DNA of 61,790 bases, counting the filler, from Platydemus manokwari (Eukaryota), in the NCBI GenBank assembly GCA_037951405.1. It is 6 parts of 6 records of this genome, joined end to end, with 100 filler letters (N's around TTAATTAATTAA, not from the genome) between each part and the next. Parts side by side here need not be neighbours in the genome. Positions count along the whole stretch, not along the records: positions 10,118 to 19,809 come from JBBMOY011217100.1; 5 more parts are not named here. The stretch is one strand, 5' to 3'. The stretch's first letter is position 1, and the number at the start of each line of letters is the position of its first letter. The position numbers were made by a program, and so were the translations under genes. The notes under the pieces are model-generated. The model was not told the DNA's origin, searched no databases, and saw only the letters and a program-made list of their open reading frames with translations. Below, one piece after another: positions 1 to 61,790 of the stretch.

Positions 1-1270
1 ATGATTTGCTACAGCACACACACAAGTGTTTACATCTGGTGTCAAATTCCGGTTATTAAGTTATAGACCCAATAGAATCATTTCTTTTCAAAACCCTAGA
101 TATTTATATTGTTAAGTACTGGATAACATTACAACCACAACCTCATTTCTAAAAAATGAGTTATCATTATTTGGAGAAATATTTCTAGGTCACATTATCA
201 AATCGCAACATAGACATTTATAAAAACTGAAATAAATTTATAATATGATTATCGAGAAAATAAATTACTTTATCATTTATTACAAGCTCTATTTGTTGGG
301 ATAATTATAGAAAAATTATAATAATTCAAATTTTTAAATAATGCTGTTAGGAATAGCATGGTATGGGTTAATTGGTCATTTATTCAGATAACGAAAGAAA
401 CAGACAGTGCAACGGACAATAAGAAAATACCCATGACTGCTAACCCATATGAACAATAAAAGAAGAAAAATGCCGACGAGATATGCTACAACTTCTACAA
501 AGCATGGCTTGAGAAAGACGCAGAGCGATAGTGAAAAGAAAGCTCGCAAGTCTAAAAAGCTGGAAAGTTCGATGCTTGATAAAATTCAAAAAAATCCCAA
601 TATTCGAATTTTTATATCCAATATCACTATTTGACATTTAATAACATTATCTTTGTTTGGAAAAATTGTGATTTTTAATTTGTGTATATTTAAATTTTAT
701 GATTTTGATTGTAATAATTGTTTATGGTTTGTAAAAAGTTTGTACAAAATTGACTATTTTTATCTGTACAATTATAAAAAATCTTAATTTTATTTACAAA
801 ATGTTAGCAATCATTTATTAAATTCAAAAAAGTAAAATAAACTAAATAAAAGAAAGAAATTAATAAAATTTAATTTCAAATACCAAAAATTAAGAAAACT
901 AATCAAGTTGGAATTTTAAAAGTTTAAAATTATTGTTTAAATTACTAGTACAAAGTATGAGAATGATAAAAATTTCGAATGGCCATTGGATACAAAGTAT
1001 TCAAGGTCAACTACTATTTAAGTTGACGAAAAACAACCATAATTTATTCTTACAAAGTTTACTAAATCCCAAGTTTTGGAATTGACGATTTGCAAGATAT
1101 CATTTTAGAACTCTAATATTTTGAATTAACGAATAATTAATTATCAAGAAATCAAATGATTTGAAGAGTATACCTTTACATGAAGGTTGACTAAATGGAG
1201 AAAATTACATGTCATAAATTTGGGTAAAATATTTTTCTTAAACTTAAAGTGGTAAAAGGCCCTACTTCTT
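1..1270 (+). mobile_element. Heavily decayed Ty3/gypsy-like LTR retrotransposon relic
   Basis: TTACA-TC-TGGTGTCA at 30-44 resembles an LTR end plus a tRNA-Leu-type PBS. Broken fragments follow: GLIGHLFR (knuckle-like, ~365-390) and KFRMAIGYK (RT-like, ~970-997). No intact ORF. Confidence 0.3.
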
Positions 1271-1737
1271 TTTGAACCCCTAATAATTCATATCTAAAAA
1301 TATAGCAGTTAAAAAGTCATTAAGGTTATAGCTAAGTTCTTGCCGTGTCAGAAAGATAACTGCATAGATTGTGCTCAAAATTACTTCAGTCAGCCAAATT
1401 TTTTGTAAAATACTTTGTGATAAATAAAAATTTAAACGTAAATTGATATTTGATTTTGAATACATGAACTTTAACTTATTCCTACCAACTAAACATAAAT
1501 TCATTATTCTGAACTGATCCTGTCGAGCTTAATAAAGTCATTTAAACAAAAAAAAACCCAACAATGTAACCAAAATAAACATTTAATAATGATATTCATA
1601 TCTAGGATTATAACAAATTAACGTCAATAGCGAAACTAGAATAATAATTTTTCTAATTAATTAATATAGTAAGCATGTGAGACTAAATAAGCGCTTAGTA
1701 AATGATGAATAACAGATGACTCAAGAAATATTGATAC

Positions 1738-2478
1738 TTATGGTCTCACCAAATGATATCCATGCCAAATTTGTGATCCATTGTTCCAACTTTTTGGCAA
1801 TGTACTTTTGACATACGTAACTAACACACATTGATTCTCAATTACTTCATAATAAAACGATTTGCAATGGATATTTTGTAGGCATCTATAAATATAATTA
1901 TAAGTTTTTAATAAAACATAAAATACATACAAAATTCCACAGTGCACTTTATTTTTTGCAATGACTTTATCATAGCAACCCAAATCCTTGTCATTGTTAA
2001 AGATTTTTATATCATTCTTTATGAAGTTCTTTGAATTGATGATGACGGTATTATCAAATGTACATAGAAAATAAACAGTCCTAGTACAACTTATATCTGA
2101 AAGCTTTTTTTCGTAAATTGAGGTACAATCTTTTGGCTCTAATTTACTCCATAAATCATCATTAACAGATAAAGACCCATCAATATTCAACCATCCTTTC
2201 TTATTAATAATTCTTTCTTCAAATAAATCGGTAAGACCTGTATAATAATGAGTATTTTTCTTGAAGACACCGATAAATTTAATGGCTTCTATTTCACTTT
2301 CCAATAGTAATCTACCACTGATATTATAACAGAATTCACTGGCGGCACATATGTTTTTCTTTTCATCTTTAGACACATAAATACACAAATTCTCATACCG
2401 TTTGTATACACTTGGACAGCTTAAACAATCCGAAAACCGAACACCCCAAATAACTATCATAAGAATTTGACAGATCAT
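1738..2478 (-). CDS. Secreted C-type lectin domain + C-terminal PAN/apple-like domain protein; probable 45-nt intron at 1886-1930
   Basis: Hydrophobic N-terminus and CTLD cysteine pattern (CP..Y...CIY; A..FC...GRL; W..DGS; DC...L.DISC...YFLC), then a PAN-like C.GIL/CLQNIHCKSFYY....QCVL segment. The GTATGT...TATAG intron is at the same position as in the paralog at ~51.35 kb. Confidence 0.8.
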   Translation of the reverse strand: MICQILMIVIWGVRFSDCLSCPSVYKRYENLCIYVSKDEKKNICAASEFCYNISGRLLLESEIEAIKFIGVFKKNTHYYTGLTDLFEERIINKKGWLNIDGSLSVNDDLWSKLEPKDCTSIYEKKLSDISCTRTVYFLCTFDNTVIINSKNFIKNDIKIFNNDKDLGCYDKVIAKNKVHCGILYVFYVLLKTYNYIYRCLQNIHCKSFYYEVIENQCVLVTYVKSTLPKSWNNGSQIWHGYHLVRP

Positions 2479-4267
2479 ATCTGTAATGATATAAGACTAA
2501 ATACCATTGATAATATATGAAGCATCAATAGCCAATGAAATATCTGCAAGGATACAATTTTTAAATATTTTTTTCCATTTCTAAAGGATTTAAAAAAATA
2601 AAAATAAAAGTAAAAACATTTTATAAATTTAAAGATTTTTGCTATTCAAAGTATTGTTACTTCCCTATCAATGTTTTTTAAAAATCGATCTTCAATAAAT
2701 AAGCAATATCTTTAATGTCAGCTCAATGTTTTATGCATATCAAGACTGCAATTTGGAAGGAGACTCCAGATAATTAAATCATCAAAACATTTAACAAATG
2801 ATCATTTAGCTTACCTGGTAGTATTTTAATTTATTTTTAGATAAATTCCAATGTAATGATAAAACAGTCTAAGAATAAAACAAGTAAATACAAAAACTAA
2901 AGCTAAGGTTGAACATATTTATACGACATTTATTGATTATTAAGTTTTTCCAACATCACTAACAAAGCAGCGACAGTAGTGTAAAGACATGTAGTTTAAA
3001 ATTTACAGTCCACTGATGTTTTCGGAGGGAATCTTTAGACTGTCGTTTGTCTAAGTAGTACAATTAATTCGCTTTCTACGCGAAAACACACTCACTGTTG
3101 TGATTATGGAAGGCTCTAAATTTGATTCAAAGTAATCTATAATACAGTGAAGTGCTGAGCGCCACGTATCTAGAATCTAATGTATATATATAATTTAAAT
3201 AACAATAAATTCATAGAAATAAAAATATTAATTTACCAAAATACAAATTTCAAATTGGCCAAAACTTTAAGCTTTGTTGGCTTTGCTAACAAAAGTGAAA
3301 ACATAAAGAAAAACAAAAATTAAGAAAAACCTTTCAAAAGTCACATCCATTCCATTATTAAAATAGCAAAAATTGTAAGGAAAAATATTAAAACAAACAA
3401 AACCAATTTAAAACAGATTCAAGTAGAAAAGGATTGGAGAATTAATTGCTAACATCAATGCATATAGAGAAACATATATAAGTTTGAAGTAATTTCAGTC
3501 GTTCACAATGCACTATATATATATACCCTCAAAAGAAAAGAAATACTTTCAAATTCCTTAGCCTCTCCGACCGCGATTCCAAATACTTTGTCAAACAAAT
3601 GTCAGTCTAAGACACCCGTCATTGTGCTCGAATTTGGCACCACCATTAAAAGGACATACTTGTTAAAGTGCCGGACTGGTCAAACTTAGAAGTTAGAGGA
3701 GATTCCAATTAACACGGGCGTGAGAAACTGTTCTTAAGCCTTGACAAAGACAGAAATCAGTGATAAAACTCACTGACCGTTGATGCAAACTTCGATGTTT
3801 GAAAATTTGTGTCTCTGAGCTTCAATGCTAAAAAGGCAATAAATCACTTTCACAAATTTTCCAGGCAGTTTTTCCGGCGAAACAGGAAGTGAACAAAATC
3901 CAGTAGATCAAACTGAAGATTCCTAGATGAGATCAATCTACATCAATCAATTCAACCTGGTCAATTACTGATAAATTTCTACTCATAAGAGTCAAAATCA
4001 ATAAATCTAATACGAATATTGATTGAAGCTGATCGAAGAGGAGTCCAGTAGATCTAGTAATTCGAATTGGATTGGTTGATTTATATACCTTAAACCTCAC
4101 ATTTCCAAAATTTAGGTTATAGCAGCTGGGTTACATTATAAAATAATAATTACTCCACAATTATTTCTCAACTTCTCATACCCAAGCAAAGTTGATAAAA
4201 ATATGAAATTCTATTTAACGAACTTACTTGATTTTTAGAAGTGATTGCGCTTTACAGAAAAATGGAT

Positions 4268-4436
4268 GCTAATTTCTTTTAAAGTTGATTCTAAATTAAT
4301 GTGCTTTGTGTGAAGAAATGTTGATATAAAAGAGAAATCTAATCATCTAAGGCTTAGATTATTAGATTTCCCTTTTATATAATCATTTCTTCACACAAAC
4401 AACATTAATTTAGAATCAACTTTAAAAGAAATAAGC
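4268..4436. repeat. Near-perfect 169-bp palindrome (84-bp arms, 1-nt centre at 4352)
   Basis: 4268-4351 aligned by hand to the reverse complement of 4353-4436 gives 7 mismatches in 84 positions. Confidence 0.92.
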
Positions 4437-7400
4437 GAAACATATGGGTTCAGTAAGTGAAATATAATATTCATGAAAATGATCGATATTTCAAATAAAC
4501 TAATAATCGAACAAGTGAATGGTTTCGAATTGCAGGAAAATTGATGTTCTTCACATAAACAGAGAATAAAACAAAAATCGATTATTTATTTATTGATAAA
4601 AATGTGAAATGGTGAAAAACATAATAAAGTTTTATAGAATATATTTTCATGTATATGTCTGATGTGACCGATTTGAGAAATTGCTCCAAAACGTTTCAAC
4701 AATACTTTTTCTAAGTACTTTAATTGAGTTTATTTTACTTTTTAAATTTTCTGATATTTATAAAAATCGATTTATTTGTGAATATATTTATTTACTATTC
4801 AATGCCTCACTGGTTACCAATATTTGTACTTCTGAAAAACTTAGCTCACAATAAGACTATTTTTAGTTACATTTGTCCCATATGAAACTAATTCTCTTTT
4901 CGAACACTACATTAGATACGGGAGACATTATCATTCAGTTGATTTATTACAAAAAATTAATCCCGATCATTCACAGAAACGTGGAATGCATTCTGTAACA
5001 GGCAATCATTGATTAATATGCAAATATAATTGAGGAATCCGCAAATTTTCACACCATAAAGACAATATTGAAAATTTACTGAAAACAATAGAAGTCACAA
5101 ATGGAGCTTCATCTTTCATTCTCTTATAGATTAGAAATAGTTTTCAATTACAAAACGGTCCACGATTTCCCTCGATATTTGCTTTGCAAAACAACAATAA
5201 TAATAATAATAACACTAATTTTCCCATAGCTTTGTCACGTATCAAATTCTAGAAGCAATTTGTACCTCAAATGAGAATTTTAATTGTAATTTGTTTCGAA
5301 AATTTTAACATTCGGATTATAATATTCCAAATGCTTGTTGCCTAGCTACAACTAATAAAAGACAACTATCAATTTTTGCTGATATTTTAAATAATATTTT
5401 CTTTCGACATGAATGTTGACAAAGTCTTATTTATGTCTTTTTGTTTCATTAAAAATTTTAATAGGTCTTGTTAATATATAACTCTTAAACAAAATTTTAT
5501 AACAATTAAAAATTCATTGCCCCATTATTTTGACAGTTGAAAAATGATGAGTTCGTTCTGAGTCAAATCGCACATCATTGTCTTTCGAATTTTCCAAATC
5601 ATAATACAATCAGACAACTTTTGAGTTGAAATATTTAATAATAATCAGAAGATAATTTTTAAACAATGTAAACTCGTTTTCATTCATATCTTTCCTTTGC
5701 CTTCGCGATATAATAGAAGAGGAATAATAGTCTATGAATTCAATTTTTGATAAACCTAAGAAACAACCTACATTTTGGGGATTTCGAGGAAATCAATTAG
5801 GCTCCGAAAAATCAATTCAAAATATTCGGTATCTTGGCATAAATAAATGTTCGATTCTGTAATTAAGTGACCATATTTAGTTTCAATATTGTTTGAGGTG
5901 CGGAGCCAAGCAATCACTGATAGAGAAAACCAGACAATAGTTCCAACAATTTGTAATGATCAATGCGTTTGAGACAATGGAGCATCATTTCGTGGCCTCT
6001 CTGAATAACCTCACACTCATGAAAGAAAACCCTTTTAAAGGGGATTTGCAGGACATTAGTAAAAATTTACTCGATTATGTCGACCAGTGTCAGGAAATGG
6101 TAATCAAGAGGAATAAAACGAGTAGATTGTAACCACTATTTAAAAACCCTGAGAAGTATATAAGGAAGTGCAAAATGTTCTCACAAGACCTCTCGGTTTA
6201 ACTAGCAAAGACAGATTATCCAGAAGCAGTAACAAAGGCTATAATTCAGAACTTAAATAACCGGCTCCAAATCAACAATTCAATAATCCAATCCGAGCTT
6301 ACAAGTGATGAACATTTATTATAATGATTTTGTTATACAACAATTTTGATATCAACGTATAATTCTTTTTTAATTCTGAAAAAGTTTTTAACATATAAAA
6401 GTATTTCTTTTATGTATGTAATAAAATTTCAAGTTTTTAATTTCACTTTGGTGTGATTTTTATAATGTTTATTTCTGTGTAATTTTTATAAGACTTACTT
6501 TCAGGGAGTTGTAAAATTAAGTATAATATTTATATTAAGATATATATGTATATGTAATAGCTAAACTCGAATTTTTTTACACGCAACCTATGCTTCGGCA
6601 CTGTGACTAGTTAGATATTTGTGGAATTATCTTAGTATTAATTAATTTAGATTGGTGGTTGTTTTAATTGCTTACATTGGTCCTAGAGGGCTTCCGCAAC
6701 TCGTAAGAGAACGAAGTTACCAGAAAAATTCCTGAAAATCTTTAAAAGTTAAAAGCTTCTAGAGATTATTGATTGTTGCAACAAGGATTCTTTGTCCCGT
6801 TACAGCAATTACGGTTGGTACTGAAAGTACACAATGATAGATTAATAAATTATTGTTTTAAAAATTATTTATACAAAAGAGGCAACTTGCATATTAAGTT
6901 CGCACAATAAAAAGTAATCAATTATCTAAATTGATTTCAAGCAAAATTACCATCAAATCGATATTTGCGGAGTCCACAATTAAATTAAAAGCGAGCCCAG
7001 TAAATCAATATTTATATTAATCATTTCAGAGTAATGAAACTCAGATTATTCAATTTTTTAAGCTGATTACTCATCTCATTTAAAATCAACGAAAAACAGA
7101 AAACAACTAACAAGAGATTGGAAATATTGAAATAATGTATTAATTATACAAAAGAAAACAAGAAATTGGAAATATTTAATTATAATAGAAATTATTCAGA
7201 AGTAAGTGAAAAACTTATTGCCTGAACTTCTGCTATTTCAAACCAAATATGTCATTTTTCTGTTCCCTACGACGAATACAACACCGAACCTAGATCAATA
7301 TATATAATATATTTCGGTCTTTTACATGAGACAAAAGGAATCAAAATTAATCTACACTGATCTGAACCATTGTCGACTCGATACTCAAATCAATCATCCT

Positions 7401-10017
7401 TCGAAACTTTAAAGAGATGTGTCATAAAGATTTTGATTAAAAAAATAAGTTGTTAACGACCTATGTTATTCATAATAAATGTATTCATCTGTTCAAAATA
7501 ATAAATTATTCTAATTATAAATAGATAAATTATTTTCACCTACATAAGTATTATTGATTGAACTCAGTTCAGCTAGAAGCTAAAATAAAACTAAAACCCA
7601 AAATTCACAGGCAAATCAAGTATAGTGGTTACGGTGCCATTATGCCTAACTACAGATAAAGTCATTTTGAGGATTCTTACAGGTAAAACCAGAAGAACCC
7701 ATATAAACTATCAACTCTATCTGAATAGAGTCCAATGGAAAATTGTCAGAAAAATACGATAGAATACCTCTGGTCTCCTGGTTATTTGTCCAAATTACCA
7801 AGTTGTATCATTGCTATTACTCTGATAACTTGTTATATAGATTATAATCTATATTTTCTATTTTATTGTCACTGATTTATTCTAATAATCTATTTTATAA
7901 TTTAACTTTATGCACCTTTTGGTGTCAAATGTACTATAAATAAATATATAAGAGTTCAATCGTGTTGGATTGTGAAGTCAGAGTTGTCAAGCTTAAAGAA
8001 TTAATAGAAATGTCATAGTTTGGTTCTCTTTTATTTATTATAATTAATTATAAAAAAGACGCACATCATACAGCACAAAATATAACCCCATCAGCACCGA
8101 TGTGCAAGATAGGGATAACCACTCTAGATTGAAGAATATATGCAAAACGTAAAAAATTAAAATTAAATGGCACATTTAAAGTGATAAATTTTTAAACAAT
8201 ATTGGATATGGAAAAAAGTGGTCTTTACTCACCACACAATATTGTAAAGGCGACTACCAAGATAAAAAGAAAAGCTGATGAGTGGACTAAACAACGAGAG
8301 TCACAAAAATGTTAGAGGAAAAACGGAAGAGCTCGAGTACTGGAAAGAACACCAAAAGAATAAATTAACAATTGCGAGGAAATGAAAGAGAAGGAAAAAG
8401 TAATAAAAATTCAAAAATCACGAGAAAAAGAGAAGAAAGTAAAGGAAAAGCAGCAAAGAGGAATAGAAGAAGAACGGAAATGAGAAATGGAGAAATCTAA
8501 AAAAGAAAAGCACAAAGATAAAGACATAATACAATAGTGCGATATGGAAAGGAAAATAGTTTCCATAAATAATAAACAAAAAATACTCATAGTTAATGAA
8601 AATCCAATATAACATGGCTGCATTATCATTTAAAGCCATGAAGGTGCAGCGATCAATGGCAATCACCTCAATTTCTAAGAGAATAAAAGACCGAGGATGT
8701 TTTTAAGTGGAATAGAAAAGTAAAAATATTAAAGTATAACTACAAAATCAATCATTTCCAACAGGCATACAATAATATTCTAACAATCTCTGTCTCATGT
8801 CAAACCTCTATAATGAACCTCTCAATGTCATGTGCAATATAAACAGAACGAACAGCATTGGATGGTGGACGAATCTGGAGATATGTTGGGAAATCTTCGA
8901 GGAAATAATCGAAATAGGAGGCAACTGGGACACTAAAGTATACCGAAGATACAAATCCGAAAAAGCTGTGAGAAGATAATTACAGGGGCAATGGTCCAGG
9001 ACGAGACAATAATCTCTTCTATATTATGAGAGCTCGACAAACGAGTGGATATTTACTAAGAATATGACGCTTATAAAAATTGATTTAATTAGCATGTATC
9101 AAATCTTTGTCTTTTGTGAGATATAGATTGTGTGGCACATAATAAACTTAGAGATTATATAGTAAACTCATGTTTTCAAAATTTATCATGAGGAAAGAAA
9201 GAACTTGTGTTTCCCATTAATGCTGCAAAACTTATGCTTTTTATTTTATTAAGGAACTACAATAAAAGTGCCTCGTAGTGAGATCTCATAATAAACTTAT
9301 GTTTTCAATAAAATAAATACATAATAAAGCTATACTTTCAATTTTAGACCAATAGAAGCACTTCACAGTTAAATCTCATATTTAAAATGAAACCAATACA
9401 TAATAAGCTCAAATAAACTTATGTTTTCATAAGCAATAAAAATATAAAATAAGTTTATAATTATTAGTACATGTTTTGATATTTGAAATAATAAAGAAAA
9501 GTAATAAAATCCACAATATTTCATATCACATGTAAAAAGAAATAATAAAATCTACATTACTTCATATTATAAGTTAGTTTAATCTTGGATCTTCGATTTG
9601 TTTAAATATTTTGAATAACGTGGTTTTTCAAATTAATAAATTTTGATGAAATTTAATGATATTTTTACAGGCATCCACGCCTATATAAATGCTCTTAAGA
9701 GAGCCAAAACCGAAGAGAGACAGAAAAATTTTGTTAATCTGCTCCAGAAAACTCAAGAGTTATGGATTGCGAAGCCGTCGTTTTTTAATGAATCAATCCA
9801 AGATGCTTAAAATTGTTCTAGACAACCCAGCATTTAACCAATTGGAATTATCATTTGATTTGATATACCAAAACGTTATGGTAAGAATAAAGTAGTTTAA
9901 AAGAAAGAGATATAGAAATGGTTTTTAGAATTTTTCTCACGTATTGGGTCTATAACTTAAAAACCGGAATTTTTTTAGAACAATTGAGTGTTTATTAAAG
10001 AAAATCTTGTACAATTC

Positions 10018-10117
10018 NNNNNNNNNNNNNNNNNNNNNNNNNNNNNNNNNNNNNNNNNNNNTTAATTAATTAANNNNNNNNNNNNNNNNNNNNNNNNNNN
10101 NNNNNNNNNNNNNNNNN
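10018..10117. other. Assembly spacer (44 N + TTAATTAATTAA + 44 N)
   Basis: Identical 100-nt linker with stops in all six frames, present five times in the window. Confidence 0.97.
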
Positions 10118-10944
10118 GTTTAAATGATTTGGTAAAACAAAAACTTTAAACAACTAAAAAACATGAATAACTTTTGACTCAGCCTAATATATCTAACCTC
10201 ACAGATTAAAAGATAATTATTAAGTCTAAATTCCATCAATACTATTAATTTCACTATCTGAGTATAATACAAGATTGCCTGTGTTTCCTTGCTCTTCCCA
10301 ACACTCACAGTAATAATAATATTTTAAAACACATAAGATTTATCGATGATATTATAAAATTTATGAGAAACGAGTACATGTTTTTGAAATTTTGCACTCA
10401 TAGCAAATGTATGTAGTGATTTATTATGTTGGGTTTTGGTACTAAAAAACAACTCATTCAAAAGACAGTAATTTGAAAATGAATTTTTTAATTATGTATA
10501 AGAGTATTTTACATTAAATAATATTGAATATTTTTTGTATAAATTTACAGAAGTTCTGCGAGTGACATAAATTAAATACAATATAAATTATATCCAAAAT
10601 AATATTGTATTACCCGTTTAAAATACATATTAAAATAACACAACTTTTAAAATTTATCCTATAATAAAAATGCTCATAAAATAATAATAAATAACCCGTT
10701 ATACATGTTGGGTTTTTGGAACAAACATTATTCTGGAACATTTGATTTGCATGAATTTTTATCGAGTGTATAAAAGTAGCGAATTTTATTGCTAATTATA
10801 TTTTTTTATCTTTATTTTCTCTTTCGTTCTGGACAAAGGTTAACAAAATATAAACAATTTATAAATTGAATTCTTAAAAAATAAAATAGAATTCTTAATC
10901 TAAATGATTTTGTGAAATCATAAATTAGAACCGTTTATAATTAA

Positions 10945-11198
10945 CCCTAAAAATAATCATAACCCGAAAATATTTAACCCAACAACTAAAAAAAGCCCCT
11001 ATAAAAAATACCCAGATATTAAAATCACCCGCATAAAAATAAGTTACCCCTATTTTTGAATAAATGAATTCGGCTGGCAACAAGAAATAAACCCTGAATA
11101 AAATAAATTCCCTTTATTAAATATTAATATCCACCCGTATAATGCGATGACAACCCGCGTTCAAAAGAAATTCGTTTGGATTAAAATGAAAAGAGCCC
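10945..11198. repeat. Quasi-periodic CCC (minus-strand GGG) tract array at the 3' end of the LTR element
   Basis: C3-4 tracts start at 10945, 10963, 10978, 10996, 11011, 11028, 11047, 11092, 11110, 11134, 11154 and 11196 in an A/T-rich background. Confidence 0.6.
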
Positions 11199-11573
11199 TC
11201 ATTTTAATCGAAATTCGGGCTGTAAAATCAGTAGTCTCCGAGCTGCCTGTTAAAACATACCCACTTGTTAATCGTAATCAACATTCGAAGTATTCGTTGC
11301 CGAAGCCAATTTCCCTGTTGCCAGTATATGCCAAGGTTTATCTGGAGGATCAATTTTGATAATTGATATTAAATTCGTTCGAGAAGAAGTCCAAGGATCG
11401 AGTAAGATAATTCCTGTAAAATCATTATACATCTACAACATCAACATCGTATATTCTTCCTATTTATAGGGTTAAACCAAAAGTCCTTTTATAAACGGTT
11501 CTACTCCTCTTGGGAGCATTGTTAATTTATTGGCATAAAAGAAACTCGTTTCAAAAATGATAATGGGCAATGA

Positions 11574-12153
11574 TCATTTTTTATCATATTGTACACAAGT
11601 GGTTCCATCTGTTTGGCAGGATGGGAATTCTGAATTACAAGATGGGTATTGTGTCATTGTTCCCGTGGTCAAGTCAAAAGTAGCTTCATATGTCCGTAGC
11701 TCTATTTGGTAGTCTTCTATGTCAACTACATGGGAGATATGTTCTCCTTTCCTATATTTTGGACGGCCTATACATGTTCCTTCCGGTTTGATGTGGCCTC
11801 CTCTGGTTATTGTTTCTGCCATTATTGATCCCACTTTTACCATTAACTTTAATTCATTATCTTTTCGTAGTTTCTCAGTATCAAATGCTTCATTACAATT
11901 TTCTGGTGAAATTTTAATACTTATAGGTATTACCTTAGTATCCAGAATAGTTGTTCTGCTGAATGCTCCACAGTAGTACTCGAAGACAGCTCGAGTGACT
12001 CGGCATTCCTTAACAGTTGTTCTGTTGTTCTTTTCCTTGATAAACGGAGTAGTTCTCTTTTGGTCCTTTAGTAACTTTATATGTGTGTACCGTTGGGCAG
12101 TTAATAAGATTTACTAAAGAGTATATAGTAGATAGCTTTGGTTTGGCACAGCC
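11574..12153 (-). pseudogene. Envelope-like glycoprotein N-terminal ectodomain, chuvirus-glycoprotein-like; one frameshift near 12020-12035, C-terminal part broken or deleted
   Basis: Hand translation: LTA*GCAKPKLSTIYSLVNLINCPT...VYQ / RTTVKECRVTRAVFEYYCGAFS...ISPENCNEAFDT...TITRGGHIKPEGTCIG...HVVDIEDYQIELRTYEATF...CNSEFPSC. Motif order matches my recollection of chuviral-type G (AYDC...SLL.V..C; C.I.I.R..YYCG..S; IS...C; G....G.C.G; VV.....I.L). Confidence 0.7.
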
Positions 12154-12852
12154 TTATGCTGTAAGCATAGATGTTTTATTTATCAATCCCAATATTATAA
12201 CCAGTTTTAGTAATGTACTCATAAACCCTTCATTTAGTCCTCCTAGAGTTTCTATTCCAGTTATTGGGTTAGGTGGTTTTTGAATAAAGTTTTCCCATCC
12301 TCCATTTAATTGTATCCATCCGTTGATAGAGTTGTGTGCTATCCTAGTCATTCGATTGACTGTATCGTTTAATTGATTATCGCTTAGTTGTGATGCTTGT
12401 AGTATTTGATTTACTAGATAGGTTAGAGCAGCTTTAGTTCGTGCTTCCGTTAATCCATCTTGTACTAATTCGTTTATTAGAGTTTGTGGGTCGTTATCCT
12501 TATCGTTTATTGCCTTCCTAATTCGAGGTAAATATTTCTTTATTTCTACAATGAGTTCTTCATATCCTTCGAGTGAAACCCTTGGTAATTTGGTATTTTG
12601 AGGTTCCACTCCTCTTGCTAATTTTAGTAAAGTTTCTTTTATACTGCTTTTTACAGATGGCATTGTTTCGTCTGCTATGTTTCTTAATATTCTACTTTTT
12701 AGTTTAGTACCTACTTTTGGGTTTATTAGTTCCGTTGGTGGTTGAATTTTAATTATTTGAGAGTGAGGTGGTCTACCTCTTTTTCGTTGCCTTCTATCTC
12801 TTGGTTCATGTGGTTCGTTTCTTTGATTTGTTTCATTTTCGTCAATTAGATA
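12154..12852 (-). CDS. Bcl-2-like domain within the retroelement frame (ATG-initiated ORF 12154-12663; frame open from 12852), preceded by an AT-hook and followed by a hydrophobic segment
   Basis: ELVQDGLTEARTKAALTY resembles BH1 ELFRDGVNWGRIVAFFSF. WIQLNGGWENFI resembles BH2 WIQENGGWDTFV. E-to-W spacing is 51 aa versus 52 in Bcl-xL. Hydrophobic tail FMSTLLKLVIILGLI. Confidence 0.7.
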   Translation of the reverse strand, partial: YLIDENETNQRNEPHEPRDRRQRKRGRPPHSQIIKIQPPTELINPKVGTKLKSRILRNIADETMPSVKSSIKETLLKLARGVEPQNTKLPRVSLEGYEELIVEIKKYLPRIRKAINDKDNDPQTLINELVQDGLTEARTKAALTYLVNQILQASQLSDNQLNDTVNRMTRIAHNSINGWIQLNGGWENFIQKPPNPITGIETLGGLNEGFMSTLLKLVIILGLINKTSMLTA

Positions 12853-13915
12853 TTAATTTCTTGGTAGTTCGTCAAGTAGATTATCAGTTTCTATTATTAA
12901 TACGTTTGGTGTATTTAGGTCTGCCGTCGGCGGTAAAGTTTCATGTGGCGGTATAGTTTCATCTATGTCCACCTGAGATGGCTGGAGTTGAGTTTCTTCT
13001 ACTTGCGGAATTATTCCTTAATCTAATATCGGGATTGTGACTCTTTTCCAGTTTTTGTTAGTAGTAGGAACATTAATTACTTGTATTGATATTGTATATC
13101 CTGGTAGACATCCTATATCTACTAAGTATTCGTCATCGTCTATCGGTATTCCCATGCGGCTATAACGAATGGGTCCCGAGGTTGTTTTTACTCAATTATG
13201 TCATTTCTTAATCTTTTAGTTTTAGCGAATATGGAATAGTGGTTTATCCAGCTTCCGCCGTATTGCGGAGTCCTGTATGAGTACTGAGATCGGTTCTTAA
13301 ATCCTATTGCTATTTCTCATTGCGAGTCCGTTAAGTCGTAGTATTATCTGTTTACGTGGTAGGTTTACTTAGTTGATTTGTTAGTAAAGGCTCTAATTTT
13401 CTAATGTTTCGACAGGAGCAGTGACATATACAATACTCTCAAGCATTCTAAGTATTTTTTCTTGATCGATTATTCTTTGAGCTAATTCATTTTCGACTTC
13501 AGCTGGTAATTGTAATAGCTCTCTTTTTTCTGCCTGTGTCATTTCAATTGTGACTAGTGTGTTTTCTGTGTCTAGTGCTTTAATTTTTTTGGTATGATTA
13601 TTAATATTTTTAGTTAGATCCGTTTTGGGATCATAATTCGTAGGCATGATTATCATATCATCCTGTTTATGTAAGGTGTGCTGACCTATCTCTGTATCTT
13701 CGGCGGCTCAGCCGATTGTATATTTTGTATGAAGTTGGCTTCTGAGGCCTCATTAAGAAGTGACGTTTCGAGAGTATCGGCGGCTGCAGCAGTAGTAAGT
13801 GATATATCGTTATCTTTAGCTAAGGAGTTTTGTTTTTCTATTTTTAACTTGTTATTTCCTCCGATTGTCTTAGTTTACTATATGAGCTTGTTGAGAGTAT
13901 TACATTATAATGTTC

Positions 13916-15036
13916 CTATCGCGTACGTAGTCGCTCTAGTCTTATTCGTTCATCGTGAACTTGTTGCTCAAGTTGCACAAGTTTATCATATTTTTCCTGT
14001 TGTGTTAAACACACTTTTTGTATTATAGGCTTTTGTTGAGTATCCTTTGAATTAGTAGGGCATGATCGTCCTATATGTTCGAATTGGTTGCACCTAAAAC
14101 ATTTTATTTGTCCCTTAAGATTTACATTATCTCTTTTATCATTATTTTCCGTGATTGTTTTACCTCGGCAGATTAACGCGAGATGTCCCATTTTTACGCA
14201 TTTATCGCATTTTAAGTTGGTACATTTACATTGGCTTGTCGAGTGGTTTGTTCGACCACATTTGTTACATGGTATCGGTTTACCGTTTATATCTTTCATT
14301 GATCTGCATTCATTTGTTCGATGTCCAGTACGGAGGCATTCCTGACATTTTAAATTGGGTTTAGTATTGTTTTCATTTTTTTGTCCTTTAAAATTATTAT
14401 TATTAATATTGTTATTATTATTTTGCCACTTATTTTTTTATTTCTTGTACAGCGATTCCAAATTCGTTATTCCTCATGCTTGCATCCGCTATTCGTGCCT
14501 GGTGTACTAATTGTCCAAATTCATCTCCTATATGTAAGCTGAGTGCGTTTTTTATGGTTAAGTAGTCCGTCCCACAATTGATCTTTTACCATTTCTTCTT
14601 TATCGGGATCCCAATTTACTCTAGGGCCAAAAGCTCTTTCAGCTAATATTGTAAGTTGGTTGGCGAATTCCCCTATATGTTCCCCTGGTAATTGCTTCCG
14701 ATTTTTATATTGCTGCCTATACATTCTTCCTATGTTGGGTGGTAGAAGCGCTTCTCCGAAGGCTTGTTTAAAGTTATTCCACACTTGTAGTGGGGTGTCT
14801 CGGTTCATGATACGATTATATTGGTCCTTTGCCATACCTGTTAGATATATAGGCAGCTTTCTAATCATCTGATAATTGGTAATGTCGGCCATAAACTCGT
14901 GAAATCTACTAGGTTCCCCATTGTAAGGTTCTAATTTCATTTTTATATGTTGTTGCGCATTTGGTATGATTCTGGGAATCACATTTACCACTGGTGGTCG
15001 AATATTAGGTTGTTGTACGTTTTCTTCTTTCATCAT
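13916..15036 (-). pseudogene. gag: gag (capsid + four CX2CX4HX4C zinc knuckles), frameshifted around 14520 and 14430
   Basis: LEPYNGEP..F..F, LPIYLTGMAK..Y, W..FKQAF, RKQLPGEHIGEFANQL..LA and VKDQLWDGL are retrotransposon Gag motifs. Knuckles: CQECLRTGHRTNEC, CNKCGRTNHSTSQC, CDKCVKMGHLALIC, CFRCNQFEHIGRSC. Confidence 0.88.
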
Positions 15037-15041
15037 TATAT

Positions 15042-15059
15042 ATCACGTCGGGCTCACCA
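15042..15059 (-). promoter_or_regulatory. Primer-binding site complementary to the tRNA-Trp 3' end
   Basis: TGGTGAGCCCGACGTGAT matches the canonical tRNA-Trp PBS TGGTGACCCCGACGTGAT at 17/18. It lies 2 nt after ...CAACA and 5 nt before the gag ATG. Confidence 0.82.
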
Positions 15060-15061
15060 CT

Positions 15062-15157
15062 TGTTGAGTTCTCTTAGTGTTCGGGTTAGTTTACGAATAA
15101 CTTATTCTATATCCCAACTTATGCGTGTTCTCCTTATTTGTCAAATATTTTGCAACA
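15062..15157 (-). repeat. Candidate short (96-bp) 5' LTR
   Basis: Minus strand begins TGTTG and ends CAACA (5-bp inverted termini) directly before the PBS. No second copy is visible, so the 5' boundary is unconfirmed. Confidence 0.5.
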
Positions 15158-16074
15158 CCTGACTCCAAAGGTGCAGTGTATAATAACTATCCTTTATAAA
15201 AATTGAGATATATAATATATAACATATATAATATATAATATATAATGAAACAACTCGACTTCGTTTAAAAATATATTAAGATTTAGTTTAGTTATCAAAT
15301 ACAATATCAACAATTGATAAGATTGATATTAATAGACAATAGATGCTAATTAACAAATAACAAGCCTCGATGGGGGACGATTTGATGATTAATTGATTTA
15401 TGTTAAAACGCTAGATTTTACAGACTATATGTAGATAGAGTGTTAAATTTTGTTTGGTCTTTTATGGGTATCCCTGTAAGAGCCCTTTAATCGATTTTAT
15501 TGGGTTTTAGGCCTACTTGGCACCATAACCCCTTAGATCAAGTTTGTTTTGAATTTTATTTCTTTTTTGGTGCGAGTACCTCTAGTTGAACTGGGTTCAA
15601 TCTAGAGTTTTTATGTGATGGATGCAAATATGCTATGATATTTGTTTTAATAGGTAGAGCTTGAATAATTGATTTACAATTTGGTTTTTTTGATTCAAAA
15701 TAAAATTCAAATAAAATTAACTTGTTAATAGTTTAAATTGTTTAATATATACCAGTACAACTATAATTGTTGTCGGTTATTGAATTGCGATATAATAAAA
15801 TTGATTGTTATTGAAATTAATAGTATATCAAATCAATGTTTTAATAGAGATTATACTTATTAAATATGAAATTGCTTAACTCTTATTATTATCAATGATA
15901 AATCCTTACAATGATGTTGATAATTGCGGTCTGGTGATAGGCACTTTCTTTTACTTCTTCTTGTTCCCCATTTGGCTCCTTTTCTCAAAATTTATCTGCT
16001 TTTTCTGAGAGAACTTTGCTTTCTATGGCTCCTAGTTCTGTTTTCTTTAGTAACGTTTCTTGTTAAGTTGTTCC

Positions 16075-16296
16075 GCGAAGCTTCTAGTATCGTTATACCG
16101 TGATGGTTCTTTTATAGTAGAGAATAGTTTCGATTGTAGATAACAAGATTAATGCTTTTTCGTCTGAATAATAGTTGAAGTAATTCTTCTGCGAAGCTTC
16201 TTGTATCGGGATGGTCCTTTTATAGTAGAAGATTGAGTTGACTGTCAATAGTGAGATAAATGATTTTCCGTCTGAATAATAGTTGAGACAATTCTT
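16075..16296. repeat. Diverged tandem duplication, ~116-bp period
   Basis: Both units share GCGAAGCTTCT.GTATCG...GATGGT.CTTTTATAGTAGA...CGTCTGAATAATAGTTGA. Confidence 0.8.
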
Positions 16297-18463
16297 TAGG
16301 TGCGTTGTGTCAGATAACTAATTGTCCTTGATGACTTGGTATTGGGTAACTAATTATTTTTGTTGAATTGCTGTCACTGATAAGGCAAGTAATTATGAGA
16401 GGCAATTAGGTTTCTTTTGATTAGTGCGGTTATTTCTAAATTAGTTGTTTGTGGTGGTTAATTTAATTTTCTTGTCTTTTTATATTAATTTAATTTCTTC
16501 TTCGATTTCTTTTTTCTCTATTTTTTGTCTAAATTATTGCTATTTTTGCTTCAAAAATCCTCATTTTTCTATTTTTAAATCATGTATAAATTATGTTACT
16601 ATTTTTGTAATTATTTATTACTCTTTTTGTTATTTATTAACTTGTAGGGTTATTTTAGGAGTAAAAATCTGTAGTGACTAATATAGCTAATTTTTAATTA
16701 TCGTTATCTCCTTTTACTTTTAATTAATAATTAACATATTTTTATTTAATGACAATGACAATGCTCAATGTTCCATGTTCATTTTTATTTATGACAATGA
16801 TAATGACAACCATGTTCCCAACAATGTTCCCAACAATTATTACAATACTAGCATCAATTCAATGCCTGGAGAATGACCGAGCTTCTTCCAGACCGAAAGT
16901 CCTTTCACTGCTAATTTAAATCTGACAAAAAGTTATTCTCAAGCAGCCAGGCAAAACAGAGTCTAGCTACAAGAATTTCTTAAAAATTTTCATCTCCAAA
17001 CTTTTGGTAGAACAAGGGTTCACAATTGATTTTTAAATTTCTTGTAAAACAGAAAGCTGAAATATTTGTGCTTCTTCAGTTCAAATTCAATGCATAAAGA
17101 ATTCACAATACAAATTCGTTATAAGCCAATCGAGTAGTGAGTCTTATGATAATTGTGAACTCTTTTCCTTCATTCAAGCAATGTGAAATCAGTTCCTTTT
17201 CTTATTCTTGAGATCTAATCACTTCATTGGGTCATCTCAAACTCGTTAAGAAACATGCGTTGTGGTCAAGGTACCCTATATGTCGAACCTCCAGCGAATT
17301 TAAAATGTATTATAATAAATCTTCTCATGAATTTCAAATGCTCCATCTATTATGTAATTAATATTGCTCAAATCTATGATAAATATATAAAACTTACCCA
17401 AACAGAGTAATCCAATATTTCAAGAAATCAAGCAGAAATATGTGAATTGTTTGTTTTTATAACAATTGTTTACGTCCTAGTGTAAACATAAAAGTCTAAA
17501 GAACATTAGAATAAAGTATATTGTGTTGTCTGCTCGAACTATAATCGAGATGAAATGTAAACGTGCTAAAATCAAATTTTGAATCAAGAGCTTCTACCCT
17601 TTGTATTTCAAATACATTTTTAATCAGAAGTTATTCAGTGGCTTCACTTACTGTGCAACTATTATTAGAAAATAAGTCAGATATAAATTAAACCCACGTT
17701 AGAAAATCAGTAGTTTAAGTCATGACAATAAATAAATTCAGTTTTTCATTGTATTGTTTGTACAGTGTAATAAAAATCAAGTCGGCAATGCACAAGCTAA
17801 TTGATCAAAGTAAGAAAAGCAATTATAATAGGAAATTATAAGTAACCGACTTGTTTTTAATACCCGTGAATTTTAATCTTTTAAAACTCAAAGAAATGAC
17901 AGAGCATACATTATCATATAAACAAGGCAATGATAAAAAGTTAATAATCTGGCAGACGACAAATTGAATTAAAATTAAGTTTTTAAACAAGTTTGAAGCA
18001 CACCTTTGGTCAAAACGTTTTGGTTTTGGATTAAAAACTAGAACAACAAATTTTCAAACTTTTAATATATAAAACACTGAAATACTTAGCTCTGATGTTC
18101 TTATTCTGAATCTTTTAAGATATTTCAGAAATATTAAAATAAATTTAACAAAACTACCTTTTTAATTTAATTTTGCTACATAAATTTTATCTTTATTAAC
18201 TCTATATTATCAATGTAATCTTTTTTAACTTTTCTCTAAATAATTTTGTGATACAAATTTAAAATATTTAAATAACTTTTTTAACAAACCAATCATATTT
18301 TATAATAAAACTTGGATAATAAAATTAAATTAAAATTTATTTTAACTTTTTAAACTCTGTATTTAGGTGTTTGTTTTGTTATTTGTTATTTATTTTCAAG
18401 AAAATCATTTTGTAGGTATTGCTTGATTTTAAACACTAATAATTAGATTTAATTGAACAGAAG

Positions 18464-18631
18464 ATGCCCCACGCTAATGTTTGGCACTCTCATCCGAAAA
18501 ACTATGGTCAAGGAAGCAGACAATGCAGAGTTTGCTCTAATAGGCATGGATTGATAAGGAAATACGGTTTAAACATGTGCAGAAGATGCTTCAGAGAGAA
18601 TGCACAAATAATTGGTTTTAAAAAGGCATAA
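18464..18631 (+). CDS. RPS29: 40S ribosomal protein S29 (uS14)
   Basis: [55 protein letters not shown], with the CxxC...CxxC zinc motif. Probable 45-nt 5'UTR intron at 18416-18460. Too short for the supplied ORF track. Confidence 0.97.
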
Positions 18632-19809
18632 ATTTTAAAATAAATATTTGGAAATTTGATATTCATTATTTCTTTTTGATTTTATTATTTATATTATAAA
18701 TGTCAAGCATTATATAGTTGTAAAAACCTATATTTTAAAAATCATATTGTAAACAGGTTTGAATGTATAGTATTATTTGACTAATTAAAGTGTTATTTGT
18801 TAATTGTCTTTGGTTAACCTCAGCCAAGTTTCGAAGAGTATTTTAAAGTACAATTTCGTTTAATAGTTTCGGAAAGTTGTCAAATTTTCTATTTTATTTA
18901 CTTGAGCAAATAATGTGACAAAAATTTAATAAAGTTAGGTTTAATAATAATTATCATTGTTAACCATCGTCAATCACAATAACTGGGAATAACTTATTAA
19001 TTTAAATAATTTCAAATAGCATAGCAACGAAAATAAGAACAAAATTGAATAGAGTTATCATCAATTTTCTATTAAATTTTTACAAGAAAATAAAGCATTA
19101 TAATGACTATTACTATCGAAAACATTGTTTCAGTTTACCATCGTTTTCAATGCATTCAAGCTACGAAATAAAGTTCAAATATCATGTGACGTTTATTTTG
19201 AATAAGAATTAAATATGAAGATTTGTTTACGAAGCCATTTATATCTATCATTTTTGTATAATTTATAAATTTTTAAAGTTAGTTGTTATCTTTGATTTAG
19301 ATTAAAATTGTTAAATTATGAAATTGGTTTTTAAATATGGTTTTTAAATTAATATTTTTAATAAATTGTAATGATCTTGTACAAATACATTGCTATCAAT
19401 TTTTGTTGTAGTTTATCGTTGTTGGTGTACTGGTGTGGTAAGCATGCAATAAATTTTATATAGACATTTTTTTGATTTTACACCAAAAAATTATTTTTTT
19501 ACCAACTCTATTCTATTATTTTTTGTCATAATTTATGAAATTTTCATTAAATATTTTTAAAAAATGGTTAGCGATAGTTAATGACTTACAATTGGATTTT
19601 TAATGTATTTATTATATTTTCTTAACTTTTCTAGCCTCAAATATACCAATTCTTCGGTTTTCAGTGGTCTTCGATAAAAATTATAATTATTTAGTGAAAA
19701 TTGAGAAATCAATATTACATAATTCATTTAATTTCTTTTATATTATCGTGTTATTTACAGTTTTATTTTGATATGTTGTCGATAGTTAAAACTTTAAATT
19801 ATTAAAAAT

Positions 19810-19909
19810 NNNNNNNNNNNNNNNNNNNNNNNNNNNNNNNNNNNNNNNNNNNNTTAATTAATTAANNNNNNNNNNNNNNNNNNNNNNNNNNNNNNNNNNN
19901 NNNNNNNNN
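19810..19909. other. Assembly spacer
   Basis: N44-TTAATTAATTAA-N44. Confidence 0.97.
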
Positions 19910-19983
19910 AATATTTTCTTATGAGTTATGCTTCTTCAAATATGTGCATGAAAATCGGACATTTCATATGGGACAACCTAATA
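19910..19983. mobile_element. Terminal fragment (TIR + TA) of a mariner element, copy 1
   Basis: Reverse complement reads TA-TTAGGTTGTCCCATATGAAATGTCCG, a mariner-type TIR start. Identical to 31193-31266, with different flanks beyond the TA. Confidence 0.75.
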
Positions 19984-22900
19984 TTTCTAACACAAAGGCA
20001 ACTATATTAGATGGTGAGAACATATTTGTAAATATTAATAATGAAAAATTTAGTAAACGTTATATCAAATTAATCAATATTTAAGATCCATGTAAGATCC
20101 ATGGATTTGGCATTTTATCTCTTAAGAATGATAAAGACAATCATATCAGTCTATTACAACCTCACTGCAATATTAACACTGACATCACATTTTTATCATA
20201 CTTGCTGCTAGTTTACCAAATAAATATTCAAGGGGACAAAAGAACACGTATTATGGTAAAATATTGATTTTTCGTTCTTAATCGAAATTTAATTACATTA
20301 AATTATACGAATTTATTAATTCAAGAAAATACACGAATTAAGTTTTTAGTAGCCTTATTTCCAGACAAATCGACAATGAAATAGGTCATTTACATCATCA
20401 ATTCTACTATAAATAACAAATAAAATACCCTTCGGAAAAAACGAGCCGTTTAAGGAATAAATTGTCCTTTATTTATTCTCTTTTAATTTCTTTTTATAAA
20501 TTTATATTTAGCTATATAATTAGAGAGAATTATACCTATTTTAAGTTTGAAAAACACTGATGTGTATTACCCGAATATAACCTGATAAAAAAGACTTAAA
20601 ACGATTAATATATTTTTCTTTAATAAAGGTTTACTTTGAGTTGTATTCTTCAATAGAAATATGTAGTTTTATCACTAGATTCATCAGAATATTTGATGAA
20701 TTCATAGTCATTCTGGTGAATTTATCATCCTTTATAAATGCTTTGAGTTAGATTTTGAAAGAATACATAAAAAGAATAAAAAAAATTAAATAATTAGCAT
20801 TAATACGTTTATTAACCAAGGAACGTTAATTAACGTTGATCGTGGAATGATTAATCCATATCTAATAATCTATAATTTATATCATAAAATAAGACATTGG
20901 ACCAGACAGAACTTGACCTCGGGATAAAATCGTAATATAAATAATTAATCCTATCATTATAATTGCACTGACATACTCATTCGTTTTTCAAGTACATTAT
21001 TCCAAATTAAAATTTAAAAATTGATTCAGTTCATCAGTAGAAGAAAATGTTCAATGTATTAATTTATTGTAACTATATTTCCCAAAAACCATGATGATAA
21101 TTAACCGGAAGTTTGTTTTAATGATATCCATCCAATCAAAATTAAAAAAAAATTTATAATTTTTCGGTGACAACCGTAATGGTCAAATGATATCAATTTG
21201 ACGAGATATGAATGAGTTTTATAAAGCTTTATTTTGAATTCAGTTTTCGTTTCTATTATATGTGAAGTACTCTTAGCGAAAAGATAACCAAAATAAAGTC
21301 TCAGAACAAAGGCTTCTGTTGGATTAAATGATGAAACATAGATCAGGAATTTGATAATGTAATTTTATCAGATATTCTTTGGATTTGTGGTTTTGTAATG
21401 CCATTTCTAAGCATAGCTTAATTTTCATTTCATAAAAATATGACCTATTACTTCTGAAGTAAGATACAGAAGTAGATTTTGAAGCAGATCAGAATCATTT
21501 TGTCTGGCGTATATATAACGGTGATAATAAAAATGAATCTAAGGTTTTTGTGTTATCAAATGTATCGATAATAAAATTCTCTTCTTTAAATATATTCAGA
21601 GACACACACACACAAAAGAAATATCCTGAAAATTTTAATTACAAAATAAAATTCGAGTGACGAGATTTAAATAAGCAACCATTGCGTAAATATATTGTCT
21701 TCAAGTTCCGAAGAAAACATTTATATGTCAAAGTTTGTTTCAAAACTAAACTGCCAAGTGCTAGTACCATTTGCGGATTGAGAACTTTTCAGTTAATATA
21801 CAATATTATACTGAATTTGGGAATATTTTGACTTTTACTCATTTATTGGACTATAAACGAACATTTTGATCATTGACACGCACTTATTTTTAAATGAAAT
21901 TAGATAGAAGATAGCATTATGTTTAGTTAAAAGCCTACAAAACTATAATTAAGTTTATACTTAAATATTTAAGATTATTATTAGTATTATTAATATTATT
22001 ATTACTATAGAAAAAGTTTGGTGCAGAGAGTATAAACCAATAGAAAGCAAAATGACTTTTTATTGGATTATGTTGAAGCAATTTTAGATTGACTTTTTTT
22101 CCTATCTAATCAAAGACGTAATCACTTCTCTAACTGAAATTTTTCGAAAGCGGATAATGAATCAGTCTTTGTTAAGGTTAGTGGATATTTGTAAAAATTT
22201 ACCAATCATTCTGATAAATCGTACTGATAAAATTAGAAATCTATTACTCTCAATTTCACAACAAGAATAAATTCTGTAAGGTGGCTACAATGAATAAAAG
22301 AAAACGCCTTTCAAGTATAATTAAATATAAATAATTTATGTCAAGAAGAGATCGATAATTCACCGGAACTAAACTTGGCTTTGAACAATAAAGAAAAACT
22401 GTTATATAATTAAACGTAGAACAGATTGACGTTTTAAATACTGAAATATGAAAACCGTAGTAATAAGAAATATTTGGTATCCTTAAAATATTATAAATAA
22501 GTATTTATATACATGGTATATCATGGGTACTTTTCAATAAATTTATAATTAATTTTAAATAATTTCCCCAAGTTAAAAATTCCTTCATCAATCATTATAT
22601 AATGAAAACAAAATTTAAACTTGAAAAGGTTGAACGAATTTGTAGTTCCAAGGTTATTAAGTTATTTTTATAATCCATCAATTAAACCAATTGATACATA
22701 TAGAGCGATTTTACGCTTAACAAGTCAACAAATTATATAAACGTTAAAAAATTTTTAACCCAGAACTGCTTTAAGACGATATTATCTAATATAACTGATA
22801 ATTTTATAATATGAACTATGCTTTTGCAACAATACGTTGACTTTACGAAGCGATTTTAAAATAAATTAAGTTCGACTAATGTAATATTTTATCTAAAATC

Positions 22901-23364
22901 TTTTGAGCTCTGATGATTTTTATAACAAAAATCTGTGATCAAACAAAACAGGTAATTATAAATTTTGAAAATCTATCAATAATTGCAAATATTTCAAAAC
23001 ACGTCTAAATTAATGGCTAGATATGTTAATTCGACCTAACTTTTGAGAATAATTAAAAATTAGAGAATGTTATGAAGTTCTTCATTGTATTCGGATTAAT
23101 ATAAATAAATGAAATAAATTGTTTATCCATTTTTTAGTTTTGTTTTCTTGATTAATTTGTTAATAAACAGACTGACTTTAAATTATTTTTAATTTTAAAA
23201 TAAAGGTTGTAATATTGAAATATAAATTTATTTAATTTTTAAACAACGAATTACATTTTCAATTAAAGCGAAACATTAAATAATTTTGAGTTGTTGTTCA
23301 TGATTCAGATAAAAATATGTCGAAATAAATTTGTTTTAAAATATAATAAAAAAATTTATTTATT

Positions 23365-24138
23365 ATGAACAATGATAAATGCCAAATCAAGAAACGATCT
23401 CGAAAAGATATGTCTTTCAAAGAAAAAAAGGAACTGATAGAACAATTAAAGAATGAAACAAATAAAAACCAAAGATACTTGGCCAAAAAGTATCGGATTT
23501 CATTAGGAATGATAAATAAGCTGTTGAGAAGTACAAATTTAATCGGTGATAGTGAGTGTGAGCTACGGAATTTGGAAAGAAAACGAAGAGCACCGCTCAG
23601 AAAGACAAAAGAAATCGAGCCGATTCTGTACAGATGGTTCCAAAGGCAACAGGCTATGAATATTACATTGAAGAAAGATGATTTTAAAACGAAAGCCTTA
23701 GAAATAGCATTGAAATTGAAAGTCAACGATTTTAGAGCTTCTGACGGTTGGATGTGTGCCTTTCTGAAGAGAAATCTTATAACATTAGACGGCGGTTTTA
23801 CTAAAATCAATACAATTCATGATGGTTTTAATAGAAAAATAGTGAAATCAGAAAGTAATGATGTTTGTATGTCAAACCAAAGTACTTCAGTCAAAGAGCA
23901 ATCTAATGAGAATATCCATATTTATTTAACAGATCATATTTCAGAACAGAATATTCAGTATATCAAAGAAGAACCAGTGTTACATGATACTAGTGAAGAT
24001 TATAATTTAAAAAATGATGATATCTGCAAGTGTATTTTAAAATTAGAAAGATTCTTTATGTTAAACCTTCCCCACAAAATAGACCAAATTCGGGCAATCA
24101 AAGAATCATTTATTGATAATTTTTTGCTGACTAAATGA
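23365..24138 (+). CDS. CENP-B/Tigger/pogo-type DNA-binding protein (psq-type HTH + CENP-B HTH), no DDE domain
   Basis: RKDMSFKEKKELIE...QRYLAKKYRISLGMINKLL; EIEPILYRWF....R...I.......KALEIA.KL...DFRASDGWMCAFLKRN. Intact 257-aa ORF that ends without a catalytic domain. Confidence 0.85.
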   Translation: MNNDKCQIKKRSRKDMSFKEKKELIEQLKNETNKNQRYLAKKYRISLGMINKLLRSTNLIGDSECELRNLERKRRAPLRKTKEIEPILYRWFQRQQAMNITLKKDDFKTKALEIALKLKVNDFRASDGWMCAFLKRNLITLDGGFTKINTIHDGFNRKIVKSESNDVCMSNQSTSVKEQSNENIHIYLTDHISEQNIQYIKEEPVLHDTSEDYNLKNDDICKCILKLERFFMLNLPHKIDQIRAIKESFIDNFLLTK

Positions 24139-27100
24139 TATTATTTAATAAAATAATTGGGTATTTCGATGCATCTTATTCATTCTATTATGCTCAAATT
24201 AAGTCTCGTTGATAAGTTGAAGTATTTATGAATTTAAAAATGGTTATTTTATTACAAGTTTTCTAAAACAAAAAGCTACATGATTAAACAAATTAAATTT
24301 TACATTCATAAATACTTCTATTACTTTTTAAACAATAAACTTAGATCGAAATATCGATTAATTGAAAATAAATTCTTTAGTCAATATTTTAAATATAATT
24401 ATGTCATTTTAAGGTTGTTAATTTATAATTTCGATTATAATTTTAATAGTAATTATTAATTTAAATATTTAATTCCCAATTAAATTATCAAAACCACTTC
24501 CTATTATCGATTAATCTGTCTTTTTTTTATTAAAATTTAATTGCAAATTTCGATTTTATTTTAGAATCTAATATTCAATTATCATGTTTTCAATTTAACT
24601 TGTTGATTTTAAACGAGCTAGCTTGAAGAAATTTTCTATTAATGACAACAGTACATTGATATTTTTGATCTATGAATAGAAATAATGAATTTCCATTGAG
24701 GTAATTTTTTAATTAGATTCTCAGTCTGTATTGAGATAAATAAAAAATATATTTTCGTACATATTTAGATTGTTGATATAATAATAGATGGGGACGAAAT
24801 TTTCGAAATAAGATTTTAGATTGATCAAACAACAGCCGATCTGAAAGCAATTCATAGTTTTGTTTGAATATCGCTAAAGGTGTTCAACCGATATTCATGT
24901 TTAGAACTCCTTTTCACACTTCAGTCTCTTATATAACCTAGAACCCCTGTTACATAATCTCCTCACTAGTAAATTTGATTATGCTTCCACATAATTCAAT
25001 TACAACATCACCTTGTTTCCAACATTCGTTTAAGAATATTTGAGTGCTAAACAGGATAGTCCTTACAATCACTGATATATCCATTCCAAACCATGTTTCT
25101 GTTTTATATGTTCACATTGTGTTATTCCGCTAAAAAGCTAACAAATTAATTACATTTCAGATAAAAATCCCGATGTTTGCTTTATATAAAATATCATAAA
25201 ATATTATAAAACATTTATGAAATATATACCCAAATTACAGTTAAAATATATCTATTTGATGGTATTCCAGTGGTTTATAAAAACACTGCCTTTTCATCAC
25301 AATTCATCGTAACAAAAACTGGGTTTCCATTTCTTTGAAGTACAAATAAATTGCAGGTTTAAATAGTAGAAATGCGATGAAAATTGTTTACCATTATAAC
25401 ACGAATTGTTTTAAAGTGCAAAATGAGAAATTTTTAAAATATTTATTCCTTTTCATTCTTTGAAAACAATATGTTTGAAAAATTCTATTAATAGTAATTT
25501 TTTAAATAAAATATCTATTCGAAATATTTATTGACTTTTTAAGTTTGAAGTTAAGCAAACCAAACTCCATATTTAGGCCTTATTATTCTTAACATAAGTA
25601 ATATAAAATTACATGGTAATGTAAAAGAATTATTAAAATAAAAATATTAAAAAAACTATTGATTTTGTAAATGGTGATTGTTAAAACAGAAAAGGTTTTG
25701 CTTTTAATTCGATAATTCAGTCAATAATCAACTGATAATTTAATTGAGGACATGTTAAAATTAATGATTTTCAGATGAGATTCTGTAATTGGCTCTTCTG
25801 TTGATTTTGATTTTGTAAAATCTATTATTAAACGCTTCGTTTTAATTATTTATTTTTTCTATGGATTTTTGATTTTCCAGTTCCATTCAATAATTGATTT
25901 GCTTTGTTTCATTCATTCACATTTCGGCTGTGAGTTACTGGCTGAAGGGGTTCAAAAACGGGATCATTAGATATAATAACTCAACATATAATTTTAATTT
26001 ATTGATTCACACTAGCATATATAGATATTTATATAAGTGTATTGAAAGATGTATTGGAGAATCAATGAAATCAATTTAAATTAAAAATAACTTTTAATAT
26101 TAGATTTATATTTTTTTAGAAATTATATATAATTATTTTTCCGTTGTTCACTAAAATAAAACAAGCCTACAAATAATCGAAAAACATAGTAATGTTCCAA
26201 TCGGATTCATAAGGCAAGCAGATGTCTGACAAAAGCAAACATAACGAACAATTAGAATTAATATAAAATCAACACAACCCTCCATTCATCGATAAATATA
26301 CAAAAAAACAAACATTATCATTCATTTTCATCCATTAAAACGAATTTAATTATTCATTTAGCTTCTAACTTACAACACATGATGATATGATAGAGTTTCT
26401 TAACAATTCGATAGTCGATAAGGAGAAATATGATATTTTTTGACTTTCTTTTGCAGTTTTACAGAGTTTCACATTAAAAAAACAATTTATAATATCGCAC
26501 TTAACAATCGAAATCCGTTTTCAATTAGATCGAGTTAAATATTTGTTAATAGTAATAATAATCATAGTAATATTATCATTGATTTTACGATTAATCAATT
26601 TTTATAAATAATTTTAAAATTAAGTTAACTAATTAATTTAAAATTGGTTAATAATAAACGCTGAACATTTATATTAAGAGTATCTGTGATCAAAATTGAA
26701 GAACTCTTGTTTTGATATTGTATTTTTATTATTTATTTTTACTTAAATCAAGACATAAAAGATACCGGAGACTATAAATTAGTTATAATAATAAAAATAA
26801 ACGTGACTAGAACAATAATGAAATATATTGGTGATAAATAAAACCAGATAGGGACTTAGACTAACTTATAACTCAAATATCGTTTTCTAAGACTAACAAA
26901 ATACATTTCGCATTCTTTAACTGACTTCCACTAGCAGTATCGAATGTTTGCGACAGAATTTATAGCCAAAAGTTTGTGTTTTGCCTGTTCTCAATTTTTA
27001 TTCGATGTTCTGATTTTCGAGATTCCTATTGGAGTTAATGATTTCTGATGATTTGGATTGGTCAATTCCTGTGTATGTGCCTTCATGTAGGCATATATTT

Positions 27101-29832
27101 TGCCAAATTGAAATCTTCAATCTGGGTTGCTTCTGATTTGTCAAAGATCGTTATCTGCACGAAAATATTGCTTACTTGACAATATAATTACTCGACAATA
27201 TATAATAATATAATATGATACAATAATAATACAAATCACAACAATGCTGATGATATACTAATAATAATAGTGATAAAAGTCACAACCATAATGGCAAAAT
27301 AATGAGAATGATATATACAATGAGATAATAATAATTTAAATTGAGATGGATGTGCCTTGAGTTAAATAGAAGTATTCCAATGAAAGAAAAATAAATAATT
27401 TCTTATTTTAATTCAGATAATATTAATAATTTTAATATTTACATGGATTGTGATTCGAAATTAATACTGAAGTTCAGATAAAAATCCAAAAATAACCACA
27501 ATGATAAATAATTACTGAAACTTAACTGCAAAAATCAACGGATGACAAGGCTCACAAGTTCTTGGAGAGAAATTTCATTAATTTGACAGATATTTTTAAA
27601 CAGGTATCTCCTCAAATCAAAACACAGATCTATTAAATCACTTAAACGCAATTTTTAATTAAATTTTATTTGGAATTCTTTGAAGGAGATTTTTCTGTGG
27701 CTTAGAAGTTTTCGGAAGGGAAAATTTTAACTGTGATTTTAGATATTTTTTTGTCAAATTATGTTTTAATCAATAGGTTTATGAAATATGGATTTGTATA
27801 ATATGGAATCGATTAGGGAATTTAATTGATTTTCTGCTGCAACCTTGAATTTAATTGTATGGAATATTTTAATTATTCCTTACTAAATTGTCAACAATTA
27901 GATGATACGATACTTTTCATCTGGCAATTCCATGATTTAGATTCCACGAAGGAACAAATTAGGAGCATATCAGACCAGCTATCGGATAAACAGGCGCAAA
28001 GAAAACAAAACCTAAATTGTATTGTAAATATTAAGAAAATACTGTCGCAGAAACTGAAGACACATATGAAGATCCAAAACCTCGTTTAAACAAGTTTGAA
28101 AAAATACATCCAGACAATGAACACATTTACATCAACAACCAATCAGATTGCTTATAAGCAGAATCCTTTGATTGGACTGTTATTGATTTAACTTACACAC
28201 GATGAGGACACACATATTCAACTATCTATCAATCGAATTTCGATAAAAAACCACATTACCAGGTTAAACCTTGTGATTATTCAACCCTACATTTACAAAT
28301 GAAATTAATGCGAACAAAGAGCACACGCATTTTTTGACAACAAAAACGATAAAAACTCTTCGTTGACTTTTACAAAATTTGAAGTTATTAATATTTTTTG
28401 TAATTAATATTTTAATTTTGATTTTGTTTCATTGTGATTTCAAATTATTTTGTCGTTTTATTCCCAAAATTTTTCCGCGTAGTTTTCGGTTCATTTTTTG
28501 ATTGACTGACACGATTTCGTTATAATATGGACGAAAAGTGAAACGAATATTTGACCTTGTAAGGCTCTAAGATTATTTATCTAATAGTATTTAAAAAAAT
28601 TATTGTAAATTTTATTAAGAATTTCATTTTTAAAAATGAAATTAAAATAAAATAAAAAAATCTTCTAAATCAATATTTTTTCACTAATTTATTTTATGAA
28701 ATTATTTATTTTTTTTGCTTTAACATTAAATAAAACGAATTTGCTTCTTAATCTAATTTTTTAAAAAAAGCAAAAAAATAATTTTTTTATCATTCTTTTT
28801 AGTCCAATTGAAGTCAAGAAAAATGACAGAAAGTCAATGTTTTATTTATTCATCTTAAAAGATCAAACTCTATTGACAGACGCCTAATTCAAATAAACAT
28901 TTAAATTGAAATCTAGAGTTTGTCGCTGGGAAACTTATAAATCAAGACGAATAAAGCTTTTTCGATGTCGGTTTCACAAAAAGTTGATTTGAAAAATTTA
29001 AAATAAAACCGGATGTTCTTGTTGGGCAATTAAGTTGGATAAAAATAATCTGATGCTATGATGAGCATGTCAATTATTCTCGATAAAAGCTAAAAACATC
29101 TTGAAATCGATCAATATAATGAAGATATTCAAAAAAAATTAAAGAAAGTTACATTATTTTTCTCCGAATTATATTCCCAATCGATATAAACATGTTGAAT
29201 GAAACATTGCAATCGAAAAATTGAACCTAAATTTCAGATTAGTTTAAAACAACTTGGGGATAAAATTGATCGAAAATTAAATTGATCTTTACATGATATT
29301 TCTTTGAATATAACAATATCTACTCTCACGAAAGTGCTATGGGGAGGGAAAATAGTTGGTTTATTACAAAAATTGTTTCTAAATTAAAAATTTCACAAAA
29401 AATTACTTATAGTTTATTGGTAATTACAGAATTATTTTAAGAATTATATAGCATTGAAAAAATTATAAAACTATATTTCTTTTGGTTGAGATCTTTTTTA
29501 GTTATCTCTTTGATTATTGTGAAAGCTATTGAGTCAATTTTTCTATCTAAATCCGATTGGTACGTAATATATTAATCTCCTAGATCAAATATGTAGAAAT
29601 GAGTCTGTAGGTATGAGCTACAGTTTGCATTTGACCTGTAAACAGAGGATTGCTGAGGTTATTTTCATCTGATCTTTTCCTTTTTTTTATTCAATTTAAG
29701 ATAAATCACAACTTGTTTTGTGTAACTATGTTCGTGCGTGTAACTAATTCGATGTGGCTATTAGCAATTATATATACACAGTATTTGAGAAGGCATTAAA
29801 GTTGAAGAAATTTATTTTTAGCAAGATTAGAT

Positions 29833-30221
29833 CGCAATGTTAGATCGTTTCTTGATGCGAAATCACAAAATAATTAACTTGAACGAAGATAATTCGCTGA
29901 ATACCCTTCTAGTTCACTAGATCTCACATCATTGGGCTTTTTATAGAGAAACATAAAAGACAAAGTCTATGCTATGAAGCTTGTTTCAATGGCTGAATTG
30001 AGGACAGTTATTGAAACTGAAAGCACCAAAATATAAAATGAATTGTTTCATGATGTGTGGATTTCAAAAGCTTCAGATTGTCAAGGATTCCTGATCCAGA
30101 ATGGGCATCGACTTTAAAACAACCCGTATTAAAACAATAAAACGATGTTTGTATATTCTATCAGATTATAACTACTTTACGATTATTTGAAGTGTACTTA
30201 CATTTTTCGGGAGACACTGTA
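29833..30221 (+). mobile_element. Tc1/mariner DD41D (rosa-like) transposase C-terminal relic + right TIR
   Basis: RNVRSFLD...EYPSSSLDLTSLGFL*RNIKDKVYA.K...AELR..IE...QNGH resembles WPPRSPDLTPLDFFLWG.LK..VY...GxxFE. Ends ...GGGAGACACTG-TA. Confidence 0.7.
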
Positions 30222-31091
30222 TATATCGATAACATTAAGATATGATTTATTTTTCCGTAAACATTTGCCATTTTATCGACTTTTTAAATTATGTTTTCGC
30301 ACAGTTGCATTTCAACTCATATTAATGGTCATAAAAATAAGATTAATCTTATATTTAGAGTAATACGTTATGAGATATAGATCATATCATTAACATTAGA
30401 AGTTAATAAATAATAATAATAATAATAATTACAAAATAAATACTGGCAATAATAGAAATAAATAAATAATAATACATATAATTATTCAAATAATATTCAT
30501 GGCAACTATCCAAATCGTGCAACGATTGCTAGTACTGCCAGACCGACTGGCAAATAATGATTATCGGTTATGATCAATATATCGAAAATATCACAAAAAC
30601 CCATAAAATACCTACAATAATATATTACTAATAAAACAATTAACGCCGCTCTAGTCTTTTATTTTTTGAAAAGCTATGCATTGCAATATTCCATTGTACT
30701 AAATTTTTAAATATTTCAGTAAACTATTTTCAAACTATTTTCAAAATAAGGCCAGTTAATTTTAAAAAAAATATAAATTTTTTACAACAATATAATATAC
30801 CATCAAGATTTTAATTATTTATAAAAAATATGAAAGTAAAATTCGAATCAACGATTTAGATAATATTATAATTGTCAATGTTGGAATTAATGTTGTTTTG
30901 AACTTAATTCTTATTCGTGATTGATAATTGTAAACGTGGGAATTTTAAAATAAATTGATATTTGAAAGATCGGATAAAGTTAAAAAAAGGGTCCTAAAAT
31001 AAAATTTTAAAATTGTGGAGTGTATTGCAAAAATCTATGTAGATTATTTAATTAAATTCTTTAATAACATTTTGAATTTTTTATTTAAGTA

Positions 31092-31191
31092 NNNNNNNNN
31101 NNNNNNNNNNNNNNNNNNNNNNNNNNNNNNNNNNNTTAATTAATTAANNNNNNNNNNNNNNNNNNNNNNNNNNNNNNNNNNNNNNNNNNNN
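31092..31191. other. Assembly spacer
   Basis: N44-TTAATTAATTAA-N44. Confidence 0.97.
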
Positions 31192-31266
31192 AAATATTTT
31201 CTTATGAGTTATGCTTCTTCAAATATGTGCATGAAAATCGGACATTTCATATGGGACAACCTAATA
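31192..31266. mobile_element. Terminal fragment (TIR + TA) of a mariner element, copy 2
   Basis: Identical to 19910-19983. Confidence 0.75.
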
Positions 31267-31749
31267 GAAAAATACTGTCTGTTATTTGTGAAAAAGATTC
31301 TTTTTCGTTTCACATCGTATATAAAATAGTTGCTTAAATGAGCTGTTAAAGTTATTTGAATTCGAGAAAATTTGAATAAATTCTGTAACGTTCTGCAGTT
31401 CAAATGATCTCATTTTATCAACGCCAGTGTACTTGCTAGAATGGAACTTAAATAAGATAATTAAAGTGTAAATGATCTCTTATATCATTATATTTAAACA
31501 AAAGCTTCTCTTGTCAATGTAGTTTATTACAGTAATTTTCAGCGGTTTCTCATTTTCATCGATCTGTTAGAATTTCATTTCCATGTCTGTCTGTTATATC
31601 ATTTTATGAAGTAGTTTGTATCTGTTATATTGATATGTTTTTAATACCATGTTTCGAAGGATAATATTTCCAAAATATCGATTCCTCTATAGTTGAAGAA
31701 AGCTAAAATCAAACACCATTACAATACATTAAATATCATGATGTCACTT

Positions 31750-32950
31750 GGTCTGGTTACAAAATATTTTCTCACTTAATTAAATGGTTCTAATTATTGA
31801 AACTCGATCATTCATAAGTTTGTTTGTTGTATTCAACCGAGATTTTAAAACACACCTGTTACTTGAATTGATGATGGCAATAGAAATATTTTCAGGAAAA
31901 CTTGGAGAAAGGTTAATATATGTAAACTATTAGAATCAAAAGTTGCGCTTATATTTGCATAATTCAGATACTAATTGATTGTGTGTAAGGTGAGGAGTGT
32001 TTTTTGCTTTTATTTCTTTGATATAGCACTGGAGTTCAGAAAGTCCACCTCAGATTGCTGTGTTGTTCTCTTCAGCTTTGAATACCAATTTAGTTACCAA
32101 CATTTTTAAAATCATGTTTTCAATTTCCTCCAGTGTTTTATAAGTGGTCTCAATACATTCAATAAACAATGATTCCATTGTTTTCAATCAAATTTCCCTT
32201 TTGCATAATAACCTAGAATACTTGTTTCGTCGTATGTTGCTTCAACAAAACATATTTGACATGATAGGGAAATATTTGGTCTGCATTTGATTGATTCGAA
32301 TATTTATCGTGCTAAAATCGAATATATTGTTACAGTGTAGTTCTATTTCGAGCCAATAGTAAAAGTCAGACACTCTAATTCCTATATGGAAACAGAAAAT
32401 ATTGGAATTATTTTAATTATATTTTCTCTCGTATGATAGTTAAAAACATCACCTTAGCAACTCCACTTCATTGACATACTCTCATATATGTATGCAATAC
32501 AGTGGATGACCAAACACAAATCGCAATTATCGTTTAGAATTTTGTATTCATTTTTGTTTTCATTTACTGAAAAATTTTTTAAAAACCATTTATATTTCCT
32601 AATAAACAAGTGTGTATAAACTGCTATCAGTCATATTATATCGATTTAAAATTGTTGAAAAGGGTTGTCAGGGATTTATTATTAAATCGGTGATGCTCTG
32701 ACTACATTGTCTGCTTATAGACAGGTTGGACACAGTTCCTCTCTATTCAACAATATTCCTATTCCTGTCTATTGATGTTTATTCAATTGATGACCTAAAA
32801 TATGTTCTTCAATAATTTATTTTTATTGTTGGATTAAGACAAACCAGCCCTTCACTACTAGCATTTTTTGAGATTAAGTTTGGATACCGGTTAATTATAA
32901 TGCTCGCTTAAGTTATCCTCAAATTTCACCAATAATCCTATTCCAATATT
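31750..32950 (-). mobile_element. Decayed hAT-like transposase relic (boundaries approximate)
   Basis: VIHCIAY (~32490-32510) resembles the hAT HCxAH motif. FLQVFLKIFLLPSS (~31870-31910) resembles the dimerisation region. Many stops. Confidence 0.4.
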
Positions 32951-33221
32951 CAATAATATGCCATGTAAAACCCAATCAAGAAACTCAATCCATAAAGCGA
33001 GTTTAACCATAATATTTCAACAAATTATATATTTTTTAAAATATACTTTTTATTTTATATCCATTAAATAATTTAAAAATTTATTTGCAACATTTTCAAA
33101 TTATCAATTTGTTTTTCATCGAATTTCTTGACTTACTGTGCACTTCTTGTTATTAAGTTAGCTATTTCTCTAAAGTCTTATGTCGAATTCTCTTTTAATT
33201 CCGTACTGCCATATTATTTAG

Positions 33222-33427
33222 TGTCTATCTGTGCCTCTCTCTGTCTCTATCTATCTCTCTCGCTCACTCCCCCTCTTTCTCTGTCTCTCTGTCTCTCTCT
33301 CTCTGTTTCTCTGTCGCTGTCTCTCTCGCTCACTCTCTGTCTGTCTCTCTCTGTCTCTCTCTGTTTCTCTGTTTCTGTCTCTCTCGCTCACTCTCTGTCT
33401 GTCTCTGTCTCTCTGTCTCTCTGCCTG

Positions 33428-33481
<54 letters not shown>
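33222..33481. repeat. Compound microsatellite (CT/CTGT)n followed by (TA)n
   Basis: Directly visible in the sequence. Confidence 0.97.
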
Positions 33482-33486
<5 letters not shown>

Positions 33487-36400
33487 GAACTAATCGGAAT
33501 TGAATTCAAATTCCTGTTGGCAATTTAAACCGGCGCTATTTTATGGAATGTAAATTAAAAACGAGTGAAGAGGTTCGACCAGAATATTATGCATAATATT
33601 TAAAAAATTATATCGTTTTAATATATTCAATTATTTAAAAATAGACCACCTAAATTTTAAAATTCTCACATATTATATAACGATTTTTTCTGAATTTTTA
33701 CAGAAAACTAGGTAAGAATTATATTAGAGGTTACCTTAGAAATGGCATTATTCAAAATATCGATTAATCAAGGCTTTGGAAGAAAACAAAATACTTAATA
33801 TAAATCATTACTTAAATATTCAACTGAAATATTTAAAGAACCTTATTTTTCAAAATCGATAAGTGAAATTCAAAATGAATTCTAATCTTTCGTAATAGAT
33901 GATAATGCAAATTGAAACAACACAATTGATCTAATTATTTATTCAAAATAAAATATCTGAGTCTCGTTATTTTTAGATCATAAAAAAATCTAGTTCATCA
34001 AAAAAAATCGATGTTTTTATTCCAAAACGAGATTATGTTTCCATGGGTTTCTGTAAAGGTATTTATAAGCAAATAGTATTTTTTCATCTGTAGAAATAAT
34101 TATAATTGGTTTTGGTTGACGATCATTTTGAATTTCGAAATAAATCGAATTATTATTTCTGAAAATGAAAATAATATCTTGTTCCTAAACAGACATTCCG
34201 ACAGTAAAGATTTAATCTAAGTCCTGATCGACTGATTTAGATCATAAAAACAATAAAATTCAGAAAATACTTTCTCAAATAAAACAAACTCAGTCTTAAC
34301 TTGTTTGATTGATGGCATCGTTGTTTGTGAGAACTATGGTTTCAAAAATGCGTTTGTGACGTTTGAGAATGTCCATCAAAATTTAATCTCTTTATCCAAT
34401 AAGGGGTAATAAAATCTTATTTTTAAATGATTTCGCTATTTAATAGTCCAGTGGACGTTAAAATTTTATGATTGATGACCAGTGAGACTTAGGATTTATG
34501 TTCCAAAAGTGTGTTACACAACATTATATGAATGTTTTGAATGGTTTGTTGTGATATCGAATCCAGTTGTAATTATTACAGGTTCCAAAATTTCCTAAAA
34601 ATTGTTGAGTGAGATGAAGTTCTGGGGAAAAAAACGGATTTGCACCTTGGAACATTTGCATGCCTACACAACCATATAGGAATGGTAACCAACCAATCAA
34701 AGTGTGGTTAGATGATAAACGACAATTAGGAAAAGGAGCATATCCACACAACAACACGTATGGGTACTGACCAATCCCACTCATTCAAAAATTTGAAATT
34801 CCAATAGGAAAAGCAAATATCAGACTAAAATGTGATACAACATGATAAAAAAATTACACAGATCTCGGATATAAATATCGATGTAAAGATAGCCAATTGC
34901 CAACTTGAATCCAAGTTTTTAATCGATATTTTGTAAAACCTACCGAATCTTAAGTGTAAGTTGTATTGAACATTATACGATCGAAATACAATATTAGCCT
35001 TCTATCTTGGTATCAGAGATTAGATAATTGTTTAAGGGATCCAACAAAATGATTGGTTCGACTTCAATAATAAACGAATTATCCACCAAAGGAAAGGTGG
35101 GTTCAAAGTTCTACATGATTCTGAAGAGTATGAATGACTCTAAAACCACTCTATCGGCAAACTATTGGATTGGACTTGATATTTGTTCATTCATCTAATC
35201 AGATTTTAAATTTTTTTCATAAACAAACTATTTTTATTGAATTTTTTTTCAACTATTTTTTAACATTTTTACTTTTGTCTTGTTAAGAAAATCTTCAATG
35301 AAACAAATTGGGTCACTCCGTGAAATTAATATTACAACAATTTTCCCAGGAATATAGGCTATGGATAATACATCGATAATTTTCGAAATGATACTGTAAG
35401 CATATTGATTGTTTATTTCATCTTGATATTGTGTTTCCACAATGTACTTTTAAACTTTGCATGAAATTGATTGCACTCCATTGTTGCACACCGACTGCAG
35501 ATTAATGCAGTGAACTAACTCTGTTAATACATTTTTGAAAACAGAGAAATACACAAAGGAAATGATTCAAGATTTAATATTAAAAATCAAAATCAATTTC
35601 ATTCCATTTTTTTCAACACCTTGTTTGAAATATTTTTCTTCTTATGATCAAATCTCAACTTTCCACTTTTAAATAATCACTGGAAATTATAAAAATTATA
35701 TTCCGTGCTATTATCCAATATTTTTCATTCTGTTATTCCTAAATTTAAAATTAATTGAAACTTTTCAAGCGGATAGTTTTTTCTGTCATGGGAATTGTAG
35801 TGCAATAACGAGTAAAACTATTTATTGATTTATTAAGAAAAGAGAATAACTAATTATAACATAATTTTCTCTAGAAACAGTTCGTTTACTTTTCTGAACG
35901 AGATTGCAATTATCTGAACCACGAATTCTTCGTTTCTGCATAAAGCATTTCTATTATATATAAACCTTTATTCATCAGTCTGTACGCTTATGACTGCTAA
36001 GGCTTGAAATAAATATATTTTCATGAATACCACTAGTCATAAAATGCGTTAAATTTTTGGTTTCAATTTATTGGTAATTCAAAACTTTTTATTGCCAGTT
36101 GTTCATGTGTATACGTTGGTATGCATGAATTTATTATTGATATTTTCAATTCGTTTTGTTTCTGATTGGTTGATATGTAACTTGCTTTATGATTAAAGGT
36201 TTTTAAAAGTTTCCATGGAAAAGAATTTTACAAGGTAATTAATTCGTTAGATTTTGAACGCGTAACTTTGGTTCTTAATTAGTAAAACGTTATTTCATAA
36301 CTGAATTAAGTCACTCCAAAAACCAGATTAGAAGTCCATATTTCTATGACCACAGGCAGGTTGTCATGACAATCCCATAATCAACTTGAAAAACCGAAGT

Positions 36401-37434
36401 GACAACTGTTATACAATTAAAATTTAAAATAATGGTAGGTTATTTAATCTTATCGACATTCGACTTTTGGCAGTAATTTTCTCAACAGACAAACTTTTAT
36501 AAATAGTAGCTATCATTAAAGATTGATATTTGCCATCCCAGAGAAATCAGTTATATTGATAAACATTTCATTATTCGAATCCATCCGAATTAATTAAAAA
36601 TTTCATTATGCACAATAAATTTAATTCCTTTTATACAACTTGTAATTTTGATGGTAACCGGTATAATTATAAATATTCTTTTTAAACTCTTCTATCCGAT
36701 TTCCACTTTCATAAATATGAAAAATAGTAAAACCCCGTCCTTTTGTTAGGCAGATCACAAGTCAATCAAAAGAGTCACAAGAACCAAGGATAGAACCCTA
36801 AAATGGCCAAAACACACCTGCCGTTAAACAACCAGGTTCGTTCTAATATTAATCCATATTTACAAGCTAAGAATTTAGGCAGATACCTAAAAATGGCAAT
36901 AAGCTCAAATATCCGCCAATACACGTGAGATTCGAGGAAAATTTCAAGTAGATTGATCCACGAACAAATTCAGTAAATTGAAAACGAAAATTCGTGACAT
37001 CAAGCAGACACACCCGATAGGTCGATAAAAGAGTTTGAGTTCCATGAATATCTGCAGTTTGGTTTGGTCAGTAACTTGAGTGTTAAGCTTTTAATAATGT
37101 GTCTTTCTGATTACTTTTCATTCTATTTTTGACTTTCGGGCACTGATCCTGCCTTGAGTGATTTACTTTGTGAATTGTGTAAAGATTTACTGTAGTTATT
37201 GAAACTTTGATTATGATATTTTGGTTAATACAATTTTAATATCTAAATTACTGATTAATGTACCCAACACTTCTGAGCACATTGCATTTAGGTTGTGACT
37301 CTTGAATTAATCAAATTTTCTTGGATTAATAATTTGTTATTTCAGTTTATCTGGACCAGAATTTAATAATAGGCTTAATTATTAATTTATTTAATATATT
37401 CTTTATATTTATAATCTGAGCTGTTATTATATTA

Positions 37435-37976
37435 CTGTAGAATCCCGAGTATAAGCTGCAGCTAATACGTACATAACGGCAACATTTTTGAATTGCAGCT
37501 AAAATGATGTGCAGCTTATACAATTTATTTCAATTTATTTCGATTTGGATTCATTGCTTTGATAACAGACTCTTGGGTGATCCATCGTCAAATAACAGTT
37601 TCATTAATATCATATCGTCTTGTAACCTTCCGTGTGTTTCCTAACTGACGAGCTAATTCAATAATTTCTTTTTTCTTTGCTGAACTAAAAGATCGTCGTT
37701 GTTTCTTTTGTTTTTGTTCAGAATCGTTATCCATTTAAATCAAGGATTCAAAACAGTGCAATAAATAATGTAAACAATATAAACGATTAAAAGAAAATGG
37801 TTATTGTCACGGTGAAATTTGTTTTTTAATGATAGGTTGCTGATTTTAAAATCATGTGTTTTTAACGCAAATGGTGCAGCTAAACGTGCTGTAGTTTATA
37901 CGACTAAAAAATACATTTTTATAAAAATGTCATCTGCAGCTAATACGCGCTGCAGCTTATACTCGGGATTTTACAG
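37435..37976 (-). mobile_element. 542-bp non-autonomous pogo/Tc2-family DNA transposon with 28-bp TIRs
   Basis: CTGTAGAATCCCGAGTATAAGCTGCAGC...GCTGCAGCTTATACTCGGGATTTTACAG (1 mismatch). TA on the left, AA on the right. Internal remnant from ATG 37734: MDNDSEQKQKKQRRSFSSAKKK/IIELARQLGNTRKVTRRYDINETVI*RW (Brinker-type DNA-binding domain). Confidence 0.88.
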
Positions 37977-39721
37977 AATTTCTATCAATTTATGGAAAAT
38001 TCCTTTAAAACTCAACTGATCGTTTTTAAAAATTATCGGAACGGAAAAAACGCGAATTGATTATGAATAGAGAATGAATATGCGAGATTTTACTATTAAA
38101 AGCTCTAATTTTAGCATTTCTGAAATAATTATATGGGAATTTCATTAATTGATTGATTTGTTTTATATTTGTGTCTGGTGATCAATATAAGAGAATTTTT
38201 TAAAATTAGTTCTTAATTGATTAATAATAGAACCCAATAGATCAAGTAACTTTAGAGTGCGAGTACTTGTTGCGATTGTCTCTCGGACTTACATCAATAC
38301 GACTCTTAAATTAAAAAATTGACCTAAAATCAATTCTAATTAAGGATAAAAGAAATAAGTCTCTCGTGACAATGAAATTTATTAACAAAGAGTTTCAAAC
38401 TGAATTTCTAATTCAACGTGGAAAGTCTATTTTTAACATTCTATCTCACAATATTTGTTAAAGGACAATACATTTTCACAATGAACTAGTAATATATCTC
38501 TTCACTTCTGTTAATCTTTCAGCACAGAAATCCCTTCTGGCTGCATACCAAAACCATCAGCAACTGATACTAAATATTGATAACTGCATTACAATAATGC
38601 ATTAATGTATCCTAGGAACTACACTAGATACAAGAGAATGTATAAGGTTACTAAACATAATTTTGCGTTAAATATTTTGTTCTGTATAAATGACAATTTT
38701 TTCAACTTTACCACTATTCACTTCGACAAGGTCGTCCTGTGAAAATCACAGCATCATTGTCCTGAAATTCGAATCATTTGATAATTCGCGCCATTTCTTT
38801 TTTTATACAAAACATTGTATTTTTTTCAAAATTATCGATTAGACACTTTCACTGGTAATATCTGTCGGACCGTCCTTGTATTTATTTGACCTGATTTCCA
38901 CTCAAGTACTTCATTGTCTATGTTTATTTCCTTTATCGTAATACTAGTTATCCAATGGAAAATTGGTAACCAGCTTGGTAACCTTGATTCTCAATCGTTC
39001 AGAATAATTTTCTGTTTGTAATTTTATTTATGATCGTCTCCACTGACACGTCATTTGATTTTTTTATTCTAAATTTTATGTTCAGAATTTTACAGCTTCG
39101 TCATCACTATGGAAAAATCGAATGCAATACTGTTTTTGAGGTAAAACTCATGCCTATTATAAGATAAAGTGGGCTTAATGTAATAAGAATAAAAATAATG
39201 TTTTGGTTTTAAACATCATACATTATGCGATAACGATGCCAATAACCATATCAGATAATATCGATAATCTAAGGATCTTAAATAAATAAATGAAATATGA
39301 ATGAAAGCAAATCAGAAATTTTGAATCTACAAGAATATGTAAGCCAAAATAACCTTCCAATAGAATATTTCTGTTATCTGAATCGATGCTTGGACTCCAG
39401 ATCAAGAATCGGTAGCTCAATAAAGGAATCTGTTCGGTGTCTGAACATGTTTGAGATTCATAAAATCAATTTTTACAGATCCATTATTTACAGCTCGATC
39501 ATTTTTTATATTGGTAAAAAATATAGTTGAAGTCTTCTGAAAAAATATTAGTATCAATAAAATACTTATACCATAATTCATTGATTAATTAGAGATTTAC
39601 CAATCCACCACATCAAATAATTTCCCCTTAGGCAAATATTTGCATTATTAAATTTGATTATTAAATCCTGAGATAAAAAACTTCATTTGGAAATGAAATT
39701 CTTTTTAATCAAATTTTTTAG

Positions 39722-40455
39722 TATTTTTGATAATCTCTGCAATGAAATTGGAATTCGTAGTATTTGGAAATTATATTGAACGATTGAATGATCGCGGTCC
39801 CCCACCATGTATAGCAGAATGGGCCATCATTGTGTATCTAGCAGGTTGTTATTTTTTTTAAAAATAAACCCAAACTTTGAATATTATTTTTATTACCAGG
39901 TTACATATGGCAAGAAATCAAACAACTCTATTCCAATGGTTTAAGAGCTTACTTGGCTGACATGTGGAACCTGTTAGATTTCTCCACAAATGCTCTATAT
40001 ACGGCTACACTTGCTCTTCGCTCCTGTGCTTATTTCAAAGTATATTCATCATTTTAATTTATATAATTCATATGATAATCACAGGTGAACGGGAGTCCTG
40101 ATAGAAATGTAGAGAGAAAGCTTTGGGAGGCTTATGAGCCAGTATTAATATCTGAATGCTTATTTGCTAGTGCCACCATTTTCAGTGTGTTAAAACTAGT
40201 ATTTATGTTTACTATAAATCCAAGACTTGGACCTCTTCAAATATCGCTTGGTCGAATGTTGAGAGATATTCTAAATTTCTTCTCGCTTTATATGTTGGTT
40301 TTAGTTGCCTATGGTTTCGGTATTCATCAATTGCTATGGTTTTATTCTCATGAGCGCCAAGAAAGATGCAAATCAGTGGTGTTTGATTACAATTTAACTG
40401 GGCAGGATCTTGAACGCTATCAATATTGTACCACCAGAGGCAGATACTTTTCAAA
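39722..40455 (+). CDS. TRPC-type (canonical TRP) cation channel, partial: exons 39722-39844, 39900-40039, 40085-40455 (S1-S5 region)
   Basis: Spliced: FLIISAM...RGPPPCIAEWAIIVYLAG|YIWQEIKQLYSNGLRAYLADMWNLLDFSTNALY...FK|V...WEAYEPVLISECLFA.A.IFS.LKL...INPRLGPLQISLGRMLRDI. GT-AG introns of 55 and 45 nt with consistent phases. Confidence 0.93.
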
Positions 40456-40587
40456 GTAATTCATTGCCATTTATCTTTTACTAATAAATTTCAATTATAT
40501 TTGTCATGCGTTAATAAGATTAGCTTTGAAATATTTTTTGTTTGTGAAACCATATAATGGTTTACAAAGTTATTAATATTTATAGAA

Positions 40588-40641
<54 letters not shown>
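40588..40641. repeat. (AAT)18 microsatellite abutting a gap
   Basis: Directly visible in the sequence. Confidence 0.95.
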
Positions 40642-40741
40642 NNNNNNNNNNNNNNNNNNNNNNNNNNNNNNNNNNNNNNNNNNNNTTAATTAATTAANNN
40701 NNNNNNNNNNNNNNNNNNNNNNNNNNNNNNNNNNNNNNNNN
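40642..40741. other. Assembly spacer
   Basis: N44-TTAATTAATTAA-N44. Confidence 0.97.
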
Positions 40742-40771
40742 ATTTGTGTGCAATTTTCTGATTCCCGTAAA

Positions 40772-41050
40772 ATGGCTGAAAGGCGAAATTCCTATACTGC
40801 AAGATACAAGCAAAAAGTGGCTAAATTTGCAGAAATTGGCTATTTTTGCCCAAAGTGATTCCTCAAACACAGATGATGAGGAAATTGAAGAATTAGCTAC
40901 AAAACGGGTTAATTAACACGTAAAAACAAAAGGTATGTTTGAAAGTGAAGAAGAATTTCATGGTTTCTACGACAAATAAAGTAATTTATGTTTTTCTAAA
41001 ATTTTTGATCTAAAAATGAAGGGGGTCTTAATAGATGTAGGGTTTATATA
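40772..41050 (+). mobile_element. Internally deleted pogo/Tc2-family transposase (N-terminus joined to C-terminus)
   Basis: MAERRNSYTARYKQKVAKFAE (Brinker-type DBD start) is followed within ~30 nt by acidic SDSSNTDDEEIEE...MFESEEEFHGFYDK*, the E/D-F-x-G-F C-terminal motif of this family. Confidence 0.65.
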
Positions 41051-43539
41051 AAGCAATAAATCAATAAATAACAAGAATTAAGAAAAATAATCAAAATAAT
41101 AACAATGACAATAAAGTAAGATCAATAAGATATGTTTATTAGTGTTCAATAAAGTGAAAAGATCTAAAAACGAGAAGATCGGACCAGACAAAACCGATTC
41201 CAATAGAAGTTAAATTTAGTAATCTTATGAATACACATAAATCGTAAGCCGATTATATAGAATTTAATTAGACCAATTTATCGATTGAATTGAAGAAATT
41301 TGATGTTGATAAATTATAAAAATTTGATAAACCAGGAATGGTATAAAATATGAGCACAAATTATTCAGGCAATATCGATTTTACACATCTAACTGAACCT
41401 CCCTAGACCTAGTGCTGAAATAAAACGTTTTACTACAACATTTATGGGGTAAAAGTGTCATTATCATAACCATTTTTAAATTACTATATTAAATATATTA
41501 TCGCAATTATATATTGACTCATTTTTGGTAATAAAGAGGCTAACACTGTGGTCCAACTAATTTTTGAATTTTTATCTTTGATAAAGCTTTTTCTCAAAAT
41601 TGTTATTGTAATTGTATCCCGTTGTTAAATATTATATTGTATGATGGTTTGTAATCAATTATAACTCACTGAGTTTCGTTTGTAACAAAATTATTATTTT
41701 CATTCTACCCAGTGGTCATAGCTAATAATAATCCATAGAGTGACAAATTAGTGACTGTGTCAATCGAATTATCATTACCGCAAAGGAACTCATCTCCTGA
41801 TTACACACACGACATTAATAAATATCAGATATTTTTCTGTATTCAATAATCTTAATTTAACTTGTAAATCAACTTTAATAAATCAATAAATCTTTCTGTG
41901 AAAATTATTTCAAAAATTATATCAATTATTTTCAATATTCTATCACAAACAGGTTAAATTAACTTGTTGAAATTAATCGAAAAAGATGTCCTTCAAGTTC
42001 TATTCAATAATTAACAATTTCAGTATTTATTCTCTACAAATATCATTTGGAAATCTGAATGTATTTATAAATAGTCACACACCGAGGTTTACTGTTTTAT
42101 ATTTTTACAATTCTAGTCTATTTCAGCGAATTTCGTGTGACTTATGATCTGAAAAAAGCATCATTATAATAAAGTAAAATAATCCTTTGGCACTCATCTA
42201 GGTGTTTTTGCTATTTGGGTAAGAATGTGTGCTTGTATAACATTTGAATTTGGGTTCCGCTATTGAATAGAAGACTCAAATGATAATTTCAACACTGAGA
42301 GTTTCTTCAATTTGCTTCATTAGAAACCAATGTAAATAACTTTTCATTAGAATATAATGTATTTATATAATTTACTTTTATAAATAATAAAATCTATCAA
42401 AAATATATGATTTGCCTTTAATTTCAGACGATTTCGCGATAACTTTATTTTCTCACCATTCAAATAGCGATTATCATTTGAAATAAGTGTTTTAAATTAT
42501 TATTACTATATGAATATCAAGAAGATTTTCAAGGAGATAAAAATACTGAGAAATGATATAAACAACTTTTAACTTCAATTTTAATGTAAATTAATAAAAA
42601 AAACACGAAATAAAGCGAAAAAAAATCTACAATGAATCATTATTAGTCAGAGACATAATAAACTGAAATTCAATATATAGATTCAAGCTACTGTGCCACA
42701 GATTAATGAGATTGTGTATTGAAGTTGACATAATAACAATTATGTGAATCACAACATATCGATCTGGTATGTAATATGCAAATAAGGTGCAAATGGTGTG
42801 CATCACATAGCCAAACATTATCACATTAACATCAAATATCTTATGAAATTGCTTATTCATTTTTAGAAAATTATAAATGTGTTGCAAACTACAGGCCAAC
42901 TAAGACAAAATAAAAAAACTGGTAAATGAAGATAAGCTTTGAAACGCAATATAATATTTTATGGTTCACTCACAGCCAAAAAACACTTCTCTACATGAAG
43001 TGACATCAACATTCATCTTTATAATTTTTGAAAAACGATTTCATTACATTATCAAGTTAGATATTTTTAAAGAACTTTTTTTACAAACACAAACAAAATA
43101 AAAATCACATTAAAAGCCAAACAAAAGTCATTTATTTATAACCACGAATTGTTCGATATCATTTTTATATCATAATTTGTTTAGGAAACTAAATCAATAC
43201 TAAAATACCAAATTTTTTTAAAAAAAATCAATAAAATTAAATATTCGCAGCAGCCAATAAAAATAAGTACAAATTAAACATCAAGAAAATTAATTAATTT
43301 CAAATATAAATATTGTTCTACAATCCATTGGTTTTTGATATAAGAATCTTAAGCTGGCTTCACGAAAAAAGCAAAACGATATTTTTAGATCAATCAAGGC
43401 AGCAATCGAAAAAAGTGATGATTCAAATGTTATCAATTCGATAAATAATTTCCGATAAAATTACAGATAAATAATATTGTTATTACTATTGTGATTTATT
43501 TATTCTGTCAATATTAGCCTAGAATAAACAATTTAAAAC

Positions 43540-46500
43540 TCAAATACTATTGACATCAAGCAACATAGCATCCATTTCGTGTTTGATTTGAGCACATTTT
43601 GTTTGCCAAGAATGAAGATTTTCTAAAAATCAATATGTTTGATTGTTTTAATCATGATAATAAAAATAATTCAAAAATCATTAATATAATAATGATTGAG
43701 TTAGTTCTTATTAACAAAGAAACTTTCATCAATTTTCTATATTCGGAAATGTTCAGCATGGGATGATGTAAACAAAAACTTCCCATTAAAAATACACTTA
43801 AAATTGATAAAATAAAAAGTAATTATAATGAAATATTCCAAATTTTAGTAAAAGATTGTGTTCATTCATTTATGATAACTCTTAGACACACAACACACCG
43901 GTAAACATAAAATTAGAACAACAAAAAATCAATAAAATATATAATTATCAATATAAATATATTCTGTAGCTCTGTGAAATAAGAGATAATCGTGACGTCA
44001 TCGACATTGTCGTAAGAAAATGCAAATATATTGAAGTAGAGAAAAAAATTAAGAAATATTAATATTCGATTACATCATACATGAATATTCCAAACAAAAA
44101 TTAATGAAAAAAGAAAAATAAAACAAGATTAATAATGAGAACATGGTTTGGAAATACAAAATGGGAAAGAGCTTTATATAATTTTAATTATTCCAGCTTA
44201 GCATAAACTTAAATGTACAGTATTTGGTGTGATAGAAAGTTAAACGATTTCTGTATTATTTTTAACGTATTTTACAGATATAAAGATAAAAAAATATCAT
44301 AATAAATTGATCAATTTCAAACCATTCGCCAATTCGATATCACGCTTTAATTTTTGAGAAGACCGCTCGCAAACGTTCCTCTTTTCCTCAGTCTACAAGA
44401 ATACAATGGATAGAAATATGCAAACAGGAAAATATTAGCCTTTACCTCTTCTAATGACTTTAGAAGATCTCTGATTGTTTCTTCGTACTGTTCTTCTCGA
44501 GATTCAAGCTAATGTTGGAAAAAATCAATGGTAATGATTTAAAAGATAAATATATTTTATTAATCAGACCAAGAAATATATATTTGTGATACACATTAAA
44601 TAATATAGATAATTTTCAGCAAATATTTTTTACAAAATGATTTATTGAGTTGGTGTGATGAGTGATAACAACAATCGATAATAGGTAAAGGAAGGTCTAA
44701 ACTAAAGAAAATAAAACATTTGTTGCTGCTCTGTTACTTTGTGGTCAAAACAAGTCTGCAACCATTTCTCATGCCACATGCTTTGTCCCAAAAAAATCTT
44801 GGTAACAGGTTTTCATTCAGAATGTAATCGATACAAAAAATATTCTTACAAACCAGTTCTCCACAAATTTCCAAAATGACTTGACCCTACATAGTGATAG
44901 AATTACAATTCACCATGACAAAATTCAAGACTCGATTACGGATTATTGATGACTAAGCGTGATTGTGCGTGTAATAATGATAACAAAGTCGATTTAACAG
45001 AATGATTCTATCAATAATGATTACCTTGGCACCGGTGCTTTCCAATGAATGAAGTGTATTACTCACGGTGTGCATTTCTTTCTCTAATTCGGCTATTTTT
45101 CTGAAATAAAATGGAAAATTTAATTAAAATGGTATTTAACAAACATAATAATATTCAATAAATAATATGTACCGAAATAATTGTGATTTTATTAAATACT
45201 AAGAAAATTAGATTTTTACCGACCTAGATCTTTTAGCCAAATCATCATTTTGATAGGGTTGCTTATTTATTGACAATCCTAACTATTGAAGACCTCAACA
45301 TTTGGCTCTTGTTTCGATAATGCTAATACATATGCACATACTTTATTTTCTATCTCATTTTGTAAAAATTAACAAAACAGCATTTTTAGACATAAAATTT
45401 ACAGAATTATTTGACTTAATCTGAAGTTATCTATTTCCAAATAAAACTGTTGTCAAGTTAAAACGTAAAGATAGCAGAGAAACAATTTGTAGATCTTCTA
45501 ATAATGCCAACATGAAATAATGATATTAAAGAGTTAATACTGTTCTGTATAAATATAATTTGGGATATTGTAATGATTAACAACAATTTATCTCATTAAA
45601 AACAAATTTTATCAATTAGTCATTTTAAATGCGAGATTTTTTATTAAATTTTCATATCAAATACTCAATATATATGATCAACACGTTAACAGGGAATATT
45701 TCGAAAACTTTCTGAAATTATTGATTACCATTAATGTTTGTATTTATGATTGGCTGAAGAACAATCATTTATTTGTGAAAATAAAAAGCAATTAAAATGA
45801 AAATTGGACTCAAATCTGAATTTCATTAATGATTTATTTGCTTACATTTTAAGAATTGTCAATATATTAATCACAATTGAATTGCAAAGTGTTGATAACA
45901 AATTAATGGAGATCATTGAAACGACTGCATAAATGATAACAAAAAATGATAACATTATTAAGTATGATATGATATCATCGCAGATCAAGTGCTAAAATAT
46001 ACAGTGTATAATATCAATTCAACATTAAACATTTATTATTAACAAACATCAGATTAAAAAGACTTAATTTTAGAAATTTGCTTAGCATGATATTATAGCT
46101 TTAATTTTTAACGAAGAATCAGCGAATACATATCATATTTATTATTGAATTTTATTTTTTAATTATCACAACTTTCTTCCATCATTTATTATTTACCTCA
46201 AAAAAAATAAAACACAAAGATACATTTATTCAACACCTGCAAATATCTTAAAAACTAAAACGATTTACTGAAAAATCTTTTTATTACCAGAAAGTGACTG
46301 AAGAATCTTAAAAATATTCTCTCTCAACTCATGTTCAATGATTTGTTTCATTTTCTCAAGTGAGGATTTACCCCCCTCTCCATGATGGATATGTGTTCAA
46401 GAAGATCTTGTTTCTTCAAACCTGGCCCTTCAATTTAGAAAACACTGGATTCGATTGGATTTAAAAATGGACGGTAAGATGATGAACTTACAAGTGATTG

Positions 46501-49293
46501 GTTGGAAGTTAGAGTAAATAGATAGCTACTAGTCGTAGGATTATCCAGAATTAAGTAATACCTTGATTTCTGATTTAACCAAGCGCAAATCTGCAATTTA
46601 AACTTCATGTATATTTCTCTTGTGAAAGAGCGTCTAATATTCTGTTAGTATAAGTGGTCATTTTCTTTGCTGCCAAACGATCATGAAAATTCTTGGGGTT
46701 TGTGAAAATGGATTTTAGACTTCTTATACTTCAATCGTGACGGATATCGAAATTAGTTCATTCATTATCCAACATTCATTTAAAATTCAACGAAGGAACT
46801 CCCTGTGCACTCTCATGACGTGTTCTGAATTATTTTAAGTGCTGGTTGAAGTTTAAGAGATTTTTGCTTAGATATCTTTATTAATTCATTTCGAGACTAA
46901 TAAATTGAAAATAATTTATCACCCTTATTATTTTATCGCTTGACCAGAGAAAGATTTATCCATCACATATAATTTTGATATTTATTGAAACGATGGATAA
47001 TGTTTCCACGGTGACAAATTCTACGTTAATTGTTTGGCAAAACGGCTGACATTTTTACCGTTAAATTTTTCGTTATTTATTTTTACCAGAGATCAATATT
47101 AGTAATGGATTATCTATTTCATGTTTTAAATATAAGAATAAATTTCAAGTATTAAAATTTGATGAAACAGATGAGACATTTAAAAAAAATTCTCATTTCG
47201 AAAATAACATCATTGAAGAATAGATTTTCAAATATTATATGAAGAGATTACTAAAATGCTTTCAAAATCAGCGCTTATTGACAAAAACATAACGATAATT
47301 TGTTAATCATTCATGGTCAACAAGAAAAGCTGTAAATATGAAATAATAAGTTCATTGAACATCTATTTCCTGTGATATAAGAAATAAATTTGTATTTAAC
47401 TTGTTTCTAACAAAATTTTAATGTATCAATGGAAATGTCATAGAAATCGAACGTCATATGTTCGAGATTTTACAAAACATTATGATAACATATTATACTT
47501 TTTATATATATTGTACCGTTATTATATTATAATTTTAAAAAAATAAATACACAATATAAGAGAAACCATATTGGGATCTCTTCAAATTTAAAGACATCAA
47601 CATTTTAATTTTTAATATTTTATAATAAATTATGTTTAATCATGCATCAAATTTCATTATTATTAATGAATAATATTATATTCAACCTAATTGAGATAAA
47701 TATTTATTATTATTAATAGAATTTGAAAACTTTTATAAACATTAAGTAAAATGAACATAAATCGAAAAAAAACAAAATACATCAAATTCCAAATTAATTA
47801 ACTTCGTTGAAACAGTGGGAAAAATTGAGTCCAAAACAAATTATAAGATTGACATGAATAGAATCATGTTTACTTTAAATAATAAATGATTAACACTTAA
47901 ATTGCAAGCATAATATAGATTACAATTACAAAATATAAATTGTCAGTTGTATATTTTTATGGACTAAGTCTCTTTTATCTCTTAAGTCTCATGTTTCTAA
48001 TATATGTATCGATAATTGGACAGAATTCACAGCTAAATGAATCAATAATGGTTTTGAAAGAGGAAATCTTCAGAATTACAATTATAATTTTTAATCTTGA
48101 ATTAATTTAATGTCTACCCCAATTCTAGCATTCACAATGGCCTGTAATATCACATAGCAAGCCTGAAGAGAAATTCGATATTATAAATAAATATTATTCC
48201 TAAGGGCCTATTTTAATTTTTCCTTTCAATTTTTCAACATTTTATTCATTTTCTCTGTATAAGTCCAGGCTTGTTGTTAGAAAATAATGAGTGTAATAAT
48301 AATGAATATTATTGTCTTAAAAAATATAAATATGTATTATTAATAATACTTTTGTTGACATATTCATATATAAACTAAAATAAACATTTAAAAATGAAAA
48401 GTTATGACATCTGTGTTGATTACGTAATAATATCGTTTCAATAAAATAAACATAAAAATCGATAACAAATATTCAATCGAAGATTTCGAGTCGCACAATT
48501 AAATAAAAAATTATAACTAATATTAAATAATAAAATAAAAAATAATTATGAGTATTAATATATAATTAATTATATAATTAATTAATATATGATAAATTTT
48601 TGATTAAATATGGAAATAAAATTCGACAATTTTCAGATTTATTTATTCATTTGCAACATATATAATTAAATTATAATTTAAATTGAAAACGTTAATAAAA
48701 AATATTTATATTTATCTACCTCTCATATTCAGTAGCTTGTTTATCAACTTTCTCGAATTCTGCATCAATATTCGTCAACTTTTTGCTAACCTAACAATAA
48801 AATTAAAAATTCGTTTCTTAATCGAGATCATTAATTTACTTCATGACATCTCATCTCTGAAGCTACTTCTTCTTCTTTCGCATCTTTCAATTTAGCTTGA
48901 AGTTCTTCTAATCTTTCATTGCTTGTTTCAGCCGATTCAGTCAATGAAATATTTAACCTAGATTTGTATTAACACAAATTCATTTGAATGATAAAATACT
49001 TTTCACAATCTTCCGCAGATTTTTTCGTTTCCTCCAATCGTTTTAAAGTATTTTCATAGTTACTTTCACTTCTTTCAAGATTGGATTCTGAAACCTTTAA
49101 CTGACGTCGTAAACTGGCTAATTCAGATTCAGACTTCAACATCATGTCAAATAAAGTTAAATATAATGAAAGTTCCTACATGTTCTCTTTTAGTAATTAA
49201 ATCTTTTAAATTTTCATTTTTCTCATCAATAATTTCATGAAGCTTATCAACTTCATCTTTGAGTTGCTGCATTTTTACTTTTAAAGTATCCAT
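43540..49293 (-). CDS. Tropomyosin, short 242-aa form; exons 49293-49180, 49133-49000, 48957-48840, 48790-48720, 45100-45025, 44508-44446, 44392-44323, 43622-43540
   Basis: MDTLKVKMQQLK...|SESELASLRRQLKVSESNLERSE...|...|VSKKLTNIDAEFEK...|KIAELEKEMHTVSNTLHSLE...|LESREEQYEETIRDL...|...|ENLHSWQTKCAQIKHEMDAMLLDVNSI*. Exon sizes 114/134/118/71/76/63/70/83, all GT-AG, equal to the vertebrate tropomyosin exon sizes as I recall them. Confidence 0.93.
46250..47070 (-). mobile_element. Decayed Tc1/IS630-like (DDxE) transposase relic inside the long tropomyosin intron
   Basis: YLILDN (~46540-46557) then SYRPFLNPIE (~46450-46479), followed by a frameshifted FSKLK-like segment. Confidence 0.5.
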
Positions 49294-50809
49294 TTTTAAG
49301 TTCTTGTAAACTCAATAGAAATTAAATTTATTGGAAAATTTAGTAATCAGTAAAGAAATATTTGATTTAATAAAACAATTACTTTTGAAATAATTTTTTA
49401 ATTAAAATTTTGATTTGAGATGAATCAATAATTAAATTAAAATATATTAATATAATAATAATTTCTTATTTACATGTATATATATAACATAATAAATAAA
49501 ATTATTATAAAGAAATAAATATGAAAAATGATTTTTGAATGACAAAGTAGAATTAAATGATGATTAAAAACTTGCACAACCAAGAAATTAAATTTCGTTT
49601 TTGCATATAAATTAAAAGATTGATGGGGAGTACAGGTAGGTATACAATCACACATAAGAACAGTCTAAGAAGTAAGGCATACGTATGAATAAGAAACCTT
49701 AAAAAGCAAAGTTATTTTATACGCATTCACAATTAAAAAATATTGTTATGATAATAAATGCTCGATAGTCACATATCTCTCAGTATTTCATAATTTTCAC
49801 AATATCATTTCAGTAACCTTCATATCCATTGACTTCTTAGTTTCTTTATTTATTAAAGTCTTATCCATTTGTTTTGATAGCAAAAATTAGTTTTTATACT
49901 TCTAATTACGATTTGGGAGTGAAGATGTTAGCACATCACACTATACTCTCATTAATTGAAATATGCGTTCTCATTGTTTATAATGGTAGACAGGTTCATG
50001 ATTTGTGATCGATATGTATCAAAAATATTTAAAAAGGAATTATGAAGGGTTTCATTAGAGCTTTCAGTAGCAATGGTTGATTTCATTTCAATAATATTCT
50101 TAGGAATTAAAGTTGGAGTATTAACATTGTAATTAATTCTAGCGTGTTGATCAGTCATTTTCTTAAATTACCCTTTGTGTATCGTACCAGTTTCTTTATC
50201 ATACCGGAATCTATCATCCTGGAAATGATAACTAATGCCTAACATGTCTTCGAAATTGTTTTATTTATTCTTATACTAAGATTAAACAATATGAATTTAA
50301 ATTTATTTTATAAAAACACAGATTCTATTGTGCATAGTCTTAACAAATTTAATAAAGCATTTTAAATCGGCATGCCTTGGCTTTCAATAAAATAAGATAA
50401 ATCGATATAAAAACATGATTCACGAATATTATCCTCGTTTAAAACAAATTATTTTACAATTATATATCGAGATACCCACGAAAACAACACCAACTATTTG
50501 TGTATATTTCAATAAAACAATGAGATTTCACTTTAATATTCTTCAGTCTCTTTTATTGCCAATATTATGATTGATGTTTACATTATCCTTATAAAGTCAT
50601 TATTATTTTAAATTTTTTTATATTTACAATAGCAATGACCACATTTTTGTGCCACAGATTTATTTTTTTGGAAAATTTAAGCGAAATAAAATATTTAAAC
50701 AAAAGATATTTCATATTTAGTTAAATTAAAAATTTCATTTCCTGACACTTATTATTGGTTGAAATAATCTACATCACGATAGTAGTATTCAATTTTTGTC
50801 ATTTTGAAA

Positions 50810-51542
50810 ATGATTGTTTTTATCTTATTGTTCCTGTACTGCGACCATCAAAAGCAATGGAGTGTCCTGTTAACTTCAAACCTTGTGGATCAATTTGCTA
50901 TTATGTTGAAGATCAATTTGAAAACTTTTTGCAGGGCTTCTGAAACATGTTATTCAATGAATGGAACATTAGCAATGGATACGGAAATACAATTACTCTG
51001 GTCATGTCTAAATAAGAATGTTCAATTCATTACTGGAAAAACGGATTTGTTAAATGAACGATATCGCAATAAAACTCAATGGATTAATAATGATGGATCA
51101 TTATTTGGAAATACGAAATTGTGTTGCGTAAACCAACCGGAAAATTTTAAAGGTAATGAAGACTGTACGCGTAGTACGAATATAGGTCTTGGTGATGTTA
51201 AATGTAATGAAGGTGGTGTTGTTGTGTGTGTTAGCGTTAATTATTTGAAGAACAATTCCAAACGATTCAAAATACATTCCAAAAGCTTCTTTAATAACAA
51301 TCATGTTATAAAATAATCAATTCGAAAAGTAAATTGAATTGCGGCGCACTGTAAACGATTTTTTCAATTGTAACATTTTATTGATATTTAATTGTAGATG
51401 CCTTAAAGATGATAACTGCAAATCGTTCTACTACAATGATTCCGGAAAACAATGCGCTTTGGCTCAATATGCTCTCAGCACTCTATCGAGACATTGGAAT
51501 AATGGAAAAGATATTTGGCATGGATATCATATAATTCCTTAA
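50810..51542 (+). pseudogene. Frameshifted paralog of the C-type lectin + PAN gene at 1738-2478
   Basis: Fragments in different frames: MIVFILLFL / MECPVNFKPCGSICYYVE / KTFCRASETC...TGKTDLLNER...WINNDGSL / CLKDDNCKSFYY...QCAL...WNNGKDIWHGYHIIP*. Same intron position and near-identical C-terminus (WNNG..IWHGYH..P). Confidence 0.82.
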
Positions 51543-52469
51543 TGGAGAATATCATTTATTTCATTTGTTAAGTTATTTAATATTTATTTTGCTGTGGTTT
51601 AGATAAACACAAAACTTTCATCAAATTACTGACATATTTAACTATTTGTTTCATCATTGATATCCATATTAAGTAATCAATGTGTGATATTATAATAATC
51701 AATATTTTAATGATAATAAATGTTGTTATTATGAAGATAATTCTTAGAGCCTTCATTTGAACTTTTATTTTGAATTTCGAAACATAAAATGGAAATTAAC
51801 GAAGAAAGTAAAGAAATGTAAATGGCAAATATTAAATAAATTTTTACTTTATCGAGAAAAATTAATGATTTCAATTAGAATTGTTGAGTAATAATTAGAA
51901 TAATGATAATATTTATATTGATTATATTTAACAATAATTATAAATATTTATTAACAATCAAGAAACACAGAGAAAAGTCATATGATGTTTGATGATCAAT
52001 TGTGGGAATGAATTTATCTGTGTGATTGAATCAAGTGAAGACGTAAAAGATATCGCCAAAATAATTAGCTTATATCGATCGATTTGAGTGCAAATGTAAG
52101 GTTGTTTACACTGCATTGCTAAATCAAATCCTTTAAAGATAGAACACTGACTTGTTCAAAGAATAATTAATCTGCATTGAGTAAATGCAATTCAGTGCAA
52201 GTTCTTTTGAAAATAATCTTTTATTTTCTGCTTATTCATTGTGATTATTCAGAAACCATGATAGTGCCCATTAATTGTATACCATGCTGATTATTTTATT
52301 AACAATATGAAGTTCCTGTGGAATTATTTCAGATAGTCCTTCACATTGCGATCACACTTTTGGATTAGACTTTGACAATTCCTATGGTATGGAAACATTA
52401 AAAATATGTAAAGAACATATGGGGAAGTTGTATAGAAGATGTAGAGGTAATATAAAGCAGAGAAGGAAT

Positions 52470-52855
52470 AAAAATTTTTATATAAAATAATATCTAGAGA
52501 ATTTGATACAGAGATAAATAAGAATTCAGAAAAGAATCACATTAAATTTCCGTAAGTTTATGGATTTTAGTTGGTTTTCCGTTCCTTTGAGGATCTGGTC
52601 GTGGTGTTTTGGTTCATTTAGTCGTAACCCATGCATATTAATTCATAAATCCTTTCTTTAAAAACTTTTATATAAAATAATATCTAGAGAATTTGATACA
52701 GAGATAAATAAGAATTCAGAAAAGAATCATATTAAATTTCCGTAAGTTTATGGATTTTAGTTGGTTTTCCGTTCCTTTGAGGATCTGGTCGTGGTGTTGT
52801 AAAGAAAGGATTTATGAATTAATATGCATGGGTTACGACTAAATGAACCAAAACA
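52470..52855. repeat. ~139-bp direct duplication (190-bp offset) plus an exact inverted copy of the intervening segment, at a contig end
   Basis: 52470-52608 matches 52660-52798 with 2 mismatches. 52801-52855 is the reverse complement of ~52605-52659. Confidence 0.9.
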
Positions 52856-52955
52856 NNNNNNNNNNNNNNNNNNNNNNNNNNNNNNNNNNNNNNNNNNNNT
52901 TAATTAATTAANNNNNNNNNNNNNNNNNNNNNNNNNNNNNNNNNNNNNNNNNNNN
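52856..52955. other. Assembly spacer
   Basis: N44-TTAATTAATTAA-N44. Confidence 0.97.
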
Positions 52956-55900
52956 TTATTATTTTATGTTTCCTGCATTCGATTGTAGCTTTCATATTTA
53001 AATAAATTCAACAGGACTAGTTTATTTTTCAGTTTTATTTATTAATAATTAATAATAATCATTATTATTATCATTATTATTATAGTATTATTATTATATG
53101 TAAACTTTTAATTCTAAAGATAAAATATAAGCCCGTTAAAGATTTGTTATATGACAACATGCATCCTATTGATTCATCCCGGTTTCAATACAAACACGAA
53201 GAACAAATTCAAAACATTTCTGTGTTTCTTTTCTCATTGAGAGAATAAGAAATCGTGAATAGAATGTCAATCTATTCAGTGAATAAGTTTTTCAACACAG
53301 TTTCGACAACTCATTATTGTTTTAAAAATGGATCCTTAAATAATGAAATGATTTTTGAAAATAAATCATCCAATTGATTTAAGCTGGAACACATTTGGTA
53401 GTTTTTTTTCTATCAGATATTTAATTAAGCAAATGACAACACTGACGCTACACTCTTGATGATGGATGAAGCCGCCGATCTGTTGAATATTTAATTTTCA
53501 ATGTGCCGCCGGTTATTTTTATATAATTTACTTTAATAGCTTGCTAAAACCAAAAAGCCAAAAATATTTTTCCATGCAAAATCACAAAATGATTTATTGC
53601 TTAAAATTATCGGATTGAATTATCAGAGTATTCAAAGTATTTCGACGTCGAACGGTAATGCCGATAGGATCTGGCAAAAAACAGTTGGCCATGAACATGC
53701 TACGGATTCCAAAAAAAATTAATGAAATTAAATTGCATCATTTGTTTTCAGTCATATTTTTCCTTTGTATTTAGTCCTACTGATTTTGACCAAACACTGT
53801 ATTAATTGGGGTGTCGAATCCATGAAAATATTTCCCCAAATGGAAATTTAGTGAAGTCAGAATTAACCATTATTTTTATAAATTTCTTGGCATAAAAATA
53901 AATATCATCTTTAGTTTTAAATTTACATCAATCGGTTATGTTTAAACAGCCTTAAACATGTATGCGTGTGCGTATTTTGGATTTTTATTTTAATCCGAGT
54001 TCTTGTAGCTTAGATTAGAATTTATGATTTTTCAGGATGATGGTTGATCAGCCGTTAAGATTTTCATTTGTGCACCATTTTGTTTTGTTTTGTCGTGGTT
54101 ATGATTGGTCATTGAGTGTACCTGTTCATTGTGTGTACCTGTCGTGTAATTCGTATATACACAGTCTATAAGTTTAGCTATTGTAAGATATTTCCTACTT
54201 AACCAAATAAATATTTGGATTCAAAGTTATTTGACAAATATTAAGACCCATTGATCTTGGAACATGATAATGTCAATGAACGTTCAAAGGAGAAATACGA
54301 AAATTAGAGTTATGACCGTACTAAGTATAAATGTATATTTTACAAACAGTACCAAGCAGCTGAATATTAAAACAAGCAATCACCTGATTCTCTCCCACAT
54401 AATATTCAGACCAGCTTTTTAGTCATTTAGTTCTTCTAAACTTGATCTTATTTGAAAATTGAAACTTCTTTCGAGATGCTAACCTGAATGGTTACATTTT
54501 GTAATCGATTTTCTTTATCAAAACCATCGATTGTTTTTTTCTGATTTTGAAACATTGGATTTCCAATTGTTTCAATCTCTTGTGATGCCAAAGTCACTCT
54601 TCTCAAATCAAATTATAACGCCATAAAGATACAAGCATATTGCTTTATCAAGTTCAAACCTTTGGTCAACTGACATACTTGAATTAAGTACCCAACGTCA
54701 TTAATTCTGCTTTTATGTCCCACGAATCGATTGTGTCGATCTCTGTAAATCGAATTCTAGATGCATTCATCATAAGTTTATTCTTTTTCTTTGATCTTCC
54801 GAACAACTATCATATTGGCAAAGCTTTTCTTTGTTCTCCATCACTTCGTTTCTTTTCAAATCGAGATTGCAATTCCAATAATGATGCTAACGGAATCACC
54901 TGAGTTCCATTGCATCTCTATTCCGGTATATTTAACTGACATTACTTTCCCATCAAATCACTTCTCTCCACATTTCGATTTTTATCATCAATTCTGTTGA
55001 GTTTCTGTTAGTGCAATGGAAATCAACAGAGTGAGTTCTTTGAACCATAAAGATTTTTTGATAATTATTAGCGTAATATAATATAAATAAATGCGCACTT
55101 CAAGAAATTATTTAGATGAACTTGTCCTCAGATTCAATTGGGTTGTTAGAAATAATTCAATATATGCAGCATGTTAAAATCATAAATAGTCCATTCAAAA
55201 CGATAGATATTCATAATTTGCTTTTGTCACCATTTTTGAACTCGTTCTATGTCAGACACAGTTCATATTTTTACTATTTATTGTATCGTCATTTTTGTTA
55301 TCAATATTAGATTTTATTTTTATCAATTTGGTTCCGTTATTCATTGGGATAACATATTGATAATAATTCCATAATAAAATTCCAGCTGATAAATTCAATT
55401 TCTGATCTTTCGATGATTTATCATGTGGTGTTTAAGAAATGATATTTCTCTATAATATGTTATTAGAGAGGTGTTATGTTTTGTTTTGTTTTTTAATAAA
55501 AAAAAGTTCGTCTCTCAGCAACAATGATCAACGTCGCAATGATTATAAGTCTGCTCACATTCTATGGGGAAGTACTGAGTGAGTCTCATAGATTGCCAGA
55601 TGTTTGGCTGTCATATTATTTTAAAAAAATGAAAATGAAAGCGATTTCATTATTTTCAGTGAAATCCAGTCAAGAGATTATGCAAATGGTCCCATATAGT
55701 AATACACAATCGAGGAAGAAAATATTTATTTATAATAACGGTCTTGGAATAAAAAACTATAATTAATTTGAGATAAAATAAATTGGAATTGAAGGCCTTG
55801 GTATAACTAATCGAATTTAATAGTGTCGAGTAGAAACGATTGGTGTGCAAGAATAGTGATGATTCATTTGTAGCTGACGAATATATAAAGTATATCGACA

Positions 55901-57294
55901 TTATACTTGATCATATAATTACGTGAGGGTGAGAGATATACTGAATTGGCACCAAAATGCTATCATAATAAGTGAAACTGAATGGGTTAATCTAATTCTT
56001 AAGAATTAAGAAACATTACGAAACCGGTGTATTTGTGAATTGCTGGCTGGAATTGTCCGCAATTTATTTATGCCACCTATGTATTGGTATTTGTATTTGA
56101 TTTATTTACACAACTACCAAAGGCAATATGCTTGAAAGAAACTTCTATCAACACTTATCGATTGTTAATTAGAATTGGAAAATTGAAAACGATTCCCATA
56201 AACTCATGATTCAACGCAAATTATATTCGCAAAACATCCTCCTCAAGAATCTAAGAAATTATTGGGTGGTTGGTTATGATCTCTCATTCTGTCATCTCTA
56301 ATAGACAAATTGCGTATGCTTGATTAATGTAAAATTAGACGGGCTTATTAGTTAGCAATTAATCTCGCATGATAGATTGATCATTTATGGAAATTTTGAA
56401 CATAATTTTTTCAAGAATTTTTCTTTAATGGAATTTTTTTTCGTGTTTTTTCAATTTATTTTCTGAATAAATTAGGAGAATGATTTTTATATGGAAGAAA
56501 CATTCATTTGTGTCGATGAAGGGGAGTAAATTTTTCGCTTCTTCAGTTTGTGTAATATGGTATTAATTAAAACAAAATGATTTTTATTCTAAAACCAATT
56601 GAAAAATGGAATGGTTTTTTTGCCACTGACTCTGATTTTCGTTATTCGTTTGTAATTGATTTGATCGATGGAAATTAGAGATTAACAAACAACACAGCTA
56701 GATGCATTAATTGATCAATTATAGGAAATTATAGGAAAAATGTCCACCAAAGAAAACGATTGGAATAAAAATAAGAAAAGAAAATTTTCAAGATAATTTT
56801 ATAAATTTATTTCGAGAAAAATGCGATATGAAATTCATTATTTTATTAATAGGATAATTATTATTGGAGATCGTTTGTTTTTTTCGTTTATTTTTTTGTT
56901 ACTTTTCATAAATTAAATTTAATCATGAGTTTGAGAAGTATTTTGATGAATATTTTTGATGAAAAATATACTCATCTGTTTTCAAAATGATTATTAAAAC
57001 TATTTCAGTCCTAGCGGAAATGGAAAATTGATTCGAATTTGTTTTAATGATAACCTTTATTAGAAACGAACGATGTCAAAGGGTAGATTACTGATGCATT
57101 GATCCAGGCAACCAATGAGATCATGAATTCCGAATAGATAACTCAAGATTGCATGATTTTGATCAATTATTAGACTATTTTTATGATTATTTCATTTTAA
57201 AAGTTTGTGGTTTATTTTAAAATACCATAAATAATTAATCACATCAGATTCAAATGATGAAAATGATTATAATTAAAAAAAAATTATATAAAAT

Positions 57295-57745
57295 AAGAAT
57301 TAAATTTGAATTAAAATCTAATTCATTTAAAATATCTCACACCCCTTTCTTTAAAATCTTTGATTTTATTAATTGGCTCTGTATCGAACACTGTACATAT
57401 TTCATTACACGAAAACTCGAATTCTTTTATCTTTTAATATCTTCTTTTATATCTCCATTATATCATTTTATATCTGCTACAACTTCTTTATATCTTCCTT
57501 ATATGTCTTCTTGATATATTCTCCATACAGTCTCAATATCTTCCTCCTTATTTCCTAAAATTTTCAGTAGTTGATTTTTTCCGAATCGAATTCAGATACC
57601 ATGTTAGCCGCTACTATTTTAAAAACCGCACATTAAAAACAAATTTGAAAGGCAAGACAACAAAAATCTATTTAATTTGATATAAATATGATTTCAGATA
57701 AAATTCGAATTAAAAATTTAATTCATTTCAAATATCTCACATAAA
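57295..57745. repeat. Diverged ~380-400-bp repeat unit, cluster 1
   Basis: Shares GCCGCTACTATTTTAAAAACC.CACATTAAAAA, CTCACA.CCC..TTTCTTTAAAATC and AGTCTCAA...TTTTCAGT..TTGAT...GAATCGAA blocks with 59630-60075. Confidence 0.75.
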
Positions 57746-59629
57746 ATATTGATATTTATCAAATGATCTTGTTTAAAAATTGCTGTAAACCTCTAAATTA
57801 AAACAAAATATTTAAATTACTAAAATTAATTTTAAATCCAAATAAACTCGTAAATGTGAGAATTTTTCTTTAATTAAAAACAAGAACATAAATCAGATGG
57901 AAATAAATTTTAAATATTTTAAAATATGTTTGAAAATGGATGTATTGTGAATACATATATCATTGTGTTCTGTTGAAAACACGTCTTTTGATTTTAAATA
58001 TTAAAATCGAAGCAGTTTTAGCAACAAACAAATAAAATAAAAATCTCGAACAACTTCTTCAAATCAAACGATTAAAAAAAGAAATTCAAAATATTCCAGT
58101 CGAACTTTACTTATCGATTATTTCTTGTTATCGATTTTTATTTAAAATTTAATTTCCATTTTTCACGAATTCACATTTGATTTTTTTCTTTCAATTTATC
58201 ATTCACCTCAATATTGCCACTTTATTCTAATAATTGATTTTCGCCCATTGTTATTGATGGCGTGTTTAACCAAAGCTTTATTTTAACTCCATTTAAAAAA
58301 ACCAAGCAGTAAATAAATGCATAATATTACTATTAAACGCCGTTTCTAAAATTAGGTTCTGATTCAACGAAACACTTCAAATTGATTGGCGCGTTAAATA
58401 AATATATTTTTAGATAGATTTCGAACGATGTTCCAAATCTGGATAATCAAATCCTTTAATCGCCACACAAAGGAAGCAGACTTATATTTGATTTTGCCTT
58501 CATTTTATGTTTAATAAAATTATTTTATAAATTATTTGAAATCATTTGATTGGCGGAAAACATTAGAAAATTCTTCTTTATTTTTAATAAATTGTAAAAT
58601 TATTATATTAGCCAATTATTATTATTATTAACTAATAATAAAATAATAATTATTATTATTACATAAATATTGATAATCATTATTATTAAATTGATATTAA
58701 TTCTGATTGCTTGTAAAATTTTAATTATAAAATTTTCGAAATTATGAAATCATGTTTTGACATTTTATTTGAATTCAATTCGGATAAATTTAATCGAAAT
58801 TTGAGATGATAAATTATCGTTGTTATTGAATGAATCTAATGGATTATTGATAAAGAAATAATTCTCTGATATTACTCATCACTTTCCACAAAAATACTGT
58901 TATTGGATTGGTTTTGTTTTAATTAATAAGATTATATTATTGATTATTCTTGTCAAAGATTCAGTCCAACTCTGTATGTAAACTCGGTATCATATAGAAT
59001 AACAAATCAATTTCATTGGTCATCTATTCACCAATATTCCAATCAGTTTCTTGAAATGACGTAATATTATGAAATGACTCTTAATGTTCTCATGACACAT
59101 TATCTCATAGAAATCGATATTTATTGGATAAATTAAGTTTTCAATGGAGTACATTGATTGTTTCATGAATACCATTGATTTCATTCAAATAAGTAGTAAA
59201 ATGTTAACATAAATTACTGTTAGAATTCGATTTAGTCAGTTAATTGCAGAGTAAATATCAGAAAATCAATGAAAATACATGATTTTTTTAGGCCTATCAA
59301 GTCAATTCAAGAAATCGATAGAAGATTACACAAACTTTATTGGACTGCAATTTGATCATTTTAAATGTCAGTAAAGCGAAACCTAATTTAAAATGACGTC
59401 AAACTTTTGCAATATTAAAAATATTATGACAAATTTTAATGAAGTGTTGACAAATTTTGGCTTTATCTTTGAATATAAATATGGATATTTCCTTTCATAA
59501 TGTGTCTTCATAGCTTGCATCAGGAATATTACAATGCCATTAATAAAACCGTTGACACTGTTCCGGGCCAAATACAAATAGCACGAATTCAATTTAATTT
59601 ACTGAATCAATTATATGAGCAACATTATC

Positions 59630-60075
59630 GTAAGCCGCTACTTTTCTAACAACCAGACATTAAAAATGAACTGAAAAGACAAGATACCGAATTAATTTGA
59701 TTTTTATACAAACAATTTTATAGAGAATTAAATATTTAAAAGTTCGGATTCAATTTCAAATGCTCACATCCCCCCACTTTCTTTAAAATCGTTGATTATC
59801 TTTGTATTCTTTATTGTCATTGTTCCTAACACTCTACATATTTATCGACATAAAAAATTCTAGTTCTTCTACCTGTTCTTTATCTTCCCTACATATTTAT
59901 ATCTTCTTTATTTATTCTCTATTTAGTCTCAACATTTTTCTCCTTCTTTTCCATAATTTTCAGTCATTGATCTTTTCAGAATCGAAACCCTAGTGCGTGG
60001 TCGCCATGCAAGCCCCTACTATTTTAAAAACCACACATTAAAAAAAAACCAACTGAAAAGACATGACATCGAATT
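59630..60075. repeat. Diverged ~380-400-bp repeat unit, cluster 2
   Basis: The GCC.CTACT block recurs at ~59635 and ~60012; the region is homologous to 57295-57745. Confidence 0.75.
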
Positions 60076-60904
60076 GCGTACTTAAATACAATTATTAAAA
60101 CAAAAAATTAAATCTTTAAAAATTTTAATTAAATTTAAAATTCTCCTAATTATATTTTATTATTAAACTATGCCAGCAAAGCATTATCATTGAAATTTGA
60201 TAAAATGTGAGATATCGACATTCGATTTACTGGATCGGGATCATGAAAAGTGAATAGTGAAATGTAATTAAGTTTTAAACTAATTTAAATCATATCTTCT
60301 ACACATAATATTTAAAAATCTTATCAATAAAAGATATAATTCCTGAAGTCGGATTGTCGATCGATTACGATTTTCATCAAGAATATCAGGATTTTAATGT
60401 GATTATTATTTTAAACTGAAAATATATTTATATTAAAAAATATGAATGATTTATTAAATTTTTTTTCCAATTTTTTGGGTATACAAATATTTATTTCAAT
60501 AAAAATTCCTTACATAACATGTTTGAAAAATTTTATTACATCTATACTCTGGATATATTCTTCATATCAAGAATAAACTGTATCCAGAAATCTTATAATT
60601 TAATTTCTCGGTACAGTGGGCCTCCAAACTGCTATAGTATAAGATTTTCAAATTTTTAATCCACTTATCAATCGTTTCATTTAATATGTTTTCTTAGCCT
60701 CATTGTCCAAACAATATATCTGCTTCATTTGTTGGAAAATAGCATCTATTGTGTAACTTCTAAAGAAAATTATAATCGCCACGTTTGTTGGAAAATCTTG
60801 GTAGTGATTTAATTATTCATTTCATGCGTGAGAAATTATTATCTATGCTGGCATCGTCATTCATATAATTGTGAATATATGATATGCAAATAAATAATTG
60901 ATCA

Positions 60905-61515
60905 TTACGTCATATTGCTGGTTACAGATATTCTATTCGAATGGGATTTGGTGTTTGGAATGATCTCGGCATTATCCGAAAAGCTTTCCAGATCCATTTC
61001 TGATGTTATGGCATTGCTTTGAACGTCAAAAGACAAACACGATTCATTTTTCAGATCTTTTTTCAAATGACTAACATTCTGCAATTGCTTGAAACCTTAA
61101 TGAAGTCAATTATTTTCCCATGAAAAGTTTCATTTCATTTATAAATACCCCCAAAACTGCAATTGGCTTTCAAGATATCGATACTAATTTCTTCCAGAGC
61201 TGGTGGTTTTTGAATCGATAGTTGACGAGGAAAATATCTTCTTCGTGAACTCAATTCTTCGTCGCGTTGTTGTGTAATGTCCACATCGCAATATTTCGTG
61301 ATTGATGTATCACTGTACCGTCGTCCACTGTGTGCTGGTGCAGTCAAGTACATGTTTTGATAAAGGTCCTTGGGATTTTGTGCTTTCAAATCCGAAGAGC
61401 TGTCATCAAAACTAGCGGGTTTCGTTGCTTGACAAAATCGAACACAACTTATTCTTCCAGATTCATCGCGATCATCATTGACAAATATTTCTGGATATCG
61501 TTCGTGATATTCCAT
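60905..61515 (-). CDS. Unknown protein, probably N-terminal exons (61515-61149, 61095-~60909)
   Basis: GC-richer 126-codon ORF. A 53-nt GTATTT...TAAG intron (61148-61096) joins it in phase to a second open exon (FKQLQNVSHLKKDL...SNMT). No domain recognised. Confidence 0.55.
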
Positions 61516-61790
61516 CAGGTAAACAGTACGTCAAATTCAATGGCCACAATAATATGATGATTATTATTATTGTTATTATTATTTTAACTATAATTTATAA
61601 AGCAAATCTTTAATTTAATTTTTCAGCCACTGATTTGTTGGGAAATTATCCAATGAACGATTTTTATTTTTATTAAGTTTCACTGTGATATTTGATTTTT
61701 ACTAAAACCATTGTTTTCATTTCGATCGATATTGATGTGTTTTTTTTGTTTAAAATATTTCGTCTCATGAGAGATATTTAAATCGGTTCA

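Follow-up and report, generated by a model that had tools for sequence, protein, structure and literature searches.

A probable dead, 3'-truncated GAG-ENV-POL Ty3/gypsy retrotransposon with a Bcl-2-like domain and a class III env fragment in Platydemus manokwari

Organization of the element remnant

The window, by which we mean the whole stretch of DNA analyzed (61,790 nucleotides, filler included, from Platydemus manokwari assembly GCA_037951405.1), is a string of AT-rich contigs separated by identical artificial linkers (10018-10117, 19810-19909, 31092-31191, 40642-40741 and 52856-52955), each composed of N44, a 12-nt palindrome and N44. The window is therefore a set of joined contigs, and neighbours across the linkers are not linked. 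The feature described here lies on the contig at 10118-19805, where the minus strand carries, in order, a tRNA-Trp-like primer-binding site (PBS), gag with four zinc knuckles, a ubiquitin-like remnant, a Bcl-2-like domain, a signal segment and the start of env:

15062..16300, minus strand: probable 5' LTR, inferred from its adjacency to the PBS, with a terminal CA and an undefined far boundary
16068-16296: duplication with a 108-bp period inside the putative LTR, two copies at 74-77% identity
15042..15059, minus strand: tRNA-Trp-like PBS of 18 nt, single match in the window
14521..15036, minus strand: capsid part of gag (Retrotrans_gag), with an ATG at 15036, six bases past the PBS
14060..14347, minus strand: gag nucleocapsid with four CX2CX4HX4C zinc knuckles (Pfam zf-CCHC, E=3.5e-8)
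13078..13250, minus strand: weak ubiquitin-like remnant, seemingly in two frames (tblastn)
12280..12597, minus strand: Bcl-2-like domain with BH1- and BH2-like segments, within a 232-codon open frame (12852-12157)
12181..12225, minus strand: hydrophobic signal or membrane-anchor segment, immediately upstream of the mature Env
12028..12153, minus strand: env piece 1, in the frame of the Bcl-2-like domain, past a stop (tblastn to relatives)
11577..12023, minus strand: env piece 2, 149 codons with six cysteines, class III fusogen ectodomain (PF24664)
11495..11596 (approximately), minus strand: env piece 3, frameshifted, the end of detectable homology (env profile)

The LTR/PBS junction reads CA-NN-TGG (the CA end, two bases and then the PBS), and the first 12 nt of the PBS agree at 11/12 bases with the 3' end of tRNA-Trp(CCA) as listed in the consulted part of the supplement to PMC13524379. 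No second LTR was found in the contig, and Rfam returned nothing meaningful at 14900-17400. On another contig, the segment 7519-7743 (plus strand) was 66% identical to 15415-15643 of the LTR region (E=4e-18), with no coding match nearby; it may be an ancient solo LTR. We rejected the reading of 7500-9300 as a further copy of the element, since only LTR-like similarity, without a coding match, was present there.

The capsid part of gag matched Retrotrans_gag at a level below the curated Pfam cut-off (E=4.4e-4), and tblastn aligned it with the Gag of two of the relatives described below (P0025, E=1e-7; P0010, E=4e-6). Its frame is broken by stops and a frameshift upstream of the knuckles. The knuckles start at 14347, 14269, 14209 and 14101, and all four have the CX2CX4HX4C spacing reported in the initial annotation. 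The CX2CX3HX4C spacing, an array of which we take to be BEL-type, was found neither in the window nor in the relatives. The ubiquitin-like remnant was not significant alone in tblastn (E=0.017 to P0005 and E=0.54 to P0018). It was the best window match of a three-sequence ubiquitin-like profile, yet only at E=0.076, and Pfam ubiquitin had no match anywhere in the window; relative P0010 had a Pfam ubiquitin match (E=0.031) at the equivalent position.

The capsid part of gag, the Bcl-2-like domain, the signal segment and env piece 1 share one frame. The main frame from 13899 to 12040 contains 18 stops per 620 codons, many of them in frameshifted segments. Env follows gag directly, about 1.8 kb from the knuckles, with no pol in between, as in elements of the GAG-ENV-POL type, and no pol was found in the window. 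This position of env, ahead of pol, directly after gag and behind a Bcl-2-like domain, was absent from the initial annotation. The window copy is dead and 3'-truncated, and is unable to make a working Env or to transpose by itself.

The env fragment and its relatives

Translation of the window located all five of the cysteine-patterned Env motifs quoted in the initial annotation, on the minus strand and spread over two frames:

12120-12094, minus strand: SLVNLINCP, in one frame
12008-11958, minus strand: ECRVTRAVFEYYCGAFS, in the second frame
11912-11895, minus strand: ISPENC, in the second frame
11804-11766, minus strand: RGGHIKPEGTCIG, in the second frame
11732-11697, minus strand: HVVDIEDYQIEL, in the second frame

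A frameshift near 12,03x splits the two frames, and the env GC at 12153 is preceded by a stop codon. The env frame at about 12110-11577 (minus strand) matched Pfam PF24664, Monjiviricetes_fusion (E=2.7e-12), with a score of 45.9 bits that exceeds the curated cut-off of 27 bits. An env profile recovered the segment that includes env piece 1 (E=1e-12) and, more strongly, env piece 2 (E=9e-48), which 34 relatives matched at 25-54% identity. Env piece 3 had a profile score of 3.0 versus -0.3 for the best shuffle, a domain of any kind being reported in 92/100 shuffles. The env gene thus reaches past 11574-12153, with a signal-like segment upstream and the third, frameshifted piece downstream, and the env of the window copy extends over about the first third of the full-length protein. 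The relatives gave no tblastn match in the window to the C-terminal part of env or to pol downstream of 11495. With its stop and frameshifts, the window copy lacks a complete Env ectodomain with a C-terminal membrane anchor, and the env in the window is a pseudogene fragment. Pfam assigned no family in six frames of 10948-11575, and three small upstream pieces also gave none (0/9 in all). Env-like words were noticed by eye at 11440-11290, where the env profile gave no support. The segment 10950-11490, past the env break, is relatively GC-rich, and its six frames matched neither a Pfam family nor env or pol. A word-based homologue search with the env frame returned 0/205 candidates, and the ESM Atlas gave no usable match for the env piece.

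A search of 1.84 billion representative proteins (E<=0.001) yielded 36 proteins, 34 of which match the env part of the window. P0028 and P0033, both repetitive, were dropped because their match is confined to the tail past env. In P0022 and P0034, a host domain is joined to env, which suggests chimeric gene predictions. PF24664 was present in all 23 of the 36 relatives that were scanned with Pfam. For the fold comparison, we used the near-complete relative P0009, which is 37% identical to the window env piece (E=9e-24) and was modelled from 28 sequences with a pLDDT of 73.7. Against the PDB, all 36 matches listed for this model were herpesvirus gB (best E=1.9e-12); the TM-scores were low, at about 0.26. 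Against BFVD, the best match was the glycoprotein of Tacheng tick virus 4 (E=2.5e-40, 21% identity), which we take to be a chuvirus, and the next matches were chu-like, qin-related and xinmovirus glycoproteins. The family Env shared 16-21% sequence identity with the nearest viral G and 9-13% with gB, and no fusion protein came up when PDB sequences were searched with a profile of the env alignment. The similarity to chuviral G and gB proposed at the outset was thus recovered by structural comparison, on the P0009 model instead of the window fragment. Together with PF24664, it argues that the assignment of the window Env as a chuvirus-like/gB-like class III fusion glycoprotein holds, the fold being that predicted for P0009. 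The Jingchuvirales/Monjiviricetes G proteins and herpesvirus gB would share the class III fold and the PF24664 family with this Env, which, unlike them, is embedded in a retroelement polyprotein.

In the four RT-bearing relatives (4/4), env is followed by protease, RT, RNase H and integrase, and three further relatives have env followed by protease. After env, several relatives (P0005, P0006, P0008 and P0013) have more than one aspartic-protease-like stretch. The RT motif of the RT-bearing relatives is Y(I/L)DD. The best PDB match of the P0015 pol was the Ty3-G Gag-Pol (E=5e-119), in a list containing no BEL structure, so this match by itself does not exclude BEL. No BEL/Pao marker family was among the Pfam matches of the scanned relatives at E<=0.001. 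A Ty3/gypsy rather than a BEL/Pao family, as the initial annotation had it, is supported by the gypsy-type pol of the four RT-bearing relatives and by the presence of the closest published env on a Ty3/gypsy element. Since the window contains no pol, the RT clade of the window copy is inferred.

The broken window copy, without pol, could also be seen as a chuvirus-derived endogenous viral element (EVE), or an Anakin-like BEL/Pao env, inserted in an unrelated gypsy element, and fragmentary gypsy and BEL-Pao sequences frequently flank Jingchuvirales EVEs (PMC10084718, in the part consulted). However, the Bcl-2-like domain, the signal segment and env piece 1 lie in the capsid-gag frame. Collinear matches to the window also occur within single relatives, covering gag, knuckle, Bcl-2-like region and env in P0010, and gag and env in both P0025 and P0005. 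The gag and env of the window therefore belong to one element. These collinear polyproteins contradict a nested insertion, against which the lack of BEL/Pao marker families in the relatives also speaks, and we regard it as extremely improbable.

An env tree was inferred from the window and the 30 of 36 relatives whose alignment covered 95 residues or more. The window clustered with five short proteins (99/98 support), none of which has pol. The base of the tree lacked resolution, so the pattern of gain or loss of the Bcl-2-like domain is not readable from it.

The Bcl-2-like domain and the signal segment

In a phmmer search of the PDB with the frame 12157-12852, all 60 matches listed were Bcl-2/Bcl-xL (best E=0.004), with an alignment spanning the BH1- to BH2-like segments. 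A profile built from four relatives alone matched the domain in the window at E=2.8e-11, and the Pfam match was at E=0.067. The model of the domain (pLDDT 62) gave only Bcl-2 family members among the 48 Foldseek matches listed (best E=0.01), with nothing at E<=0.001. With VIA-align, generic helical bundles ranked ahead of BAK, which came sixth (Z=6.0), and the Bcl-2 family accounted for 9 of the best 50 matches. The top three ESM Atlas entries were Bcl-2-like-15, BID and Bcl-2 clusters (scores 0.82-0.85), which we treat as leads only. A word-based homologue search with this region, a weak method, returned 0/9 candidates, and one with residues 15-370 of P0013 retrieved nothing but the query out of 2247 candidates. 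The BH2-like WIxxNGGW is conserved. The canonical BH1 groove motif NWGR is absent, being replaced with TEAR in the window and altered also in the four relatives, and canonical BH3 binding is therefore uncertain. Each of these lines is moderate, but several concur, and we consider the Bcl-2-like assignment, which rests on sequence and model comparisons, moderately supported. The domain was found in 4/36 relatives, at the same place, corresponding to 4 of the 15 with more than 100 residues upstream of env.

The signal segment has the maximum 15-residue hydropathy of the frame (2.37), and the relatives have the same segment before env. A KRGRPP sequence, presumably an AT-hook-like motif, is located at about 12770-12785 (minus strand), upstream of the Bcl-2-like domain. 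RGRP/PGRP motifs occur at the equivalent place in P0005, P0006, P0008 and P0010, including relatives without a Bcl-2-like domain.

The Bcl-2-like frame, from the Met at 12663 to the stop (169 codons), might be read as a stand-alone, tail-anchored gene co-opted by the host. This frame is open over 232 codons, versus 18 stops per 620 codons in the surrounding main frame, and it ends right behind the membrane segment; Bcl-2 proteins likewise end just after a membrane segment. However, many of the 18 stops are in frameshifted segments, and the env piece is also open, over 149 codons, so such open stretches arise without selection. The word-based search, which is a weak one, also recovered no close homologue of similar length. 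Host co-option is thus highly unlikely, and we retain the reading of this frame as part of the retroelement.

Within that reading, the Env signal segment of this compact, Burro-related family could have a second role, anchoring a functional Bcl-2-fold protein at its tail, an idea that we put forward as rather doubtful. We found neither a tail-anchor topology nor a functional test of a retroelement Bcl-2-like domain in the literature searched. If it were true, cleavage of the polyprotein would yield a membrane-bound viral Bcl-2 facing the cytosol and deliver Env to the secretory pathway, so that an enveloped retroelement would itself encode a regulator of cell death or signalling in the host. 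A functional Bcl-2-like domain would place retroelements alongside large DNA viruses as encoders of Bcl-2 mimics, with a bearing on the persistence of mobile elements in adult stem cells.

Relationship to published elements

The region is very probably a dead, 3'-truncated GAG-ENV-POL Ty3/gypsy LTR retrotransposon related to Burro/GYPSM1 and to the Smed errantiviruses. Burro and GYPSM1 are said to go back to Jurka 2007 and Grohme 2018. The consulted part of a later description (Arkhipova & Yushenova 2019, PMC6431247) gives these planarian gypsy elements a Gag-Ubi-BCL2-Env-PR-RT order, a Gag with a retrotrans_gag motif and 2-3 CCHC knuckles, and an env in frame between BCL2 and the protease that is similar to mononegavirus glycoproteins, its class being left mixed. 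The same part describes a Burro polyprotein of 4,873 aa with MATH, BIR and ankyrin domains, and copies decayed by stops and frameshifts (PMC6431247). As far as this description goes, the window resembles Burro in having a Gag with knuckles, a BCL2-like domain directly before env and an env after gag; the weak ubiquitin-like match lies where the Burro order would place the Ubi domain. It differs in having four knuckles rather than two or three, and in its gag-to-env span of about 1.8 kb, which is much more compact than the 4,873-aa polyprotein. No Pfam match to MATH, BIR or ankyrin domains was found in the window. Given the compact size and the missing MATH, BIR and ankyrin domains, we consider the element Burro-like but not Burro proper, the two having been compared by description alone.

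Env proteins of the gB type have been surveyed on Ty3/gypsy elements across animals, with an ancient origin argued, and the GAG-ENV-POL order is reported in nematodes, bryozoans and flatworms (Chary & Hayashi, eLife 2026, PMC13524379, in the part consulted). In that part, all six Smed errantivirus elements are assigned to Ty3/gypsy RT clade E, no PBS is listed for them, and the env configuration of Smed_errantivirus_4 is given as C1a (PMC13524379). The FEYYCG and TITRGG motifs each occur once in the consulted part of its gB-type env supplement, both in Smed_errantivirus_4. A by-eye count gave 65/138 identical residues (about 47%) between the window env and the excerpted Smed_errantivirus_4 env, gap-free and with 6/6 cysteines aligned. 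The window thus shares the gag-env order and all six Env cysteines with this class, from which it differs in being broken and truncated and in representing a distinct family at about 47% Env identity, as far as the excerpt extends. An element of this kind is therefore already in print, and the window contains a further, distinct family of a published element type. Judged by its relatives alone, the element would probably have a planarian-type flatworm as host.

These results bear on the capture scenario of the initial annotation, a Mag-clade element with a separate, independent acquisition of a chuvirus glycoprotein. The CX2CX4HX4C knuckles and the chu-like glycoproteins as the closest viral folds are in keeping with it, and GAG-ENV-POL elements are reported to be non-monophyletic. 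However, the knuckle spacing is general to retroelements rather than Mag-specific, Burro having two or three knuckles of the same CCHC type (PMC6431247, in the part consulted), and the window has no RT, so the 'Mag-type' label is not sustained. Env identity is only 16-21% to the nearest viral G versus 47% to the published flatworm element. Furthermore, the consulted tree text of PMC13524379 places Cer1, not Mag, beside a flatworm gB-type element, and an ancient acquisition is argued there. The scenario thus appears very improbable. The accompanying premise that gypsy env genes are F-like only is likewise not supported, gB-type env being present on gypsy elements in flatworms, nematodes and bryozoans (PMC13524379, in the part consulted). 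The premise is accounted for by an earlier study of arthropods (Dezordi 2023), the consulted part of which reports no clear gypsy capture (PMC10084718) and which the survey (PMC13524379) has superseded. We therefore return to the Burro- and errantivirus-related Ty3/gypsy element as the preferred reading.

Two further comparisons concern other glycoprotein-bearing elements. Sacco et al. 2022 reportedly described non-canonical nematode ERVs, metaviruses with an RNA-virus-like glycoprotein before pol; the family of the window also has an RNA-virus-like glycoprotein ahead of pol. Anakin, attributed to Dezordi 2020, is said to be a mosquito BEL/Pao element with a chuvirus-like G. Anakin and Ascaris Tas belong to the same broad fusogen class as the window Env but have a BEL/Pao backbone, whereas the relatives of the window have a gypsy-type pol behind env. 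The one nematode env row consulted in the PMC13524379 supplement was far more divergent, and FEYYCG/TITRGG occurred in no nematode row of the consulted part.

The intact ancestor most likely encoded one long polyprotein, which would have had the order Gag, ubiquitin-like and Bcl-2-like domains, signal segment, class III Env, protease, RT, RNase H and integrase. Its reverse transcription would have been primed by tRNA-Trp. The hydrophobic segment before Env may have served as an internal signal, with signal-peptidase cleavage behind it releasing Env into the ER lumen. The upstream Bcl-2-like part would then have stayed on the cytosolic face of the membrane, in the topology of cellular Bcl-2 proteins, where it might have acted in host cell death or signalling, and Env could have mediated cell-to-cell spread. 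An infectious ancestor is plausible. The locus adds little if viewed as a gypsy element with a chuvirus-like env, since this copy is dead and catalogues of such elements already span the animals. It is of modest interest in tying together two reports that, in their consulted parts, do not refer to each other's features, that on Burro (BCL2 and env) and the survey of gB-type errantiviruses, in the available main text of which Bcl-2 and Burro have 0 mentions (PMC13524379). The window represents a compact relative in which the Bcl-2-like domain has been kept immediately ahead of a class III env.

Elsewhere in the window, C-type lectin frames were found at 1738-2496 (minus strand), with an additional weak PAN domain, and at 50786-51316 (plus strand). 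A Tc5/CENP-B-type transposase DNA-binding domain (E=8e-12) is located at 23350-24138 (plus strand), and an ion-channel exon (Ion_trans, E=4.5e-6) at 40079-40459 (plus strand). The segment 4268-4436 forms a hairpin with 84-nt arms that are 92% complementary and 1 nt apart.

Follow-up and report, generated by a model that had tools for sequence, protein, structure and literature searches.

A Bcl-2-like domain in frame ahead of env in a broken, likely Burro-type gypsy element of Platydemus manokwari

The locus described here raises the question of what form a Bcl-2-like sequence takes inside an LTR retroelement, and what it might do there. An earlier note had read it as a captured Bcl-2 fold between gag and env, with a hydrophobic tail of its own, and knew of no counterpart in LTR retrotransposons. 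We followed this up in the window, by which we mean the whole stretch of DNA analysed (61,790 nt in six joined parts). We consider it quite probable that the locus holds a Bcl-2-like domain in frame directly ahead of env, in a broken, pol-less gypsy element likely of Burro type, and that in this family the domain would be anchored after cleavage and is predicted to damp a host pathway.

Translation bore out the motifs at the centre of this reading: a BH1-like motif (ELVQDGLTEARTKAALTY, 12471-12418, minus strand) and a BH2-like motif (WIQLNGGWENF, 12318-12286, minus strand) lie 51 residues apart, and a single 232-codon stop-to-stop frame (12852-12157, minus strand) contains both. When the window protein was compared with the PDB by phmmer, the best 60 of 100 rows were Bcl-2 or Bcl-xL (best E = 0.004), with residues 123-191 of the frame aligned across one gap position; the trimmed domain reached E = 9e-4. 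TIGR00865 (bcl-2) matches the domain at E = 2.3e-4, far below that model's whole-protein cut-off. The Pfam check on PF00452 gave a match (E = 0.04-0.07), but at 14.2-14.8 bits against a gathering cut-off of 31.4 and behind Dynamin_M; the weak Dynamin_M, DUF885 and IL23 rows were taken as helical noise. A search of the window's six frames with a loose BH1 plus BH2 pattern pair gave one occurrence, while 0 of 200 triplet shuffles contained the pair; this control is lenient because the patterns were derived from the motifs themselves. The alignment agrees with Bcl-2 and Bcl-xL in the BH2 motif and in the BH1-BH2 spacing. Similarity is restricted to alpha4-alpha8, from BH1 (12471-12418) through BH2 (12318-12286), and no BH3 or BH4 match was detected in the window domain. 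Since two strict tests for Bcl-2 failed, the Pfam cut-off and the NWGR of BH1, which is replaced by TEAR, we use the label Bcl-2-like.

A full phmmer search of 1.84 billion representative proteins returned two matches, P0004 and P0005, both singletons from ENA. P0004 (86 aa) is 41% identical to residues 38-108 of the window frame, and P0005 (248 aa) is colinear with that frame over 240 residues at 26% identity (E = 8e-21). One open frame of P0005 carries PF00452 at residues 78-141 (E = 0.012, 16.5 bits against the cut-off of 31.4) and, further on, PF24664 (profile positions 8-77 at residues 172-244, E = 6.8e-5), making it a distant Bcl-2-like/env fusion, whose host could widen the range of the cassette. 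TIGR00865 has no match in P0005; against the PDB, all 52 rows are Bcl-xL (best E = 0.056). With a profile built from the window sequence, P0005 and P0004, Bcl-xL rose to E = 1.9e-5 and the Bcl-2 family took the best 60 of 104 rows. Both Trp residues of the BH2 motif are kept in P0005. The Trp and Gly of NWGR are lost in both sequences, and BH1 of P0005 keeps only the Asn, with Lys at the residue aligned with the Arg; the Arg that the earlier note had found to be kept is thus present in the window copy and is not a family trait. P0005 lies on a 7,233-base contig of an ENA assembly, and the called product ends early in env.

Other searches added no further relatives. Among metagenome and viral contigs no related locus was found for the window segment, and the sole related-locus match of P0005 (L001) was rejected, being GC-rich, bacterial and matched antisense to a long transporter-like frame. 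Word-index searches, whose length windows exclude 5,000-residue polyproteins, found no homolog of the Bcl-2-like protein or of env; the ESM Atlas gave no usable match, and no named Burro sequence was among the matches of the homolog searches.

Structure prediction pointed the same way at low confidence. An AlphaFold model from the single sequence is all-helical with a pLDDT of 39, and its Foldseek rows are noise. The three-sequence model, also all-helical, has a pLDDT of 45 (52-69 over alpha4-alpha8), and 40 of the 41 Foldseek rows shown for it are Bcl-2 family (E = 0.05-0.34, TM 0.22-0.37), canarypox CNP058 among them. Neither of these low-confidence models gave a Foldseek match at E<=0.001. 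The proposed fold check thus turned up the expected family, but at E-values of at least 0.05, and the result is consistent with a Bcl-2 fold without proving it, because Foldseek scores sequence too.

The segment does lie between gag and env, as had been claimed: Pfam matches flank it on the same strand. The parts of the element are as follows.

15062-16800 (minus strand): probable 5' LTR, ending ...CAACA at 15062; far end unmapped, boundary inferred
15042-15059 (minus strand): primer-binding-site-like 18-mer, assigned by position
14521-15042 (minus strand): gag capsid region (PF03732, E = 4.4e-4, 20.9 bits against a cut-off of 24.1), frame broken near 14560
13916-14437 (minus strand): nucleocapsid, in which four CX2CX4HX4C knuckles precede a short stretch resembling a coiled coil
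13192-13915 (minus strand): broken linker with several stops and frame changes
13021-13191 (minus strand): possible half ubiquitin/SUMO-like domain, seen by eye only, reading like the C-terminal half
12268-12741 (minus strand): Bcl-2-like domain (phmmer, TIGR00865, three-sequence profile, Foldseek; relatives P0004 and P0005)
12157-12213 (minus strand): hydrophobic segment (KD scan), beginning of env, by its position a signal sequence, and located where Bcl-2 has its tail anchor
11574-12153 (minus strand): N-terminal part of the env ectodomain, a mononegavirus/gB-type fusion glycoprotein (PF24664)
11145-11573 (minus strand): probably env continuing in degraded form, with numerous stops; still repetitive in contigs of the DNA run described below

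The LTR-type end stands two bases ahead of the primer site, which may resemble the 3' end of tRNA-Trp; the window holds no tRNA gene. An A-rich skew of the minus strand extends to about 16800, and a 108-bp tandem repeat (16093-16296) lies inside the probable LTR. No second LTR was found in the window, and the repeat families D2, I1-I10 and I12, tried as LTRs, were rejected as gap fillers. Five identical fillers (44 N, a 12-base AT palindrome, 44 N; 10018-10117, 19810-19909, 31092-31191, 40642-40741 and 52856-52955), about one every 10 kb, are the cause of D2 and of most inverted repeats. PF00098 matches the nucleocapsid at E = 3.5e-8, where three stretches pass and four knuckles are counted in translation. 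The linker at 13192-13915 is blank or noise in Pfam, the ubiquitin/SUMO-like reading at 13021-13191, a broken region at the place of the Ubi2/SUMO-like domain in Burro elements (PMC6431247), had no match in Pfam, PDB or NCBIfam, and within the broken stretches of the element Pfam detected neither MATH nor midasin nor ubiquitin-like sequence. No pol was recognised by reading among the 19 frames of at least 90 codons in the window, 9 of which were Pfam-scanned.

A single frame connects 13191 with 12010, interrupted by stops at 13020-13018, 12855-12853 and 12156-12154. Past about 11150 no more of the element is left; the window has no pol, BIR or ankyrin parts, and the copy breaks off inside env. 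It is dead as a polyprotein gene, and most likely makes nothing itself. The Bcl-2-like segment has the same GC content (0.34-0.37) and A-skew as gag and env, as would be expected had it long been part of the element, and differs in this from the window as a whole. The window has 27.4% GC, which fits planarian genomes, these being >70% A/T according to the accessible part of PMC11410931.

Elsewhere in the window, an open 262-codon frame (23350-24138, plus strand) carries a Tc5 transposase DNA-binding domain (PF03221, E = 8.3e-12) with no DDE match in Pfam, and is possibly a domesticated pogo/CENP-B-like gene. C-type lectin frames lie at 1738-2496 (minus strand, with a weak PAN match) and 50786-51316 (plus strand), and an exon at 40079-40459 (plus strand) has an Ion_trans match (E = 4.5e-6) and looks TRP-channel-like by eye. 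There are also an 84-bp inverted repeat with 92% complementary arms separated by 1 base (4268-4436), a 99% identical 140-bp direct repeat that adjoins a gap and is possibly an assembly artefact (52469-52798), and a TC-rich microsatellite array (33192-33490).

Other copies were looked for in one public DNA-type run that contains the stretch (X1), which may be the window's own sample. On 11300-15100, 534 contigs aligned and covered 30 of 30 bins; 57 are at least 99% identical to the window, 86 lie at 95-99%, 162 at 90-95% and 229 under 90%. Depth, which here is no copy number, was about 22 for contigs identical to the window, and 1045 on env (11620-11894) and 1147 on 12461-12741 for contigs about 87% alike; by bin it ranged over 1185-1544 in the Bcl-2-like segment, 336-1854 in gag and 1141-2083 in env. 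Rows of a depth close to 1000 at 12151-12184 are 79-90 letters away from the end of a contig, which implies that a deep contig runs across the env junction. A number of low-depth contigs (13-26) leave out stretches of the segment (12430-12830, 12298-12517, 12243-13526), and others likewise skip parts of gag and env. Because the deep contigs of about 87% identity cover the segment as they cover gag and env, we conclude that it is present family-wide and is a feature of the family rather than a one-off retrocopy. For a test of selection, 36 of the 40 differences listed among 428 could be classified, 15 as silent and 21 as not (p = 0.02-0.09 for 25-30% expected); four listed differences at or beside a frame break are left out of the silent count, and only four lie in the Bcl-2-like frame.

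The hydrophobic stretch that the earlier note had seen after BH2 is real (12213-12157), but appears to be the start of env and not a tail of the domain's own. Its core is short, 11-15 residues, with a KD value of 2.95 over 11 residues. The frame that carries the Bcl-2-like segment runs past the stop at 12156-12154 into env, where PF24664 (Monjiviricetes fusion glycoprotein) matches at E = 2.7e-12 over profile positions 57-194 of 653; env is broken by that stop, by a frame change near 12030 and by a second stop at 11576-11574, and the match does not reach into 11145-11573. The colinearity with P0005 spans the stop at 12156-12154, and P0005 is open at the matching position. Its own hydrophobic core (residues 173-183) is the first part of the fusion glycoprotein, because PF24664 matches there from profile position 8. 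The layout around the core is alike in the window and P0005, with 35 and 37 residues from the BH2 Trp to the core and 21 and 23 from the core to the first Cys of env. On these sequence grounds, the window's hydrophobic 'tail' reads as the N-terminus of env, and it probably acts as the env signal; gB-type env ectodomains come after a signal peptide or TM helix, according to the accessible text of PMC13524379. The alignment of 4qnq_A with the three-sequence profile also extends far enough for the segment to face the start of the Bcl-xL anchor.

These features suggest how the domain might be deployed. Intact family members would make it within a gag-env polyprotein, which would insert into the ER membrane at the hydrophobic segment, the Bcl-2-like domain facing the cytosol and env the lumen. 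A cut by signal peptidase would be likely just past that segment; it would pass env to the ER and leave the domain held on the cytosolic side, oriented like a tail-anchored Bcl-2, and release from Gag would fall to the element's protease; we infer such an ER-anchored product because the hydrophobic helix aligns with the Bcl-xL anchor. Once anchored, the domain is predicted to weaken a host pathway of cell death or defence. Gly-to-Ala changes in NWGR of BH1 cripple Bcl-2, and the degenerate BH1 in both sequences argues against ordinary BH3 binding; a BH3-type anti-apoptotic activity of the predicted domain is accordingly something that we would rather doubt than expect. Poxvirus Bcl-2 folds act without BH motifs; with the kept BH2 and the BIR and ubiquitin-like cargo of Burro elements, this keeps a host-directed role likely.

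Burro elements (GYPSM1) are giant gypsy LTR retrotransposons of Schmidtea mediterranea, with a relative in Dugesia tigrina (PMC6431247, Arkhipova and Yushenova 2019). In the accessible text of that paper, which cites Jurka 2007 and Grohme et al. 2018 for their description, they exceed 30 kb, have two LTRs and encode PR-dUTPase-RT-RH-IN behind env; the order in ORF1 is gag-CCHC (two or three)-Ubi2/SUMO-BCL2-env (mononegavirus type)-PR in one frame, whereas other gypsy-like elements have env as an ORF of its own. BIR, MATH, ubiquitin-like and ankyrin modules also occur, with a MATH_TRAF_C or midasin-like and Smc-like region behind gag (MATH is missing from ORF1 of the D. tigrina element), and decaying fragments are described from Dugesia japonica (PMC6431247). 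The same text credits BCL2-like motifs in Burro-2, -3 and -4 to Grohme et al. 2018, and proposes as a hypothesis that Burro elements meddle with apoptosis and ubiquitination (PMC6431247). The statement that no Bcl-2 is known from LTR retrotransposons therefore falls, since a BCL2-like domain before an in-frame env is reported for Burro, and this dead copy adds little by itself, such a domain in an LTR element being already published. BURRO1 is enriched in the intestine and loses its repression under smedwi-2 RNAi, according to the accessible part of PMC8532177. The literature surveyed, in which subscription papers are few, held neither a functional assay of a Burro-type BCL2 domain nor the double role of signal and anchor considered here.

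That double role is the part worth following. A signal sequence doubling as a tail anchor would be a concrete mechanism for deploying a modulator of apoptosis or immunity, with relevance to planarian regeneration, which relies on cell turnover. In its full form, the idea is that one helix serves two uses, so that synthesis of Env releases a working ER-anchored Bcl-2 that keeps infected planarian cells alive, and that an old cassette, drifted to 26% identity in P0005, may occur beyond the described Burro families; we regard this full form as speculative and, taken whole, unlikely.

A different last step would give the same element no host target. The captured Bcl-2 fold could be a structural leader that works as an anchor, a spacer or a matrix-like link between Gag and Env in processing or budding, and this is the only step in which it departs from the explanation that we prefer. 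We hold it to be a possibility of some substance, though not the expected outcome. The losses in BH1 (Trp and Gly in both sequences, Arg in P0005), a match limited to alpha4-alpha8 and the fusion of the domain between gag and env would suit it, as would the loosely relevant report that BURRO1 RNAi left the phenotype of smedwi-2(RNAi) no better (accessible part of PMC8532177). Against this, the BH2 Trp and the BH1-BH2 spacing survive at 26% identity, and absent BH motifs are no bar to function in poxvirus Bcl-2 folds; the BIR, MATH and ubiquitin-like modules of Burro point to host-directed functions (accessible text of PMC6431247).

Other readings fare far worse. A separate intronless viral Bcl-2 gene between gag and env, with its own tail anchor and stop as first proposed, would explain why the 232-codon stretch has its stop directly after a hydrophobic segment alignable to the Bcl-xL anchor; however, reading continues in frame both before and after the stretch, P0005 has no stop at the equivalent point and goes on into env, a dedicated start or promoter was not identified, and Burro holds the domain inside ORF1 (accessible text of PMC6431247), so that we give this very little credence. 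What stands of the original proposal is a Bcl-2-like alpha4-alpha8 segment lying between gag and env as a family feature, in the form of a polyprotein domain. Slightly less probable still is domestication by the host, in which the stop behind the segment would yield a tail-anchored Bcl-2-like protein: no other open frame of the element is as long as this one (232 codons, compared with 173, 173 and 178), but in a decaying copy the margin over the other open stretches is modest, the first Met is at residue 65, and the divergence of about 13% from the deep contigs is the same in the segment and in env. Equally improbable is that a helical linker resembles BH1 and BH2 by chance, or that the segment is a host retrocopy inserted just once. 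The modest single-sequence E-values and the lack of a confident fold would favour this, but a similarly weak match comes from an independent relative, the profile brings E down to 2e-5, coverage in X1 is family-wide and a BCL2-like annotation is published at the same place (accessible text of PMC6431247).

The preferred reading, a Bcl-2-like polyprotein domain directly ahead of env, can be set beside several known systems. Like cellular Bcl-xL and Bcl-2, the window has alpha4-alpha8, the BH1-BH2 spacing, the W...GGW of BH2 and a hydrophobic helix 35 residues past the BH2 Trp; unlike them, it has NWGR replaced and a short hydrophobic core followed by an env ectodomain. Large DNA viruses encode viral Bcl-2 proteins (BHRF1, KSHV ORF16, A179L, F1L), and here too a virus-like element carries a diverged Bcl-2-like domain; those proteins, however, are products of separate genes with tested activity, whereas the window has a retroelement polyprotein domain known from its sequence alone. 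Long env leader peptides with a job of their own, such as the Rem signal peptide of MMTV and the Env leader of foamy viruses, likewise place a cytosolic domain ahead of the env signal sequence. They are released by signal peptidase, a cleavage that is predicted for the window's element, and are neither Bcl-2-like nor fused to Gag. Errantiviruses with an HSV/gB-type env (PMC13524379) are similar as gypsy elements with a gB-type ectodomain after a signal peptide or TM helix; the accessible text of that paper makes no mention of Burro, planarians or Bcl. The closest comparison is with Burro itself, as described in the accessible text of PMC6431247. The window copy differs in having four knuckles where two or three are described, has no detected MATH, midasin or ubiquitin-like match, and is broken and cut off inside env. 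It shares Retrotrans_gag with CCHC knuckles, the BCL2-like domain, an in-frame mononegavirus-type env before pol, and tandem repeats. Wherever its parts can be tested, the window shows the published Burro order, and the element, matched by described architecture rather than by Burro sequences, is very likely of Burro type.
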